Source: an uncultured Candidatus Rokubacteria bacterium (GTDB taxonomy: Bacteria > Methylomirabilota > Methylomirabilia > Rokubacteriales > DASRDR01). From it: 64,000 bases of DNA. The notes under the pieces were generated by a model. The model worked only from the letters and a program-made list of their open reading frames with translations, ran no database searches and was not told the DNA's origin. Each line of letters opens with the position of its first letter. Within the stretch, counting starts at the first letter, position 1. Position numbers and translations under genes: made by a program. This document shows, piece by piece, positions 1-64,000 of this stretch. Location: the NCBI GenBank assembly GCA_963805625.1, contig CAWDVE010000010.1, forward strand, positions 1,152,001-1,216,000, read 5' to 3'.

Positions 1-1
1 G

Positions 2-394
2 GTGAGCGACGAGGAAGTTCACGCCATCGCGACCCAGCTGCGCTGCGTCGTCTGCCAGAACCTCTCGGTCGCCGACTCGCCTTCCGAGATGGCGCGCCAG
101 ATGCGCGACCTCATCCGGGAGCGGCTGGCGGCGGGGGACCGGCCCGAGCAGGTCATGGCCTACTTCGTCCAGCGCTACGGCGAGTGGGTGCTTCTGGCTC
201 CCCCGGCCCGTGGGCTCAACCTCCTCCTGTGGCTCGCGCCGTTCGGGGCGGTGGTGGGTGGCCTCGCCCTGGTCGTGACCCTCGCGCGGCGCTGGCGACG
301 CCACCCGGCTTCGCTGGAGCCGGCGGCAGCCCCCGCCGTGGGTCCGGCCGAGCGCGAGCGGCTCGCCGCCGAGCTCGAGCGTCTAGGTGACTAG
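2..394 (+). CDS. ccmH: Cytochrome c maturation protein CcmH/CycL (5' end probably outside window)
   Basis: LRCVVCQN redox motif, YFVQRYGEWVLLAPP and a C-terminal TM helix. Confidence 0.9.
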   Translation: MSDEEVHAIATQLRCVVCQNLSVADSPSEMARQMRDLIRERLAAGDRPEQVMAYFVQRYGEWVLLAPPARGLNLLLWLAPFGAVVGGLALVVTLARRWRRHPASLEPAAAPAVGPAERERLAAELERLGD

Positions 395-406
395 CGGGAT
401 TCCCCG

Positions 407-1360
407 ATGACGACGGCCCTCCTGACCCTCGCGCTCGCGGTCCCGGCACTGGTCTTCGCCGTCTGGCCGTCCCTCGTGCGCCGGAGCGGCCGAGCCGGTC
501 TCGTCGCCGCGCCTGCCGACGACGAACGGGCGGGGCTCGAGAACGAGAAGGTCATCGCCCTCCGGGCGCTCCGCGAGCTCGAGCTGGACCGGGTGGCGGG
601 GCACGTGGACGACGAGGACTATCGCGACCTCCACTCCCGGTACGAAGGCGACGCGGTCGCCGTGCTTCGCCGGCTCGACGCTCTCGGACCGGTCGCGCGA
701 CCTTCCCGGGGTGTTCCCTCGCCGACGCCGGTCGCCACGACACCCTGGACCCGGCAGCCCGCCGTCCTCGGCGCGATGGGAGTCGGGCTCCTCGTATTCG
801 GGGTCGTCCTGGGCCTCCTGGTCTCACGCTACTCGACGCCGGCGCCCCCGGAGCCCGACATGACCACCGCCCGGCCCGGGGCGCCCTCCGCCATGGCGCC
901 GGGATCCACCGGCGGTGGCAGCGGCGGCGGCGGCGCGCCCCGTCCCCTTTCGAAGGAGATGCTCGGGGGGATGCTCCAGGCGGCGCACGCGAGCCTCGAC
1001 GCCGGCCGCTACCAGGAGGCGATCGCCGCCTACACCGCCATCCTCAGGCGCGAGCCGCGGAACGTCGACGCCATCACCCACCTCGGCGTGATCCTCGCCC
1101 TGGCGGGCCACCACGCCGATGCGCTCGAGGCGTTCGACCGGGCGCTCGCCATCGATCCCAACTACTCCCACGCGCTCTGGGACAAGGCGGGGGTCCAGGA
1201 GGCGCGCCAGGACCATGCGGGCGCGGTCGCGACACTCGAGCGCTTCGTGCGCGTCGCGCCGGCGGGGCCCGATCGCGACCGTGCCCAGGAGCGGCTCCGG
1301 GAAGCGAAGGCCCGGCTCGCGGCCACGCCGAAGGCGGGCGCGCCCGTCGTCCGTCCATGA
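407..1360 (+). CDS. CcmI/CycH-like membrane-anchored TPR protein
   Basis: N-terminal TM, LRELELD..G.VD..DY coiled segment, second TM and TPR repeats; lies between ccmH and ccmF. Confidence 0.75.
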   Translation: MTTALLTLALAVPALVFAVWPSLVRRSGRAGLVAAPADDERAGLENEKVIALRALRELELDRVAGHVDDEDYRDLHSRYEGDAVAVLRRLDALGPVARPSRGVPSPTPVATTPWTRQPAVLGAMGVGLLVFGVVLGLLVSRYSTPAPPEPDMTTARPGAPSAMAPGSTGGGSGGGGAPRPLSKEMLGGMLQAAHASLDAGRYQEAIAAYTAILRREPRNVDAITHLGVILALAGHHADALEAFDRALAIDPNYSHALWDKAGVQEARQDHAGAVATLERFVRVAPAGPDRDRAQERLREAKARLAATPKAGAPVVRP

Positions 1361-1436
1361 ACACACAGGCGCCACAGGCTGCCACAGGCCAAAGGCCGTC
1401 CGATTGGTACCGTCCGATCGAACCCGTCCGATCCAT
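1361..1436 (+). repeat. Bipartite intergenic repeat: 3x CACAGGC (9-10 bp period), GGCC-AAA-GGCC hairpin, 3x CCGTCCGAT (14-bp period)
   Basis: CACAGGC at 1364, 1373, 1383; CCGTCCGAT at 1396, 1410, 1424; related copy at 59826-59881 on the minus strand. Confidence 0.8.
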
Positions 1437-1483
1437 CCCAGCGAGAGCCCACGGGCGGCGGGGCCCCTGGACCGGCTAGCCTG

Positions 1484-3508
1484 GTGAGCATGGTCCCCGA
1501 GCTCGGCGCGGCCGCCCTACTGGCCGCCCTCGTCGTCGCCGCCGCCGGCATGGTCTTCGGCGTCCGTGCGAGCCGCGTGGCGGCCCCGGGATGGCTCGCG
1601 AGCGCGCGGCGGGCGGCAATGGCCCAGTTCGTCCTCGTGACCCTCGCCGTCGTGGCCCTCGAGTACCTCCTGATCACGAGCGATTTCAGCGTCCGGTACG
1701 TCGCCAACACGAGCACGTCGGCGAGCCCGCTGCGCTACAGGATTGCCGGGCTCTGGGGGGCGCTGGAGGGCTCGATCCTTCTCTGGGAGTGGCTGCAAGC
1801 GCTGTTCGTCCTGCTCGTCGCGCGCCGGGCGGCGGCGCTGCGCCGGGAGCTGTCGGGGTACGCGCTGGCCGTGCTCTTCGTCGTCTCCGGGATCTTCCTG
1901 GTGATGATGACGGTGATCGCGAGCCCGTTCGAGCGCCTGGCCGAGCCCGCCCTCGAGGGCCGGGGGCTCAACCCGCTCCTCGAGGTCACCGACATGCTCG
2001 TGCACCCGCTCCTGCTCTACACGGGCTACGTCGGCTTCGTGGTCCCGTTTGCGTTCGCGGTGGCCGCCCTGCTCGCTGGCCGGCTCGACGGCACCTGGCT
2101 CACGTTGACGCGGCGGTGGACCGTCACCGCGTGGCTGTTCCTCACCGCCGGAGTGCTGTACGGCGGCTGGTGGTCATACCGGACGCTGGGGTGGGGCGGG
2201 TACTGGGCATGGGATCCGGTGGAGAACGCTTCGTTCATGCCCTGGCTCATGGGAACAGCGTTCGTGCACTCGGTCATGGTCCAGGAGCGGCGTCCGATGT
2301 TGAAGATCTGGAACATGGCCCTGATCACCCTCACCTTCGCGCTCACGATCTTCGGGACCTTCCTCACCCGGAGCGGCGTGATCTCGTCGGTCCACGCATT
2401 CGCCAGCGGCGCCATCGGCCCCTTCCTCCTGGCCTACTTGGCCGCGATCCTGCTGACGTCCCTCGGGCTCCTCGTCTGGCGTTGGGACCGGCTCGGGGAG
2501 CGCGCGGAGCTCGACGCCCTGCTGTCGCGCGAGTCCGTGTTCCTCGTGAACAACGTGCTGCTCGTGGCCTTCTGCTTCACCGTGTTCATGGGCACGATCT
2601 TCCCGCTCCTCTCGGAAGCCGTGACGGGGGCCAAGGTGTCGGTCGGCACGCCGTACTTCAACTGGGTGAGCGTGCCCATCCTGCTCGTCACGCTCCTGCT
2701 GATGGGGGCGGGCCCGCTGGTCCCCTGGCGGCGCGGGTCGTGGCCGGTCCTGGGGCGCATCCTCCAGGGGCCCGCCGCCGTCGCCCTCGGCGCGAGCCTC
2801 CTCACGTGGCTGGTCGGGGGGCTTCCGCTCGGGCTCGTGGGTCTCGGCTACACGCTCCCGTACTTCGTGGCCGCCATCGTGCTGGGCGAGCTCTGGCGTG
2901 CGGCGCGGGGCCGCCGCCGCGCGACCGGCGAGCCCTGGCCGACGGCCATCGGCCGACTCCTCGCGCAGAACCACCGGCGCTACGGCGGGCTCGTGGTCCA
3001 CCTCGGCGTGGTCCTGGTCGCGATCGGCGTCGCCACGTCGACCGTGGGCAAGCTCGAGCGCGAGGCGACTCTGAAGAAGGGAGAGACGCTCGAGCTCGGG
3101 CGGTACGCCGTGCGCTTCACCGGGCTCTCGGCCGGGGAGCAGCCGACGCACCTCCTGGTCCAGGCCGCCCTGGAGGTGAGCGAGGCCGGCCGGCCCGCGG
3201 GGACGCTCCGGCCGGGCCAGCGGCTCTACCGGGGATCCACCTCGCCGTTCGCGTCCGTCGCGGTGCGATACGGCTTCGTCCGAGACTTCTACGTGATTCT
3301 CGGCGCGTTCGACCGCCAGGGCGAATGGGCCCAGATCAAGGCTCAGGTTCACCCGATGGTCGCGTGGATCTGGCTGGGAGGGCTGGTGATCCTCATGGGC
3401 GGCGGCCTCGCGCTGTGGCCAGCGGGACGGCGGGCGCCGGTGACGGTGCGAGCCCCGGCCGGAGCGGCGATCGCCGGGGGTGGCGGCCCGGAGCCCCCGC
3501 GCGATTGA
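1484..3508 (+). CDS. ccmF: Cytochrome c-type heme lyase CcmF
   Basis: WGGYWAWDPVENASFMPW (WWD) motif, HPLLLY, GTFLTRSGVISSVHAF. Confidence 0.95.
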   Translation: MSMVPELGAAALLAALVVAAAGMVFGVRASRVAAPGWLASARRAAMAQFVLVTLAVVALEYLLITSDFSVRYVANTSTSASPLRYRIAGLWGALEGSILLWEWLQALFVLLVARRAAALRRELSGYALAVLFVVSGIFLVMMTVIASPFERLAEPALEGRGLNPLLEVTDMLVHPLLLYTGYVGFVVPFAFAVAALLAGRLDGTWLTLTRRWTVTAWLFLTAGVLYGGWWSYRTLGWGGYWAWDPVENASFMPWLMGTAFVHSVMVQERRPMLKIWNMALITLTFALTIFGTFLTRSGVISSVHAFASGAIGPFLLAYLAAILLTSLGLLVWRWDRLGERAELDALLSRESVFLVNNVLLVAFCFTVFMGTIFPLLSEAVTGAKVSVGTPYFNWVSVPILLVTLLLMGAGPLVPWRRGSWPVLGRILQGPAAVALGASLLTWLVGGLPLGLVGLGYTLPYFVAAIVLGELWRAARGRRRATGEPWPTAIGRLLAQNHRRYGGLVVHLGVVLVAIGVATSTVGKLEREATLKKGETLELGRYAVRFTGLSAGEQPTHLLVQAALEVSEAGRPAGTLRPGQRLYRGSTSPFASVAVRYGFVRDFYVILGAFDRQGEWAQIKAQVHPMVAWIWLGGLVILMGGGLALWPAGRRAPVTVRAPAGAAIAGGGGPEPPRD

Positions 3509-3541
3509 CGGTCACGAGGTCCGGTGCTCTAATCCGCCCCT

Positions 3542-6558
<3,017 letters not shown>

Positions 6559-6571
6559 GAGGAGGCGCCCC

Positions 6572-7198
6572 ATGATGAAGCTCGCGGCAGTCCTGCTCGT
6601 CGCCATGGCGGCTGCGCCCCAGGCCGAGCAGGCGGGGCTGCTCGAGCGGCTCCGGAACGGCGCGGTCGAGGAGCGGCGGATCGCCGCCGGGCGGCTCGGC
6701 CAGATCGGCGACGATGGGGCGACCGCGGGGCTCGTCCAGGCGCTCCACGACCCCGACTCCACCGTCCGCAGCGAGGCCCACGACTCGCTGTGGGCGATCT
6801 GGCACCGCTCCGGCGACCCCGCGATCGACACCCTCCTCGGGCAGGGCATCGCCCTCATGCAGGCCGGCCGCCTGCCGGAATCGGTCGCGGTCTTCAGCGA
6901 GGTGATCGCTCGGGCGCCCGGATTCGCGGAGGGCTGGAACAAGCGTGCGACCGCGTACTACATGATGGGTGAGCTCGACCGCTCGCTGGCCGACTGCGAG
7001 GAGGTCGTGAAGCGCAACCCGGCCCACTTCGGAGCGCTGTCCGGCTTCGGCCTGATCTACCTCCAGAAGGAGGACCTGCCCCGAGCCGCGGAGTACTTCG
7101 AGAAGGCCCTGGCGGTGGACCCCACCCTCGCCCAGGTGGAGGCCGTCCTGGAGCGGATCCGGGAAGTCCTCCGACAACGACGCCAGCAGTCCATCTGA
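6572..7198 (+). CDS. Secreted HEAT-repeat + TPR protein
   Basis: Signal peptide, HEAT-like LVQALHDPD..VR, TPR FAEGWNKRAT...HFGALSGFG; GGAGG RBS. Confidence 0.75.
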   Translation: MMKLAAVLLVAMAAAPQAEQAGLLERLRNGAVEERRIAAGRLGQIGDDGATAGLVQALHDPDSTVRSEAHDSLWAIWHRSGDPAIDTLLGQGIALMQAGRLPESVAVFSEVIARAPGFAEGWNKRATAYYMMGELDRSLADCEEVVKRNPAHFGALSGFGLIYLQKEDLPRAAEYFEKALAVDPTLAQVEAVLERIREVLRQRRQQSI

Positions 7199-7229
7199 AT
7201 CGAGACCGACCAAGACCAACGGAGGACGC

Positions 7230-7925
7230 ATGACCCCCCTCGACCCCCAGGTGCTCGCCGAGCTCTCCCGCATCTCCTCTCCGACCATCGCCAACGCGAT
7301 CGAGACCTTCAACGTGAAGCCCTGGAACACGGGCTTCGTGTCCTCAGACATCGTCTGCCGATTCCCGCGGCTTCCGGCCATGGTGGGGTACGCGGTGACG
7401 GCGCTGATCCGGGCGGAGCCGCAGCCCATCGAGGGCCACCGCGCCAACGAGTTCGCCTGGTGGGAGCACGTGGCGGCGAGCCCCGGTCCGCGCGTGGTCG
7501 TGATGCACGACATCGACGAGCCGCGCGGCCAGGGCGCGTACTGGGGGGAGGTGCAGGCCAACATCCACCGGGCGCTCGGGTGCCTCGGGGTGGTGACCGA
7601 CGGGACCGTGCGCGACCTGCCGGAGGCCGAGGCCGCCGGCTTCCACTTCTTCTCGGCGCATGTGTCCGTGTCCCACGCGTACGTCCACATGGTCGACTTC
7701 GGCGCTCCCGTCAAGGTCGGCGGTCTGTGGATCCGGCCGGGGGACCTCCTGCACGGCGACCAGCACGGTGTCGTGGTCGTGCCTCCCGAGATCGCCGCCA
7801 AGATCCCGGAGGCGGCGGCCCGGATCGAGGCGCGTGAGCGCAAGATGATCGCGGTATGCCAGAAGCCCGGCGTGACGGTCGAGGACCTCAAGGCCGCTCG
7901 CACGGCCATGCGGCAATCGTACTGA
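7230..7925 (+). CDS. RraA-like / HMG-aldolase family protein
   Basis: WGEV, GVVTDGTVRD and PGDLLHGDQHGVV motifs. Confidence 0.85.
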   Translation: MTPLDPQVLAELSRISSPTIANAIETFNVKPWNTGFVSSDIVCRFPRLPAMVGYAVTALIRAEPQPIEGHRANEFAWWEHVAASPGPRVVVMHDIDEPRGQGAYWGEVQANIHRALGCLGVVTDGTVRDLPEAEAAGFHFFSAHVSVSHAYVHMVDFGAPVKVGGLWIRPGDLLHGDQHGVVVVPPEIAAKIPEAAARIEARERKMIAVCQKPGVTVEDLKAARTAMRQSY

Positions 7926-7928
7926 GCC

Positions 7929-9347
<1,419 letters not shown>

Positions 9348-9382
9348 GCCCCGGCGCTCGACGGACCGGGATCGCCGCCCCC

Positions 9383-9712
9383 TCAGCGGGTACCCTGGCC
9401 GGAGCGCGAGGATGGGCGACCGCTCCGGATGTCCAGGTAGAGGTTGTAAACCGCGATGAGCGCCGGGAACAGGTTGGACAGGATGCCGACCGAGTCGTTC
9501 TTCCCCCAGGTGAAGTAGGCGAGCAGCAGGGCGCTGCCGGTCACGCTCATGTACCAGAACATCCGCGGCACCGTCGGCCGGCCCTCGGCGCGCGAAGCGT
9601 ACAGCTGGACCAGCCAGCGGCCGGTGAACAGGGCCAGACCCAGGTAGCCGACGAGCTTCCAGGGGGTGAGCGTTACTCCGAAGTAGCTCGTGATCACGTC
9701 GCGCATAAGCAT
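9383..9712 (-). CDS. Lipid A biosynthesis N-terminal (LAB_N)-domain small membrane protein
   Basis: G..LFTGRWLVQ..AS...VP..FWY.S..GS..LL.Y pattern. Confidence 0.75.
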   Translation of the reverse strand: MLMRDVITSYFGVTLTPWKLVGYLGLALFTGRWLVQLYASRAEGRPTVPRMFWYMSVTGSALLLAYFTWGKNDSVGILSNLFPALIAVYNLYLDIRSGRPSSRSGQGTR

Positions 9713-9762
9713 CCCGCCCCGTCGGAGACGCCGGCACGCGCCCCGGGCCGGCGGGCCGCCGG

Positions 9763-11193
9763 CTACCGGTGCTCGCCGACCCGGTGGAGCTTCAGCAGGT
9801 TGACCGTGCCGCGCACCGCGAGGGGCGCGCCCCCCACGATGACCAGGATGTCGTTGTAGCGCACCGACCGGTCCGCGAGCAGGCTCGCCTCGATGTCCGT
9901 CACCATCTGGTCAATGGAACTCTGCGACTTGATGAGCCGCGAGATGACGCCCCAGTCGAGGGCCAGCCGCCGCCGCACACGCTCGTTGGGCGTAAACGCG
10001 ATGATAGGGACCGGCGGCCGGTCCTGGGAGATGAGCCGCGCGGTGGAGCCCGACTGGGTGAACGCGACGATCGCGCGGGCCTTGAGCTCCCGCGCGGCGA
10101 ACGACGCCGAGTCCGAGATCGCCTGGGGGAACGACACCTCGCCACGCCGCGGGCGGTCCATCGTCTGCGACGGGAAGGCCGTTTCGGTCCGCCGGATGAT
10201 GCGGTCGAGGACCCGCACGGCCTCGACGGGGTACGCGCCGGTCGCCGACTCCGCGGACAGCATCACCGCGTCCGTGCCGTCCAGCACCGCGTTGGCGACA
10301 TCCGAGACCTCGGCGCGCGTGGGACGGAGGCTCGCGACCATGGACTCCAGCATCTGGGTGGCCACGATCACCGGGGTCCGCGCCAGGCGCGCTTTCCGGA
10401 GGATCTCCTTCTGGGCGATCGGAACCTCCTCGAGCGGGACCTCGACCCCGAGGTCGCCGCGCGCCACCATGACCGCGGCGGTGGCGTTCAGGATCTCGTC
10501 GAGGCGCCCGAGGGCCTCGGGCCGCTCCAGCTTGGCGACGACCTGAACGTCGGAGCGGAACTCGTTGATGACTTCCCGAACCTCCAGGAGGTCCGCCCCC
10601 GACCGCACGAACGAGACCCCGACGTAGTCGACGCCGTGCCGGAGGCCGAACTGAAGGTCCTCGCGGTCCTTCTCGGTCAGGATGGGGAGGCGGAGCGTCG
10701 TGCGGGGGAGGTTCACGCCCTTGTGATCCCGGACCATCCCCCCCGTCGCGACACGGCAGAGGACGTCCTGGTCCCGTACGTCCTCGACGTCCAGCGCGAT
10801 CCGGCCGTCGTCGATTAGCACGCGGTCCCCTGCCTTCACGTCCTGGGCGAAGCCGGCGTAGGAGATGCTCGCCCGCTCGGCCGTGCCCGGGACGGTCTCC
10901 GTCGTCAGGACGAAGGCGTCCCCGCGCCGCAGCATCACGGCCCCGCCGCCAGCGAACGTGCCCAGGCGAATCTTGGGACCCTGGAGGTCCTGGAGGATCG
11001 CTATGGGCTTCCCGATCCTGACCTCCACGGACCGGATGCGCTCCATCGCCTGCAGGTGCTCCCCGTGGGTGCCGTGGGAGAAGTTCAGGCGGGCCACGTC
11101 CATCCCGGCCCGCGCCATCTGCTCGATGATGCCCTCGGCGATGGACGCCGGCCCGATGGTGCAGACGATCTTGGCGAAGCGCTCCCGGGACAT
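9763..11193 (-). CDS. pyk: Pyruvate kinase
   Basis: KIVCTIGPAS, RLNFSHG, MVARGDLGVE, ATQMLESM, DAVMLS. Confidence 0.97.
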   Translation of the reverse strand: MSRERFAKIVCTIGPASIAEGIIEQMARAGMDVARLNFSHGTHGEHLQAMERIRSVEVRIGKPIAILQDLQGPKIRLGTFAGGGAVMLRRGDAFVLTTETVPGTAERASISYAGFAQDVKAGDRVLIDDGRIALDVEDVRDQDVLCRVATGGMVRDHKGVNLPRTTLRLPILTEKDREDLQFGLRHGVDYVGVSFVRSGADLLEVREVINEFRSDVQVVAKLERPEALGRLDEILNATAAVMVARGDLGVEVPLEEVPIAQKEILRKARLARTPVIVATQMLESMVASLRPTRAEVSDVANAVLDGTDAVMLSAESATGAYPVEAVRVLDRIIRRTETAFPSQTMDRPRRGEVSFPQAISDSASFAARELKARAIVAFTQSGSTARLISQDRPPVPIIAFTPNERVRRRLALDWGVISRLIKSQSSIDQMVTDIEASLLADRSVRYNDILVIVGGAPLAVRGTVNLLKLHRVGEHR

Positions 11194-11277
11194 CGTCAGG
11201 CCGTTCCCGGGACGGCCAGGGCACTGGGCGCCATCGGCTGCCGCGTCATCCCGGCCGGCAGGAGCGGGTCGCGCACG

Positions 11278-12516
11278 TCAGAAGGCTCCCTTGTCCAGGC
11301 TGTAGAAGTTCCCATAGATCGACTCACAGGCCTCTCTGAGCCGCCGGCGCTCTGCGTAGCGAGGGCCGAACCGGTCCAGCGCCTGGCTGCTCGTGTCGGC
11401 CCGCGTCCGCCCCTCCAGGACCAGCTCGCTCAGCCACTCCCCCACGAGGAGCGACCCTGCGATCCCGATCGCGTTGCACCCCGCCGCGACCCAGAGCCCG
11501 CGGGCGGTCGGGACGGCGCCGAGCAGATAGTTGCCATCCGGCGTGAAGGTCGGCAGCCCGGCGCAGCCCTTGAGAACCGGGGCGCCCGCGAGCGCCGGAA
11601 ACGCGCGGGTGAGGCCGCCGGCGAGCTCCTCCAGCACCCCCAGATCCTTCTCGGTGTGCTCGATCTCAAACGTGAGCGGCAGCTCCGTCATCGAGAAGGC
11701 CTTGGGATGCGCCTCGAAGCCGCCGAGCATGAGGCCCCCGACCTCAGGCCGGATGTAGACAGAGGCATCCGGTACGCGGACCACCGGCAGGTTCGCCGGC
11801 ACGTCAGCCATCGGCGCCGTTGTCCAGTGTTGGTGCCGCAACGGCACCGTGTCCACCGCCAGCCCCACCGCGTCCGTGACTCGCTCGACCCAGGGCCCCG
11901 CGGCCACGATCACGCGCGGGGACAAGAGCACGCCCGCCGGCGTGTCCACGCCGCGCACCACACCCCCCCGATCCAGCTGGATCGCGGTCACCGGCCGGTC
12001 CGTCTCGAAGATCACCCCGAGGCGCCGGGCAGCGCGCGCGATCGTCATAGCCAGCGTGTAGGGCTCGACGTACCCGTCCCCGGGAATCCACGCCGCTGCC
12101 TTGACGCCGGCGGTGTCGAGGAAGGGCACGCGGGCGCTCGCCCATTTGGGCGTCAGCAGCTCGACCTCGAGACCCCACGCCCGCGCGTTGGCGACGTGCT
12201 CCTCGAGCTCCCGGACTCGCCCGTCCGTCAGCGCGAGCTTGAGGCTCCCCACCTGCCGGAACCCACTCTCCTCGCCGTGCTCAGCCGCCCAGTGCTCGAG
12301 ACGATCGACGACATGGCGGATGGACCGGACCATGAGCTCGCTCGAGCGGAGCTGGCCGACGAGCCCCGCCGCCTGCGGGGTGTTCCCGCACGCGAGCTCG
12401 CGCCGCTCCAGGACCACGACGTCGCGTAGACCGGCCCGCGCCAGATGATAGGCGATCGAGCAGCCCCAGATGCCGCCGCCAATCACGACGGCGGCGGCTT
12501 CGCGTGCGGGACTCAT
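11278..12516 (-). CDS. FAD-dependent oxidoreductase (DAO / sarcosine-DMG dehydrogenase N-terminal type) lacking the GcvT domain
   Basis: VIGGGIWG Rossmann motif and TFTPDG; paralogous to the N-terminal half of 33036-35471. Confidence 0.8.
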   Translation of the reverse strand: MSPAREAAAVVIGGGIWGCSIAYHLARAGLRDVVVLERRELACGNTPQAAGLVGQLRSSELMVRSIRHVVDRLEHWAAEHGEESGFRQVGSLKLALTDGRVRELEEHVANARAWGLEVELLTPKWASARVPFLDTAGVKAAAWIPGDGYVEPYTLAMTIARAARRLGVIFETDRPVTAIQLDRGGVVRGVDTPAGVLLSPRVIVAAGPWVERVTDAVGLAVDTVPLRHQHWTTAPMADVPANLPVVRVPDASVYIRPEVGGLMLGGFEAHPKAFSMTELPLTFEIEHTEKDLGVLEELAGGLTRAFPALAGAPVLKGCAGLPTFTPDGNYLLGAVPTARGLWVAAGCNAIGIAGSLLVGEWLSELVLEGRTRADTSSQALDRFGPRYAERRRLREACESIYGNFYSLDKGAF

Positions 12517-12564
12517 GAGACGTCGGGGATGTGCCAGCCAGGCTGGGCGGGCAAGCGGCGAGGA

Positions 12565-13572
12565 CTACGACGCAGCGGCCGACGCCGCCTGCTTCTGCCG
12601 CGCGATCTCGAGGAGCTCGTGGGGCAACCCGAAGCGGACATCCTCCTCCACCACGCGGAACTCTCGCACCGCCGGCGCGCCGCGGGCCCCGAGGTAGTCC
12701 ACCACCTCGCGCACGAGGAACTCCGGCGTCGACGCGCCGGCCGTCACGCCGATGCGGGTACACCCATCGAGCCACTCCGAGCGGATGTCGCGGACGTCGT
12801 TGATGAGCCGCGCGCGCGTGCCTAGCGTCTCGGCGACCTCTCGGAGCCGGTTCGCGTTCGAGCTGTTCGCCGCGCCCAGCACCAGCACCAGGTCCACGTC
12901 GTTCGCAAGCTGCTTGACGGCCGCCTGCCGGTTCTGCGTCGCGTAGCAGATGTCGTCACGCGCCGGCCCAAGAATGGCCGGGAACCGGCGGCGGAGCACC
13001 TCGATGACGGCCTTCGTGTCGTCCACCGACAGCGTCGTCTGCGTCAGGTAGGCAACCTTCGCGGGGTCCTCGACGGTCAGCTGCTCCGCCTCCTCGACCG
13101 AGTCGATGACCACGATGCGCCGGGGCGCCTCTCCGAGGGTCCCGATCACCTCGTCGTGGTCCGCGTGGCCGACGAGCACGATCGTGCGCCCTTCCTTCGC
13201 GTACCGGATGGCCTCCAAGTGGACCTTCGTGACCAGGGGGCACGTCGCGTCGATCACGCGGAGGCGCCGCGTCGTCGCAGACTCCCGCACGGCGGGCGAT
13301 ACCCCGTGGGCGCTGAAGATGACCGTCGCGCCCTCCGGCACCTCGTCGAGCTCCTCCACGAAGACGGCGCCCTTTTCCCGGAGTGCCTCGACCACGTGCC
13401 GGTTGTGGACGATCTCGCGCCGGACGTAGATGGGCACGCCGACGACCTCGAGGGCCTGCTCGACGATCTCGATGGCCCGCTCGACGCCGGCACAGAAGCC
13501 CCGCGGCCCCGCCAGGACGATCTCGGCGAGCGATGTGGGAATCGAGGGCTCCTCGTGGCCCGCTGTTCGCAT
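12565..13572 (-). CDS. ispH: 4-hydroxy-3-methylbut-2-enyl diphosphate reductase
   Basis: [31 protein letters not shown]. Confidence 0.97.
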
Positions 13573-13716
13573 GGACTCTCAGTATAGAGGCCGCGGGCCG
13601 GGGGACGCAAGCAACGCCCGGCGCGTGCTGGCCGTCACCGGAACAGGTAGTTCACTTTCAGGCCGGGCGCGCGCTCGGCTCGCGATGCGACCCGTCACCC
13701 CCCGCGATCGCCGGCG

Positions 13717-14739
13717 TCACGGACGGATCAGGACCTTGAGCGCCTCGCCTCGGCTCATCAGATCGAGGGCCCGCGGCACGTCGCCGAGCCCCATCTCGTG
13801 GGTGACCAGCGGCGTGGGATCGAGCGTGCCGTCAGCGAGCAACGCGACGGCCCGCCGGATCAGCGCGGGGGTGTGGTGGAACACGCCCAGGAGCCGCAGC
13901 TCCTCGTAGTGGACCCGGCGCGTGTCGAGAGGGACGCTCGTGCCGGGAGCGCAGCCGCCGAAGAACACCACGGTGGCACCCTTGCCCGCGACGGCCATCG
14001 CCTGCTGCCACGCCTCGGGCCTCCCGGTCGCCTCGATCACGCAGCGCACGTCGCCGCCGGCCGCCTCGCGCACGGCCGAGACCGCGTCGGGCACCCGCGC
14101 CACGTCCACGCAGGCGGCGAAGCCAAGGCCGCGAGCGCGTTCGAGGCGAACCCCCGTCTTTCCCGCGAGGATCACGCGCGCTCCCCCGGCGCGGGCCAGG
14201 AGGCCGAGGAGGAGGCCGAGCGGCCCGTGGCCCAGGATCACCACGGTCTCCCCCGCCCCCACCTCCGCCGCATCGATGGCCCGCAGACAGCAGGCAACGG
14301 GCTCGGCGAACGCGACGCGCGCCGCCTCGGCGGCCGGCGACACCGTCACCAGGTTCCGGGCCACGAGGCGTGGCGGGAGGGCGATGTACTCGGCGTAGGC
14401 GCCGTTGACGAAGAGGAGGTCGTCGCAGAGGTTCGCCCGGCCGCGGCGGCAGGCCGCACACGACCCGCACGGGGCCGAGTTCGCCGCAACCGCCCGGTCC
14501 CCGAGCCGCACGTGACCCACGCCCGGCCCGACCGCGGTGACCGTGCCGGCAAATTCGTGACCGAAGACCGTCGGCACCCGCGGGATCATGACGGGATGGC
14601 CCCGCCGAAGCGTCTTCACGTCCGTACCGCAGGTCAGCGCCGCCTCGATCCGGAGCACCACCTCGCCCGGGCCTGGCTCCGGCACCGGCGCATCCTCGAA
14701 TCGGAGGTCGCCGGGACCGTAGAAGACCTGCGCCCTCAC
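13717..14739 (-). CDS. Zinc-binding alcohol dehydrogenase (MDR family)
   Basis: CGTD, GHE and CxxCxxC...C motifs; translationally coupled to the upstream ADH. Confidence 0.85.
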   Translation of the reverse strand: MRAQVFYGPGDLRFEDAPVPEPGPGEVVLRIEAALTCGTDVKTLRRGHPVMIPRVPTVFGHEFAGTVTAVGPGVGHVRLGDRAVAANSAPCGSCAACRRGRANLCDDLLFVNGAYAEYIALPPRLVARNLVTVSPAAEAARVAFAEPVACCLRAIDAAEVGAGETVVILGHGPLGLLLGLLARAGGARVILAGKTGVRLERARGLGFAACVDVARVPDAVSAVREAAGGDVRCVIEATGRPEAWQQAMAVAGKGATVVFFGGCAPGTSVPLDTRRVHYEELRLLGVFHHTPALIRRAVALLADGTLDPTPLVTHEMGLGDVPRALDLMSRGEALKVLIRP

Positions 14740-15743
14740 CCGCCCATCTCCACGAAGACCTTGAGCGCCTCATGGCGCTCCATGAGGCCGACCGCGTCGG
14801 CCATGCGCTCGAGGGGGACGCGATGCGAGCAGAGCTCGTCCACCCGGACCGCGCCGTTTCGGATGAGGTCGAAGGCCTCGGCCAGGTCCGCCGGGGACGA
14901 CGAGTAGGTCGCGGTCAGGGTCAGCTCCCGCTTGTAGAACTCGCCGAACGGCACCGGCCCCTCGCCCTCGCCGACGAAGAGGTGAACCGCCCCGCCGTCG
15001 CGCACCCAGCCGAGCGCGGCCCGGACGAGGGCGGGAGCCGCGGCCGCCAGCACGACCACGTCGGCACCCCGGCCCTCGCTCAGATCCGCGATGGCCCTGC
15101 CGGCCCCATCGGGCGCCGCGGCCGCCTCCGCGCCAAGCGACTCCGCCAGCGCCCGGCGGGCAGGAAGCGGATCGACTCCCACGACGCGCGCCTCGCGCCG
15201 GCGGGCGAGCTGGAGGAGGAGGCAGCCCATCGCCCCGAGCCCCGCCACGACGACCGTGTCGCCTGCCTCCACCGCCGCGCGCCGGATCGCCCGGACGCAG
15301 CAGCCGAGAGGCTCGGTGAACGAGGCGACGGCGTCGGACATCTCGGCGGGCACGCGGAAGGTCACGTGGCGCACGTTCTCGGCGGGGACGCGCACGTACT
15401 CGGCGAAGCCACCCGGGTCGAGGTTCGAGGCCTTGAAGGCTCGGCACATCGAAACGCTGCCTCGCCGGCAGTAGTGGCAGGTGGAGCATGGGACGTGGTG
15501 GGCCACGACCACCCGTTCGCCCGGGCGAAACCCTCCGGTGCCCTCGCCCGCCTCGGCCACCTCGCCCACGACCTCGTGCCCGAGGACGGCCGGCCGCGAC
15601 ACTGGCCCGCGAAGCTTGGCCAGGTCCGAGCCGCACAGGCCGCATCCCAGGACCCGCAGCAGGAGCTCGCCGGGGCCAATCCGAGGGACGGGGCGGGTCT
15701 CGACGCGGATCTCGCCGGTACCTGCGTGGACGGCCGCCCTCAT
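14736..15743 (-). CDS. Zinc-binding alcohol dehydrogenase (MDR family)
   Basis: CGSD, GHE, CSTCHYC...C and GLGAMG motifs. Confidence 0.85.
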   Translation of the reverse strand: MRAAVHAGTGEIRVETRPVPRIGPGELLLRVLGCGLCGSDLAKLRGPVSRPAVLGHEVVGEVAEAGEGTGGFRPGERVVVAHHVPCSTCHYCRRGSVSMCRAFKASNLDPGGFAEYVRVPAENVRHVTFRVPAEMSDAVASFTEPLGCCVRAIRRAAVEAGDTVVVAGLGAMGCLLLQLARRREARVVGVDPLPARRALAESLGAEAAAAPDGAGRAIADLSEGRGADVVVLAAAAPALVRAALGWVRDGGAVHLFVGEGEGPVPFGEFYKRELTLTATYSSSPADLAEAFDLIRNGAVRVDELCSHRVPLERMADAVGLMERHEALKVFVEMGG

Positions 15744-16588
15744 GGGGCGAGCTGGCCGTGCAGGTAAGCGCCGAGCGCGAGGGCGATCTTCTTCGGAGTG
15801 GGAACCCGGATGCGACCCTCGAAGACGCGGAACTGGCGCGCCTCGATCTCTCGCAGGAGCGCGCGGTAGATGCCGCCCATGATCTGCGCCGCGATGAGGC
15901 GACGCCGGTCAGCCGGTGGCAGGGCCGCCTTGGCAGCACGGTAGTACGCGTGCGCGCGGTCGGCCTGGAAGCGCATCAGCCCGACGAACGCCGGGGTGTG
16001 CCGCCCGCGGATGAGCTCGTCCTCCGAGTACCCGAACCGGCGGATCTCGTCGAGCGGTAGATAGATGCGGCCACGCTCGGCGTCCGTGCGGAGGTCGCGC
16101 ATGATGTTCGTCAGCTGGAGCGCGACTCCCAGGTTGACCGCGTAGTCCCGGGCCCGGGGGTCCGTGTAGCCGAAGACCTCGATGCAGGCCAGACCGACCG
16201 CCCCCGCCACCCGATAGCAGTACTCGTACAGCTCCTCGAACGAGGCGTAGCGCCGCTTGTCGATGTCCATCTCGACGCCGTCGAGGATCGCCTCGAGATG
16301 CCGGCGCTGGACGGGAAAGGCCCGGACCACCTCGGCGAGATGCTGGGCAATCGGCTGCGTCGGGCGACCGTCATACGCACGACCCAGCTCGAGCCGCCAG
16401 TCCGTCAGGATGCGGCGCTGCGCGCTCGGTGTCGCCGCCCCCTGATCCACGGCGTCGTCTGCCGTTCGGCAGAAGGCGTAGAGCGCGTAGATGGCGTGCC
16501 GCTTCCGTTTGGGCAGGAACAGGAACGAGTAGTAAAAATTCGACCCGCTGCGACGGGTGAGGATGGCGGAGAGGTCAGCCGCGTTCAT
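15740..16588 (-). CDS. hpnD: Presqualene diphosphate synthase HpnD (squalene/phytoene synthase family)
   Basis: SGSNFYYSF, DDAVD, YCYRVAGAVG, QLTNIMRD...RGRIYLP; TATAAT -10 box upstream. Confidence 0.85.
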   Translation of the reverse strand: MNAADLSAILTRRSGSNFYYSFLFLPKRKRHAIYALYAFCRTADDAVDQGAATPSAQRRILTDWRLELGRAYDGRPTQPIAQHLAEVVRAFPVQRRHLEAILDGVEMDIDKRRYASFEELYEYCYRVAGAVGLACIEVFGYTDPRARDYAVNLGVALQLTNIMRDLRTDAERGRIYLPLDEIRRFGYSEDELIRGRHTPAFVGLMRFQADRAHAYYRAAKAALPPADRRRLIAAQIMGGIYRALLREIEARQFRVFEGRIRVPTPKKIALALGAYLHGQLAP

Positions 16589-16633
16589 GACGTGATGTGA
16601 CACCGGCTGCGCGGGCCGGCTGGATGTCCACGA

Positions 16634-17641
16634 TTATACACGGCGTCGGCGCGGAGCATAGTCGTTCGCCCAGAACCAGTCCACCGCATCGCGGAGCGCC
16701 TGGTCCACGGGCGTCTGGGGCAGCCCGAGCTCCCGGATCGCCCTGGATGGGTCGAAGAACATCCGCTTGGCCGCCATTCGTACGGCAGTCCGCGCGACGA
16801 TCGGCTCGCTCCCCGTCAAGCGCGCCACGAGCTCGGCGCTCGCGCCGAGCGCCAGCGCGGCCCGGTGCGGCAAGCGCACCCGGGGCGCCCGCACCCCGGT
16901 GTAGGCCGCAAGCCGCTCGAAGATGGCGCGGAGCCCCAGGTTCCCCTCCGCATGCCCCAGGATGTACCGCTCGCCGACTCGGCCGCGCGCGGCCGCCAGG
17001 AGGTGCCCTCGCGCAACGTCGCGCACGTGCACGACGTTCAGCCCGGTTTCCAGGTAGGCGAGCATCCGACCCTTCAGGTAGTCCACGAGCATCCGCCCCG
17101 TCGGCGTGGGCTTCCAGTCCCACGGGCCCACGGGCGCCGAGGGGTTAACGATGACGACGGGCAATCCGCGAGCGGCGGCCGCCTCCGCCTCGCGCTCCGC
17201 GAGGAACTTCGACCGCTTGTAGTCCCCCACCATGTCCTCGAGCCGGACCGGCGTGTCCTCCGTGCCGGACCCGCCCTCCGGCGGCAAGCCGAGGGTGCCG
17301 ACACTCGACGTGTAGACCACGCGGGCGACGCCGGCCGCGGCCGCGGCAAGGAACAGCGCCCGCGTGCCGCCGACGTTGACGCGGTAGAGCACTGCGGGGT
17401 CTCGCGCCCAGAGGCGATAGTCGGCCGCGACGTGGTAGAGCACCTCCACGCCCGCGAGCGGCACCTCCAGCGAGCGCGGCTCGGCGAGGTCGCCCGTCAC
17501 GATCTCGACCGGAAGGTCGGCCAGGGCGCGCCGGTCGCTCCCCGGCCGGGCCAGGACGCGCACGGAGACCCCCTCCTCGAGCAAGGCCCGCACGACGTGG
17601 CTCCCGACGAAACCGGTCCCGCCGGTGACGAGCGCTCTCAT
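16634..17641 (-). CDS. hpnA: Hopanoid-associated sugar epimerase / NAD-dependent dehydratase HpnA
   Basis: VTGGTGFVG, HVAADYRLW, YKRSK, KPTPTG; hopanoid gene context. Confidence 0.88.
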   Translation of the reverse strand: MRALVTGGTGFVGSHVVRALLEEGVSVRVLARPGSDRRALADLPVEIVTGDLAEPRSLEVPLAGVEVLYHVAADYRLWARDPAVLYRVNVGGTRALFLAAAAAGVARVVYTSSVGTLGLPPEGGSGTEDTPVRLEDMVGDYKRSKFLAEREAEAAAARGLPVVIVNPSAPVGPWDWKPTPTGRMLVDYLKGRMLAYLETGLNVVHVRDVARGHLLAAARGRVGERYILGHAEGNLGLRAIFERLAAYTGVRAPRVRLPHRAALALGASAELVARLTGSEPIVARTAVRMAAKRMFFDPSRAIRELGLPQTPVDQALRDAVDWFWANDYAPRRRRV

Positions 17642-17763
17642 CGTGCCACGAGCGCCGGCCGGCCTCTCGGGCCAAGGCCGCGCAGGCATCCGTCAGCCGG
17701 GCACCGCGGTCGAGACGGGATGCGACGCGGATCGACCACGGCCCTAGACAGAATGAAACGGCC

Positions 17764-17865
17764 GCCCGATTGGTCAGCCGCGGCAAGCGGCCTCAGGTCG
17801 CGGTCACCGCCGTCGCGCGCGCACTGTGCGGCTTCGTCTGGGCCGTGACAACCCAGGCGGCATAG
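17764..17865 (+). pseudogene. C-terminal 33 codons of an IS110-family recombinase
   Basis: Reads ARLVSRGKRPQVAVTAVARALCGFVWAVTTQAA*, matching the GK..QV..TA.AREL.GF.WA terminus of IS110 transposases. Confidence 0.85.
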
Positions 17866-17896
17866 TGGACCGACAGCTTTCGTGCTGACGATCCGC

Positions 17897-18089
17897 GAAG
17901 CGTGGACGAGCGGGGCCACGAAAGGAGAGCCCTCGGCCCTTCTATGCGGCAGGGCGTCTTCGGACCCCGGATCCGCATTCCTAGAGCGAGGCAGCTCCCG
18001 ACGGCTCACTGTCATGCGGCCCTGCCCTCGGGCAATCCGCGAATCTCAGAGTGACTCGTCGTCGCTGCGTATCCGCTCGTCCGCGCTTC
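17897..18089 (+). ncRNA. Putative bridge RNA / seekRNA of the mini-IS1111 element
   Basis: 17-bp closing stem 17897-913 with 18073-089 (one G-U); segments CCCTTCTA and CCTAGA match the reconstituted target, CTGTC and ATCTCAGA match the circle junction. Confidence 0.75.
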
Positions 18090-18156
18090 CGGCTCCCACG
18101 AGGTCGACCACCCCCTTCGACCGGACCCCCGGCTACCCTTGACGGACCGTTTCATC

Positions 18157-19344
18157 TCAGAAGGGGTAGTCGAGGCCCACGTAGATCGCCGGCCCCTCCC
18201 GGCTGTACGCGAACTCGATGTGGCCGACGACGCTCGGCGGAGCCAGCCCGCGAAACCCGACACCGGGAGTGATCTCGAAGGGGGTGTCGGCAAACTGCTC
18301 GAGCGAGTTGAACACCTTGCCGACGTCGATGAAGGGCGCGACCTGCAATTCTGCGTTGACGCCGAAGATGCGGGCGCGGAACACGCTGGTGCGCACCTCG
18401 ACATTGAAGAGCAACCTGGCGTCCCCGTAGAAGCGATTCTCGCCGAAGCCGCGCAGCGTGTCGACCCCGCCCAGCGTGGGCAGCACCTGGAAGGGGGTGT
18501 TCGACTCACCCGAGATGCCCTCGAAGAGTCCCCGCAGGACCAGCACAACCCGCCGGTCGAGGAAGGGCTTCAGGTACCTGCCTTCGCCACCGGCCTTGAT
18601 GTAGTCGGCGTCGCTCCCGAGGAGCTCGGTGGAGGCCTCGGCAAACACGCTGACGTAGAGTCCCTGCGTCGGCGTGGTCAGCGAGTCGCGGTTGTCGTGT
18701 ATGAAGGCAACCCGCTGGGCGTGGATCGTGGCGCCCTGGATCCCCGGGAGGTCCGGGAAGAGGTCACCGGTGTAGGGCAGGCCCGGCACACCCCCTGGGG
18801 CAACCTCGAACCGCTGAAGGGTCTCGCCGAGGGACAGTCGCATGGTCGGAGTCACGTTGACGCCGAAGATGGCGTACCCCCCCGTCGTCTCCAGCGTCAT
18901 GTTGGATTCGTCGATCTTCTCCGATGAGGGGCCGATACCGAAGAAGCGGATCGAGGACACGCGCTCGTGCAGAAACTGGAAGTCGGTGTGGAATCGGCCG
19001 CCGAACACGTCGAGGTTCTTGTACTGGATTTTGAGCTCGCGGTCGATGTTCTCCGAGTAGGAGGCGATGAACTCCAGGCGCTCGAGGGCGCTCGCGTAGA
19101 GGAAGTACCGGAAAGTCCCCGTCACCCCGCGGATCTCGTTCCAGGTTATGGATGGGGCCACGATGGTCCGGATACGCCCCTCCTCGTCCTTGAACATCCA
19201 GACCGGAAGGATGCCGTAGGTCTCCCCCTCGTTCGGATCGGTGTCGAACGCGGGCAAGGGAAAGAAGGAATACGAGGTGTCCGCCGCCGCCGGACGCGGC
19301 AGCGCGAGCAGGCAGCCGACCAGGAGCGCGGTGAGAGACCTCAG
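18157..19344 (-). CDS. BamA/TamA (Omp85)-family outer-membrane beta-barrel without POTRA domains
   Basis: Signal peptide ending AAA-DT, LGG..TLRGF motif and C-terminal YPF; probable CTG start overlapping the upstream TGA. Confidence 0.75.
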   Translation of the reverse strand: MRSLTALLVGCLLALPRPAAADTSYSFFPLPAFDTDPNEGETYGILPVWMFKDEEGRIRTIVAPSITWNEIRGVTGTFRYFLYASALERLEFIASYSENIDRELKIQYKNLDVFGGRFHTDFQFLHERVSSIRFFGIGPSSEKIDESNMTLETTGGYAIFGVNVTPTMRLSLGETLQRFEVAPGGVPGLPYTGDLFPDLPGIQGATIHAQRVAFIHDNRDSLTTPTQGLYVSVFAEASTELLGSDADYIKAGGEGRYLKPFLDRRVVLVLRGLFEGISGESNTPFQVLPTLGGVDTLRGFGENRFYGDARLLFNVEVRTSVFRARIFGVNAELQVAPFIDVGKVFNSLEQFADTPFEITPGVGFRGLAPPSVVGHIEFAYSREGPAIYVGLDYPF

Positions 19345-20063
19345 GGCTCGCCCGGTGTGTCCACGAACGCCCGAATGAACCGGGCGAGGCTCTCGAGCGC
19401 CTGGTGCGATCGACCGCCGAGGCGCCAGACCGCGCCGACCAGAGCCGGACGCCCGAGGAGGCGCGCCACGGCGCGGATGCGCGTGCGGCCATCTGCCCCC
19501 ACCACTCCGAGCAGCTCTCGCGGTACGTCGTCCTCGGGGCCGTCCGCAATGGCCCGGACGGCCAGTGCGGGAAGCCCGGCGCGCCGGGCCCAGGCGAGGA
19601 CGTGGGCGCTTTCCATGTCGACAGCCAGCACGCGCTGCGTCGCCCACCACTCTGCCTTCGCCGCCGGGCTCGTCACGACGTCGTCCACCGTGAGGAGCCG
19701 TCCGACCTGGTAGCGGAGCCGGGCGGCATCGAGGGCGCGTGCGGCCCGGCGTCGGAGACCAGGATCCCCGCCGTCACTGCAGGACTCCGCACCTGGGGCC
19801 GCCACGGGGTCCCCGATGATAACGTCACCCGGCCGGAGACCCGGCCCGCAGCCACCCGCGAGCCCGGTCACGAGTAGCGCGACGGGCTCCCGCGAGGCCG
19901 GGGGGATGTCGAGACGGTCGAGAAGGGTCGCGCGAGGACCCACGATCCGGACGGTCAGTGCCCGCCGGGTGGCCGGCGGCAGCCGCCGGAGCAATCCGCG
20001 GGCCTCCATGACAAGGCCGGCGACGACGAGGACGCGACCCTCGCGCGTGAGCTCGACCCCTGC
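19341..20063 (-). CDS. hpnG: Hopanoid-associated phosphorylase/nucleosidase, HpnG-like (start codon unclear)
   Basis: VTGLAGG...LRPGDVII, AVDMES and VRAIAD nucleoside-phosphorylase motifs; downstream of hpnH. Confidence 0.65.
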   Translation of the reverse strand, partial: AGVELTREGRVLVVAGLVMEARGLLRRLPPATRRALTVRIVGPRATLLDRLDIPPASREPVALLVTGLAGGCGPGLRPGDVIIGDPVAAPGAESCSDGGDPGLRRRAARALDAARLRYQVGRLLTVDDVVTSPAAKAEWWATQRVLAVDMESAHVLAWARRAGLPALAVRAIADGPEDDVPRELLGVVGADGRTRIRAVARLLGRPALVGAVWRLGGRSHQALESLARFIRAFVDTPGEP

Positions 20064-20064
20064 G

Positions 20065-20412
20065 TCACGGTGGCGGTGGGCCCGCCGCCCGTCCGACCTT
20101 CTCCGCCTGCTTCCGGGCAAGCCATGCGGCGTAGGACTTCCCGGCCGCGGTGTCCTTTCCAGTGAAGTGGATCGTGCGCACCTCCGCGTACGGAACGCGG
20201 TAGGGTCCGCCGCCCTCGGCGTCGAACATCTCGAGGTACGGCACGGGAGCGTCCGCATCCCGATTGAACACGTAGCCGTGGAGCTCCGCACCGTCACGCT
20301 TCACGACCGTCGTGTTCCCCCGGTAGTCGAAGGCGAGCTCGACGATGTGGGCGAGAGACATCTCGGCATCCGGCTCGGGCGCCCACCCCTCGAGGGGCTT
20401 CTCGACCTCCAT
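20065..20412 (-). CDS. Hypothetical protein of the hopanoid cluster (~115 aa)
   Basis: ATG overlaps the hpnH stop (TGATG); protein-like composition AFDYRGNTTV..DG..L.GYVFNR...FTGKDTAAGKS. Confidence 0.7.
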   Translation of the reverse strand: MEVEKPLEGWAPEPDAEMSLAHIVELAFDYRGNTTVVKRDGAELHGYVFNRDADAPVPYLEMFDAEGGGPYRVPYAEVRTIHFTGKDTAAGKSYAAWLARKQAEKVGRAAGPPPP

Positions 20413-21434
20413 CACGCGCGCCCGGTCACGGTGGCCACCACCGTGTCCCGGAATCCGCGCCAGCTGGAGAAGGTCTCCTGGACGGCCGTCGCTTCGAACC
20501 CGCAGTGGACCATGCAGTCGCGGCACTTCTCGTTGCCGCTCCGCTTCCCGTAGCGCTCCCACCGCGTGCCGTGGAGCAGATTCTCGAAACTCTGCGCGTA
20601 GCCCTCCTGGAGGAGATAGCACGGGCGCTGCCAGCCGAAGACGTTGAAGGTCGGATTCCCCCAGGGCGTGCACTCGTAGTCTCGCTTCCCCATGAGGAAC
20701 TGAAGGAACAGCGGAGACTGGTTGAACCGCCACCGCCGCTTCGGGCTCGACAGGATGCGACGGAAGAGGTCGTTGGCCCGCTGCTTGCGGAGGAAGTGCT
20801 CCTGATCGGGCGCCTTCGAGTAGCTGTAGCCGGGGGACACCATCATCCCCTCCACGCCGAGGTCCATCATCGCGTCGAAGAACTGCCGCACCCGCTCGGG
20901 ATTCGCGCCGTCGAACAGGGTGGTGTTCGTCGTCACGCGATATCCCCGGCGAAGCGCCTCCCGGATTCCCTCGACGGCCTGGTCGAAGACGCCATCCTTG
21001 CAGACGGCCTCGTCGTGCTCCTCCCGGAGCCCATCCATGTGGATGCTGAAGGAGAGGTACTTCGAGGGCGTGAAGACGCCGGCGTCGAGCTTCTCCTTGA
21101 GCAGGATGGCGTTCGTGCACAGATAGATGTACTTCTTCCGCGCGACCAGCTCCGTCACGAGCCGCCCGATCTCCGGGTACATGAGAGGCTCGCCGCCCGG
21201 AATGGACACGATGGGGGCGCCGCACTCGTCGACGGCCTTGAGACACTGGTCGACGGTGAGGTTCTTCCGGAGGATCTGACCCGGGTACTGGATCTTGCCG
21301 CAGCCCGCACAGGCGAGGTTGCAGCGGAACAGCGGCTCGAGCATGAGGACGAGCGGGTACTGCTTGCGCCCACGAAATCGCTGCGTGAGCACGTAGCTCG
21401 CGACGGTCCACATCTGAGAGATGGGTACGCTCAT
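20412..21434 (-). CDS. hpnH: Adenosyl-hopene transferase HpnH (radical SAM)
   Basis: LMLEPLFRCNLACAGCGKI, CTPWGNPT, PCYLL, CRDCMVHCGFEAT. Confidence 0.95.
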   Translation of the reverse strand: MSVPISQMWTVASYVLTQRFRGRKQYPLVLMLEPLFRCNLACAGCGKIQYPGQILRKNLTVDQCLKAVDECGAPIVSIPGGEPLMYPEIGRLVTELVARKKYIYLCTNAILLKEKLDAGVFTPSKYLSFSIHMDGLREEHDEAVCKDGVFDQAVEGIREALRRGYRVTTNTTLFDGANPERVRQFFDAMMDLGVEGMMVSPGYSYSKAPDQEHFLRKQRANDLFRRILSSPKRRWRFNQSPLFLQFLMGKRDYECTPWGNPTFNVFGWQRPCYLLQEGYAQSFENLLHGTRWERYGKRSGNEKCRDCMVHCGFEATAVQETFSSWRGFRDTVVATVTGRA

Positions 21435-21453
21435 ACGCTCCGCTCGCCGGGTC

Positions 21454-22311
21454 TCATGCGGGCCCGCCGGCGCGCGCCGGTATCCGGCCCGCCTGGTCCC
21501 GCGATCGTAGAGAGCATACTACAACGGCTGCCAGCGGCACGTGGAGGAGAACCCCGACGCCCAGAAGCGCGGGCTCGGCCACCGCCGCCGTGATCGCGAG
21601 GTTGAAGGCCAGCACGAGATAGTAGAGCGCCACGGCCTGGCGTCCGTGCTCCGGCCAGCGCGTCCCCCAGGCGGGCCGCGCGCCGCCAACGCGAGGGCCG
21701 AGGACGGTCCAGCCCCACGCGATCGCCGCCCCGACGAGCACCCAGCCGACAAAGTTCGCGGCCGGCACCCCGAAGTACCAGCCGGGCTCTGGATAGTAGA
21801 AGATCCGGCCGAGGAACCACCGGTCGCCCCGCACCGCCAGCGGATCGATCACGATGTCGAGCCACATCATGAGGAATCCCGCCAGGCCAGCCAGGCGAAG
21901 GCGCGCGCCGGTCCGGGCCTGGGCCGTCTCTCCCCCTACACCGAGGAGCTGCCCGGCCAGTCCGAGACTCGCGTACGCGAGAAACGTGAAGGACACAGGG
22001 TCGAAGAGGGGGACGTTCGAGACGTAGAGCTCCCGCCCCGCGGTCGCCCCGGTGTAGTGGTAGAGCCCGAAGGGGATCCCGGTGCGCGTCGAGCTCCACT
22101 CGGCGGTGAACGCCAGGCCCCCGGCCCAGGCGGTGAACGCCACCGCGCGTCGCCAGCCCCACGCCGCCGCCGCGGCGGCGAGGTAGACGGCGAGGAACCC
22201 GAACACGTACGGGCGCAGGAGGACGCTGCCCCACGCGCGCCCGAGCACTGCCCCGAGCCCTGCAAAGATGAAGAGCTGGTCGCCGTCGCCCATCGGTTCC
22301 GAGCCACCCAT
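21454..22311 (-). CDS. Carotenoid biosynthesis (CruF-like) membrane protein
   Basis: E..STRTGIPFGLYHY, D..IDPLA and YFGVP.ANF.GW motifs. Confidence 0.75.
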   Translation of the reverse strand: MGGSEPMGDGDQLFIFAGLGAVLGRAWGSVLLRPYVFGFLAVYLAAAAAAWGWRRAVAFTAWAGGLAFTAEWSSTRTGIPFGLYHYTGATAGRELYVSNVPLFDPVSFTFLAYASLGLAGQLLGVGGETAQARTGARLRLAGLAGFLMMWLDIVIDPLAVRGDRWFLGRIFYYPEPGWYFGVPAANFVGWVLVGAAIAWGWTVLGPRVGGARPAWGTRWPEHGRQAVALYYLVLAFNLAITAAVAEPALLGVGVLLHVPLAAVVVCSLRSRDQAGRIPARAGGPA

Positions 22312-22356
22312 GCTACACTAAGCCGCAATCGGCGGGACCAGGGACCCCAGCGATCA

Positions 22357-24246
22357 ATGATAGATACGAGCCGAGTCGACGCGGCGCTCCGGCGCTCGCA
22401 GGACCATCTCCTGCGGCTTCAGTCCCCGGCCGGGGACTGGGTCGGGGAGCTGGAGGCCGACTCCACCATCACGTCCGAGTACGTCCTCCTCCGCCATCTC
22501 CTCGGGACCGTGGATCGGGACCTCGAGCAAAAGGCGCTCGCGTACCTCAGGGACCGGCAGGGCACGGACGGCTCGTGGAACCTCTACCAGGCCGGGGCCG
22601 GCGACCTCTCGGCGACCATCAAGGCGTACTTCGCCATGAAGATGGCCCAGGTCTCCCCGGCCGATCCCGCGATGGCTCGCGCCCGGCAGTGGATCCTGGA
22701 GCGGGGCGGGCCGACCCAGGCCAACGTCTTCGCGAAGATCACCCTGGCCCTGTTCGGCCAGTACCCCTGGGGCGGCGTGCCGGCGATGCCGGTCGAGATC
22801 ATGCTGTTGCCCCGGTGGTCCTACTTCAACATCTGGGAGATCTCCTACTGGTCGAGGACGGTCCTCATCCCCCTCCTGATCGTCATGGACCGGCGGCCGG
22901 TGCACCCCGTTCCGCGCGGCTCTGGCATCGACGAGCTATGGGCGCATCACCTCCACCTCGACGACCCGGCGTATGCGCGCCGCGGGCTCGTGTCGTGGAA
23001 GAACATCTTCATCGGCGTCGACGGCTTCCTCAAGACGTGGGAGGCCTTCGGGCCTCGCCCCTGGCGGGCCCGGGCGATCCGTACCGCCCACGACTGGCTG
23101 GTCCCTCGGATGACCGTGCCGGGCGGCCTGGGTGGCATCTATCCCGCCATGGTGAACGGGATCCTGGCGATGCGACTCCTGGGCTATCCGGATGATCACA
23201 GACTGATCACGGGGCAGCTCAAGGAGATCGAGGCGCTCGGCGTCGAGGAGGCGCGTCGGTTTCACGTGCAGCCGTGCGTGTCGCCCGTCTGGGACACCGC
23301 GCTCGCGGTCAACGCCCTGCTGGCGTCGGGGCTGCCGAGTTCGCACCCGGCCCTCCTTCGCGCCGCGGACTGGCTCCTGGACCGCCAAGTGCTCGAGACG
23401 GGGGACTGGCAGGTCAAGCGCCCGGAGCTCCCGCCCGGTGGCTGGGCCTTCCAGTTCGACAACCCCTTCTACCCGGATCTCGACGACACCGCGGTGGTCG
23501 CCATGGGCCTGGCCCAGATCGACCACCCGGACGACGGCCGGCGGCGCCTTGCCATCGACCGCGCCGTGCGGTGGCTCCGGGGCATGCAGGGCAAGGACGG
23601 CGGCTGGGCGTCGTTCGACACGGATCAGACACGGCTGCTCTTCAACAACATCCCGTTCGCCGATCACGGGGCGCTCCTAGACCCGGCCACGGAAGATCTC
23701 ACCGCGCGCTGCATCGAGTGCTTCGGGCGGCTGGGCGTCCCGCGTGACGATCCGGCGATCCAGCGGGGCCTCGCGTTCCTCCGCCGAACCCAGACGCCCG
23801 AGGGCGCGTGGCACGGGCGATGGGGCGTGAACTACCTCTACGGGACGTGGTCGGTCCTCCGGGGACTCGAGGCGATAGGGCTCCGTACCGACGATCCCAT
23901 GGTCGGGCGTGCGATCCGATGGCTCGAGGCTCGCCAGAACTCGGATGGCGGCTGGGGCGAGACCTGTGATTCCTACGCCGACGCCCACCTCAAGGGACGC
24001 GGCGTATCGGGACCGAGCCAGACGGCGTGGGCCCTCCTCGGCCTGATGGCAGCGGGCCAGGCGGCCACCCCGATGGTCGAGCGCGGGATCGAGTTCCTCC
24101 TGCGGAGCCAGCGAGCCGATGGCGGCTGGGACGACCCGCTCTGGAACGGAACGGGTTTTCCTCGGGTCTTCTACCTGCAGTACCACCTCTATGCCCACTA
24201 CTTCCCCCTGTGGGCGCTCGGAGCGTGGCGCCGGCTCACGCGGTAG
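22357..24246 (+). CDS. shc: Squalene-hopene cyclase
   Basis: DLDDTA catalytic motif, QW repeats (Q..DGGWG), GTGFPRVFYL. Confidence 0.97.
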   Translation: MIDTSRVDAALRRSQDHLLRLQSPAGDWVGELEADSTITSEYVLLRHLLGTVDRDLEQKALAYLRDRQGTDGSWNLYQAGAGDLSATIKAYFAMKMAQVSPADPAMARARQWILERGGPTQANVFAKITLALFGQYPWGGVPAMPVEIMLLPRWSYFNIWEISYWSRTVLIPLLIVMDRRPVHPVPRGSGIDELWAHHLHLDDPAYARRGLVSWKNIFIGVDGFLKTWEAFGPRPWRARAIRTAHDWLVPRMTVPGGLGGIYPAMVNGILAMRLLGYPDDHRLITGQLKEIEALGVEEARRFHVQPCVSPVWDTALAVNALLASGLPSSHPALLRAADWLLDRQVLETGDWQVKRPELPPGGWAFQFDNPFYPDLDDTAVVAMGLAQIDHPDDGRRRLAIDRAVRWLRGMQGKDGGWASFDTDQTRLLFNNIPFADHGALLDPATEDLTARCIECFGRLGVPRDDPAIQRGLAFLRRTQTPEGAWHGRWGVNYLYGTWSVLRGLEAIGLRTDDPMVGRAIRWLEARQNSDGGWGETCDSYADAHLKGRGVSGPSQTAWALLGLMAAGQAATPMVERGIEFLLRSQRADGGWDDPLWNGTGFPRVFYLQYHLYAHYFPLWALGAWRRLTR

Positions 24247-24287
24247 AGCACGGCGAGAGCCAGCCACAGACCCCGTTCACCCCCCGA

Positions 24288-25073
24288 ATGCCCGGTTCCC
24301 TCGGCCTCGACTCCATCCAGGGTCTCGGGCGGTTCGGCCTCGATACCCTCTCGGCCCTCGGGCGCTTCGGCGTCTTCCTGGGCGAGGCGCTGCGCTGGGC
24401 CGTGGTCCCGCCGTTCAAGGCCCGCCAGGCGCTCCAGCGGGTCTGGTTCGTGGGCTTCCGCTCGATGTCCGTGATCCTCCTGACCGGGGCGTTCACCGGA
24501 ATGGTCCTCGGGCTCCAGGGCATGCTGATGCTGCAGCGGGTCGGCTCGGAGGCCTTCGTGGGCCCGCTGGTGGCGATCGCGCTCGTGCGTGAGCTCGGCC
24601 CGGTGCTCGCCGCGCTGATGGTGACCGGCCGCGCGGGATCGGCCCTCGCCGCCGAGATCGGCGTCATGCGCATCACCGAGCAGATCGACGCCCTGACCGT
24701 GATGGCGCTTAACCCGATGCGATACTTGGTCGTGCCGACGCTGGTGGCGGGGCTCGTCGCCCTTCCCCTCCTCGCCTGGGTATTCGACGTCGTCGGCATC
24801 TACGGCGGTTATCTCGTGACGGTGAAGCTCTTCGGGATGTCCTCCGGAACCTACTTTGGGCAGATCCGGGCCTTCCTCGACACCGAGGACATCTGGGTCG
24901 GCTTCTGGAAGGCGCTCGTGTTCGGGCTCGTCATCACGTGGGTCGCCTGCTACAAGGGCTTCAACGTCGGCCACGGCGCCGAGGGCGTGGGGCGCGCCAC
25001 GACCGAGGCGGTCGTGCTCGCGTCGGTCCTCATCCTCGTGCTCGACTACCTCCTGGGCTCGGTGATGCCGTGA
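24288..25073 (+). CDS. mlaE: MlaE-family ABC permease
   Basis: RELGPVLAALMV.GRAGS..AAE.G.M...EQIDAL. Confidence 0.9.
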   Translation: MPGSLGLDSIQGLGRFGLDTLSALGRFGVFLGEALRWAVVPPFKARQALQRVWFVGFRSMSVILLTGAFTGMVLGLQGMLMLQRVGSEAFVGPLVAIALVRELGPVLAALMVTGRAGSALAAEIGVMRITEQIDALTVMALNPMRYLVVPTLVAGLVALPLLAWVFDVVGIYGGYLVTVKLFGMSSGTYFGQIRAFLDTEDIWVGFWKALVFGLVITWVACYKGFNVGHGAEGVGRATTEAVVLASVLILVLDYLLGSVMP

Positions 25074-25831
25074 CGGGTGCGCCAGCCCCCGCGATCCGGG
25101 TCGAGGCGCTCCGCAAGCGCTTCGGAAGCCAGGAGGTTCTCTGCGGGATCGACCTCGAGATCGCGCCGGCCGAGCTGATGGTCGTCATCGGGCGGTCCGG
25201 GGGCGGCAAGTCCGTGCTCCTCCGGCACCTCCTCGGACTGGTCCGGCCGGATGCCGGGCGCGTGATCATCGACGGCCAGGACGTGGCCAGCCTCCGCGGG
25301 CAGGCCCTCGACCGGATCCGGGAGCGCTTCGGGGTCGTGTTCCAGGGCGGCGCCCTCTTCGACTCGCTCACCGTGCTCGAGAACATCCTGTTCCCGATCC
25401 GGGAGCGCCGCCGGCTCCCCGAGGCCGATCTCCTGCCACGGGCCCAGGAAGCCCTGGCCCAGGTCGGCCTCGGGGAGATGGGCCACAAGTACCCGGCCGA
25501 GATCTCCGGAGGCATGCGGAAGCGCGTCGCCATCGCGCGGGCGCTGGTCACCGAGCCCCAGGTGGTGTTCTTCGACGAGCCGACGACCGGGCTCGACCCC
25601 ATCCTCGTCAACTCGATCCACCACCTGGTCGTCGGGCTTCATCGAAAGTTTGGCTTCACGGCCGTCATGGTCAGTCACGAGATCCCGGAGATCTTCCAGA
25701 TCGCCCACCGTGTCGCGGTGCTCCACGAAGGGCGGATCCACACGGTTGGCACGCCGGAGGAGATCCAGGGCTCCAGCGACCCTGTGGTGCGTCGGTTCAT
25801 CCACGGCGAGGTCGAGGAGCAAGCCGTCTAG
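25070..25831 (+). CDS. mlaF: MlaF-family ABC ATPase
   Basis: GRSGGGKS, ISGGMRKRV, FFDEPTTGLDP. Confidence 0.9.
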   Translation: MTGAPAPAIRVEALRKRFGSQEVLCGIDLEIAPAELMVVIGRSGGGKSVLLRHLLGLVRPDAGRVIIDGQDVASLRGQALDRIRERFGVVFQGGALFDSLTVLENILFPIRERRRLPEADLLPRAQEALAQVGLGEMGHKYPAEISGGMRKRVAIARALVTEPQVVFFDEPTTGLDPILVNSIHHLVVGLHRKFGFTAVMVSHEIPEIFQIAHRVAVLHEGRIHTVGTPEEIQGSSDPVVRRFIHGEVEEQAV

Positions 25832-25883
25832 CTGCCATCCAGCTGGTCAAAGCGGAAGCGCGAGAAAGGGCACGGAGGCGGTC

Positions 25884-26321
25884 ATGGGGCGACGAGTGGA
25901 GCTCGGAGTCGGGCTGTTCATGGTCGCGGGAATCCTCGCGCTGGCGTACCTGTCCATGAACCTGGGCAGGGTCGACGTCCTGGGGCGTCAGGGCTACGTC
26001 GTCTACGCGGACTTCCCTACCGTGGGCGGGCTCAAGTCCGGAGCGGCCGTGGAGATCGCCGGCGTCTCGGTCGGCCGGGTGCAGTCGATCGGGCTCAAGG
26101 AGTACCAGGCACGGGTCGCCCTCCGGATCGACGAGGCCGTGAAGCTCCAGACCGACGCGATCGTCTCGATCAAGACGAAGGGTCTCATCGGCGAGAAGTT
26201 CATCCAGATCAGCCCGGGAGGCTCAGAGAAGCTCGTGCCGGCCGGCGGGCGCCTCACCGAGGTCGAAGCGCCGATCGACATCGAGGAGTTGATCTCGAAG
26301 TATGTATTCGGCAAGGTGTAG
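25884..26321 (+). CDS. mlaD: MlaD (MCE domain) protein
   Basis: N-terminal TM, GGLKSGA.V.IAGV.VGRV, GLIGEKFI.I.PGG. Confidence 0.9.
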   Translation: MGRRVELGVGLFMVAGILALAYLSMNLGRVDVLGRQGYVVYADFPTVGGLKSGAAVEIAGVSVGRVQSIGLKEYQARVALRIDEAVKLQTDAIVSIKTKGLIGEKFIQISPGGSEKLVPAGGRLTEVEAPIDIEELISKYVFGKV

Positions 26322-26325
26322 GCTC

Positions 26326-27783
26326 ATGCGCTGGCACCGTCCCCCCAGTTCCGGCGCCCTGGCAGCGAGGTCCGGCACAGGCGTCCCCGTCCGGGTGCTG
26401 CCCGTGGCTCTGGTCTTGATGCTGGGCGCGACATTCACCCCCGGGTGGGCCGGGGCTCAGGGCACCACGCCCGTGCCGGGACCGCCGGCCGTCCGGCTGA
26501 CGCTGGACGCGAGCCTCCGGGCAGCGCTCGGGCGGAGCCCCGAGACCCGGCAGGCCATCGCAGAGCTCGAGGGCTTTCGAGGCAAGCAGCTCCAGGCCGT
26601 CGGGATCGGCCGCCCGCAGATCGAGATCCAGACCGTAGTCGGCCCGTCGCCCCGGGCCCGCGGGAACCAGGTCTCCTCCCCTGACGACCAGTACTCCCCG
26701 GACATCACGGGCGCGTTCGTGCGGGGCACGGTCAGCATCATCCAGCCCATCTTCACGTGGGGTCTCGTCGAGAACGCGCGCATGGCCGCCGACCACGGCG
26801 TCCGAGCGGCACAGGCTGGCGTCGATGTCAAGAGCACCGAGGTCGCGCTCCGCGTGAAGCAGGCGTACTGGGGGGCCGTGACGGCCAAGACGATCCGCGC
26901 GTTCCTGGTCGAGGTACGCGATCAGGTCGACCAGGCGATCGCGCGGACCGAGCGGCTGGTGGAGGGCGGATACGCGACCGACATCGACCTCTACCGGTTT
27001 CGCTCCAAGCGCGGTGAGCTCGAGCGTTTCATCAACCTCGCGGACAAGACGATAGACCTCGCCACCCAGGCCCTGGGAACGTGGACGGGCCAGCCCAAGG
27101 GGGTGGCCGTCGACCCGACGGATGAGGCCCTGCCGACGGACATGAAGCCCATCCCGGCGCTGGACCTGTACGTTCAGAACGCGCTCGTCGGGCGCCCCGA
27201 GTTCTCCCAGCTCCGGGAAGGCATCGAGGCGCGCCGGAGACTGGTCGAGGTCGAGCGCAAGCAGGGCTATCCGCTCTTCTTCATCGGCCTCCTGGGTGAT
27301 CTCGCGTACGCGACCAACCGTGACCGGCTCGAGAACCCCTACGTCATCGACCCCCTCTACCACACCGCGGTGGGGCCGGTCATCGGCTTCAAGTACAACC
27401 TCGACTTCGGGATCCGCGCCGGCAAGGTCAAGGAAGCCGAGGCGGAGGTCCAGAAGCTCGAGGCCTTGCGGGACCACGCCCTCGACGGAATCCCGCTCCA
27501 GGTTCGCGACGCGTACACCACGGTGGTGGAAGCCGAGCGGAACGCCAGGGTCCTGTCGGAGGCGCACGACAACGCCAAGCAGTGGCTCGTCGCGAGCTCT
27601 TCGAATGCGGACCTGGGAGTCGGGGATCCGGACGACCTGGCCGACGCCTTCGTGCAGTATGCCCGGACTCGAGCCGACTACCTCCAGGCGCTCTACGCCT
27701 ATGTCTTCGGCCTCGAGCAGCTCGCCCACGCCGCGGGCCAGGACGTCGCCGACGTGCAGCGGCTGGCTCCGTCAAAGCCGTGA
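26326..27783 (+). CDS. TolC-family outer-membrane efflux protein
   Basis: Signal peptide, LTL...L..AL..SP, QPIFTWG and duplicated helical OEP repeats. Confidence 0.8.
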   Translation: MRWHRPPSSGALAARSGTGVPVRVLPVALVLMLGATFTPGWAGAQGTTPVPGPPAVRLTLDASLRAALGRSPETRQAIAELEGFRGKQLQAVGIGRPQIEIQTVVGPSPRARGNQVSSPDDQYSPDITGAFVRGTVSIIQPIFTWGLVENARMAADHGVRAAQAGVDVKSTEVALRVKQAYWGAVTAKTIRAFLVEVRDQVDQAIARTERLVEGGYATDIDLYRFRSKRGELERFINLADKTIDLATQALGTWTGQPKGVAVDPTDEALPTDMKPIPALDLYVQNALVGRPEFSQLREGIEARRRLVEVERKQGYPLFFIGLLGDLAYATNRDRLENPYVIDPLYHTAVGPVIGFKYNLDFGIRAGKVKEAEAEVQKLEALRDHALDGIPLQVRDAYTTVVEAERNARVLSEAHDNAKQWLVASSSNADLGVGDPDDLADAFVQYARTRADYLQALYAYVFGLEQLAHAAGQDVADVQRLAPSKP

Positions 27784-27809
27784 GAGACTCCATCCGGAGG
27801 ACTGAACGC

Positions 27810-28445
27810 ATGCGACGGCTCGCCGTCTCGCTGTTCATCGTGGTGCTGGCCCTGCTGGCCGGGCGCGCCGCCCAGGCTGGACCGCCGACCGACCAGCTCA
27901 AGGGGGGCATCGACCGGGTGTTGGCCATCCTCCAGGACCCCGCCCTCAAGCAGCCCGGCAAGGCCGAGGAGCGTCGTCAGAAGATCCGCGCCATCGCCAA
28001 CGAAGTCTTCGACTGGACCGAGACGGGCAAGCGTGCGCTCGCCCGACACTGGCAGGGCCGGTCGCCGCAGGAGCGCGAGGAGTTCTCGAAGCTCTTCGCC
28101 GATCTTCTCGAGCGCTCGTACGTGGGCAAGATCGAGGCCTACTCCGGCGAGAAGATCCTTTACGGCGACGAGACGCTCGACGGGGACCAGGCCACGGTCC
28201 GGACGAAGCTCCTGACCAAGAACGGGAACCAGATTCCGATCGACTATCAGATGCACAAGGTGGACGAGCGCTGGCGCATCTACGACGTGAAGATCGAGAA
28301 CGTGGGCTTGGTCTCCAACTACCGCTCCCAGTTCAACCGCATCATCCAGCAGTCCAGCTATCCGGATCTCGTCCAGCGGCTCAAGACGAAGCAGGAAGAG
28401 CTTCAGTTCGACGAGGACGCCGCGGCGAAGGGCAAGAAGCCGTGA
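27810..28445 (+). CDS. MlaC/Ttg2D/HpnM-family periplasmic lipid shuttle
   Basis: Signal peptide, WRIYDV.IE.VGLVSNYRSQF motif; GGAGG RBS. Confidence 0.85.
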   Translation: MRRLAVSLFIVVLALLAGRAAQAGPPTDQLKGGIDRVLAILQDPALKQPGKAEERRQKIRAIANEVFDWTETGKRALARHWQGRSPQEREEFSKLFADLLERSYVGKIEAYSGEKILYGDETLDGDQATVRTKLLTKNGNQIPIDYQMHKVDERWRIYDVKIENVGLVSNYRSQFNRIIQQSSYPDLVQRLKTKQEELQFDEDAAAKGKKP

Positions 28446-29194
28446 CGGGCCTCGTCCTGGCCGCGGGCCTCGGCAAGCGCCTGGCTCCCCTCACCGAGGA
28501 GCGGCCGAAGGGCCTGATCGAGCTCGGAGGGCGGAGCCTCCTGGCGCGCCTCCTCGACGGCCTCCAGGTCGCGGGGGTACACGAGACCGTCCTCGTCGTC
28601 GGCTACCGCCAGGCGATGATCCGGGCCGCCCTCGGCACCTCCCACCGGGGCATGCCGCTCCGCTACGTCGTCAACCGCGATTTCGAGAAGGGCCCGCGGC
28701 TGTCGCTCTGGGCGGGCCGCGCGGAGTTCGAGCGGGACGACGTGGTCCTGGCCGACGGCGACGTGCTCTTCGCGCCGCCCCTGCTCGAGCGCGTCGTCCG
28801 CGCCGCCGAGCCGAACGTGTTCCTGGGCGAGCCCGAGTTCATGGACACCGGCGAGGAGATCAACCTCTACCAAGCCGGCGAGCGGGTCGTGGCGATCCGC
28901 CGGGGTGTGAGCGGGCCGCCGGCCGTCCCCTACGACGCCAGGGCCGAGTGGGTCGGCTTCGTGAAAGTGTGTCGTGTCGCGGGGTCCGCCCTCGCAGCCG
29001 GACTCGACGCCATGGTCCGGGGGGGCCGTGTCGACGGCGACTACGAGGTGGCCCTCGACGGCCTCCTGGCCGGGTACCCGTTCGCGATGTGCCCGACGGC
29101 TGGCCTCCCCTGGATCGAGATCGACTTCCCGCAGGACCTCCACGCAGCGGAGGTCGAGGTGCTGCCCCGGATCGCCCGGCTGGCCACGGAGTGA
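28442..29194 (+). CDS. LicC/PntC-like nucleotidyl (cytidylyl)transferase
   Basis: LAAGLGKRL...PK.L, DGDV, EWVG, WIEIDFPQDL. Confidence 0.8.
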   Translation: MTGLVLAAGLGKRLAPLTEERPKGLIELGGRSLLARLLDGLQVAGVHETVLVVGYRQAMIRAALGTSHRGMPLRYVVNRDFEKGPRLSLWAGRAEFERDDVVLADGDVLFAPPLLERVVRAAEPNVFLGEPEFMDTGEEINLYQAGERVVAIRRGVSGPPAVPYDARAEWVGFVKVCRVAGSALAAGLDAMVRGGRVDGDYEVALDGLLAGYPFAMCPTAGLPWIEIDFPQDLHAAEVEVLPRIARLATE

Positions 29195-29211
29195 GATGCC
29201 GAGAATCTCGG

Positions 29212-29697
29212 TCAGGGCGCCGCGCGCACGAGGTCTCTGGCCAGGTCGTCGGCTAGACGCCCGATCCGTCGAAGGCCCTCGTCGTCGAAGCTCCGACCGG
29301 GTCCGTCCAGGAAGCCCAGCGCGCCGCGGATCGCGCCGTCAAGGCGGACTGGCACTGCCGCCACCGTCCTGAGCCCCTCCTCCTCGAGGCGCTCGCGGAG
29401 CCACGGCGCGACGGGAACGCGAGGATCGGCGAGCAGGTCCGGCGTCCACACCGGCCGACCTTCCCTCACCGCGCGCCCCGCCATCCCGACGCCGGCGGCC
29501 AGCGTCTGCCCGACCCACCCGCCCGCCCCGCCAGCACCCGCCGTGGTGACGCAGGAGAGCTGACCCAGGGCGTCGTCGAGCCAAAAGAGCGCGGTCCGCT
29601 TCACGCCGAGCTGCGCGCGCGCCGCTGCGAGGGCGCCCTGGGCCGCCGCGGACACCGGACCGGACCCGAACGCCGACGCGGGCAGCGAGTCCATCAC
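29212..29697 (-). CDS. Stand-alone GAF-domain protein
   Basis: G.GMAGRAV....PV..PD..ADPR, AVPV......RGAL......R.FD. Confidence 0.7.
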   Translation of the reverse strand: MMDSLPASAFGSGPVSAAAQGALAAARAQLGVKRTALFWLDDALGQLSCVTTAGAGGAGGWVGQTLAAGVGMAGRAVREGRPVWTPDLLADPRVPVAPWLRERLEEEGLRTVAAVPVRLDGAIRGALGFLDGPGRSFDDEGLRRIGRLADDLARDLVRAAP

Positions 29698-29701
29698 CCG
29701 C

Positions 29702-30091
29702 TCACTCGACGGCGATCGCGTCGATCTCGACCAGCATGTCCGGATGGATCATCGTGCCGCACTCGACCCAGGTGCAGGCCGGCCGGACATCGCCGAACGC
29801 CTCGCGGTGCGCGCGAGCCACGGCCTCCCACTGGGCCATGTCGGCGAGGTAGACCCCCGTCTTGACGACGTGACCGAGACCGAGCCCGAGCTGCGCGAGC
29901 GCCTCCGACATCGTGCGGATCGCCTGGACGGTCTGGGCGTACGCGTCTCCCCGGCCTACCACCGCGCCGCCCTGCCCCGCCGCCGTGCAGCCCGACACCC
30001 AGGCCATGTCGCCGACCCGGACGGCCCGCGAGTAGCCGACGAGCGGCTCCCAGCGTCCACCGGACGAGACCCGCTCACGCGGGCGCATCAC
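29702..30091 (-). CDS. RidA/YjgF family protein
   Basis: VGYSRAVRVG..VSG, RPA, LVEIDA. Confidence 0.85.
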   Translation of the reverse strand: MMRPRERVSSGGRWEPLVGYSRAVRVGDMAWVSGCTAAGQGGAVVGRGDAYAQTVQAIRTMSEALAQLGLGLGHVVKTGVYLADMAQWEAVARAHREAFGDVRPACTWVECGTMIHPDMLVEIDAIAVE

Positions 30092-31116
30092 GGCCCGCCG
30101 TTGCGGGCGCCCCGCTGGAAGTGCGGCATCACGCGATCGGCGAAGAGCCGCATCGAGCGCATGATCTGCTCGTGGCTCAGGTACCCGGCGAACTGGGTGA
30201 CGTTCAGGAAGTCCGTCACCTCGAAGTAGTCGATCAGCTCGCGGAGCCGCTTGACCGCGTCCTCCGGCCTCCCCGAGAGCCGCGCCAGCGTCGGGATCCG
30301 ATCATAGAGGGTGTGCTGGTGCTTCTCGGCGTCGGCCGTGATGCTGTCGAGGAAGCCGAAGTACCTCTCCATGCCGCGCTCGAACGTCTCGTTGGCCTCG
30401 GCCGCGCTCTCGGCAAGATAGCAGAACATGGTCAAGGCGACACGCATCCGGGCGGGGTCGTGGCCGTGCTCTCGGTACACGCGCCGGTAGGTGTCGATCT
30501 GGGCCCGGAGCACTTCCGGCTTCTGGTTCGCGGGGAAGGTCAGGATGGGCCACCCCAGTGCCCCGTACCGGGCGAAGGACGCCTCGCTGATCGAGGCCCC
30601 CCAGCAGGGAATCGGATTCTGGACCGGTTTCGGGTAGATGCTGGCGTGGCGCCCCCGGAACAGTGGGGTCGCGTAGTCCAGGTCGTGGAGCTGGGCGAGG
30701 GCCTGACGGACCACGCTGAGCGACTGGTCGAAGCGGTCCTGGCTCTCCTCGAGCCTGACCCCGAAGCCCATGAACTCGTGGGGCTGGTAGCCTCGCCCGA
30801 GTCCGAGCTCGAGCCGCCCGCCGCTCAGGCAATCCACCATCGCCGCCTGTTCCACGACCCGGATCGGGTGGTGCTGAAACGGAAGGACGACCACGCCGCT
30901 GCCGAGGCGGATTCTCCGCGTCTCGCGGGCGGCCGCCGCGGCCATGAGCAGGCAATCCGGCACCAGTGCGTACCCGGCGAAGTGATGCTCGGCGAACCAG
31001 CACGCCCAGTAACCCAGCTGGTCCATGAGGCGCACCTCGGCCAGCTGCTGCTCGTACCGCTCCTGACTCGACTGGCCCTCTCGCCGGTCGCAGAGGACGA
31101 GTTGTGAAAAGCGCAT
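30088..31116 (-). CDS. LLM-class flavin-dependent oxidoreductase
   Basis: WFAEHHF, LSGGRLELGLGRG, PKPVQ. Confidence 0.88.
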   Translation of the reverse strand: MRFSQLVLCDRREGQSSQERYEQQLAEVRLMDQLGYWACWFAEHHFAGYALVPDCLLMAAAAARETRRIRLGSGVVVLPFQHHPIRVVEQAAMVDCLSGGRLELGLGRGYQPHEFMGFGVRLEESQDRFDQSLSVVRQALAQLHDLDYATPLFRGRHASIYPKPVQNPIPCWGASISEASFARYGALGWPILTFPANQKPEVLRAQIDTYRRVYREHGHDPARMRVALTMFCYLAESAAEANETFERGMERYFGFLDSITADAEKHQHTLYDRIPTLARLSGRPEDAVKRLRELIDYFEVTDFLNVTQFAGYLSHEQIMRSMRLFADRVMPHFQRGARNGGP

Positions 31117-31228
31117 CGTCCGGCTTCCTCCACATCGCGACGGCCCGTCTGGCACTTGTTGGCGGCCGGATGGCCGGCGAGAGCCGTCCCCCGCGTGCCG
31201 ATCGTGACCGCAGGTCGCGACGGCCGTG

Positions 31229-31258
31229 ACTGTAGCGACGGCCGTTCGCCGCTGTCAA
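31229..31258 (-). promoter_or_regulatory. sigma70-like promoter for the LLM-ridA-GAF operon
   Basis: TTGACA-N18-TACAGT on the minus strand. Confidence 0.5.
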
Positions 31259-31352
31259 GCGACCGGCACGCCGCCGCGCCGTCTCTCATGCCGCATGCCG
31301 CACGTCAGCCGTGTGCCGGTCGTGTACCGGCCATGTGCCGCCACATGGCGGA

Positions 31353-31381
31353 TTGACGGACCGGACGCGCCGGGCTAGCGT
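31353..31381 (+). promoter_or_regulatory. sigma70-like promoter for the plus-strand LLM gene
   Basis: TTGACG-N17-TAGCGT. Confidence 0.45.
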
Positions 31382-31437
31382 TCCTGGGTGACGAACGAGC
31401 AAGCCCGCGACGACGCGAAGACCCGGAAGGCTCGGCC

Positions 31438-32502
31438 ATGAAGTTCGGCCTCATCGCGCAGATGCAGGCGCCGAAGCCGTGGCCCGAGGGCGAGAACGTC
31501 GACCATCGGATTCACTGGGACACGCTCGCCGAGGCGGTACTGGCCGAGGAGGCCGGCTTCGACTACTACTGGGCGACCGAGCATCACTTCTACGAGGAGA
31601 TCGCCCACAGCTCGGCGCCCGAGGTGTTCCTGGCGGCGCTGGCGGCCCGCACCTCCCGCATCCGCCTGGGGCACGGGGTGGTCGTGCTGCCGTGCAACCA
31701 TCCGGTTCGGGTCGCGGAGCGGGCGGCCACGCTCGACATTCTGTCCAACGGACGCGTCGACCTCGGCACGGGCCGGGGAGCGTCCTGGTACCACACCGAG
31801 GCATTCGGCGTCTCGATCGAGGAGTCGCGGGAGGTCTGGGACGAGGCTCTCCGGGTGATCTGCGGTCTCTTCGTCAACGACACCTTCCCGGGGCACAAGG
31901 GGCGTCACTACGAGGTCCCCGAGCGCAAGCTCGTGCCCAAGCCCGTCCAGCGGCCGCATCCCCCGCTCTGGGTGGCGGCGACGAGCCAGGCGACCTTCAC
32001 GAGCGCGGCGCGCGCGGGGCTGGGCGTCCTCGGGTTCACTGCCGTGCCGCCCGAGGAGCTGGCGCCGGCGGTGTCGGCGTACCGCGCGGCCCAGGCGGCG
32101 GCCGATCCGGCGGAGTTCTTCGGCGCCGCGCCCAACTTCCAGGTGGCCGCGTTTATGACGGCGCACTGCGACACGGACGACCGTCGCGGACGTGCCATGG
32201 CCGGCGCGGCCGCGCGGTGGTATCTCGGGGACAACGAGGCGCCCTTGAACCGCGTGCGGTTCGGGCCCGACTTCGACCGCGCCCGCTTCGCCAAGTACAC
32301 GGACGACGCGCTCGTTCGCGACCGCATGGTCGTCGGGGGCGATCCGGACACGTGCTCTCGCGTCATCGAGGGCTGGGCGAACGTCGGCGTCGATCAGCTC
32401 ATCCTCATGGTGCAGGCCGGCGTGACGCCCCACGACGAGGTGATGCGCGCCATCGAGCTCCTCGGCACCAAGGTCCTCCCGCGCTTCCAGGACGCGCCCT
32501 GA
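31438..32502 (+). CDS. LLM-class flavin-dependent oxidoreductase
   Basis: EHHF, SSAPE, LDILSNGRVDLGTGRG, PKPVQRPHPPLW. Confidence 0.88.
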   Translation: MKFGLIAQMQAPKPWPEGENVDHRIHWDTLAEAVLAEEAGFDYYWATEHHFYEEIAHSSAPEVFLAALAARTSRIRLGHGVVVLPCNHPVRVAERAATLDILSNGRVDLGTGRGASWYHTEAFGVSIEESREVWDEALRVICGLFVNDTFPGHKGRHYEVPERKLVPKPVQRPHPPLWVAATSQATFTSAARAGLGVLGFTAVPPEELAPAVSAYRAAQAAADPAEFFGAAPNFQVAAFMTAHCDTDDRRGRAMAGAAARWYLGDNEAPLNRVRFGPDFDRARFAKYTDDALVRDRMVVGGDPDTCSRVIEGWANVGVDQLILMVQAGVTPHDEVMRAIELLGTKVLPRFQDAP

Positions 32503-32527
32503 CGCCGCGGACGCCGGCCCGGGGAGC

Positions 32528-33049
32528 TCAGCGGTCGGCGCGGCCCCGGAATCGGAACAGGGCGACGAGCGTCCCCGCGTCGAGAATCTCCCCGGCGTCG
32601 GCCATCCGGTAGGCCTCGGCGAGCGGCGCCGGCACGACCTCGATGTGCTCGTCGGGGTCGAGCCCGCGCACGGACGGCCGGAGCTCTCGCGCGACGAAGA
32701 GGAAGATGCGCTCGTCGGTGAGCCCGGGATCGGCGAGCGCCTCCCCCAAGGGATCGAGGCGCCCGGCCTCGTAGCCCGCCTCCTCGACGAGCTCGCGGCG
32801 GGCGCACGCCTCGGGCGACTCCCCTGCCTCGATCGTGCCGGCCGGCAGCTCCCAGATCTCGGCGCCGATGATCGGCCGGTACTGCCGGATCAGCACGAGT
32901 CGGCCGTCGTCGAGGAGCGGCAGGATGTAGGCCACGGCGGGCACGCGCACCGCGTCGACCGAGACGCGGCGACCGTCGGGCAAGACGTGGCGCTCCCGCC
33001 GGACGCGAAGCCGCCGTCCCCGGTACTCCGGCGGGTCAGACCCGGACAC
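32528..33049 (-). CDS. NUDIX hydrolase (ADP-ribose pyrophosphatase-like)
   Basis: Nudix box GTIEAGESPEACARRELVEEAG; RQYR. Confidence 0.85.
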   Translation of the reverse strand: MSGSDPPEYRGRRLRVRRERHVLPDGRRVSVDAVRVPAVAYILPLLDDGRLVLIRQYRPIIGAEIWELPAGTIEAGESPEACARRELVEEAGYEAGRLDPLGEALADPGLTDERIFLFVARELRPSVRGLDPDEHIEVVPAPLAEAYRMADAGEILDAGTLVALFRFRGRADR

Positions 33050-35471
33050 GCTCGCCCCTGGGATCCCAGAGCGGGGCCTTCCGGACCTCCGCTGGCACAA
33101 GCCTCCCGAACGACTCCACCGCGACCGCGGTACCCGGCCGCGTCAGCCCCACCGGGAGGTACGCGAGCGCGACGTTGTGCCCGACCGTGTGGCCGTAACC
33201 ACCGCTCCGCACTCGCCCGACGACCTTCCCCGCCGAGACGACGGCCTCCCCGCCCCAGAGGACGCACGCCGGTCCGTCGAGGACGAGGGGCACCAGCTTT
33301 CGCTCGGGGCCCGCCGCCTGCTGGCGGAGCAGGGCATCGCGCCCGATGAAGTCGCCCTTGTCGAACCGCACGCAGAAGCCGAGGTTCGCCTCGAGCGGCG
33401 TGTCGCTCGGACAGACGTCGTCCCCCCAGTAGTAGAAGCACTTCTCGAGACGGAGCGTGTTGAGCGCGTAGTATCCGACGGGCTCGATCCCGAACTCCCG
33501 GCCGGCGGCCAGGACCGCGTCCCACACGCGCCCGGCGCCGTCCGGGGGCGTGACCAGCTCGTAGCCGAGCTCGCCCGCGAAGCTCACGCGATTGGCACGA
33601 ACCTCGACCCCTCGCACGTCGATGACCTGGGACGTGAGGTACGGAAACGCGGGGGTGGACAGGTCGCCCCGGCTCACCCTGGCAAGCGTACGGCGCGAGT
33701 CGGGACCCCACAGGCTGACCACGGCGTGGCGCTCGGTGACGTCGGCGAGCTCGACCGAGCCGTCGTCCGGCTGGTGAAGCCGGAGCCAGCCGAGGTCCCC
33801 GGCCGCCGAGGCGGTCCCCGTCGTCACCCGGAACGCGGACTCCCCGAGGCGCGTCACCGTCACGTCGCACTCGATGCCGCCCCGCAGGTTCAGGCACTGC
33901 GTGTAGACGAGGCTCCCGACCGGGCGGTCCACGTCGTTGCAGCAGAGCCGCTGGAGGAAGGCCAGAGACTCGGGACCGGTCACGTCGAGCTTGCCGAACG
34001 ACGTCATGTCGAGCACGCCCACGCGCTCGCGCACCGTGCGATGCTCGCGCGCCACGTGTTCCCAGTAGCTCGGGCGCTCCCAGGTCCGCTCGTCGGCGCC
34101 TTGCCGCCGGCCGGGCCGCCCGGGGACGAAGTAGTGGGCCCGCTCCCAGCCCCCGCGCTCTCCGAACACGGCACCCTGCGCGAGAAGCCGCTCGAGAAGC
34201 GGGCTCGTCCGTAGGGGCCGGCCCCACTCGTTCTCGTCGCACGGGAACTGGGGCGCGTAGTAATACCGGTACACCTCGCGCGCCTTCTCGGCGGCGTAGC
34301 GGCGGTCGCCGAGGTGAGCCCCGAAGCGGCGGACGTTCAGCTCCCACACGTCGATCGAGGGCTCACCCTCGAGAATCCATTCGGCCATCACGCGCCCCAC
34401 GCCGCCCGCGCCCGCGATCCCGTTGATCGACATCCCCGCCGCTACCCAGAGGCCGGGCCGCCCGGGGACCGGGCCGAGCGCGTAGTGGCCATCCGGTGTG
34501 AAGCCGTCGGGTCCGTTGACGAGCTGCAGGATCTCGGCCTTCTCGACGGCCGGGAAGCGCCGGATGGCCCCCGCCAGGAGCGGTTCGAACAGCTCCCATT
34601 CGGCGGGGAGCAGCTGCTGCGTGAACTCCCAGGGAACGCCGTCGAGACGCCACGCCTTCGGGTCCGGCTCGAACCCGCCGACCAGGTATCCGCCCACCTC
34701 CTCGCGCACGTACACGAGGTTCTCCGGATCGCGCACCACTGGCGTCTGGCGGGAAAGCTCCTGGCCCGGGACGGGCCGCGTGATCAGGTACTGGTGCATC
34801 AGGGGAATGATCGGCAGGTCGACGCCCGCCATCGCCGCCACGCGAGGCGCCCACTGCCCAGCCGCGTTGACCACGCACTCCGCGCGGATCGCGCCTGCGG
34901 TGGTCTCGACTCCCTGGATCCGGCCGCGCGGGTCGAGCCGGATGCCGGTGACCCGCGTCCCGGTGACCACCTCCGCCCCGAGGGCGCCGGCTCGGCGCGC
35001 CAGCTCACGCGTGATGCCGTTGGGCTCCAGGTACCCGTCGTCCGGGACGTAGACCGCGCCGTGAAGGCCCGCTCCGCTCATGAAGGGGCAGATCCGCAGC
35101 GCCTCGGCGGGCGCGATGATCCCGACGTCGAGACCGAGGGCTCGCGCCCGACTCACGTTACGCTGGAGGCCCTGCAGCATCGGAGCACTCGAGGCGAGCC
35201 GAAGGCTCCCGACGGGCCGCCAGCCGGCGGCCTCGCCGACCTCGGCCGCGAGCTCCCGGTAGAGCCGGATGCTGCGGTTCATGAGACGCATGTCGGCGGG
35301 CGACGTGCGGAACTGTGAGACGAGACCGACCGAGTGGAAGGTCGTGCCGCTCGTCAGCTCGCCCTTCTCGAGCAGGACCACGTCCCGGCAGCCGGCGGTC
35401 GCCAGGTGATACGCGACGCTGCAGCCGATGATGCCGCCGCCGACGACGACGACGGCCGCCTCGCTCCGCAT
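33036..35471 (-). CDS. Dimethylglycine/sarcosine dehydrogenase-like flavoprotein with C-terminal GcvT (THF-binding) domain
   Basis: GGGIIG FAD motif, FTPDG, GWER, DMTSFGK, GELGYE, LRLEK. Confidence 0.88.
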   Translation of the reverse strand: MRSEAAVVVVGGGIIGCSVAYHLATAGCRDVVLLEKGELTSGTTFHSVGLVSQFRTSPADMRLMNRSIRLYRELAAEVGEAAGWRPVGSLRLASSAPMLQGLQRNVSRARALGLDVGIIAPAEALRICPFMSGAGLHGAVYVPDDGYLEPNGITRELARRAGALGAEVVTGTRVTGIRLDPRGRIQGVETTAGAIRAECVVNAAGQWAPRVAAMAGVDLPIIPLMHQYLITRPVPGQELSRQTPVVRDPENLVYVREEVGGYLVGGFEPDPKAWRLDGVPWEFTQQLLPAEWELFEPLLAGAIRRFPAVEKAEILQLVNGPDGFTPDGHYALGPVPGRPGLWVAAGMSINGIAGAGGVGRVMAEWILEGEPSIDVWELNVRRFGAHLGDRRYAAEKAREVYRYYYAPQFPCDENEWGRPLRTSPLLERLLAQGAVFGERGGWERAHYFVPGRPGRRQGADERTWERPSYWEHVAREHRTVRERVGVLDMTSFGKLDVTGPESLAFLQRLCCNDVDRPVGSLVYTQCLNLRGGIECDVTVTRLGESAFRVTTGTASAAGDLGWLRLHQPDDGSVELADVTERHAVVSLWGPDSRRTLARVSRGDLSTPAFPYLTSQVIDVRGVEVRANRVSFAGELGYELVTPPDGAGRVWDAVLAAGREFGIEPVGYYALNTLRLEKCFYYWGDDVCPSDTPLEANLGFCVRFDKGDFIGRDALLRQQAAGPERKLVPLVLDGPACVLWGGEAVVSAGKVVGRVRSGGYGHTVGHNVALAYLPVGLTRPGTAVAVESFGRLVPAEVRKAPLWDPRGERVRV

Positions 35472-35558
35472 GATCGCCCCTTTGCCCGCTCGGGCCTGCG
35501 ACCCCGGGTCCCGTCGCCGCTCCTGCAGGCTAGCGCCTGGGTCGAGGCGCAACTGCTT

Positions 35559-36737
35559 CTAGGTCAGGACATCCTCGAGGACGCGGCCGTCGACGCCGGC
35601 CGCGTCGATCCCCGTCAGGCGGCAGAGCGTCGGCATGAGGTCGATGGTGCGCCCGGCCCGGATCTCGGCGCCGGCCCGCACACCCGGCCCCGTCACCAGC
35701 ATCGGGATTCGCTGCTCGTGCTTGGAGCCGTGCGAGCGCAGTCCCGTCTCGGGGCGGTGCGCGGGCTCGTCCTCCCAGACGCCGAGGGCGACGTCCCGGG
35801 CCGCCCAGCAGATCAGGTCGCCGACGCGCTCGGGTGGAAGGTGATCGCGCCGCGCCTCGGCGTTCGGGACCACCTCATCGATGCCGGCGGTCCGCTCCAG
35901 GATGGCGTGCGCCTCGCGCGCCTTGCCCGGGTCTTCGAAGTAGAGGTAGAGCGCCCCGCCGAGATCCCGGTGGTGTGCGTAGAGCCCATCCCGGATGAGA
36001 GGCACGCCGTGGGTCGTGATGCCGGCCTCCGCCAGCACCCGCACCGGCGAGACGGAACGGAGCTTGGCGTTCATTCCGTGATCCGCCGTGAGGACGACGA
36101 CCGTCTCGGCAGGGTCGTACACGTCGAGGAGCCGCCCGAGCGCCTCGTCGCTGGCCTCGAGGTAGCGCTGCATGGCGGGCTCATCGGGCGCCAGCATGTG
36201 CTGGGGGTAGTCCGTCGTGGCCACGTAGAGGAAGGCCGGGCGCTCCCGGAGCGCGACCTCGCGGGCCATCCGGAACACCCAGAGATTGATGTCGAGGGAG
36301 AAGATCTCGGGCGGGGGCCCGGCCACCGCTCGGTGGGTCTCCGGGTGCGTCTTCATATCGACGCAAACGTCCAGGCCCCGACGGAGGAGCTTCGTCAGCT
36401 TCTCCTTCGCCGTGACGAGCGCCGTGGACCAGCCGGCTGCCTTGAAGTGCTCGAACACGAGAGGCTCCTGCACAAACGAGACCTGCTCCATGAAGACGTC
36501 CATCCGCGTAGCGCGATCGTAGTAGAAGTTCGTCGACAGACCGTGGCGCGCCGGGTAGGTGCCCGTGAGCAGCGAGATGTGGTTCACGTTCGTGAGGCTG
36601 GGGAGCACCCCGCGACCGTCGAGGGTCGAGGCGCCGGCCTTCATGAGCCCGGCCAGTCGCGGCATCCGGGCCGGCTGGACGTAGCCCGGGTCGAATCCGT
36701 CGAGGAGGAACATGAGGACGTGCTTCGGTCGCGTCAT
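35559..36737 (-). CDS. phnA: Phosphonoacetate hydrolase-like (alkaline phosphatase superfamily)
   Basis: LDG, PSLTNVN (catalytic Thr), TTDYPQH, TADHGM, LRSHG; adjacent to phnW. Confidence 0.78.
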   Translation of the reverse strand: MTRPKHVLMFLLDGFDPGYVQPARMPRLAGLMKAGASTLDGRGVLPSLTNVNHISLLTGTYPARHGLSTNFYYDRATRMDVFMEQVSFVQEPLVFEHFKAAGWSTALVTAKEKLTKLLRRGLDVCVDMKTHPETHRAVAGPPPEIFSLDINLWVFRMAREVALRERPAFLYVATTDYPQHMLAPDEPAMQRYLEASDEALGRLLDVYDPAETVVVLTADHGMNAKLRSVSPVRVLAEAGITTHGVPLIRDGLYAHHRDLGGALYLYFEDPGKAREAHAILERTAGIDEVVPNAEARRDHLPPERVGDLICWAARDVALGVWEDEPAHRPETGLRSHGSKHEQRIPMLVTGPGVRAGAEIRAGRTIDLMPTLCRLTGIDAAGVDGRVLEDVLT

Positions 36738-36753
36738 CAGTCAGCCTCCGGGG

Positions 36754-37863
36754 TCACCGTCCGACCCCCACCGCCAGCTCTGAAAGGCTGGCCCGGAACG
36801 CCTCGACCACCCCCTCCATGTCCCGGGGGGTGAGCGTCCCCATGTTGGACACGCGAAACGCGTACGTGCGGATGTCCCCCTGGCCGGCGTAGATGATGTA
36901 CCCACGCCGCTTCATCGCGTCGTGGAGCCGGTCGTAGGCCAGTCCTGGCAGGAGCCGGAACGTCGTGAGGATGCTGGACCGCGCCGCCTCGGGGACCAGG
37001 ATCTCGAAGCCAAGCGCCGCCATGCCGCGCCGCAGCACGCGGGCGTTCTCCGCGTACCGGGCGATGCGGCCGGCCACTCCCTCGGCGTCGAGCTCGACGA
37101 GGGCCTGCCGCATCGCGTGGAGGACCTGGACCGCAGGGGTGAAGGGCGTGTTGTCCCGTTCCTGGCTCGTGTAGTGGCCGTGGAGATCCAGATAGACGCC
37201 GCGCGGTGGCTGCCCGGCCAGCGCGTCCAGCGCCGTTCGGCGACCGAGGACGAAGGCGATTCCCGGAACCCCCTGCAGACACTTGTTGGCGCTGGCCATC
37301 ACGAAGTCGACGCCGTCGGCGTCAACGTCGAGCCGCTCGCCGAAGAGCGAGCTCATGGCGTCGATCAGGACCCGGCGCCCCGCCCGCGCGGCCACCCGCG
37401 CGACGTCCATCACCGGGTTCAGGAGGCCCGTCGTGGTCTCGTGGTGGACGACCGCCACGTGGCTCAGCTCGGGACGCGCCCGGAGCGCGGCCTCGACGTC
37501 GGCCGGGGGCACGGGGGTGGTGACGTCGTACGCGAGCACCTCGGCCGCGATCCCGTGGACCCGCGCGATCCGGGCCAGGCGGTCCCCGTAGACGCCATTG
37601 TTCACGATCAGGACCGCGCGGTCCCTCGGCACCACCGAGCTGACGGCCGCCTCCACGGCGGCGGTCCCCGACCCGCTGAACAGCACCGCGGCGAAGCGCT
37701 CGTCGCAACCGGCCAGCCGGACGAGCCGAGCCCGGCACTCCCGCATCATCTCGAAGAACTCCGGCTCTCGGTGGCAGAGGTCTGGCATCACCAGGGCCTC
37801 CCGCACCGATCGGCTGGTGTTGGCAGGGCCGGGGTTCAGCAGGATCCACTCGCGCTCGCGCAT
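36754..37863 (-). CDS. phnW: 2-aminoethylphosphonate--pyruvate transaminase
   Basis: LLNPGP, GSGT, HHETTTG, DAMSS, SANKC, FTP, IYAGQG. Confidence 0.88.
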   Translation of the reverse strand: MREREWILLNPGPANTSRSVREALVMPDLCHREPEFFEMMRECRARLVRLAGCDERFAAVLFSGSGTAAVEAAVSSVVPRDRAVLIVNNGVYGDRLARIARVHGIAAEVLAYDVTTPVPPADVEAALRARPELSHVAVVHHETTTGLLNPVMDVARVAARAGRRVLIDAMSSLFGERLDVDADGVDFVMASANKCLQGVPGIAFVLGRRTALDALAGQPPRGVYLDLHGHYTSQERDNTPFTPAVQVLHAMRQALVELDAEGVAGRIARYAENARVLRRGMAALGFEILVPEAARSSILTTFRLLPGLAYDRLHDAMKRRGYIIYAGQGDIRTYAFRVSNMGTLTPRDMEGVVEAFRASLSELAVGVGR

Positions 37864-38094
37864 CTCCGATCCTCCCGGCCGTCAGGCTACCCTCGCCGCC
37901 GCCGCCCGTCCACTCTGTCATCGATCGCCCGACGGGAGCGATCCAGCGACCCGGTGGGACCTCGGGCTCTGCGGCAGCTCCGTCGCGGTCACCCGGCTGA
38001 TCCCGCCCGGCCCGACGAGCGGCCCCGTGGTTTCTTCCTTGCAGCGGAGAGAGTGACACGCTAGATTGCCGCTAGGAGGACGATACCCAAGGCT

Positions 38095-38292
38095 ATGGCG
38101 CAGCTTGCCTTCCTGATCTCGCTCGTGGCATTGGGAATTTCCATCCTCGCCTACCAGGAAGCCGGCGGCACGAAGGACCTCACGAAGAAGGTCGAGTCGC
38201 TCCGGGACGATCTCCGGCGCGAGACGGCGGACGGCCTCTCCAAGCTCGAAAAAGCCCTTCGCTCGGCCGAATCGGCGAAGCCGAAGCCGTGA
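38095..38292 (+). CDS. Small membrane-anchored hypothetical protein
   Basis: AGGAGG upstream; N-terminal TM followed by a coiled coil. Confidence 0.65.
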   Translation: MAQLAFLISLVALGISILAYQEAGGTKDLTKKVESLRDDLRRETADGLSKLEKALRSAESAKPKP

Positions 38293-38335
38293 TCCGAACC
38301 GAGCACACACCCGGGCGCCTCGAGCGCTAGAGGCG

Positions 38336-38983
38336 GTGGGCAGCGAACCCGACCCCCCTGAAGCCGACCCGCACATCGAGCCGCGCTCCGCCGAGAGCCG
38401 GGTCGTACTGCGACGGCACCGGCTATCCCACCTGCCCGGTCTCGAGGTGAACGGCAGCATCTTCGATACCCGATACGCCCCCGGATCCTCGCCGGGACAC
38501 TGCGACGGGATGTGCTGTTCGAGCGGCGTTAAGGTCGATGTCGCCCACCGCGATCAGATCCTCGCCCACGCCGATCTCATCCGGCGCGCGATGGACCCCG
38601 GCCAGGACCAGGATGTCGGCGGCTGGTTCGAGGAGACGGAGACCCCGGACTCTGACTTCCCGTCCGGCCGGTGCGTTGGTACGCAGGTGCGCGGGAACGG
38701 GTGCGTCTTTCTGAACGCGGCGCGGCGGTGCGTCCTCCAAGCGGTGACGATCGCCATCGCCCGGCCGGGCTTCGATCTCAAGCCATTCTTCTGCTCGGCC
38801 TTCCCCATCACGATCGCGGCCGGCGCCTTGTGGATCGACGAGATGTGTCTCGACGCGCCCGAGGGCTGCTGCCGGCCGACCCCCGGGGGCCCGCTGGGCG
38901 TTCTCGACGTCTGCGAGGCCGAGTTGCGCCACACGCTCGGGAACGAGGGGCTCGAGGAGCTCCGCCTGGCAGTCAAGGAGTAG
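38336..38983 (+). CDS. Cys-rich DUF3109/YkgJ-like putative Zn/Fe-S protein (start uncertain)
   Basis: C..MCC..G, CVFL....C.L and KP..C..FP motifs. Confidence 0.65.
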   Translation: MGSEPDPPEADPHIEPRSAESRVVLRRHRLSHLPGLEVNGSIFDTRYAPGSSPGHCDGMCCSSGVKVDVAHRDQILAHADLIRRAMDPGQDQDVGGWFEETETPDSDFPSGRCVGTQVRGNGCVFLNAARRCVLQAVTIAIARPGFDLKPFFCSAFPITIAAGALWIDEMCLDAPEGCCRPTPGGPLGVLDVCEAELRHTLGNEGLEELRLAVKE

Positions 38984-39054
38984 CCGCCATCCAACGCGCC
39001 AGCGCCCACGTCCCTGTCCTCGGCCGCGCGGTCCGCGCGACCGGCCAGGCGGTC

Positions 39055-40140
39055 GTGACGGGAGCGCCCGAACGCAACGGCAGGCCGCGGTCAGCGCCTC
39101 GGATCGGCTTCGCCTTCAACAAGAAACCGGACGACGGGGCCCCACCGGCCATCGCGCCCCCCAGGAACCGGAGTCTCGGGGACCCCGCGGATCTCTACGC
39201 CGAGTGGGACGACGAGGTCACGATCGCGGCAATCGAGGCGGCACTGGCGGAGACCGGCGAGGTCACGCGGCTGGAGGCCACGGAGGACTTCCCGCTCCGG
39301 CTTCGGGAGTCGAAGCCCGACATCATCTTCAATGTGGCGGAAGGGCTCTGGGGGCCGAACCGCGAGGCCCACGTGCCAGCCCTCTGCGAGTTCTGGGGCG
39401 TGCCCTACACGGGAAGCGATCCCCTCACCCTGGCGATCTGTCTGGACAAGGGCCGCGCCAAGGAGATCCTTGCTTACCACGGCATTCCGACCGCGGAGTT
39501 CACCGTCGCCCCCGGAAGGGCTCCGCTCGACGGGACCCCGCGGCTGCCCGTGGTCGTGAAACCGATCCACGAGGGCTCCAGCAAGGGGATCACCCAGGCG
39601 TCGCTCTGCCGGACTCGGGCCGAGGTGGGGCGCGCCGTCGGCCTGGTGTGGCGGCGTTACCGCCAGCCGGCGCTCGTCGAGCGGTGGCTGCCCGGCCGCG
39701 AGTTCACCTGCGCGATACTCGGGAACGGCCCGAGCGCCCGCGTCCTGCCGCTGGTCGAGGTCGATTTCGACGCGCTGCCTCGCGGGGCGGCGCGCCTCTA
39801 CTCGTACGAAGCCAAGTGGTTGTGGGACCGACCAGAGCGGCCGCTCGCCATCTTCCAGTGCCCCGCCTCGCTCCCGCGCGGGCTCGCGCGGCAGATTGAG
39901 CAGACGGTGCTGGCCGCCTATCGCGTCTTGCGCTGCCGGGACTGGGCCCGCATCGACGTTCGCTGCGACGCCCGAGGGGTGCCACACATCCTCGAGGTGA
40001 ACCCTCTCCCGGGGGTGCTTCCGGACCCGGCCATGAACTCCTGTTTCCCCAAGGCTGCGCGGGCTGCCGGCATGGACTACGGGTCCATGATCCGGGCCGT
40101 CCTGCGGGCCGGAGCCGTGCGCCATGGCATTGTCGTCTAG
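39055..40140 (+). CDS. D-Ala-D-Ala ligase-like ATP-grasp ligase 1
   Basis: FNVAEG, PYTGSD...CLDK, VKP..EGSSKGI, GREFT, RID, LEVNPLPG. Confidence 0.85.
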   Translation: MTGAPERNGRPRSAPRIGFAFNKKPDDGAPPAIAPPRNRSLGDPADLYAEWDDEVTIAAIEAALAETGEVTRLEATEDFPLRLRESKPDIIFNVAEGLWGPNREAHVPALCEFWGVPYTGSDPLTLAICLDKGRAKEILAYHGIPTAEFTVAPGRAPLDGTPRLPVVVKPIHEGSSKGITQASLCRTRAEVGRAVGLVWRRYRQPALVERWLPGREFTCAILGNGPSARVLPLVEVDFDALPRGAARLYSYEAKWLWDRPERPLAIFQCPASLPRGLARQIEQTVLAAYRVLRCRDWARIDVRCDARGVPHILEVNPLPGVLPDPAMNSCFPKAARAAGMDYGSMIRAVLRAGAVRHGIVV

Positions 40141-41272
40141 GCCTCGGCTGGGAGTGCGGGGGCGGCTCCGCGTGGCGGTCATCACCGATGCCCTGTCGGA
40201 GGCGACGGCCCAGGCCCTCGGCACGCCGTCGGCCCCCGGCAACCCCGGGCCGGTGCTGGCCGCGCTGCGGGCGCTCGGCTACGACCCGGTGCTGGTCGAG
40301 TTCAACGGCAACCCCTCGGAGTGGCTGGCTGAGCTGGCAACCGGGCGCTTCCAGCTGGTGTTCAACCTGTGCGAGGGCCTGAGCAACCAGGCGGCCGGCG
40401 AGCCCGTCGCCGCGGCTCTCGTCGAGCTCCTCGGGATTCCCCTGACCGGCGCCTCGTCCGACATGCTCGCGCTGTGTCTCCGGAAGGACCGGGCGAACGC
40501 CGTGCTCTGCGCCCACGGGGTCCCGGTGCCGGAGTGGATCCTGGTGCGGCCGGGCGTCGCCCGGGCACGGTGGCGCCGGTTCCCGGCCATCGTCAAGCCG
40601 GCCGGCGAGGACGGGTCGTTCGGGATCGGCGCCGACTGCATAGTAGGCGATCGGGCCGCGCTCGAGGCCGTCGTGGCGCGCGGATGCCAGCAGTGGGGCC
40701 GCATGCTCGTCCAGCGCTTCGTCGGAGGCCGGGAGTTCAACCTGGCGATCGTCGGTGGGCGGGTGCTTCCCCACGCCGAGATCGACTTCAGCCGCCTTGC
40801 TCCGGGACTGCCCGCGGTGGTGACGTACGCGGCGAAGTGGGAGCACGGCAGTCCGGCGGACCGGGGGACGGTGCCGAGGTGCCCCGCGCGCCTGCCGGCC
40901 CGACTCGCTGCCCGTCTGACCCAGCTCGCCGAGCGCGTCTGGGCCGCCGTGGACGGCACCGGATACGGCCGCATCGACGTCCGTGTCGACGGCCGGGGCA
41001 CGACGTTCGTCACGGACGTGAACCCGAATCCGGACCTCGGGGTCCGGGCGGGACTGGCGCGCCAGGCGGCCGCCGCGGGGTGGAGCTATCTCGACCTGAT
41101 CGCCCGGATCGTCGAGGACGCCCTCGCCCGTGCGCGCCGGGCAAGCGGACCCGGTCCGACTCCTCCAGCGGCGCTCGCAGACGCTCGACGCCTGATGGAG
41201 GGCATGCCCTACACCCAGCGCCTCGCGTCGGCCCTCGGCCGGCGTGAGCCAAGGGGGACGAGGCCGACGTGA
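40124..41272 (+). CDS. D-Ala-D-Ala ligase-like ATP-grasp ligase 2
   Basis: FNLCEG, VKP..EDGSFGI, GREFN, YGRID, DVNPNPD. Confidence 0.82.
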   Translation: MALSSRPRLGVRGRLRVAVITDALSEATAQALGTPSAPGNPGPVLAALRALGYDPVLVEFNGNPSEWLAELATGRFQLVFNLCEGLSNQAAGEPVAAALVELLGIPLTGASSDMLALCLRKDRANAVLCAHGVPVPEWILVRPGVARARWRRFPAIVKPAGEDGSFGIGADCIVGDRAALEAVVARGCQQWGRMLVQRFVGGREFNLAIVGGRVLPHAEIDFSRLAPGLPAVVTYAAKWEHGSPADRGTVPRCPARLPARLAARLTQLAERVWAAVDGTGYGRIDVRVDGRGTTFVTDVNPNPDLGVRAGLARQAAAAGWSYLDLIARIVEDALARARRASGPGPTPPAALADARRLMEGMPYTQRLASALGRREPRGTRPT

Positions 41273-42468
41273 CCTATTGGCAAGAGAGTCTCCGCGAGTC
41301 GGTGACCACGGTCGACGAGCTCGTCAAGCGCTTCGGGGTCGACTACATCGACCAGGAAGCCGTGCAGCGAGCGATCGACGGGTTCAACCTCCGCATCACT
41401 CCCGAGATGCTCAATCTCGTGAAGGAGCCGGGAGACGCGATCTGGCGGCAGTACGTTCCCACGGCCCAGGAGAACGAGGTGGTGGACGGGATCGTCGACT
41501 CGCTCGGCGAGGATGCCGATTCGCCGGTCCCGAACATCACCCACCGCTACCCCGACCGTGTCCTCTTCCTCGTGAGCCCGGTCTGCGCCGCCTACTGCCG
41601 CTTCTGCACGCGGCGGCGCAAGGTGGGCGATCCCGAGAAGATCCCCCTCGGCCAGTTCGACGCAGCGTTCGACTACATCCGGCAGCACACCGAGGTCCGG
41701 GACGTCAGCCTGTCTGGGGGCGACCCCCTGATGCTCTCGGATCGGCGGGTCGAGTATTTCCTTGCGAAGCTCCGGGCGATCCCCCACGTCGAGATCGTGC
41801 GCATCCACACCCGGATCCCCTCTCAGCTGCCCGAGCGCATCACGCCGGAGCTCTGCGAGACGATCAAAAAGTTTCACCCCGTGTTCGTGAACGTGCATTT
41901 CAACCATCCGGACGAGCTGACGCCGGCAACCCGGACCGCGCTCGGGATGCTCGCCGACGCCGGCTGCCCCCTGGGCAGCCAGACCGTCCTCCTGAAAGGT
42001 GTAAACGACGATCCGGTCATCATGAAGCGGCTCATGCAGGAGCTTCTCAAGTGCCGGGTCCGACCCTACTACCTCTACCAGGCGGACCTCGTCGCGGGCG
42101 GGGAGCACTTCCGGACGTCCGTCGCCAAGGGAATCGAGATCATCGAGGCGCTTCGGGGATGGACCTCGGGGCTGGCCGTCCCGCACTTCGTCATCGACGC
42201 GCCCGGTGGCGGCGGGAAGATCCCGCTCTTGCCCGAGTACGTGCAGTCGGTCACCGATCGGGAGGTTGTGCTGCGGAATTACGCCGGCAAGACGTTCCAG
42301 TACATCCTACCGAAAGCGGACGACCCGCCCCCGCTGAGGCCAGCTGTCGCCCCGGCCCGCGGAAGCTCCGCGCCAAGGCCAGGAAAGCAGAAGGGGCGAG
42401 TCGCGAGTGCGGCTCACCCCTTCCCGTTGCCGTCCCTGAAGGCTCAGAGGAATCCGGCCGGGCGCTGA
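41269..42468 (+). CDS. KamA-family radical SAM lysine 2,3-aminomutase-like enzyme
   Basis: THRYPDR, CAAYCRFC, YQADL, FVIDAPGGGGK (PLP lysine). Confidence 0.9.
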   Translation: MTYWQESLRESVTTVDELVKRFGVDYIDQEAVQRAIDGFNLRITPEMLNLVKEPGDAIWRQYVPTAQENEVVDGIVDSLGEDADSPVPNITHRYPDRVLFLVSPVCAAYCRFCTRRRKVGDPEKIPLGQFDAAFDYIRQHTEVRDVSLSGGDPLMLSDRRVEYFLAKLRAIPHVEIVRIHTRIPSQLPERITPELCETIKKFHPVFVNVHFNHPDELTPATRTALGMLADAGCPLGSQTVLLKGVNDDPVIMKRLMQELLKCRVRPYYLYQADLVAGGEHFRTSVAKGIEIIEALRGWTSGLAVPHFVIDAPGGGGKIPLLPEYVQSVTDREVVLRNYAGKTFQYILPKADDPPPLRPAVAPARGSSAPRPGKQKGRVASAAHPFPLPSLKAQRNPAGR

Positions 42469-42659
42469 CGCTCCGGCAGGGCGACCCCGCTCCGCCGGAA
42501 CTCCGCGCGGAACGCCTCGGCGTCGGGTCCCTCGAACCCTGCCATCCCCTCGCGAAGCAGGGACGCGGCTGATGCGCATCGGCTCTTTCGCAGCGACGCA
42601 GCCTGCAGCACTCCCGCGATCGCGACCACGAACCCACCAGCCAGCACGAAGTCCAGCAT
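42444..42659 (-). CDS. Small hypothetical membrane protein (~71 aa)
   Basis: GGAGG RBS before ATG; N-terminal hydrophobic helix MLDFVLAGGFVVAIAGVL. Confidence 0.55.
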   Translation of the reverse strand: MLDFVLAGGFVVAIAGVLQAASLRKSRCASAASLLREGMAGFEGPDAEAFRAEFRRSGVALPERQRPAGFL

Positions 42660-42670
42660 GTCGACCTCCC

Positions 42671-43051
42671 TCACGCGGCCTGGAGCCGTCGAGCGTGGCG
42701 CGCCACGGTGCCGAGCGGACGAACGACGGCCGGTTCCGGGGTCAGAACCAGTTCGTACCGGCCCGCGCCCGCCCGCGTCAGGGTCTCGTGGGCGATGGCC
42801 ACGATGCGGCTCACCGTCGCCGGCCGGCCGACTGGGACCTGGATCTCGACGCGCCACGGGCCTCCCAGCGGCTTGGTGACCAGCGGGGCCACGATCGGTC
42901 CCAGCTCGTCCGCGATGGCGTCGGTCAACCGCACCTGCCGGGCGACCACGGCCTCCCGGCGGTGGTCGCGCCATGCGGCGAGCCCGAGCAGTCCCAAAAT
43001 CACAAGGATCGGCGAGGACATTGTCAGGGTCGCGATCGCTACCGTCATCAT
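42671..43051 (-). CDS. Small hypothetical membrane protein (~126 aa)
   Basis: Strong GGAGGAGG RBS, N-terminal TM, compact alpha/beta C-terminal part. Confidence 0.65.
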   Translation of the reverse strand: MMTVAIATLTMSSPILVILGLLGLAAWRDHRREAVVARQVRLTDAIADELGPIVAPLVTKPLGGPWRVEIQVPVGRPATVSRIVAIAHETLTRAGAGRYELVLTPEPAVVRPLGTVARHARRLQAA

Positions 43052-43078
43052 GTGGGGCCTCCTCCCTCTTGCCTGTTG

Positions 43079-43105
43079 AGACACCGCTCGGACGGCGGCG
43101 TGAAA
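43079..43105 (-). promoter_or_regulatory. Putative ECF-type promoter, copy 2 (TTTCACG-N11-GCGG-N-GTCT)
   Basis: Same motif and spacing as 44884-44910 upstream of the sigma gene. Confidence 0.6.
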
Positions 43106-43132
43106 CCACGGGAGGCGGCAGCGGGAGCGCTG

Positions 43133-43260
43133 CTACTGGGCGAGAAAGGGCTCGAGGGCGGCCAGGGTCTCGGCCGGAGCTTCCTCGGGCAGGAAGTGGC
43201 CAGAGGCCACCGGCTGACCCCGGACGTCGCGGGCCCAGTCACGCCAGATGGCGAAGTACC
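43133..43260 (-). pseudogene. C-terminal remnant of an alpha/beta hydrolase (haloacetate dehalogenase-like)
   Basis: IWRDWARDVRGQPVASGHFLPEEAPAETLAALEPFL*; no N-terminal part present. Confidence 0.65.
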
Positions 43261-43375
43261 GGCGGCCCGTGGCCCCCGACGACGGTGTGGATCTCGGCCT
43301 CGCGCGTCCGGAGCCGCTCACGGCGGAACCCCGAGAACAGCGCCTCGTCCGCCGGACCCGCGGGATCGGGCTCGC

Positions 43376-44350
43376 TCAATTGACCTCGTGGAGGGGGTGG
43401 AGGTCCGGGCGGCAGCTCGTGCAGGGGTGGAGCCCGACCGCCTCGGCTCGGCTCCGGGAGCCGAAGTAGGTCAGCAGCCCGGACCGGAGCGTCTCCATCG
43501 ACGGGCAGCTTGGGAGGCAGTACTCGCTGTCGCCGGGCGCGAGCAGGTACATTGCGCCCCGCGCCACTGCGAAGTCGTTGTGCGCCGGTACGAGGGGCAC
43601 GCCTTCGGTCGCGAGCAACTGCCGCTTCCGACCGGTCTCACCGCCCGCGTAGCCCGTCAAGAGACCCGACGCTCCCACCACCCGGTGGCACGGGATGGCG
43701 ATGGGGACCGGGTTCCACCGGAGCGCTTGCGCCACGGCCCGCACCGCCCGAGGCTGTCCCAGGTCGCTCGCCAGCCGCTTGTACGACACCACCGCGCCGT
43801 ACGGGATGCTGGCGGTGCGCTCGAGAACCTTCCGCTGGAACGGGCTCCTCGCCAGCCGGAGGTCGAGCGCCCACGGGAGCTGCTGCGCCCGCCCCTCGAT
43901 GTACGCTTGGAACTCCCGGTAGAGCTCCTCGGACTCGCCTCCGTCCTCGACCGCCTCGATCCCACGCATCCGCGCGAGACGCGAGGCCCCGAGATCGCGT
44001 CGGCCGTGGAGGTACTCCAGCAGGACGACTCCCTGCTCCGAGTGCGCCAGGAGGATCGGCCCCAGCGTCGAATCGAATACCCGGTAGGCGACGATGCGGC
44101 TCCGGAGGTCGTCGAGCCTCGCGTCGAGCCGCTCACGCGACTGCGCCACACCCTGGGCGTCCACGGCCGCCTCCCGGATCACCCCGAGCTCGCGATCGAT
44201 GGCCTGGTAGCCCGAGTGCTCGACCCGGCACGACTCGCACTTCGCGACGTGCGCGGCCACGCGGCCCTCGGTGCCGGCGTCCGCTTCGCCGATCGCCGCG
44301 GCCACGAGGTCCGCCTCGATCTCGGTGCAGCTCGCCCCCTTTCGCTTCAC
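43376..44350 (-). CDS. Fusion: zinc anti-sigma (ZAS) domain + O6-methylguanine-DNA methyltransferase + Ada-type metal-binding domain
   Basis: SC...HVAKCESC (HxxxCxxC); SY..LA..RAV.QAL..NP..I.IPCHRVV; C-terminal YCLPSCP...A...G.HPCTSCRP; GTG overlaps the sigma TGA. Confidence 0.85.
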   Translation of the reverse strand: MKRKGASCTEIEADLVAAAIGEADAGTEGRVAAHVAKCESCRVEHSGYQAIDRELGVIREAAVDAQGVAQSRERLDARLDDLRSRIVAYRVFDSTLGPILLAHSEQGVVLLEYLHGRRDLGASRLARMRGIEAVEDGGESEELYREFQAYIEGRAQQLPWALDLRLARSPFQRKVLERTASIPYGAVVSYKRLASDLGQPRAVRAVAQALRWNPVPIAIPCHRVVGASGLLTGYAGGETGRKRQLLATEGVPLVPAHNDFAVARGAMYLLAPGDSEYCLPSCPSMETLRSGLLTYFGSRSRAEAVGLHPCTSCRPDLHPLHEVN

Positions 44351-44874
44351 GACACGAGCTCCTTCCCGATCAGCTCGCGCCCCTCGAGGGCACGGCGAAC
44401 CTTCCGGAGAGCCTGAAATACGTGGGCCCGAGCGGTCTCGGCCGAGCACTCCAGGCTCCGGCCTATCGCTTCGTAGTCGAGCCCGTGGACCTTCCGCTGG
44501 AGGAAGGCCAGGCGCTGCTTGAGCGGGAGCCCGGAGACGACGTGCTCGACAGCCGCCCCGATCTCCTGCGACAGAGTGACGGTGTCCGGCCGCTCTTGGT
44601 CCGTCTCCCGCACCTCGGTCACCACCGCGGCATAGGCCAACCGGCGCCGCTTCTGCGACCGGAAGTGGTTCCGGGTGAGGTTCGTCGCGATCGCGAAGAG
44701 CCAGGCCCGGGAGTTGGCATCGGGCGGGAGCGTCCGGTGGGCGCGGAAGGCCCGCAGGAACGTCTCCTGCGCGAGGTCGTCGGCATCCTGCCGCCGCCCG
44801 GTCACCCGGAGCACATACCGGTAGATCTCTGCATGGTGGTCAGACATAAGCGCCTCGAACGTCCGATCGCCCAT
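44347..44874 (-). CDS. ECF RNA polymerase sigma factor
   Basis: DADDLAQETFLRA, RAWLFAIATN (region 2); LP..QR.AF......GLDY..IG..L.CS..TARAHV (region 4). Confidence 0.9.
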   Translation of the reverse strand: MGDRTFEALMSDHHAEIYRYVLRVTGRRQDADDLAQETFLRAFRAHRTLPPDANSRAWLFAIATNLTRNHFRSQKRRRLAYAAVVTEVRETDQERPDTVTLSQEIGAAVEHVVSGLPLKQRLAFLQRKVHGLDYEAIGRSLECSAETARAHVFQALRKVRRALEGRELIGKELVS

Positions 44875-44883
44875 CACTCCCAA

Positions 44884-44910
44884 AGACCCCGCAGCCGGGC
44901 CGCCGTGAAA
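44884..44910 (-). promoter_or_regulatory. Putative autoregulatory ECF promoter, copy 1 (TTTCACG-N11-GCGG-N-GTCT)
   Basis: -10-like GTCT ends 6-9 nt before the GTG/ATG of the sigma gene; duplicated at 43079-43105. Confidence 0.6.
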
Positions 44911-45056
44911 GGGCGCCCAGTTCGGCCCTGGCGCGCCAGCGGATGAATCGTGATTATTGTCAACGTAATAAACATGTTATCTATCATCGTCTCGGAATCA
45001 GTCTGATCTAGAGCCAACACCAGTCGAGACCCGTCCTCAAACCTCGGCGAGCCTCG

Positions 45057-47168
45057 CTACCTCGCCGGCCGCGCCTCACGCTGGGCGTGGCCGGAGAAGG
45101 TCGCCTCCGACGGATCGGCCCGAGCCACGTCCACCATCGTCGAGTGGAACGCCGGCCCCCCGCCCATGTCGGCGAGACCATCCGAGGTGAGGACGTTGAC
45201 GCCGCGTCCCCCCGGCATGAACTTGTGCCACCAGATCCCCTCGATGACTACCTGGCCCTGCAGGGTGTCGTCGGACAGGACTGCGGTAAAGAGCGCCCGT
45301 CCTCGGTCGTTGAAGACCGCGACGAGGTCTCCCCCGGCGATCCCTCGGGTGACCGCGTCGTCCGGATGGACGAGCACCGTCGGCCCACCCTGCCGCGCCC
45401 GGAGCAGGGCCGACTGGCTGAACGACGAGTTGAGGAAGAAGCGATTCGGCGGGACGTGGCAGCGAAGGGGGTAGCGTGGCCCGACGGCCGGATTGTCCCA
45501 GCTCTCCCGGAGCGGGACGTACGTGGGCAGCGGCGGCAGCCCTTGCTTGGCGAGGGTCTCGGAGTAGAACTCCACGCGACCCGAAGGCGTTGGCGCCCCG
45601 TCCGCGAAGGGCCGGAAGGGCCGCGGCACGGCGATCCGCGCCGAGTGCTCGACGCGGAGGCGTTCGTGGGTGATCCCGTCGGCGACCGCACCCGCCGCCC
45701 GGAGATGAGCGTCGATGAGCCCCGGGAGCGGCGTCTCGTAGTGGCGGTCGGGCATCCCCATGGCACGGGCCAGCTGCCCGAAGACCTCCCAGTTCGTCCG
45801 GGCTTCCTCCCGGGGAGCGATCACCGGCTCGGCCAGCTGGAGGTAGAGGTGGCCGAACGACCGGTAGACGTCCTGGTGCTCCATGCTCGTGGTCGCCGGA
45901 AGAAGGAGGTCCGCGTAGTCTGCCGTGTCCGTCTGGACCTGCTCGTGCACGACGGTGAAGAGGTCCTCGCGAGCGAGCCCCTCCAGCACGAGGCTCGAGT
46001 TCGGACAGACCGCCGCCGGGTTCGAGTTGTACACGTAGAGCGCCATGACGGGCGGGCGGAGATCCGCGTCCGTCAGGGCGCGCCCGAGCTGGACCATGTT
46101 GATCGTGCGCGGCGCGGGCGAGGGCAGGAGGTCCCGCCGCTCGAGGACCGTATCGCCGGGGCCGAATGTGCCGGAGCTCCCGAGGAGCGCCCCGCCGTGC
46201 GGGTGCGCGTAGGCGCCCGTGAGGGCGGGCAGGCACGCGATGGTCCGGCACGTCATGCCGCCGTTCTCGTGCCGCGACAGCCCGATGCCCACGCGGAGGT
46301 AGCTGGCCCGCGTCCCGCCGTATCGCCGCGCGAGGTCGACGATCGCGTCCGCGGGGAGCCCGGTGATCGCGGACACGCGCTCGGGCGGATAGGCGCGGAC
46401 ATGCTCGCGGAGCGCCTCGAAGCCGAGCGTCGCGCGCGCGATGTAGCCGTGATCGAGGAGGTCCTCCCGGATCAGGACGTGAATCAGACCGAGTGCCAGC
46501 GCCCCGTCCGTCCCCGAGCGGATCATGAGGTGCTCGTCCGCCTGTCGGGCTGTCCGGGTCCGGTAGGGATCGATGCAGACGATGTGCGCGCCGCGCACCC
46601 GCGCCTCCTTGACCAGGGTCATCAGGTTGATGTGAGTGTAGGCGGCGTTGATTCCCCAGAGGACGACCAGCTCGGCGCCCACCATCTGCTCCGAGTCGTT
46701 CCCGGCGACGACGCCGAGCGTGGCCCGCCATCCCGCATAGGCGGTCGACACGCAGATCGTCCGGTCGAGCTGACTCGCGCCGAGGGCGTGGAAGAACGGG
46801 TGACCCGCGTAGTACTGGATGCGGCCCAGTGTCCCCGCGTACGAGAACGGCAGGATTGCTTCGGGGCCCCACTGGGCGATGATCCGCGTGAACCGGTGGG
46901 CGATCTCCTCGATGGCGTCGTCCCAGGAGATGGGCTCGAACTCGGCGGTCCCCTTCGGCCCCGCGCGCCGCATCGGGCGGAGCACGCGCAGCGGGGAGTA
47001 CACGCGCTCCGCGTAGTCGTGCACCTTGCCGCAGATCACGCCCCGGGTGAACGGATGCGCCCGGTCCCCGGCGACGTCGACGATCCGGCCGGCCTCGGTC
47101 GTGACCTCGAGCGCGCAGGCGGACGGGCAGTCGTGGGGGCAGACGGAGGCGTGCGTGTGGCGCGTCAT
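45057..47168 (-). CDS. Molybdopterin (bis-MGD) oxidoreductase of unknown substrate
   Basis: CPHDCPSAC...C 4Fe-4S motif, WGIN, SNP, TDTADYADLLLPAT and C-terminal molydop-binding domain; GGAGGAG RBS. Confidence 0.88.
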   Translation of the reverse strand: MTRHTHASVCPHDCPSACALEVTTEAGRIVDVAGDRAHPFTRGVICGKVHDYAERVYSPLRVLRPMRRAGPKGTAEFEPISWDDAIEEIAHRFTRIIAQWGPEAILPFSYAGTLGRIQYYAGHPFFHALGASQLDRTICVSTAYAGWRATLGVVAGNDSEQMVGAELVVLWGINAAYTHINLMTLVKEARVRGAHIVCIDPYRTRTARQADEHLMIRSGTDGALALGLIHVLIREDLLDHGYIARATLGFEALREHVRAYPPERVSAITGLPADAIVDLARRYGGTRASYLRVGIGLSRHENGGMTCRTIACLPALTGAYAHPHGGALLGSSGTFGPGDTVLERRDLLPSPAPRTINMVQLGRALTDADLRPPVMALYVYNSNPAAVCPNSSLVLEGLAREDLFTVVHEQVQTDTADYADLLLPATTSMEHQDVYRSFGHLYLQLAEPVIAPREEARTNWEVFGQLARAMGMPDRHYETPLPGLIDAHLRAAGAVADGITHERLRVEHSARIAVPRPFRPFADGAPTPSGRVEFYSETLAKQGLPPLPTYVPLRESWDNPAVGPRYPLRCHVPPNRFFLNSSFSQSALLRARQGGPTVLVHPDDAVTRGIAGGDLVAVFNDRGRALFTAVLSDDTLQGQVVIEGIWWHKFMPGGRGVNVLTSDGLADMGGGPAFHSTMVDVARADPSEATFSGHAQREARPAR

Positions 47169-47212
47169 CACTCCTCCTCGGGTCCGCACTGTGTGCGCAT
47201 ACTATACGGGCG

Positions 47213-48125
47213 TCAGTATCGTCGCGAAGATCTTGGCCGGCCCTTGCCCGTGACCCGCGAGCCCAGGGTGGCGCGGAATCGAGACGGCGGCTTGCCCCAC
47301 TCCTGGCGGAACGCGATGGTGAAGTGGCTGTGATCCGCATATCCGAGGTCGAGCGCGAGCGCGGTCAGGTCCCGGGCCCCTTGCGCCAGGCGCTCGGCGG
47401 CCACGCGCGCGGGGATTCGGGTCACGTACCGGCGAATCGGCACGCCCACCACCCGGTGGAACGTCCGCGACAGGTGGAAGGGCGAGCGTCCGAGGGCACG
47501 CGACAGGACCTCGAGGGGCGGCGGCCCGCTGATGCTCGCCTGAAGGTGCGTCCGCGCCGTCTCGGCGAGCTCGCGGGCTCGCCGGGCTTCTCCCGGCCTC
47601 GGCGGAGAGGCCCTCCCGGCAGCCGCCGTAGGCCTCCCGCACGACCTCGTCCGCCAGTGGCCGACCAGGTCTCAACCGCCAGGGCGGGCGCGCGGCCGGT
47701 GCGGAGCGCGGCGAGGAGGTCGTACTGAGGGCGCAGCGCCCGGGCAGTGCAGAAGGTGCGGCTCGAGGGGAACGCGGCCTCCGCCCGGTCGGTGGCGCTC
47801 GGCGCATGCGCCGCCACGACGTCTCGCAGCAGCCGGGGTGAGAGCGACACCGTGGTGCAGTCGTCGCCCCCCGCAACCGGGTGGGCGACCCGATAGGGAC
47901 GGCCAGGGGCGACGAACAGCACGTAGCTCGGGTCAGGGGCGATCGCCTCGCCGTCGATGACACACCGGAATGCGTCGAACCGCACGAACACGATGCCGTG
48001 GGCGTCGAACTGCTCTCCCGGCCCGACGGGATGGCACCGACGCGGCACCGGTAGTCCGTGACGGAGATCTCCGGCGAGCTGAACAGCCGGTGCTCTTGCT
48101 GCTGGAGCTCGAGCTGGCGGCTCAC
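47213..48125 (-). pseudogene. AraC-family regulator, multiply frameshifted
   Basis: N-terminus (FSSPEISVTDYRC), cupin part (PYRVAHP...DCT) and HTH part (SPFHLSRTF; LGYADHSHF..AFR..WG..PS.FR) lie in different frames. Confidence 0.75.
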
Positions 48126-48448
48126 GGCGCCTCGTCCGGCGCCGAGCGCGTCGCATACTCGTACCCCCGCCGGAGCCAGCGGAACGCGCGCGAGAGGACC
48201 TCCGGGTCCTCGACGTCACACTCGATCCAGCCGCGGCCCGCGAACCGACGGTGCGGCCGCACCCCGGGCGTCGCCAGCGCGCGGGTCTGATCCGAGCGCG
48301 ACAGCCGCACCCAGAGGTCGTTGTCACGCGGCCGGATGGGATAGCAGGCGAACAGCTGCTCGCCGACGAAGTAGCCGAACCGCCCGAACATCGGTGTGAT
48401 CCGGACGCCGAACCAGCCGCTCAGGACCCGGTTCAGCTCCGCCGACAC
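48122..48448 (-). CDS. TfoX-N / YjbR-like small protein
   Basis: PMFG..GYFV...LFA and GW...W...YE motifs; RBS before GTG. Confidence 0.55.
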   Translation of the reverse strand: MSAELNRVLSGWFGVRITPMFGRFGYFVGEQLFACYPIRPRDNDLWVRLSRSDQTRALATPGVRPHRRFAGRGWIECDVEDPEVLSRAFRWLRRGYEYATRSAPDEAP

Positions 48449-48543
48449 TCCCTCTCCTCCCTGGCGCATCACCCGCCGATCCCGGCGCGCGCGGCCTGTC
48501 CCGCGCGGACCAGGCGGGGGGCCGGCCCGTCGCTTGTGCATCG

Positions 48544-48984
48544 TCAGATCCGTCGCGGCGGGACACGCCGGTAGAAGAGCAGCTCGCGCGTCCCTTGCGG
48601 CAGGTTGTCGATGTAACCGCTCGGCGCGAAGCCGAGAGCGCCGTGGAGGCGGATCGCGGGACCGTTCGTCTCGTCGACGGACGAGAAGACGCGGGGGGTC
48701 GGGGAAACCGCGTCGACCGATCGCATCAGCTCGCACGCGATGCCCCGCCGCCGGAACTTCTCCTGCACGACCACCAGCGAGACGAACGTGCACTGGAACC
48801 AGTCCGTCCGGTAGGCGCAGAGCCCGACGACCTCGCCGTCCGCCTCCGCGACGATGAGGTGGTGCTGTTCCAGGTGCGCCTTGACGAGCGGCCCGGCGCG
48901 GTCGGGGCCGACGACGAGCGCCGCCAGCTCGGCGCACGGTCGTGCGTCACCCTGGCGCGGCGGGCGGATCTCGATCAGCGCCAT
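48544..48984 (-). CDS. GNAT family N-acetyltransferase
   Basis: V...FRRRGIA..L and N..AI.LH..LGF motifs. Confidence 0.85.
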   Translation of the reverse strand: MALIEIRPPRQGDARPCAELAALVVGPDRAGPLVKAHLEQHHLIVAEADGEVVGLCAYRTDWFQCTFVSLVVVQEKFRRRGIACELMRSVDAVSPTPRVFSSVDETNGPAIRLHGALGFAPSGYIDNLPQGTRELLFYRRVPPRRI

Positions 48985-49973
48985 TCTTCCCTCACACTTG
49001 CCCCCGCACCGCCGCGCACGGGTTCAGCCGGCGCGTCCACGCCAGGCGCCGCCAGGAGAGCCCGGAGCGCCGCCACCACGCGATCGACGTCCGCCCAGGG
49101 AGCACCGCCGGGAGAACCGGCGATCGCCCGTACATTGGCACCGAGTGGCGCCCACACCGCCGGATCGGTCGGCCCGAAGAGCGCCACGGTCGGGCAGCCC
49201 ACGACCGCCGCGAGGTGGGTCGGGCCCGAATCGTTGCCCACGACAGCGCGCGCGAGCGAGAGGAGCGCCGCGACCTCCGGAAGCGGCCAGTCCCGGACCA
49301 AGCGGTCCTCTTCCAGCGCCCCGGCCTCGAGGAGCGCCTGCACGACCGGTCCGTCGGCCGGCCCGGCCAGGGCGACCAGCGGAAGGTCGGCGGCGCGGAG
49401 CCGGCCCGCCAGGACCGCGAAGCCCGGCCACACCTTGGCGGTGCTCCCGGCGCCAGGCTGGAGGACCACAGCCTCCGCGGATCCGATTCCCCGGACAGCG
49501 AGCCACGCCCCGGCCACGGCCCGGCCGGCCTCCGTCACGCGAAGGCGCACGGACGGAAGGCCGGCCGGAAGAGGCCCCAGCGGAGCCAGGGTCTCGAGGA
49601 GATAGCGGCTCACGTGACGGCCGGTCCCCGGCGGCGGGACGGCTCGCGCGACCACCGTCGGACGGCCGAGCCGGGCGAGGTTCGCTCGAAAGGCCGAGTC
49701 CCCTGCCCCGAGCCAGCACGCGAGGGCGTCGAAGCTCGCGATGCCGTCGTGCGCCGCCGCACCGGGCGGCTCGACGAAGAGCCGATGAAGGGCCAGGGCC
49801 TCGAGGTCGCACGCGTCGTCGACCAGGCCCAAGCCCCTGAAGAGAGGCACGAGCCGGGAGGTGACGGCCAGGGTCGTACGGAAGCCGAGCGCGCGCAGAT
49901 GACCGAGCGCGGGCCCGGCCAGGAGCACGTCACCCAGCGCGCCTGGATGGACGACCAGGCAGCGCGGGATCAC
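48975..49973 (-). CDS. Glycosyltransferase family 9 (heptosyltransferase-like)
   Basis: GALGD, QPGAG..K.W, GNDSGPTHLAA..G.PTVALFGPT. Confidence 0.88.
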   Translation of the reverse strand: MIPRCLVVHPGALGDVLLAGPALGHLRALGFRTTLAVTSRLVPLFRGLGLVDDACDLEALALHRLFVEPPGAAAHDGIASFDALACWLGAGDSAFRANLARLGRPTVVARAVPPPGTGRHVSRYLLETLAPLGPLPAGLPSVRLRVTEAGRAVAGAWLAVRGIGSAEAVVLQPGAGSTAKVWPGFAVLAGRLRAADLPLVALAGPADGPVVQALLEAGALEEDRLVRDWPLPEVAALLSLARAVVGNDSGPTHLAAVVGCPTVALFGPTDPAVWAPLGANVRAIAGSPGGAPWADVDRVVAALRALLAAPGVDAPAEPVRGGAGASVREEWR

Positions 49974-50677
49974 GCCGCCGCTCGGCCCCGCGGGACAGGC
50001 CCCGGCGTACGCGCGCGCCAGCGAGGAGCGACGTGGCGGGCCACTAGGCGGACGCCCACCTCACCGGCCCACCAGCCGAAGAGCGCGCCGCCGAGCACGT
50101 CCGAGAGGAAGTGGGCGTTCAGCACGACGCGCGAGGCGCCCACGCCGGAGGCCGCCGCGAGGATCCACCCGCGGCGCCGGCCCGGCGCCCATCCCACGAG
50201 GGCGGCGGCCGCCGCGAAGGCGGTCCCGGCATGACCCGACGGGAACCCGTGGTAGTCACGCTCTCCGAAGCACGGCCAGTGAAAGAACCCGCGGCGCGCC
50301 GGCGCGTCTGGCGGCGTCGCCGCCCCGACGCCCCAGCCGTCCACGAGCCGAGGCCGCGCGCGACAGGCGACGTGCTTGACCACCTGCGTCGCGAGTCCCG
50401 CGAGGAGGACGCCTGCCACGCCGCCCACCGCCGCCTGCCACATCTGGGCGTCAGCCGTCCGGTGAGCCAGGACCGCCAGGCCAAGGAGGCCGACGGTCGC
50501 GACCTCCGTCGTGCCCAGGAGCGTGAAGCCGTTCGCGAGGAGGCGCACCTCGTGCGAGACGAAGTGGCGGAACACGAAGTCGTGGAGCATCTCGTCGGCC
50601 GGGGTCGCGGCCGCCAGGACGGCGAGCGCGAGCACGGCCGCCTGGACCATGCGGGCCCGGTGAAGCCTCTCGATCAC
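49970..50677 (-). CDS. PAP2-family phosphatase (lipid A / undecaprenyl-PP phosphatase-like)
   Basis: K....R.RP, FPSGH, SRV...AHFLSDV. Confidence 0.85.
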   Translation of the reverse strand: MIERLHRARMVQAAVLALAVLAAATPADEMLHDFVFRHFVSHEVRLLANGFTLLGTTEVATVGLLGLAVLAHRTADAQMWQAAVGGVAGVLLAGLATQVVKHVACRARPRLVDGWGVGAATPPDAPARRGFFHWPCFGERDYHGFPSGHAGTAFAAAAALVGWAPGRRRGWILAAASGVGASRVVLNAHFLSDVLGGALFGWWAGEVGVRLVARHVAPRWRARTPGPVPRGRAAA

Positions 50678-50738
50678 GGGCGCTAGTATCCGCCCCGCCA
50701 GCGGCGCGGCGCAACCTGCGCGGGGCCCGTCGGAGAGC

Positions 50739-52595
50739 TCAGGGGGCCGGGGAACGGCGGCCGAGGATCTCGGCGAAGGCCCGGGGCCGCGGGTCGGCCT
50801 CGATCTCCTCGAGCGTCTGGGGCAGCGCCAGCGACCAGTTCGCGCGGCGGTCGCCCGTCGTCCCCGGGAGATTCGGCCGCTCGGCGGCGCCGAGGACGTC
50901 CTCCAGCGTCGCCGCGGCCAGGACCGAGGGCGCCTCGGCGAGGCGCTGGTGGATCGAGAGCGCCACGGCATCGGACGGTGCGTCGTCCGGCAGCCGGGTC
51001 AGCTCGCGAAGGCGCGCCCGGAGTGCCTCCGTTCCCGCCACGTTCGGCGGGATCCCGACGGCCTCCTGCTCCCGGAGGTCGCTGCCGGTCCAGAGGCCCC
51101 GCACCGTCGGGAGGTCGTGCGTGGTGACTGCCGCGAGCGACAGCCCGGGGTAGCCGGCGGGCGGGCCGGGCTCGAACCAGAGCACGCGGGTCGAGAGGAT
51201 CCGCTCGGCGGAGAGACGCTCGCGTACGCCGGGCGCCACGGTTCCAAGGTCCTCGCCGATGACAAGGGCGCCCGCCCGCTCGCTCTCGAGCGCGAGGATG
51301 GCCAGAAGGTCGTCGGTGGGGTAACGGACGTACGCCCCGCTTCGAGCCGTTGCACCCCCGGGAACCCAGAACAGCCGGAAGAGTCCCATGACGTGGTCGA
51401 CGCGCATCCCACCGGCGTGACGGAGCCCGGCCCGCACGGTCTCGACAAACGGCCCGTACCCCACGGCGCGAAGCCGGTGCGGCACGAACGGCGGCAGTCC
51501 CCAGTCCTGCCCCTCGAGCGCGAAGTCGTCAGGCGGCGCCCCCACCGTGACGTCCTGGGCCAGCACGTCCTGCCACGCCCAGGCGTCGGCGCCCTCGCCA
51601 TCGAAGCCGATGGCCAGGTCGGTCACCAGGCGAAGCGCCCGCCCGGCGCGAGCCAGTTGCTCGTCGAGCAGCCACTGGAGCCAGGCGTGAAATCCGACCC
51701 GCTCCCGCTGCGCGGCGGCGAAGTGCTCGACCGCGGGGGACGCGGGATGCCGGTGCTCGGCCGGCCAGCGCCGCCACCCCGATCCGTGACGCTCGGCGAG
51801 CGCGCAGAAGACCGCGAACCCCTCGAGGCCTCGACCCTCGCGAGCGCGATAGCGAGCGAGCCCATCCGCGCCGACGGCACCGCGCGCCCACAGGCTGCCG
51901 AGGGCCGCCATCTTGAGCCGGAACACGGCGTCGCGATCGATCCGGCGCTCGGCGTTGAGAGCACGCCCCTGGACTGCCAGCCGCTCTACGTCGATTCCGG
52001 CCTCCGCCGCACCGGGCACCTCCTCGACCCGGAGGTAGAGCGGATTCCGGTAGCGGCGGCTCGACGGAAAGTACGGGCTCGGCTCCTGCGGCACGAGCGG
52101 GAGCGCCGCGTGGAGCGGGTTCAGAACGACCGCGCCCGCCCCGAGTGCCCTCGCTGACCAGTCGGCGAGCTCCCGGAGGTCGGCGAGATCGCCGATCCCC
52201 CAGCTCTTCCGTGACCGGAGCGCGTAGAGCTGGATCGCCCACCCCCAGCTCCGGAGTCCTTCGGGGAGGTGGCAGCGCGGGGGCGCCACGATGAGGCGCA
52301 CGGCCGGCCGGCCGTCGAGCGGCCGGAGCTCGTGGTAGCCAAGGGGCAGATCCGGCGGGAGTCCCCGATCTACCCGGAGGAGCGTCCCGCCCTCGAGGGC
52401 GAGCTCGACGGCCCCCTCGACGGCCGGCAGCGGCTGGCCGTGGCGGTGGACGAGCGGACCGGCATCCGGTGGAGGCGTCTGGCCGGTCGCGCCCATCGCC
52501 ACGCGGATCCGGGCCCGCGCCTCGGTCCCCGTCCGGCGCCAGGCCCCGCCGGTGTCAATGTAGCCATCCTCGATGCCCCAGGCGTCGGCGCTCAG
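50739..52595 (-). CDS. malQ: 4-alpha-glucanotransferase (amylomaltase, GH77)
   Basis: GIGD, SPYFPSSR, DLAIG, GAPPD, RVDHVMG, GEDLG, TTHD, NLPGT; N-terminal WGIEDGY segment implies a CTG start at 52595. Confidence 0.9.
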   Translation of the reverse strand: MSADAWGIEDGYIDTGGAWRRTGTEARARIRVAMGATGQTPPPDAGPLVHRHGQPLPAVEGAVELALEGGTLLRVDRGLPPDLPLGYHELRPLDGRPAVRLIVAPPRCHLPEGLRSWGWAIQLYALRSRKSWGIGDLADLRELADWSARALGAGAVVLNPLHAALPLVPQEPSPYFPSSRRYRNPLYLRVEEVPGAAEAGIDVERLAVQGRALNAERRIDRDAVFRLKMAALGSLWARGAVGADGLARYRAREGRGLEGFAVFCALAERHGSGWRRWPAEHRHPASPAVEHFAAAQRERVGFHAWLQWLLDEQLARAGRALRLVTDLAIGFDGEGADAWAWQDVLAQDVTVGAPPDDFALEGQDWGLPPFVPHRLRAVGYGPFVETVRAGLRHAGGMRVDHVMGLFRLFWVPGGATARSGAYVRYPTDDLLAILALESERAGALVIGEDLGTVAPGVRERLSAERILSTRVLWFEPGPPAGYPGLSLAAVTTHDLPTVRGLWTGSDLREQEAVGIPPNVAGTEALRARLRELTRLPDDAPSDAVALSIHQRLAEAPSVLAAATLEDVLGAAERPNLPGTTGDRRANWSLALPQTLEEIEADPRPRAFAEILGRRSPAP

Positions 52596-54403
52596 GGCGA
52601 GGCGGCTCCGTCGCCCGCGGGCAGCGTGAAGGTCATCGTCGTGCCGTGGCCGAGCACGCTCTCCACGTGAAGCTCACCCCCATGAGCCTGGACCAGATGC
52701 TTCACGATCGCGAGCCCCAGCCCCGTCCCGCCGACCTCCCGCGACCGGATCTTGTCCACGCGGTAGAAGCGCTCCGTGATCCTCGGCAGCTCGGTCGAGG
52801 GGATCCCGATGCCCGTGTCGCGGACCCGGACCGCGACGCGCCCCTCGGGCCCCGCCCCGGCCTCGATGCGGACCTGGCCGCCCTCGGGTGTGAACTTGAC
52901 CGCGTTGTCCACGAGGTTCACCAGGATCTGGACGAGACGGTCCCGGTCCGCGCGGACCGTCAAGCCAGGCGGCACGGCGCCTTCCAGCGTCTGGTGGTTC
53001 TGGGCGGTCTGGCGCTCGAACATCGCCACGACCCCGGCGACGACGTCGCCCAGATCGAGCCGCATCGGCACCAGCGTGACGCGGCCGCTCTCGATGTTGG
53101 ACAGCTCGAGCAGGTCGTCGATGAGGCGGTCGAGCCGCTCAGCATGCGTCCCGGCGATTTCGAGGAAGCGCCGCGCGTGAGCCCGGTCGTCGAGCGCGCC
53201 GTCGAGGAGCGTCTCGAGGTAGCCCTTGATGCATGTGAGCGGCGTCCTGAGCTCGTGGGAGACGTTGGCCACGAACTCGCTCCGGACCCGCTCGAGCCGG
53301 CGGAGCTCGGTCACGTCGTGAAGGACGAGGAGCACGCCCGCCGACTCCGGCCCGAGGCCGAGAGGCGCGCCCCGCGCCGCGACCACGCGATTGACGGGCG
53401 GGCCCAGCTCGAGCTCGTGCCGCGCCGGCGACGCCGAGGCCCGCACCTCCTCCACCAGATCGAGGAGCCCCTTCTGCCGGATGACCTCGACGAAGGATCG
53501 CCCCTCGGCGGCCCCGCTCTCGACCCCGAACATCGCCCGCGCCGCGGGATTGAGGAGGAGGACCCGGCCCCGGTCGTCCAGCGCCACGACCCCCTCGGTC
53601 ATCCCGTCGAGGATCGTGCGGACCTTGGCCTGCTCGTCGCCGAGACGCTCGATCTTCTCGCGAAGCGCGAGGGCGGTCCGGTTGAGAGCGACCCCGAGCG
53701 CGGCGATCTCATCCGTTCCCGCGACGGGCACCGCCTGCGCGAGGTCGCCCTCGGCCATCCGACGGGCGGCACTCTCCATCCCCCGGAGGGGCCGCGTCAC
53801 CCGCCGGCTCACGAAGAGCCCGATGACCACGGCCACGCAGACGGCGAGGATGGCGCCGCCGACGACGGTGCGGCGGACGAGCGTCCGGGCCTCGTCGACG
53901 TCGTGCGTCGGAAGCGCGAGCCGGAGAACGGCGCGCCGCCTGCCCTCGCGCTCGATCGGCACCGCGACGTACAGGAGGTCCCGCCCGAGGGTCGCGCTCC
54001 GGCGGACGTCGCTGCCGACCTCGCCCGCCAGCGCCCGGCGCACCTCCGGTCGGCTGGCATGGTTCTCCATCTCGCGAACGGACTCGCGGTCGGATTCGGC
54101 CAGGACGGTGCCGTCGGCGCCGATGACGGTCACCCGGGCCCCGACGACCCTCGCATAGCGCTGGGCACGTCCCTGCAGGTCGGACCCTCCTGGCGGGCCG
54201 TCGAGCAGGGGCGCGAATGCGTCGTGGAGGAGCCCCGCTTGGGTGACGAGCGTCCCCTGGAGCCGCGCGACGGCTTGCGCCTCGAGAGTGCGGCTCACGT
54301 AGATCCCCATCACGAGGACGCCCAGGCCGGCGACGACTCCGAGGAGGATGGTGAGTCGCGCGGCGAGACCAAAGCGGCGCCGGGCCGCCCCGTGCGGCGT
54401 CAC
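52592..54403 (-). CDS. phoR: PhoR-like sensor histidine kinase (TM, HAMP, PAS, HisKA, HATPase)
   Basis: FVANVSHELRTPLT, NLVDNAVKF, ERFYRVDK.RSRE.GGTGLGL. Confidence 0.82.
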   Translation of the reverse strand: MTPHGAARRRFGLAARLTILLGVVAGLGVLVMGIYVSRTLEAQAVARLQGTLVTQAGLLHDAFAPLLDGPPGGSDLQGRAQRYARVVGARVTVIGADGTVLAESDRESVREMENHASRPEVRRALAGEVGSDVRRSATLGRDLLYVAVPIEREGRRRAVLRLALPTHDVDEARTLVRRTVVGGAILAVCVAVVIGLFVSRRVTRPLRGMESAARRMAEGDLAQAVPVAGTDEIAALGVALNRTALALREKIERLGDEQAKVRTILDGMTEGVVALDDRGRVLLLNPAARAMFGVESGAAEGRSFVEVIRQKGLLDLVEEVRASASPARHELELGPPVNRVVAARGAPLGLGPESAGVLLVLHDVTELRRLERVRSEFVANVSHELRTPLTCIKGYLETLLDGALDDRAHARRFLEIAGTHAERLDRLIDDLLELSNIESGRVTLVPMRLDLGDVVAGVVAMFERQTAQNHQTLEGAVPPGLTVRADRDRLVQILVNLVDNAVKFTPEGGQVRIEAGAGPEGRVAVRVRDTGIGIPSTELPRITERFYRVDKIRSREVGGTGLGLAIVKHLVQAHGGELHVESVLGHGTTMTFTLPAGDGAASP

Positions 54404-55092
54404 GGTCCGCCGTCGAACCGGTAGCCGACGGCCTTGACCGTCACGATGCGGCGCGCCTCGGCTCCGAGCTTCGCGCGGAGACGTCGGACGTGGACGTCCA
54501 CGGTCCGCGACTCGATCTCCGCGGCGTTCACGTAGCCCCACACCGATTCCAGGAGCTGCTCGCGGCTGAGCACGCGGCCGTCCGCCCGCATCAGCGCCGC
54601 GAGAAGACCGAATTCCTTGGCGGTCAGCTCCACGGGGTGGCCGCCGACCGTCACGGCGTGCCGCGCCTCGTCGACGTGGAGATCGCCCGTCGTGCGCCCC
54701 GCCGCGGGCGGCTCCGGCCCCTCGACGCGCCGGAGCACCGCGCGGATCCGGGCAAGGAGCTCCCGGGGGCTGAACGGCTTCACGACGTAGTCGTCCGCGC
54801 CGAGCTCGAGGCCCACGACCCGGTCCACCTCCTCGCCGCGGGCGGTGAGCATGATGATGGGGAGGCGCCGGGTGGCGGCGTCTCCGCGAAGCTGACGGCA
54901 GACCTCCAGACCGTCGAGCCCGGGCAGCATGAGGTCGAGGAGGGCCACGTCGGGACGCTCCGCGCGCGCGAGCCGGAGGGCGGCTCCACCGTGGGCCGCG
55001 TGGACGAGCCGCATGCCCGCCTTCTCGACGTGGTAGCGGACGAGGTCGGCGATGTCTCGTTCGTCCTCCACCAGTAGCACCGTCACCGGCAC
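54400..55092 (-). CDS. phoB: PhoB/PhoP-like OmpR-family response regulator
   Basis: VEDE, LDLMLP, GADDY..KPF, SRTVDVHVRRLR; GAGGAGG RBS. Confidence 0.8.
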   Translation of the reverse strand: MPVTVLLVEDERDIADLVRYHVEKAGMRLVHAAHGGAALRLARAERPDVALLDLMLPGLDGLEVCRQLRGDAATRRLPIIMLTARGEEVDRVVGLELGADDYVVKPFSPRELLARIRAVLRRVEGPEPPAAGRTTGDLHVDEARHAVTVGGHPVELTAKEFGLLAALMRADGRVLSREQLLESVWGYVNAAEIESRTVDVHVRRLRAKLGAEARRIVTVKAVGYRFDGGP

Positions 55093-55176
55093 GCTTACCC
55101 TCCTCGCGGCTGAATTGTAGCCCGGGAGGGCCAGACGCAACCGGGCGATCGACGGAACCGGGGGAACGCCCGGGGA

Positions 55177-55764
55177 TCAGACGACCGCCGCTCGCGCCTC
55201 CGTCATCTGGCAGAAGTAGCGGTGGACGGTCAGGTCCTCCGTGAGCTCGGGGTGGAAGGTCGCGACCAGGACCGTGCCCTCGCGCGCGAGGACGGGGTCG
55301 CCCCCGTAGCGGGCCAGCACCTCGACGCCGGGGCCGACACGGCGGATGCGTGGCGCTCGGATGAAGACCATGCGGAGCGGATCACGGCTCTCACCGAGCG
55401 CCGCCGGCGTCTCCGCCTCGAAGGACTCTCGCTGCCGGCCGTAGCTGTTGCGCTCCACGGTCACGTCGATCAACCCGAGAGAGGGCTGATTTGGCCGCTC
55501 GACCTCCCGGGCGAGGACGATCAGACCGGCGCAGGTGCCGAAGAGCGGACGGCCGCTCGCGTGAAATGCCCGGAGGGCGGCCCCGAAGTCCCAGACGTTC
55601 ATGAGGTGCAGGAGTGTGGTGCTCTCACCGCCCGGAAGGACCAGGCCCTCCACGTCGTCCAGCGCCTCGGGCTTTCGTACCTCCACCGGCTCCACGCCGG
55701 CACGGCGAAGGGCTGCCGAATGAAGCGCGAAGTCCCCCTGGAGCGCGAGGACGCCGATCCGCAC
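55177..55764 (-). CDS. pdxT: PLP synthase glutaminase subunit
   Basis: GVLALQG, PGGEST, GTCAG, FIRAP, FHPE. Confidence 0.96.
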   Translation of the reverse strand: MRIGVLALQGDFALHSAALRRAGVEPVEVRKPEALDDVEGLVLPGGESTTLLHLMNVWDFGAALRAFHASGRPLFGTCAGLIVLAREVERPNQPSLGLIDVTVERNSYGRQRESFEAETPAALGESRDPLRMVFIRAPRIRRVGPGVEVLARYGGDPVLAREGTVLVATFHPELTEDLTVHRYFCQMTEARAAVV

Positions 55765-55768
55765 GTCC

Positions 55769-56665
55769 TCACCAGCCTCGGGTCTGGAGGAGGTCCCCGG
55801 CGGCGAGCTTGGAGGTCTCGAGGCCCACCATCGCGTCGCCCAGCTCCTCGCTCACCTTCGCGAGCACGTCGGGATCTCGGTAGTGGGTCGTCGCCTGCAC
55901 GATGGCGCGCGCCCGGCGCTCCGGGTCGCTCGACTTGAAGACGCCCGAGCCCACGAAGACCGCCTCGGCTCCGAGCTGCATCATGAGGGCCGCGTCGGCC
56001 GGAGTGGCGATGCCGCCCGCGGAGAAGTTCGGCACCGGCAGGCGCCGGTTCGCCGCGACCCACCGCACGAGGTCGTAGGGCGCGCCGAGGTTCTTCGCCT
56101 CGGCCATGAGCTCCTCGGCGCCGAGCGAGGCCAGGCGCCGGACGCCCGTGGTGAGCGCGCGCATGTGCCGGACGGCCTCGACGATGTTGCCCGAGCCGGC
56201 CTCCCCCTTCGTCCGGATCATCGCGGCGCCTTCGCCGATCCGACGGAGCGCCTCGCCGAGGTCCCGGGCGCCGCAGACGAAGGGCACCCGGAAGGCGAGC
56301 TTGTCGATGTGGAAGTGCTCGTCCGCCGGGGTGAGGACCTCCGACTCGTCGATGAAGTCGACGGCAAGGGCTTCCAGGATCTGCGCCTCGACGAAGTGCC
56401 CGATCCGGGCCTTGGCCATCACCGGGATGCTGACGGTCTGCTGGATCTCCCGGATCTTGCTGACGGCCGCCATGCGCGCGACGCCGCCGTCGCGCCGGAT
56501 GTCCGAGGGGACGCGCTCCAGCGCCATGACCGACGCCGCGCCGGCCTGCTCGGCGATCCGCGCCTGCTCGGCGTTGGTCACGTCCATGATCACCCCGCCC
56601 TTGAGCATCTCCGCAAGGCCGATGTGCTTGGGATCTGCGATCCTGAGACCGTTCACGTCGCTCAT
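55769..56665 (-). CDS. pdxS: PLP synthase lyase subunit
   Basis: [33 protein letters not shown]. Confidence 0.97.
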
Positions 56666-56723
56666 CGTGTGCCGCTCCTTTCATTCGTCAGGGCCGAAGC
56701 CCTCCGAAGCCCCAAGTCCGAGA

Positions 56724-58253
56724 TCAGACCACCAGCGCCTCGAGCCGGTCGGGGACCGGCCGGGGGCTGCCGCTCCGCCGCCAGTCCGCGATCGCCTCGG
56801 CAAGCCGCCGGACGCCGTCGTCGATCCGCCGCACGGGCACCGAGGAGAACGACAGGCGCGCCGTGCCCTCGCCGCCCCCGTCCACGAAAAACCGCGCCCC
56901 GGGCGTGAAGCCCACCCCGCGGCGGAGAGCCCCCGGGAGGAGCCCTGTCGCATCGCAACCCGCCGGCAGCGTGAGGAGGAGCGAGAAGCCGCCACGGGGC
57001 TCCGTCCAGCTCATCCCCTCCGGCATGTGGCGGCCGAGCGCCTCGAGCAGGGCCGTCCGGCGGCGGTCGTACTCCCGCGCGATCCGGGCGATGTGCCGGT
57101 CCAGCAGGCGTCGCTCGCAGAATCGGTGGACGGCGGCCTGGATGAGCGGGCTCGTCCCCAGGTCGGCGAGCTGCTTCGCCGCCCGCAGCCGCTCGACGAC
57201 CGGCGGCGGCGCCACGAGCCATCCGAGCCGGAGGCCCGGGAACAGCACCTTCGAGAAGGTGCCGATGTAGAGGACGAGGCCGTTCCGGTCGAGCGCCCGG
57301 AGCGGGAGCGGCCGCCGGTCGCCGTAGTAGAGGCTGCCGTCGAAGCCGTCCTCGACGACCGGCACGTGATGGCGCGCCGCCGCATCGAGCACGCGCCGCG
57401 CCGCTTCGGGCGACATCGTCACCCCCGTCGGGTTGTGCGCGGTCGGCTGGCAGTAGAAGAGCTTCGGCCGGTGGCGCGCCAACACCTGCTCGAGCGCTTC
57501 GGCCGACGGCCCCTCACGGTCCCAGGGCACGGGCACGAGCTGGGCTCCCGCGGCCCGGAACACCGAGATCGCGCGGGGGTAGGTCGGCTGCTCCATCGCC
57601 ACGACGTCACCCGGATCGACGAACGTGCGCGCGATCAGATCGAAGCCTTGCTGGGAGCCGTTCACGACGAGGATGTCATCGGCGCGCGCCTCGACGCCGA
57701 ACCGCAGGAGGTAGGTGGCGAGGTACGCTCGGAGCGGCAGATAGCCGTCACCGCCCGGCGGGTACTGGAGGAGCGCCGCGCCCTCCGTCCGGACCACCTG
57801 GTTCAGCACCCGCCGGAACGCGTCGGTCGGGAAGAGCCCGCTGTCCGGCGTGCCCTCGGCGAACGAGATCACGGGTCGCCCCCCCGCGGGAGGGACGGCC
57901 CGTCGCTCCGCGCCCGAGCTGGCGATGTGGGCGCTCCGCGAGAACAGGCGCGACCAGTCGAGGGGGACGCGCGCGGACGAGAGCGGCGCGGGGCTCGCGA
58001 CACCCGCCGGCGCCGCCGCCACGAACGTCCCCTGCCCCACGTGCGCCCGCACCCGCCCCGCCGCCACCAGCTCCTCGTAGGCGAGCGCGACGGTCGTCCG
58101 GTTCACGCCGAGAGCCTGCGCCAGCTCGCGCGTCGCCGGCAGCTTCACCCCCGGGGCCAGCCACCCCTCGCGGATCAGCCGCTCGATCTGCTCCTGGATC
58201 TGCCGGGCCAGCGGCACCGCACTCCCGCGGTCGAGCTGAAGGCTGAGCGCCAT
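56724..58253 (-). CDS. MocR/GabR-family PLP-dependent regulator (PdxR-like)
   Basis: GntR wHTH LPATRELA..LGVNRTTV..AY plus aminotransferase domain TFSK; directly upstream of pdxS/pdxT. Confidence 0.88.
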   Translation of the reverse strand: MALSLQLDRGSAVPLARQIQEQIERLIREGWLAPGVKLPATRELAQALGVNRTTVALAYEELVAAGRVRAHVGQGTFVAAAPAGVASPAPLSSARVPLDWSRLFSRSAHIASSGAERRAVPPAGGRPVISFAEGTPDSGLFPTDAFRRVLNQVVRTEGAALLQYPPGGDGYLPLRAYLATYLLRFGVEARADDILVVNGSQQGFDLIARTFVDPGDVVAMEQPTYPRAISVFRAAGAQLVPVPWDREGPSAEALEQVLARHRPKLFYCQPTAHNPTGVTMSPEAARRVLDAAARHHVPVVEDGFDGSLYYGDRRPLPLRALDRNGLVLYIGTFSKVLFPGLRLGWLVAPPPVVERLRAAKQLADLGTSPLIQAAVHRFCERRLLDRHIARIAREYDRRRTALLEALGRHMPEGMSWTEPRGGFSLLLTLPAGCDATGLLPGALRRGVGFTPGARFFVDGGGEGTARLSFSSVPVRRIDDGVRRLAEAIADWRRSGSPRPVPDRLEALVV

Positions 58254-58255
58254 AC

Positions 58256-58300
58256 CAGCCATTTTCGTGATATTCGTGACACGGTCAACAGCCAATTGGC
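58256..58300 (-). promoter_or_regulatory. Promoter/operator of the MocR regulator gene
   Basis: TTGACC-N16-GAAAAT 7 nt before ATG; TGGCTG direct repeats 33 bp apart; TCACGAA x2; GCCAATTGGC palindrome. Confidence 0.55.
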
Positions 58301-58369
58301 GACGTCTCCCCCCCGCCAAGCTGAGCGGCGGTGGAGTCGCCCTCACACCGGACCGGCTGAGACCGTGGG

Positions 58370-58756
58370 ACTCCCCAGGGTTCATCCGGTCGCGCACCTC
58401 GGACATGAATCTGGTCAGGGTCCGGTAGTTCTCGTCGGCGAAGCTCATCTCCAAGAGGTCGCGTGGGTGGAACCAACGGAATGGCGGGTCGAACACGCTC
58501 ACGTCAAAGGTACCGTCGATTCGCTCGAAGACGTCGCTCTCGAAGAACGGCTGGCGGCGAGTATGGCGTTGACCCCGCTGCCGGTCCCCATGTCGAGCAC
58601 CCGGTCGTCGTCGCGGACTTCACCGAGCACGGCCCGGCCGAGGAGGTCCGACATGGCTGTCAGCGGGAAAACCTGCTCGGGAATCACCAGCGTGAGTCCG
58701 AGGTAGCTGACTTCGCGGGTGTCGTGGCTGTGGAGCTCGACCGACGCGGCCTCCAT
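58370..58756 (-). pseudogene. Decayed class I SAM methyltransferase (HemK/PrmC-like)
   Basis: VLDMGTGSGVNAILAA in one frame and FDPPF..F.PRD..E....DENY..L.RF in another. Confidence 0.65.
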
Positions 58757-58980
58757 CCCGCCGCCGACACGATGAGACTACTGCCGGCCGTCACAACGGC
58801 AAGGTGTGTTCCCGCCTCCCGTCCTCCCGGCCCTTCGCCGGCTGGTCCCCCGGGCACACCTCGACGGGCAACCCCAACCGCCGCCAATCTAGCCGGAATT
58901 GCAGCATGGGTCACGCGGCCACGTATTGGGCCGATCTGCGGATCGAGGACGGACGCTCGTCGGAGGGCCACATACCCTGA

Positions 58981-59805
58981 CTAGCCCTTGAGCCCGCTCA
59001 TGACGACCCCCTGGACCACCCAGCGCTGGCAGACGACGAAGATCGCCAGGATCGGCAGGATGCTCAGGACGGCGGCCGCGGTGACGAGGTTGTACTCGAT
59101 GAAGTAGATGTTCGTGAAGCTGACCAGCCCCATGGTCACGACCTTCATGGTCGGGGAGTTGATCACCACCAGCGGCCAGAACAGCTCGTTCCAGGTCCAC
59201 ATGAACTTGATGATCAGGAGCGTCGCCAGGGCCGGCCGGACGGCCGGGAGGATCACCCGCCAGAAGATCCCGAGCTCGCTCGAGCCGTCGATCCGGGCGG
59301 CGTCGATGTAGTCGCTCGGCACCACCTCGATCGACTGTCGCATGAGGAAGACGCCGAAGACGCTCACGAGGTCGGGCGCGAGGATGCCGAGGTAGGTGTC
59401 GAGGAGCCCCAGGCGGCTCACCCACAGGTACAGCGGGACGACGACCGACTGGAACGGGACCATCAGGATGCCGATGATCGCGAAGAAGAGCAGGTTGCGG
59501 CCCGGGAATCGGAACTTGGCGAAGCCGTAGCCGGCGAGCGACGAGACGATCAGGCTCGACACGGCCGAGACCGAGGCGATGAGGGCGCTGTTCAGCAGGA
59601 AGCGCCCGAAGGGCTGGCGGGCGAAGACCTCCCGGTAGTTGTCCAGGTTGCCCCAGCGATCGGGCAGGACCTGGAGCGGAACCCGCTGGATCTCGGGCAC
59701 CGTCTTGAGCGACGTCACCGCCATCCAGAAGAACGGAAAGAACACGGTGATGGCGCCGGCGGCGATGAGTGCTGCCGTCAGCCAGCGCCAGCGACCGAGG
59801 CTCAC
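58981..59805 (-). CDS. Carbohydrate ABC transporter permease (MalG-like)
   Basis: DAARIDGS EAA loop, WNELFWPL. Confidence 0.9.
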   Translation of the reverse strand: MSLGRWRWLTAALIAAGAITVFFPFFWMAVTSLKTVPEIQRVPLQVLPDRWGNLDNYREVFARQPFGRFLLNSALIASVSAVSSLIVSSLAGYGFAKFRFPGRNLLFFAIIGILMVPFQSVVVPLYLWVSRLGLLDTYLGILAPDLVSVFGVFLMRQSIEVVPSDYIDAARIDGSSELGIFWRVILPAVRPALATLLIIKFMWTWNELFWPLVVINSPTMKVVTMGLVSFTNIYFIEYNLVTAAAVLSILPILAIFVVCQRWVVQGVVMSGLKG

Positions 59806-59825
59806 TGCGGCACCGTCGCTCCGCG

Positions 59826-59881
59826 GGAGTTGATCGGACGGCCTCGATCGGACGGCCTTCGGCCTGTGGCGGCCTGTGGCC
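59826..59881 (-). repeat. Second copy of the bipartite repeat: 2x GCCACAGGC, GGCC-GAA-GGCC, 2x CCGTCCGATC
   Basis: GCCTGTGGC at 59862 and 59872 (10-bp period); ATCGGACGG at 59833 and 59847 (14-bp period). Confidence 0.8.
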
Positions 59882-60790
59882 TCAATGCTCGACCTCGCGC
59901 CGGAAGAGCCGCCACTGGACGAGCGTGACCAGAAGGAGGCACGCGAAGACGAAGACGGCCATGACCGAGGCATCCCCGAGGCGGAAATACTTGAAGGCGG
60001 TGTCGTAGAGCAGCATGATCACGGTCTGGCTCGCGCTCGCCGGCCCGCCCTGGGTGGTCGCGTACACCTGGTCGAAGATCTTGAAGTTGAAGATCAGCTC
60101 CAGGATCGAAACCATGACGAGCTGGGGGTTGAGCAGCGGGAGCGTCACGGACCTGAAGCTCCGCCAGGCCCCGGCGCCGTCGATGGCGGCCGCCTCGTAG
60201 TACTCCCCGGGAATGGCCTGCAGCGCGGCCAGGAAGATCATCGTGTCGAACCCGAGGCGGACCCAGACGTTGATGAGCGCCAGGGACGGCAGCACCTGCT
60301 CCAGGCTCGACAGCCACTTCTGTGGACCGATCCCCACCCGGCCGAGGAGGTGATTGATGAAGCCGTACACCGGCTCGTAGAGCCACTGCCAGACCAGGGC
60401 CGCCGCGACCAGCGAGACGGCGAACGGCAGGAAGTACAGGACGGCCCACAGGCTGCGCCAGCGAACCCTCGCAAAGCGATTGAGGCCCAGCGCCACGACG
60501 AGCGCCAGCACCACCGTGGCCGGGGCCGACAGGAGAAGCAGCTTCACCGTGTTGCGGACGGCCTGCCAGAAAGTGGGATCGGTCAGCACCCGCTCGTAGA
60601 GCCGGAGGCCGACGAACTGGCTCGCCCCACCCGGACGCGTCCGGTAGAAGGAGCCGAGGACCGATTCCGCCAGGGGGACGAGGAAGACCGCGGTGAAATA
60701 CACCAGGGCGGGCAGGACGAAGAGGAATCCTGCCCGCCGCTGGCGGTCCGTGTAGGTCCGGGGAAAGGCGAGCCGGATGACGCGGCCCAC
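59882..60790 (-). CDS. Carbohydrate ABC transporter permease (MalF-like)
   Basis: YEAAAIDGA EAA loop, TLPLL, T.GGP. Confidence 0.9.
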   Translation of the reverse strand: MGRVIRLAFPRTYTDRQRRAGFLFVLPALVYFTAVFLVPLAESVLGSFYRTRPGGASQFVGLRLYERVLTDPTFWQAVRNTVKLLLLSAPATVVLALVVALGLNRFARVRWRSLWAVLYFLPFAVSLVAAALVWQWLYEPVYGFINHLLGRVGIGPQKWLSSLEQVLPSLALINVWVRLGFDTMIFLAALQAIPGEYYEAAAIDGAGAWRSFRSVTLPLLNPQLVMVSILELIFNFKIFDQVYATTQGGPASASQTVIMLLYDTAFKYFRLGDASVMAVFVFACLLLVTLVQWRLFRREVEH

Positions 60791-60822
60791 GATCCGGCTC
60801 GCTCTCCCGGACTCAGTCCGAC

Positions 60823-62079
60823 CTAGTCTTGAAGGATCCGGTCCATCTTCGCCGCGGCCTCGTCGAGGAGCGGCTTCGGCTGCCCCTTCCCGTAGAGGAC
60901 GCCGACGACCGCTTCGCCGAACGCGGTGGCCAACTCGTTCGACTTCGGGTGGAAGTACGTCGGCGGCACCGGCTGGGCCAGCATGTCCTTGGTCGACTGG
61001 TAGTCGGGCCGGCCTTTCGCGTATGCCGAGTCGAGGTTCGCGTTGAACACCGGCATGAAGCCGCCGAACTGATGCTGGTCGAGATCATCCTTGGCGTTCG
61101 AGATGAAGCGGATGAACTCCCAGGCCACTTGCTTGTTCGGGCTGTTCTTGTAGACCAGATTCGTCCACGGGAAGAGCGCCCCGGCGCCCGGGCACGTCTT
61201 CCCGCACGGGAGCGCGGCGACCTTGAACTTCACCTCGGGCGCGTTCTTGTGAACCCACCCGAAGAACCAGGACTCGCGGAAGATCACCGCCGCCCGCTTC
61301 TGGCCAAAGGCGTCCTCGGGGTTCCCCAGCGCGAGACTCGCCACCTTGTCCTTCAGCACCAGATCGCCGAAGAACTGGAGGGCGGCCACCATCTCCGCGC
61401 TGTTGGCGAAGCCCGTCGCCTTCTCGAGATCGGGCGAGAGCATGCGAGCGCCGTACGCGTGAGCGAACGGCAGGAACTTGTCGGTGATGCCGACCGGGTG
61501 GCCCTTGTGCCGGATGGCGAATCCAACCTGCGTGTCCCCGGAGGTCAGCTTCTTCATGGCGGCCAGCCACTCGTCGAGGGTCTTCGGTGGCTTGTCGGCA
61601 TCGAGACCGGCCTTCTTGAAGAGGTCGACGTTCATGTACATCTGCTGGAAGTTGCCGTGCTCGAGCGGCGTGCCGTAGCGGACGTTCTTCCACTTCCCGA
61701 TCGGCACCATGTACTTGGGGATCGATTCGTCCCAGATCTTCACCAGATCCTGGGGCATCGGATCACAGAAGTCGTACTGGCCGCACCACTGGTGCGTCAT
61801 CCCATTGAAGAAGTCGGGCGCCCCGCTCTTGCCCATCAGGGCGGCGAGATACTTGGCCTCGTAGCCCTGATAGGGAACCGTCACCACCTCGATCTCGTAG
61901 CCCGTCTTCTTCGCGAACTCCTTGCCCTTCTCCGCATACCACTTGTTGAAGTCGGGCTGCTGGTCCCAGTGGGTCCAGTAGACCAGCTTCTTCGTCTGGG
62001 CGGGGGCGGGCGGGATCGCCACGGTCACGGCGCCGACCGCGGCGGCCAAGGCCAGGCTGAGCCACATGCCGCGTCGCAT
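60823..62079 (-). CDS. CUT1-family ABC solute-binding protein
   Basis: Signal peptide, APD, PPKT..EW, AWEFIRF; AAGGAG RBS. Confidence 0.88.
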   Translation of the reverse strand: MRRGMWLSLALAAAVGAVTVAIPPAPAQTKKLVYWTHWDQQPDFNKWYAEKGKEFAKKTGYEIEVVTVPYQGYEAKYLAALMGKSGAPDFFNGMTHQWCGQYDFCDPMPQDLVKIWDESIPKYMVPIGKWKNVRYGTPLEHGNFQQMYMNVDLFKKAGLDADKPPKTLDEWLAAMKKLTSGDTQVGFAIRHKGHPVGITDKFLPFAHAYGARMLSPDLEKATGFANSAEMVAALQFFGDLVLKDKVASLALGNPEDAFGQKRAAVIFRESWFFGWVHKNAPEVKFKVAALPCGKTCPGAGALFPWTNLVYKNSPNKQVAWEFIRFISNAKDDLDQHQFGGFMPVFNANLDSAYAKGRPDYQSTKDMLAQPVPPTYFHPKSNELATAFGEAVVGVLYGKGQPKPLLDEAAAKMDRILQD

Positions 62080-62203
62080 GCTGCGCTCCTTTCGAGTCAG
62101 AGGGTTCGTCAGGCTGGGAAGGGACCGGATCTCCAGCATCGTACACAGTCCACCACCACGGGCCCGCCGTCAATCGGGCCTGGGAAAGCTCGGTGATCGG
62201 AGG

Positions 62204-63532
62204 TCAGCGCCGTGGCTCGGTCTTTGCCCGCGACACGGCGAGATAGACGCCCGCCGCGAGCCCGAGGCTCGGCAGGGTCGCGCCGAGCGCCGGGAGCCCG
62301 CCCATGCCGAGCGGCTCGAGCCGCCCCGCGATCCACAGGTAGGTGCCGAACCCGAGCGCCCAGGCGAGCGCCCCCTGCCAGCGTACGCCGGGAGCAACCC
62401 CGCCCTTCCCGGTGGACCCGAGGAGCGTGGCGGGCGTGTAGTGGCCTCGCCGAACCACGAAGTAGTCGGCCGCCAGCACCCCGAAGAGCGGCACGAAGAC
62501 GGCGCCGATCAGGAGGAGGAAGTCCTCGTAGCGGGTCACGTCGAAGACGAGCGCCAGGGCGATCGCCGCGCCCCCGAGCGCCCCCACCAGCGGCCGGACC
62601 GAGACGCGGGGGAAGACGTTCTGGATCGAGACCGCGCACGAGTAGAGGTCGGCCCACGCCTCGTCGGTCTCGTCGGCGAGCAGCACGAGCAGGATGAGCG
62701 GCCCGGCCAGGAGCGCGATCGCCTCGACGAACGCCTTCGGCTCCGGACTCGTCCCGATGCCGAGAAGGATCAGCGCCCCGAGCGCGTAGAACCAGACGTT
62801 GGCGACCAGATACCCGAGCGTGGTCCCCCAGAAGGCCGGGGCCGGCCGGCGGGCGAATCGGCTGTAGTCGGACACCAGCGGCAGCCACGAGATCGGCATG
62901 GCGATCACGATGTCCACCGCCGCCCAGAACGAGAGTCCCCCGGCTGCCGGAGCGGCCCAGAGCGCCCCGACGTCCACGCGGCCGAAGAGGCGCCAGGTCA
63001 GCCAGGCCGTCGTCAGGATCACGGCCCCGAGGGCGAACTTCGTGAGCCATTCCCGTACCACCGCGACCGGCCCCCAGAGGCCAAGCGCGATCACGGCGCC
63101 CCCGAACCCGGCGATCCAGAGCCACGTGGCGTCGAAGCCGGTCAGGCCCCGGACCACCGCGTTGGCCGCGTGGCCCATGATCACGAGCTCGAACACGGTC
63201 CAGCCGAGAAGCTGCGCCACGTTGAACCCGGTCGCGACGTACGAGCCGCCGCGCCCGAGCGCCGGCCGGAGGCACACCATCGTGGGAAGCCCGGTCTGAC
63301 TGCCGACGATCCCGGTCAGCCCCAGCAGTGTCACGCCGATGACGCTCCCCACCGCGATGGCGCCGAGCGCCTGCGGGAGGGAGAGGGCGGGAACCAGGAA
63401 GCTCCCGGCCAGGAGGACCAGGAGCCCGATCCCCAGGTCGCCCCACAGCACGGCGAATCCCCAGGCCCCGAGCTGTCGCCCCTCGGGCGTGACGGGCTCG
63501 AGCCCTTGCGAGGTCACCACCTCGGTGGCCAT
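62204..63532 (-). CDS. cytX: NCS1-family permease, CytX-like hydroxymethylpyrimidine transporter
   Basis: AMPISWLPLVSDYSRFA, FLLLIGAVFVPL; downstream of a TPP riboswitch. Confidence 0.82.
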   Translation of the reverse strand: MATEVVTSQGLEPVTPEGRQLGAWGFAVLWGDLGIGLLVLLAGSFLVPALSLPQALGAIAVGSVIGVTLLGLTGIVGSQTGLPTMVCLRPALGRGGSYVATGFNVAQLLGWTVFELVIMGHAANAVVRGLTGFDATWLWIAGFGGAVIALGLWGPVAVVREWLTKFALGAVILTTAWLTWRLFGRVDVGALWAAPAAGGLSFWAAVDIVIAMPISWLPLVSDYSRFARRPAPAFWGTTLGYLVANVWFYALGALILLGIGTSPEPKAFVEAIALLAGPLILLVLLADETDEAWADLYSCAVSIQNVFPRVSVRPLVGALGGAAIALALVFDVTRYEDFLLLIGAVFVPLFGVLAADYFVVRRGHYTPATLLGSTGKGGVAPGVRWQGALAWALGFGTYLWIAGRLEPLGMGGLPALGATLPSLGLAAGVYLAVSRAKTEPRR

Positions 63533-63560
63533 GGCGCATTCTCCTCGGCGACGAGACCTG

Positions 63561-63596
63561 AAACAACGAAGGGCGCCGGGAATCCCCAGCGCCCTC
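63561..63596 (-). terminator. Riboswitch expression-platform terminator hairpin
   Basis: GAGGGCGCTGGGG-ATT-CCCGGCGCCCTTC followed by GTTGTTT. Confidence 0.6.
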
Positions 63597-63618
63597 GGTG
63601 TGGGCTCGTCGTACGTTG

Positions 63619-63714
63619 GCGTCCCTACGCTGGCATTACCCAGATCAGGTTCCGGCGGTCGGCGGCGTTCCGGCCGCCCTCTCAGCTCGGCGCTCTCCGA
63701 GCTCCCGCGCTCGT
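63619..63714 (-). ncRNA. TPP (THI-box) riboswitch
   Basis: Minus strand GGGAGC...GCTGAGA...GAACCTGATCTGGGTAATGCCAGCGTAGGGA. Confidence 0.95.
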
Positions 63715-63769
63715 GTCCTCCGCTGGCTATGCCGTCACGATCCCCTCCTCGGGTACATTCCAACCTACT

Positions 63770-64000
63770 CTACGCTGAAGGGGGCGCCGGTGTCTGCCCC
63801 ACGGGGACCCGAAGACCCTTCCTGAGCTCCTTGTCGCCGCGCTCCCGTACGTCCTCGCCCCGCACGATGTAGATCACGTCCTCGGCGATGTTGGTCGCGT
63901 GATCCGCGATCCGCTCGAGGTTGCGGGAGATCAGGATCAGCGCCAGGGCGCGCGGAATCGTCGACGTGTCCGCCATCATGTAGACGAGCAGCTCGCGGAA
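63770..64000 (-). CDS. phoU: Phosphate signalling protein PhoU, 3' part (truncated by window edge)
   Basis: SRNLERIADHATNIAEDVIY. Confidence 0.9.
   Translation of the reverse strand, partial: FRELLVYMMADTSTIPRALALILISRNLERIADHATNIAEDVIYIVRGEDVRERGDKELRKGLRVPVGQTPAPPSA

What the first reader, a model, noticed from the sequence alone, without database searches (positions are those of the whole stretch)
17746..18160. Miniature non-autonomous IS1111 element carrying an intact bridge/seek RNA matched to its own site
Seen: AG cores flank ~411 bp containing sub-terminal IRs, only the last 33 codons of an IS110 recombinase and a ~290-nt structured 3' region. Empty target = GGCCCT-AG-AAGGGG; circle junction = CATCTC-AG-ACAGAAT. 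The RNA region contains CCCTTCTA (17937-44, reverse complement of the target right arm plus core), CCTAGA (17980-85, target left arm plus core), CTGTC (18009-13, reverse complement of the donor right arm) and ATCTCAGA (18043-50, donor left arm plus core). Circularisation would create TTGACG-N17-CAGAAT. Established: IS110/IS1111 elements use such bispecific RNAs and junction promoters. Inference: a MITE-like guide-carrying element mobilisable in trans, with a directly readable guide code.
Basis: partly seen in the sequence, partly recalled or inferred. Interest (0 to 1): 0.85.

Follow-up and report, generated by a model that had tools for sequence, protein, structure and literature searches.

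The report
Gutted transposon keeping its guide RNA
This is a single 411-base remnant of an RNA-guided jumping gene that has lost nearly all of its enzyme gene but kept both ends and a predicted guide RNA matching its own insertion site; it is likely a stranded deletion relic rather than a spreading mini-element.

Summary
17746-18160 is an IS1111-type IS110 element: AG cores, an 11-bp sub-terminal inverted repeat (one mismatch), 33 C-terminal recombinase codons and a right-end bridge/seek RNA. Full-length parents (~1.49 kb) with these ends exist; this copy is parent bases 1-19 fused over a 2-bp microhomology to the last ~400. The guide reading is right: the right-target guide matches the own flank at 154 of 204 positions in 34 elements (shuffled mean 60), and donor guides change with the ends. 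The site is empty in 14 relatives. Mobility as a mini is not shown: one copy, no cognate recombinase in the genome, perfect targets left empty, no second flank in 8 sequencing runs, a substitution in an invariant recombinase motif, and relatives hold single-copy deletions with other breakpoints. Best reading: in-place deletion relic whose cis sites would likely still work if a recombinase arrived. One hint of trans use: a second mini (G012) fits a co-resident element's guide, not its own. The scan holds no look-alike of this DNA; one unchecked note reports gene-less IS110 miniatures in another genome.

The parts
17714..17747 (+). Left flank: 3' remnant of a ~126-bp intergenic repeat; its last bases (CCT) form the left target half
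   Evidence: Matches positions 93-126 of the full repeat at the same site in G014; full copy at G000:C16:537846-537723, 90%
17746..17747 (+). Left AG core
   Evidence: Sequence; one AG only at the empty site in relatives
17748..17752 (+). Left terminal extension (7 bp with the core); right-donor half after predicted circularisation
   Evidence: Same five bases in full-length L089; same geometry in L084, L086-L088, L094, L095
17749..17754 (+). Predicted -10 hexamer of the circle-junction promoter
   Evidence: 17-bp spacing to TTGAC(A/G) in 7 of 7 elements of this donor type with both ends; not kept in the 16 others; activity untested
17753..17763 (+). Left sub-terminal inverted repeat, 11 bp
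   Evidence: Identical in the parents
17763..17764 (+). Deletion junction, CG microhomology; about 1,070 bp of the parent missing (rest of left end, start codon, both catalytic domains)
   Evidence: Query 1-19 aligns to parent 1-19 and query 18 onward to parent 1087 onward in L095
17764..17865 (+). Last 33 codons and stop of an IS110 recombinase, with AREL changed to ARAL
   Evidence: 31 of 33 identical to P0001; parent protein hits PF01548, PF02371, NF033542
17897..18089 (+). Predicted bridge/seek RNA: closing stem, target-binding loop, donor-binding loop
   Evidence: 17-bp closing stem; keeps 61 of 65 consensus pairs, 33 pairs show double-sided changes in 36 sequences; an RNA-library contig of a 97% relative spans 17876-18068 (weak hint)
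17936..17944 (+). Right-target guide plus core (complement of the top strand)
   Evidence: 5 of 6 match to own right flank; family 154 of 204
17980..17985 (+). Left-target guide plus core
   Evidence: 3 bases match own left flank; family 73 of 87 at the last three positions, shuffled mean 48
18009..18013 (+). Right-donor guide
   Evidence: 5 of 5 match to core G plus 17748-51; family 29, 27, 29, 23, 3 of 29 by position
18043..18050 (+). Left-donor guide plus core
   Evidence: Equals 18154-60; 39 of 43 elements have guide identical to their last five bases, across four variants
18139..18144 (+). Predicted -35 hexamer of the circle-junction promoter
   Evidence: TTGAC conserved at this place in the family; activity untested
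18145..18155 (+). Right sub-terminal inverted repeat (one mismatch to the left arm, at 18146)
   Evidence: Parents carry G at this place
18156..18160 (+). 3-bp right extension and right AG core; on the minus strand 18157-59 is the TGA stop of the Omp85-family gene
18161..18166 (+). Right target half = last codons of the Omp85-family gene (18157-19650, minus strand)

Best explanation
This is an IS1111-type insertion sequence that likely inserted here full-length (~1.49 kb) under its own predicted bridge RNA and then likely lost about 1,070 bp in place by a microhomology deletion, leaving both ends, 33 dead codons and the whole RNA region. Shown by sequence and comparison: element boundaries, parent, empty site, deletion junction, guide-to-flank covariation, single copy, no cognate recombinase. 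Inferred from IS1111 work: the RNA folds into target- and donor-binding loops, the recombinase-RNA complex joins the AG cores into a circle, the circle junction makes the promoter. The relic is likely silent and immobile now; its donor ends still match its donor guides, so it would probably be a substrate if a matching recombinase entered the cell, though only 19 bp of the left end remain.
For: One copy in G000 by blastn with the element and with a parent; 1 of 251 class genomes for the mini pattern. No cognate recombinase: best full-length IS110 protein in G000 is 26.8% identical to the L095 parent (32% to P0001), while class members of the wider group reach 50-57%. Three intact 10-bp and seven 9-bp perfect targets stay empty in G000. 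No other flank or joint in 8 of 21 listed runs laid; X1 and L079 show the same right flank. Flank fits own guide 5 of 6, as for full-length elements inserted in cis. Drift: AREL to ARAL and M to T against P0001, one change at 70 near-invariant RNA columns (17977, where a 97% relative keeps the family base), one IR mismatch. Decay is the family's habit: 4 of 23 elements with both ends are internally deleted, at 413, 436, 871 and 1123 bp, each with other breakpoints, one more keeps the ends but no RNA (L103), and G000 has two further fragments (C10:2104935, C19:689251). The neighbouring repeat is also cut by about 80 bp, 50 bp from the junction.
Against: No full-length allele at this site was found, so in-place deletion is inferred, not seen. 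The breakpoint falls one base inside the left IR's inner edge and the RNA keeps 61 of 65 pairs, as many as any full-length element (range 39-61): what a selected mini would also look like. A second mini of similar size exists (L036) and its right flank fits a co-resident element's guide (4 of 6) and not its own (1 of 6). A mini carried in by its own RNA plus a since-lost recombinase would leave the same single locus. G000 has 28 contigs; copies in gaps would be missed. Engineered IS1111 mini-elements do move in trans (PMC11187229, passages).
Confidence: 0.7

Rival explanations
1. The deletion happened elsewhere and the 413-bp unit was excised, circularised and inserted here as a non-autonomous mini-element, using its own bridge RNA and a recombinase supplied in trans by a parent that is now gone.
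For: All cis sites kept and self-consistent: donor guides match own ends 5 of 5 and 7 of 7, junction-promoter spacing kept; the deletion spares the left IR to the base; independent mini L036 (436 bp) sits at a site that fits the guide of full-size G012:C66 at the first 4 of 6 bases, where 26 of 6429 CTAG sites of G000 would and none of 29 other guides does; precedent MITEPpu9 and engineered mini-IS.
Against: Single copy, no second flank, empty perfect targets, no cognate recombinase; L036 is also single-copy and its fit is one post-hoc case that a full-length ancestor inserted in trans, or a recombination between two elements, also explains; no further mini with RNA in 15 genomes searched copy by copy.
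Confidence: 0.22
2. The host keeps the remnant for a function of its own, such as an antisense structured RNA or a transcription brake between the Omp85-family gene and the downstream epimerase gene, which run on the opposite strand.
For: RNA fold intact; element sits between two co-oriented genes that lie 6-22 bp apart in several relatives; an RNA-library contig of a 97% relative covers the RNA region.
Against: Absent from the same site in 14 of 14 relatives where the site could be read; drift at conserved positions; no promoter match evident upstream in the integrated state (by eye); the RNA contig is from a relative of unknown length and may be DNA.
Confidence: 0.05
3. The internal deletion is an assembly error and the cell holds a full-length element here.
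For: No contig in the 8 runs laid bridges 17764; L079 starts at 17835.
Against: No trace of the missing 1,070 bp anywhere in G000; the locus lies inside a 2.2-Mb contig; the AREL-to-ARAL change is also in the X2 contig with no other letter (that study may be the window's source); clean microhomology junction.
Confidence: 0.03

Closest known systems
IS1111-group IS110 elements with right-end seek/bridge RNA (ISEc11, ISPa11, ISKpn4; PMC11187229, PMC11208160)
   Same: Sub-terminal IR of 11 bp, 7-bp left and 3-bp right extensions, long non-coding region after the recombinase gene, top-strand guide before bottom-strand guide, predicted junction promoter (against 36, 41).
   Different: No recombinase; different sequence family: the nearest named hit of the parent protein is an ISSfr2-family transposase at 46.8%, solved IS621 and ISCro4 match only in the C-terminal domain. 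The left-target guide is only 2-3 bases plus core.
MITEPpu9 / ssr9 of Pseudomonas putida ISPpu9 (PMC12288879; abstract, Discussion part 1 and passages read)
   Same: Small gene-less unit bounded by IS110-type ends and AG cores, carrying a small RNA, dependent on a recombinase in trans; that paper also reports a copy beside a truncated tnp end.
   Different: MITEPpu9 has eight copies, detected circles and a co-resident parent; its Ssr9 RNA is not described there as the bridge RNA and is dispensable. Here the RNA is the guide itself, but there is one copy and no parent in the genome.
Engineered ISEc11 mini-IS (PMC11187229, passages)
   Same: Ends alone move when transposase and RNA are given in trans.
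   Different: Those constructs kept 50 bp of left end and 46 bp of right end; this relic keeps 19 bp on the left.
Partial IS110 circles and ~800-bp compact IS110s (bioRxiv 10.64898/2026.08.14.744561, passages)
   Same: Natural sub-length IS110 forms; partial fragments reported at independent sites.
   Different: There, elements with truncated recombinases showed no activity in their assay and the small active ones keep an intact recombinase.

Membership tests
IS1111 group (IS110 family) | DEDD + Tnp20 recombinase | tested here: met
   Met for the parent (PF01548, PF02371, NF033542 268 bits); the element itself holds only the last 33 codons
IS1111 group (IS110 family) | Sub-terminal inverted repeats of 11-13 bp | tested here: met
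   17753-63 and 18145-55, 10 of 11; definition from PMC11187229
IS1111 group (IS110 family) | 7-bp left and 3-bp right terminal extensions | tested here: met
   17746-52 and 18156-58; boundaries fixed by empty sites and parents
IS1111 group (IS110 family) | Long non-coding region downstream of the recombinase gene with guides to target and donor, top-strand complement first | tested here: met
   Covariation; structure
IS1111 group (IS110 family) | Recombinase falls in the IS1111 clade by phylogeny | not tested
   No tree against ISfinder references was built; only the 46.8% ISSfr2-family hit
IS1111 group (IS110 family) | Circular intermediate with junction promoter | not testable with these tools
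   Geometry kept in 7 of 7 of this donor type; no end-to-end joint in contigs of 8 runs, which cannot show absence
MITE / non-autonomous mobile element | Short, non-coding, both ends of a parent IS | tested here: met
MITE / non-autonomous mobile element | Several near-identical copies at unrelated sites | tested here: not met
   One copy in G000; none in 250 other class genomes, viral contigs or as other flanks in 8 runs
MITE / non-autonomous mobile element | Cognate transposase available in the genome | tested here: not met
   best full-length IS110 protein 27-32% identical
   The parent is an IS110 element

The most novel reading that the evidence does not exclude
IS1111 elements of this family spawn recombinase-less, self-addressed minis of 410-440 bp that carry their own bridge RNA and junction promoter, hitch-hike on passing recombinases, and can be sent either by their own guide (this copy) or by a co-resident element's guide (L036): natural RNA-only parasites of bridge recombination.
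Probability: 0.2. Interest if true: 0.6.

Novelty: new member of a known kind. Interest (0 to 1): 0.3.

Why it matters
As a relic it is ordinary IS decay. Its use is practical: it exposes a readable guide code for an IS1111-type family far from the tested ones (parent 47% to the nearest named transposase), with 25 natural right-target guides, four donor variants and a very short left-target guide, which makes a new bridge recombinase directly testable, including how little left end (19 bp) is enough. If the mini did move, it would be a natural case of a guide-carrying, enzyme-less IS110 parasite, which my three literature searches aimed at it did not return.

Tried and rejected
Rfam scan: 0 matches at E<=1, uninformative. 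Exact right-end pattern in metagenomes: 0 (parents differ at 18146). Plasmid blastn of the element: only short hits to the coding remnant. Viral contigs: no parent protein, no junction, no clade motif. Read laying: no contig across 17764 or the left core, no joints; lack of cover is no evidence; one search's tables were cut (21 pieces, 35 loose ends not shown). Idea that the left-flank repeat is the target: rejected, because the longer guide matches the Omp85 gene's last codons and the repeat supplies only three bases; the repeat has 5 hits in G000. Idea that C12 or C17 IS110 proteins of G000 are the helper: rejected on 27-32% identity or no hit. One search used wrong coordinates (flank instead of element) and was redone; the C66 print failed and was redone. 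Class-wide DNA searches scored only 2 candidates per genome, so they do not count copies; some searches were run for that on 15 genomes. Stop-codon context of insertion sites was listed but not tested against a background. Some consensus pairs join the core-binding bases of opposite guides and are probably not real RNA pairs.

Full report
Observation. Two AG dinucleotides (17746-47, 18159-60) enclose 411 bases. An inverted repeat of 11 bp with one mismatch lies 7 bases from the left limit (counting the core) and 3 bases from the right core. One reading frame stays open for 33 codons (17764-17862) that resemble a recombinase C-terminus. The 3' region folds better than 199 of 200 shuffles (z = -2.85) and has a 17-bp closing stem, 17897-17913 with 18073-18089. 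Rfam has no match.

Boundaries and empty site. Of 18 loci from relatives (L002-L019) the orthologous site could be read in 14; all 14 lack the element. G001, G003 and G005 have the same three bases before a single AG and the same right flank; G014, which shares the upstream repeat with this genome, differs at one of those bases. The target is the stop codon of an Omp85-family gene on the minus strand; the element's right end supplies a TGA, so the protein is untouched.

Parent. A pattern on the donor loop gave 5 loci in genome contigs and 15 in metagenomes. Among them are full-length elements with the same ends, for example L086, L088, L089 and L095 (1485-1513 bp), whose protein is an IS110 RNA-guided transposase (PF01548, PF02371; NF033542 268 bits, cut-off 140). 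One locus (L077) is a chance match and L079 is this same site. Against L095 the element is parent 1-19 joined to parent 1087-1491, 80% identical over the main block, with CG shared at the junction: about 1,070 bp are gone, starting one base past the left inverted repeat. The closest protein found, P0001, matches 31 of the 33 codons; the differences are AREL to ARAL and M to T. AREL is kept in every parent translation I read.

Guides. I parsed 55 loci. For the right-target guide 34 were counted; 9 lacked a right flank, 4 had no parseable guide, and 8 were dropped before counting: three as repeats of a site already held (L058, L079, L092), two without the guide (L078, L081), and three with a disturbed right junction (L038, L042, L075). 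Those three do not fit their guides (about 1 of 6 each, by eye). In the 34, guide and own flank agree at 154 of 204 positions; 20,000 shuffles gave a mean of 60 and a maximum of 91; with one row per distinct guide it is 112 of 150 against 44. Kin are not independent, so these are not p-values, but the gap is large. This element scores 5 of 6. The left-target guide matches over only 2-3 bases (29, 26, 18 of 29, then 9 and 7; 73 of 87 against 48 shuffled). The left-donor guide equals the last five bases of the element in 39 of 43 cases across four variants; the right-donor guide follows the left end (29, 27, 29, 23, 3 of 29); here both match fully. The order is top-strand complement first, which PMC11187229 gives as the IS1111 arrangement (abstract and passages). 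One counted row, L070, comes from G113, marked unpublished; no conclusion depends on it. In an alignment of 36 RNA regions the consensus has 65 pairs, 88% of cells paired against 35-42% for slid partners, 33 pairs with double-sided changes; this copy keeps 61 (range 39-61). The -35/-10 spacing of 17 at the predicted circle junction holds in 7 of 7 elements of this donor type with both ends and in none of the 16 others; promoter activity is untested.

Mechanism. From IS1111 work (PMC11187229 passages; PMC11208160 section 12 and passages; PMC13626964 abstract only): the recombinase binds the RNA, the donor loop reads the two ends across the AG core, the target loop reads the site, a circle forms and its junction makes a promoter. 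For this locus the inference is that a full-length ancestor used this RNA to insert here and was then gutted in place. The RNA is intact because the deletion missed it and little time has passed; three kinds of small drift (coding motif, one of 70 near-invariant RNA columns, one IR base) fit a relic. A 97% relative in an RNA library keeps the family base at the drifted RNA column and has the same right-target guide.

Mobility as a mini: not shown. One copy in G000. The mini pattern rings in 1 of 251 class genomes, this one. No cognate recombinase: IS110 domain searches give seven and two places, the best full-length one 26.8% identical to the L095 protein and 32% to P0001. Three 10-base and seven 9-base perfect targets remain empty in G000. 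In 8 of 21 listed runs no contig shows another flank or a joint, X1 shows the same right flank, and none bridges the deletion; contigs show presence, not absence. Internal deletion is common in the family: 4 of 23 elements with both ends, all with different breakpoints, plus L103, which kept ends but no RNA, and many one-ended fragments among 20 further regions. The adjacent repeat also lost about 80 bp.

Evidence the other way. The breakpoint spares every known cis site. A second mini, L036 in G012 (436 bp, other subfamily, other breakpoint, single copy), is one of the two worst fits to its own guide (1 of 6; the other, L062, fits after a one-base shift), yet matches the first four bases of the guide of a full-size element in the same genome; 26 of 6429 CTAG sites in G000 would do so, and none of 29 other guides does (background from G000, not G012; one post-hoc case). 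It suggests that guides of this family can act in trans, but not that L036 was already small when it moved. No further RNA-bearing mini turned up in 15 genomes searched copy by copy.

Comparison. By architecture it meets the IS1111 definition (IR length, 7/3 extensions, downstream RNA, guide order); clade membership by tree was not tested, and the nearest named relative of the parent is ISSfr2-like at 46.8%. It works like a potential MITE but fails two membership tests, copy number and helper. The natural precedent is MITEPpu9 (PMC12288879; abstract, Discussion part 1, passages), multi-copy and circle-forming, whose RNA is not given as the bridge RNA. A 2026 preprint (passages) found no activity for elements with truncated recombinases, but reintegration of partial fragments; its supplements are closed and may list minis like this one. 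Four searches returned no paper on a natural recombinase-less IS1111 mini carrying its own bridge RNA; the library lacks most subscription papers and ISfinder was not searchable. The scan's notes hold no look-alike of this DNA and nothing fitting in this genome; two notes on other genomes report a ~90-base multi-copy IS110 miniature (unchecked) and a look-alike that proved to be IS607-derived, a reading excluded here by the IS110 parent.

Verdict. A real, cleanly readable IS1111-type deletion derivative with a valid guide code; most likely a stranded relic (0.70), possibly a mobilised mini (0.22). New member of a known kind; interest 0.3.

Noticed in passing
L036 (G012:C134:22487-22925, minus) and L101 (G012:C66:13163-14667, minus): Second, independent 436-bp mini of a sister subfamily (73 bp of left end, last ~10 codons, whole RNA). 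Its right flank fits its own guide 1 of 6 but the guide of the co-resident, now frameshifted full-size element 4 of 6: a possible trans-guided insertion.
   Followed up: partly
window 17702-17747; G000:C16:537846-537723, C16:122777-122671, C19:638592-638469: A ~126-bp intergenic repeat ending in CTAG, inserted at this stop codon in G013 and G014 too; the copy here lacks about 80 internal bases. L044 is inserted next to a related repeat.
   Followed up: partly
window 18157-18159: The element inserts in the stop codon of the Omp85-family gene and its right end supplies a new TGA, so the protein is unchanged. The family's right end reads TGA on the minus strand in nearly all rows, so insertions at CTAG would keep a stop on both strands; not tested against a background.
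   Followed up: partly
X15 contig on window 17876-18068: A 196-base contig from an RNA library, 5 differences, same right-target guide, ends near the predicted RNA limits; weak hint of expression in a close relative.
   Followed up: no
L038 (G013:C25), right junction: What looks like the 3' end of a group II intron (recognised from recall, no tool test) sits in the element's right core.
   Followed up: no
L032 (G004:C5) and L042 (G018:C19): L032's right-target guide is split by a ~1.3-kb insertion of another element; L042 has a second, different IS110 directly after its right end.
   Followed up: no
L030-L076 subfamily ends: In the sister subfamily the -35 to core distance is 18-20 instead of 16, so no 17-bp junction promoter forms at the same place.
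   Followed up: no
window 12000-24250: The element sits in a gene cluster that reads like hopanoid biosynthesis (squalene-hopene cyclase-like, radical SAM, phytoene synthase-like, IspH-like ORFs; names from recall of the translations, only the epimerase and Omp85 genes were scanned).
   Followed up: no
L079: A 1,593-base contig filed with another organism is the same locus as window 17835 onward with 4 mismatches; possibly mis-binned.
   Followed up: no

Follow-up and report, generated by a model that had tools for sequence, protein, structure and literature searches.

The window analysed here, a stretch of 64,000 nucleotides from an uncultured Candidatus Rokubacteria bacterium (genome G000), carries an ECF sigma factor gene (44347..44874, minus strand; 175 aa) directly followed by an ORF of 324 aa (43376..44350, minus strand) whose product combines three modules in one chain: a putative zinc anti-sigma (ZAS) domain, an O6-alkylguanine-DNA alkyltransferase (Ogt) and an Ada-like Cys4 zinc domain. 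In the interpretation that we favour, and to which we give about an even chance, this fusion protein would be the cognate anti-sigma factor, and alkylation of Cys221 in its Ogt module would likely destabilise it, freeing sigma for its own operon and a small detoxification regulon.

The GTG start codon of the fusion ORF and the TGA stop codon of the sigma gene overlap by 4 nt (GTGA), as had been noticed in an earlier, sequence-only reading of this DNA. The sigma gene adjoins the fusion gene in 36 of 36 fusion loci, with the 4-nt overlap in 35 of them (these loci include the window itself, two duplicate pairs and L101 of the unpublished genome G029). A predicted autoregulated ECF promoter (44885..44910, minus strand; TTTCAC as -35 and GGTCT as -10) is situated 11 nt 5' of the sigma start and scores 28.9 bits in a motif scan of G000; its first base, 44910, is the end coordinate that the sequence-only reading had given to the region. 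The transcript is likely leaderless or near-leaderless. Upstream of sigma and on the same strand lies a molybdopterin oxidoreductase gene (45057-47189), for which no link to the operon was found. The stretch at 44945-45015, between this gene and the sigma promoter, appears by eye to be AT-rich with short inverted repeats and is a possible site for a separate regulator. Beyond the oxidoreductase gene, 47202-48327 (minus strand) resembles by eye a frameshifted AraC-type regulator spread across two frames; a Pfam scan of both ORFs gave no match.

Downstream of the fusion gene, a remnant of a fluoroacetate-dehalogenase-like (haloacetate-dehalogenase-like) alpha/beta hydrolase gene is present (43133..43379, minus strand), from which 668 bp are missing at 43255/43254 in comparison with the intact gene in L082. 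Such a gene is located 3' of the fusion in 10 of the 14 loci picked for inspection; it is intact in close relatives of the window, and L085 carries a different remnant. A second copy of the promoter motif (43080..43105, minus strand; 29.9 bits in the G000 scan) precedes the gene for a 126-aa protein with a hydrophobic N-terminus (42671..43051, minus strand), a predicted regulon member that matched no Pfam or NCBIfam family and, in the Atlas, only unnamed Methylomirabilota clusters. The 72-aa ORF after it (42444..42662, minus strand), which likewise matched no Pfam or NCBIfam family, is likely co-transcribed with the 126-aa gene; a similar ORF is found at the same place in L002. The convergent region (39000-42468, plus strand) contains a lysine-2,3-aminomutase-like radical SAM gene (Pfam), preceded by two ORFs resembling by eye D-Ala-D-Ala-ligase-type ATP-grasp enzymes. 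At 35559-37863 (minus strand), there is an aminotransferase and hydrolase pair which, judged by eye, we take to resemble aminoethylphosphonate catabolism genes.

The three-module architecture proposed in the sequence-only reading is confirmed by Pfam, by motifs and by invariant residues, the latter taken from an alignment of 46 fusion homologues (58-87% identity) selected among the 120 matches listed. ZAS domains are defined by the motif C/H-x(23-26)-HxxxCxxC, and the N-terminal part of the fusion (residues 1-85, 44096..44350, minus strand) carries it as C8-x25-H34-x3-C38-x2-C41; all four residues are invariant in 46/46 homologues, and zinc binding is predicted. The central part (residues 86-251, 43598..44095, minus strand) is an Ogt module with a two-domain fold, in which the Tyr/Arg finger, Asn hinge, PCHR and Glu are all present (Y190, R204, N213, PCHR 220-223, Y234 and E249, each invariant in 46/46). 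Its active-site sequence is intact, as had been claimed, and methyl transfer activity is predicted. In the C-terminal part (residues 252-324, 43376..43597, minus strand), C278, C282, C310 and C313, again invariant in 46/46, align to C38/C42/C69/C72 of E. coli N-Ada (1adn, E 6e-5), i.e. to the four Ada zinc ligands with which this motif had been equated. The reversed domain order and the lack of an AraC domain were also rightly recognised: no AraC match was obtained by Pfam, and the protein ends 11 residues past C313. Among the domain models that the sequence-only reading had named, DNA_binding_1 (residues 170-251; 103.5 bits, cut-off 27) and Ada_Zn_binding (residues 277-316; 26.2 bits, cut-off 23) exceed their cut-offs, whereas zf-HC2 (residues 8-42) stays at 17.9 bits, below its cut-off of 22.2. 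Methyltransf_1N (residues 88-158) reaches 17.1 bits with a cut-off of 21, and NCBIfam TIGR03988 and TIGR02451 (soluble zinc anti-sigma) match weakly, far under their cut-offs. The AlphaFold model of the fusion (mean pLDDT 90.3) has four N-terminal helices, and Foldseek returned alkyltransferases and, weakly, N-Ada for it. A chance ORF or mis-assembly is ruled out by conservation in homologues and genomes.

Structure prediction of sigma together with the full-length fusion resulted in a complex scoring 0.76, versus 0.01 for the best control. This agrees with the sigma/anti-sigma pairing put forward in the sequence-only reading, and the model supports the fusion as the cognate anti-sigma binding its sigma. 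Of 157 solved complexes, 116 reached the pass mark, as did 2 of 215 mismatched pairs, a calibration which holds only roughly for the alignments used; moreover, ECF-ZAS is a textbook pair whose relatives include solved structures, and the pass may stem from likeness. Runs share at least 93% of their contacts, and the pLDDT of the partner is at least 86. The predicted interface comprises fusion residues 13-20, 43-59, 63-88 and 132-139: helix 3 (43-59) is placed on sigma4 and helix 4 (63-88) on sigma2, and the Ogt N-terminal domain contacts sigma through residues 132-139. The Ogt active-site domain (170-251) and the Ada-like domain are not named in this interface; unnamed residues count as uncertain, not as excluded.

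The sigma factor is short and contains sigma2 and sigma4 only (Pfam Sigma70_r2 and r4_2; TIGR02937 above cut-off), which makes it an ECF sigma factor. In quick trees against 24-27 other ECFs, it branches with Ogt-linked actinobacterial ECFs with an SH-aLRT of 93-94, a support below 95; three long rows were dropped from one of the trees. This kinship is drawn from the trees because HMM score alone did not single out the Ogt-linked actinobacterial sigma, which was not the top match in 2 of 3 genomes. When the sigma alignment was run against 61 Actinomycetota genomes, the threshold (E 1e-28) was too strict and no match was obtained; in 4 of 5 Actinomycetes genomes checked, no ogt had a sigma gene closer than 1.5 kb. 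The sigma of L321 (G160), next to an Ogt-Ada_Zn gene, falls outside the clade of the window sigma. The actinobacterial sigma-ogt pairs have a similar promoter and Ogt at +1, and no zinc motif; their Ogt keeps just a short helix corresponding to about residues 73-85 of the fusion, the end of helix 4.

Full-length matches to the fusion (spanning query residues ≤7 to ≥319) were found in 112 of 201 Methylomirabilota genomes, 106 of them in the order (n=144), and partial matches in 12 further Methylomirabilota genomes; the unpublished genomes G029, G058 and G101 are within the 112, and G152 and G047 within the 201. Named relatives belong to Rokubacteria/Methylomirabilota. A full module is also present on a 4.7-kb contig labelled Vulcanimicrobiota (L003) and in an unclassified bacterium (L006); the sigmas of both nest among Methylomirabilota ones, which points to transfer or mis-binning. 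A motif count in the best 150 representatives at 50% identity (sequences without genomic context, a few of them fragments or frameshifted) gave 25 ZAS-Ogt, 13 ZAS-Ogt-Ada_Zn, 21 Ogt-Ada_Zn and 66 Ogt-only proteins; across the family, Ogt is the constant partner and the Ada-like tail optional. For the Ogt-Ada_Zn fusions of L315-L317 (G056, G041, G046), no sigma match was found within the fetched flanks. Some Rokubacteria possess a second, ECF122-like module consisting of DUF1706/DinB, ECF sigma and helix-Ogt genes (L312, G024:C144:1-3500; L313, G002:C1:18500-22500; L314). In L312 and L313, it is preceded by Oxygenase-NA-like and alkB-family genes, and the position of the sigma-ogt module behind alkB-family and DUF1706/DinB genes suggests an independent tie to alkylation repair. 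In L312 and L314, the module is followed by a small Ada_Zn gene of its own, which has Gly where N-Ada has C38. A literature search, which reached few subscription papers, retrieved no paper on the ZAS-Ogt fusion or on its regulon.

In 36/36 loci, the motif TTTCACR-N12-CGGKGTY is found upstream of the sigma gene, with 8-13 nt between its end and the sigma start, and a second copy is located at most 1.45 kb downstream of the fusion in 34/36. From this position and from the likeness to the ECF122 motif, we infer that the window sigma reads it. The genome G000 contains five sites above 21 bits at the right spacing and never more than one when any of seven wrong spacings is used; these five precede the sigma gene, the 126-aa gene, a DinB-family gene, a DUF2652 gene and a small hydrophobic ORF. 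The exact motif, whose pattern was derived from fusion loci, occurs at 2-7 sites in each of 10/10 fusion genomes counted, five of which were in the training set, and the reversed pattern at none; the counts in five genomes without the full-length fusion are 0, 0, 0, 1 and 1. Over the order, it is present in 44 of 46 genomes (reversed control, 0/46); the genomes behind all motif and conservation counts are related and not independent. The unpublished G029 and G058 are included in this order-wide search and in the Ada-domain survey mentioned below. In L156 (G049:C9), the motif precedes a DUF1706 gene; this genome is 87% complete and has no full-length fusion match. The actinobacterial promoter pattern yielded 9 sites versus 5 in the control in 5 genomes and no regulon beyond the sigma's own promoter.

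Among the matches listed, there are 78 non-operon sites, i.e. 20 from the ten fusion genomes and 60 from the order-wide search minus two sigma promoters at contig breaks (left out of the 60 are G029, G058, three sites of G150, sites already counted and 19 further matches; the target-gene starts come from automatic selection and are incorrect in a few cases). Genes of the DinB superfamily (DUF1706, DinB_2, MDMPI_N) follow 33 of these sites; the other targets are DUF2652 (13), standalone ogt (3), SRPBCC (3), arginase-family (2) and MFS genes (2), and the remaining ones small or single genes. Neither alkA nor alkB lies behind any of the 78. Three genomes other than G000 have a standalone ogt behind a site, and the standalone ogt of G000 itself has a weaker, 15.6-bit site, a score reached by 0/1500 random 210-nt windows. 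Three other DinB-like genes of G000 have no site within 200 nt, and an AlkB search of G000 with one query gave no match. The DUF2652 target at L159:1097-1744 (G000:C14) shows by eye a nucleotide-cyclase-like motif and a CxCxxC cluster; in one Atlas cluster, 13% of members have Guanylate_cyc. The accessible text of PMC10693628 states that DinB-superfamily genes are induced by genotoxic stress, that the superfamily includes thiol S-transferases, and that the colibactin-resistance protein ClbS belongs to DUF1706. A PDB search with a DUF1706-type target returned a weak YfiT match (E 0.006) and no ClbS match, and ClbS-like activity is not claimed for it. The adaptive-response circuit envisaged in the sequence-only reading thus survives as an autoregulated ECF-type promoter with a link to alkylation defence (the standalone ogt sites and the sigma-ogt module in an alkB operon), but not as an alkA/alkB regulon, the predicted targets being mostly DinB-family and DUF2652 genes. 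As only 3 of the 78 sites precede ogt and none alkA or alkB, a response to general electrophile stress would account for the regulon just as well.

In the resting state, helices 3 and 4 of the fusion would clamp sigma4 and sigma2, respectively; in the model, helix 4 is placed beside the Ogt N-terminal domain, which would provide a path from the enzyme to sigma. Alkylation of Cys221 would destabilise the fusion and free sigma, which would then turn to its own operon and to the predicted DinB-superfamily, DUF2652 and some standalone ogt genes. New, unalkylated fusion produced from the operon would rebind sigma and end the response. Alkylation would accordingly be the signal and Cys221 the sensing residue. 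We favour Cys221 over the ZAS thiols, C278, DNA binding or the absence of regulation because the Ada-like tail is optional and lacks the Thr/Arg residues, Ogt is constant, and human MGMT offers a precedent: its alkylation destabilises the protein and marks it for degradation (accessible text of PMC10814553).

It is unlikely, though less so than the further alternatives, that the fusion is an anti-sigma in which electrophiles or oxidants attack the ZAS zinc-thiolates C8, C38 and C41 and Ogt is fused cargo. Such an attack is the signal in RsrA-type switches. The invariant ZAS ligands and the fact that ZAS makes up most of the predicted interface would suit this explanation, as would the dehalogenase-like gene after the fusion and a regulon dominated by a superfamily that includes thiol S-transferases (PMC10693628, in its accessible parts). 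However, the related actinobacterial sigmas lack a zinc motif while retaining a similar promoter and Ogt at +1, so in this lineage the Ogt link is more constant than the zinc site.

We regard as improbable the trigger suggested in the sequence-only reading, Ada-type Cys methylation of the C-terminal domain, in which methylation of C278, by methylphosphotriesters or directly by small alkylators, would release sigma. The residues T34, R39 and R71 of N-Ada contact DNA; their equivalents are present in 24/24 true Ada domains of the fetched loci and in 0/36 fusions, and the mean net charge is +6.0 in the former versus +0.4 in the latter. Furthermore, the domain is missing from the 25 ZAS-Ogt representatives and unnamed in the interface, and in the related module (L312/L314) the stand-alone Ada_Zn gene has Gly instead of cysteine at the C38 position. 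In favour of C278, its four aligned cysteines are invariant, for which reason the Ada-like domain evidently has some function, some distant three-domain relatives among the best 150 representatives retain a Thr-Thr motif, no full-length Ada-type domain was found in G000, and the adaptive signal of E. coli is methylation of N-Ada C38 (accessible text of PMC10814553). In the order, 9 of 31 genomes have full-length Ada-type domains, which rules out the fusion as a strict Ada replacement. The genome G000 also contains a 47-aa Ada_Zn-like ORF that stands alone, with neither AraC nor Ogt (L111:1504-1647, G000:C19).

Slightly less probable still is that the fusion is drawn away from sigma when Ogt binds alkylated DNA but transfers no methyl group: invariance extends to the residues of the HTH and the Arg/Tyr finger, and in the model the Ogt N-terminal domain is in contact with sigma, but Cys221 is invariant too, and transfer would therefore follow binding. 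We find it hardest to believe that the fusion is a repair enzyme only, in an autoregulated operon and with an N-terminal domain that does not regulate sigma or does so regardless of damage, because, although zf-HC2 is below cut-off in the window copy and the accessible parts of PMC7826278 list no anti-sigma for ECF122 and ECF203 and propose TetR control for the latter, the full C-x25-H-x3-C-x2-C motif is kept in 46/46 homologues, zf-HC2 exceeds its cut-off in 11/30 scanned representatives, the predicted complex passes its controls, and the coupling to sigma is preserved in 36/36 loci.

Beyond release of sigma by Cys221 alkylation, we tentatively propose, at somewhat less than even confidence, that the suicide alkyltransferase is itself the sensor, counting spent repair enzyme in a second design of adaptive response; that this switch is near-core among Rokubacteriales, where it activates DinB/DUF1706 (ClbS-family) proteins as a defence against naturally occurring alkylating genotoxins; and that the helix of the ECF122 partner represents the same switch's anti-sigma in its minimal form. 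The last point, if true, would solve the regulation of ECF122: the fusion has a full zinc anti-sigma on an ECF122-type Ogt partner and indicates which helix likely plays this part there. With four cysteine mutants and a 26-bp promoter, the idea of an alkylation-sensing sigma switch can be put to the test. Such a switch would connect several as yet uncharacterised proteins of the DinB family and of DUF2652 with defence against alkylators and, being compact and orthogonal, could be a biosensor part.

Among known systems, the fusion resembles RsrA/ChrR in its C/H-x-HxxxCxxC motif, in a four-helix domain predicted on sigma2 and sigma4 and in the coupling of its gene to sigma, and differs from them in that its C-terminal module is a DNA alkyltransferase. 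With E. coli Ada (PMC10814553, in its accessible parts; PDB 1adn, 1u8b, 1sfe), it shares a Cys4 zinc domain and an alkyltransferase in one chain and the tie of a repair protein to transcription. However, the fusion has the reversed order, no AraC HTH and no T34/R39/R71 equivalents; its output would be sigma release, and its predicted targets are not alkA/alkB/aidB. For the actinobacterial ECF203, the accessible parts of PMC7826278 describe Ogt at +1 and Ada_Zn_binding in the neighbourhood, no identified anti-sigma, a proposed TetR regulation and a promoter that is not conserved. In the window, Ogt and Ada_Zn are both found in the single +1 protein, which in contrast carries a ZAS domain, and no TetR or MFS neighbours, a trait of ECF203, were seen beside the pair in the ORF list. 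The closest system is ECF122, described in the accessible parts of Casas-Pastor et al. 2021 (PMC7826278) as actinobacterial, with an O6-methylguanine methyltransferase at +1, no anti-sigma and the promoter CTCAC / CGTCTAC, and listed under unknown mechanism, without an anti-sigma, in those of a 2022 review (PMC8999054). As in ECF122, Ogt is at +1 in 36/36 fusion loci; the promoter is similar but distinct (TTTCAC / KGTY in the window, with a spacer 1 nt shorter), and actinobacterial sigma-ogt pairs with the ECF122 promoter branch as sister to the window sigma in the quick trees. In contrast to ECF122, which these sources confine to Actinobacteria, the fusion relatives come from Rokubacteria/Methylomirabilota, the +1 protein has a full ZAS domain and an Ada-like tail, and the motif marks a multi-gene regulon. 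Neighbourhoods of ECF and Ogt (and Ada_Zn) are thus already catalogued as ECF122 and ECF203; to these, our sequence-based analysis adds an anti-sigma domain recognisable in the +1 protein and a predicted set of regulon genes.
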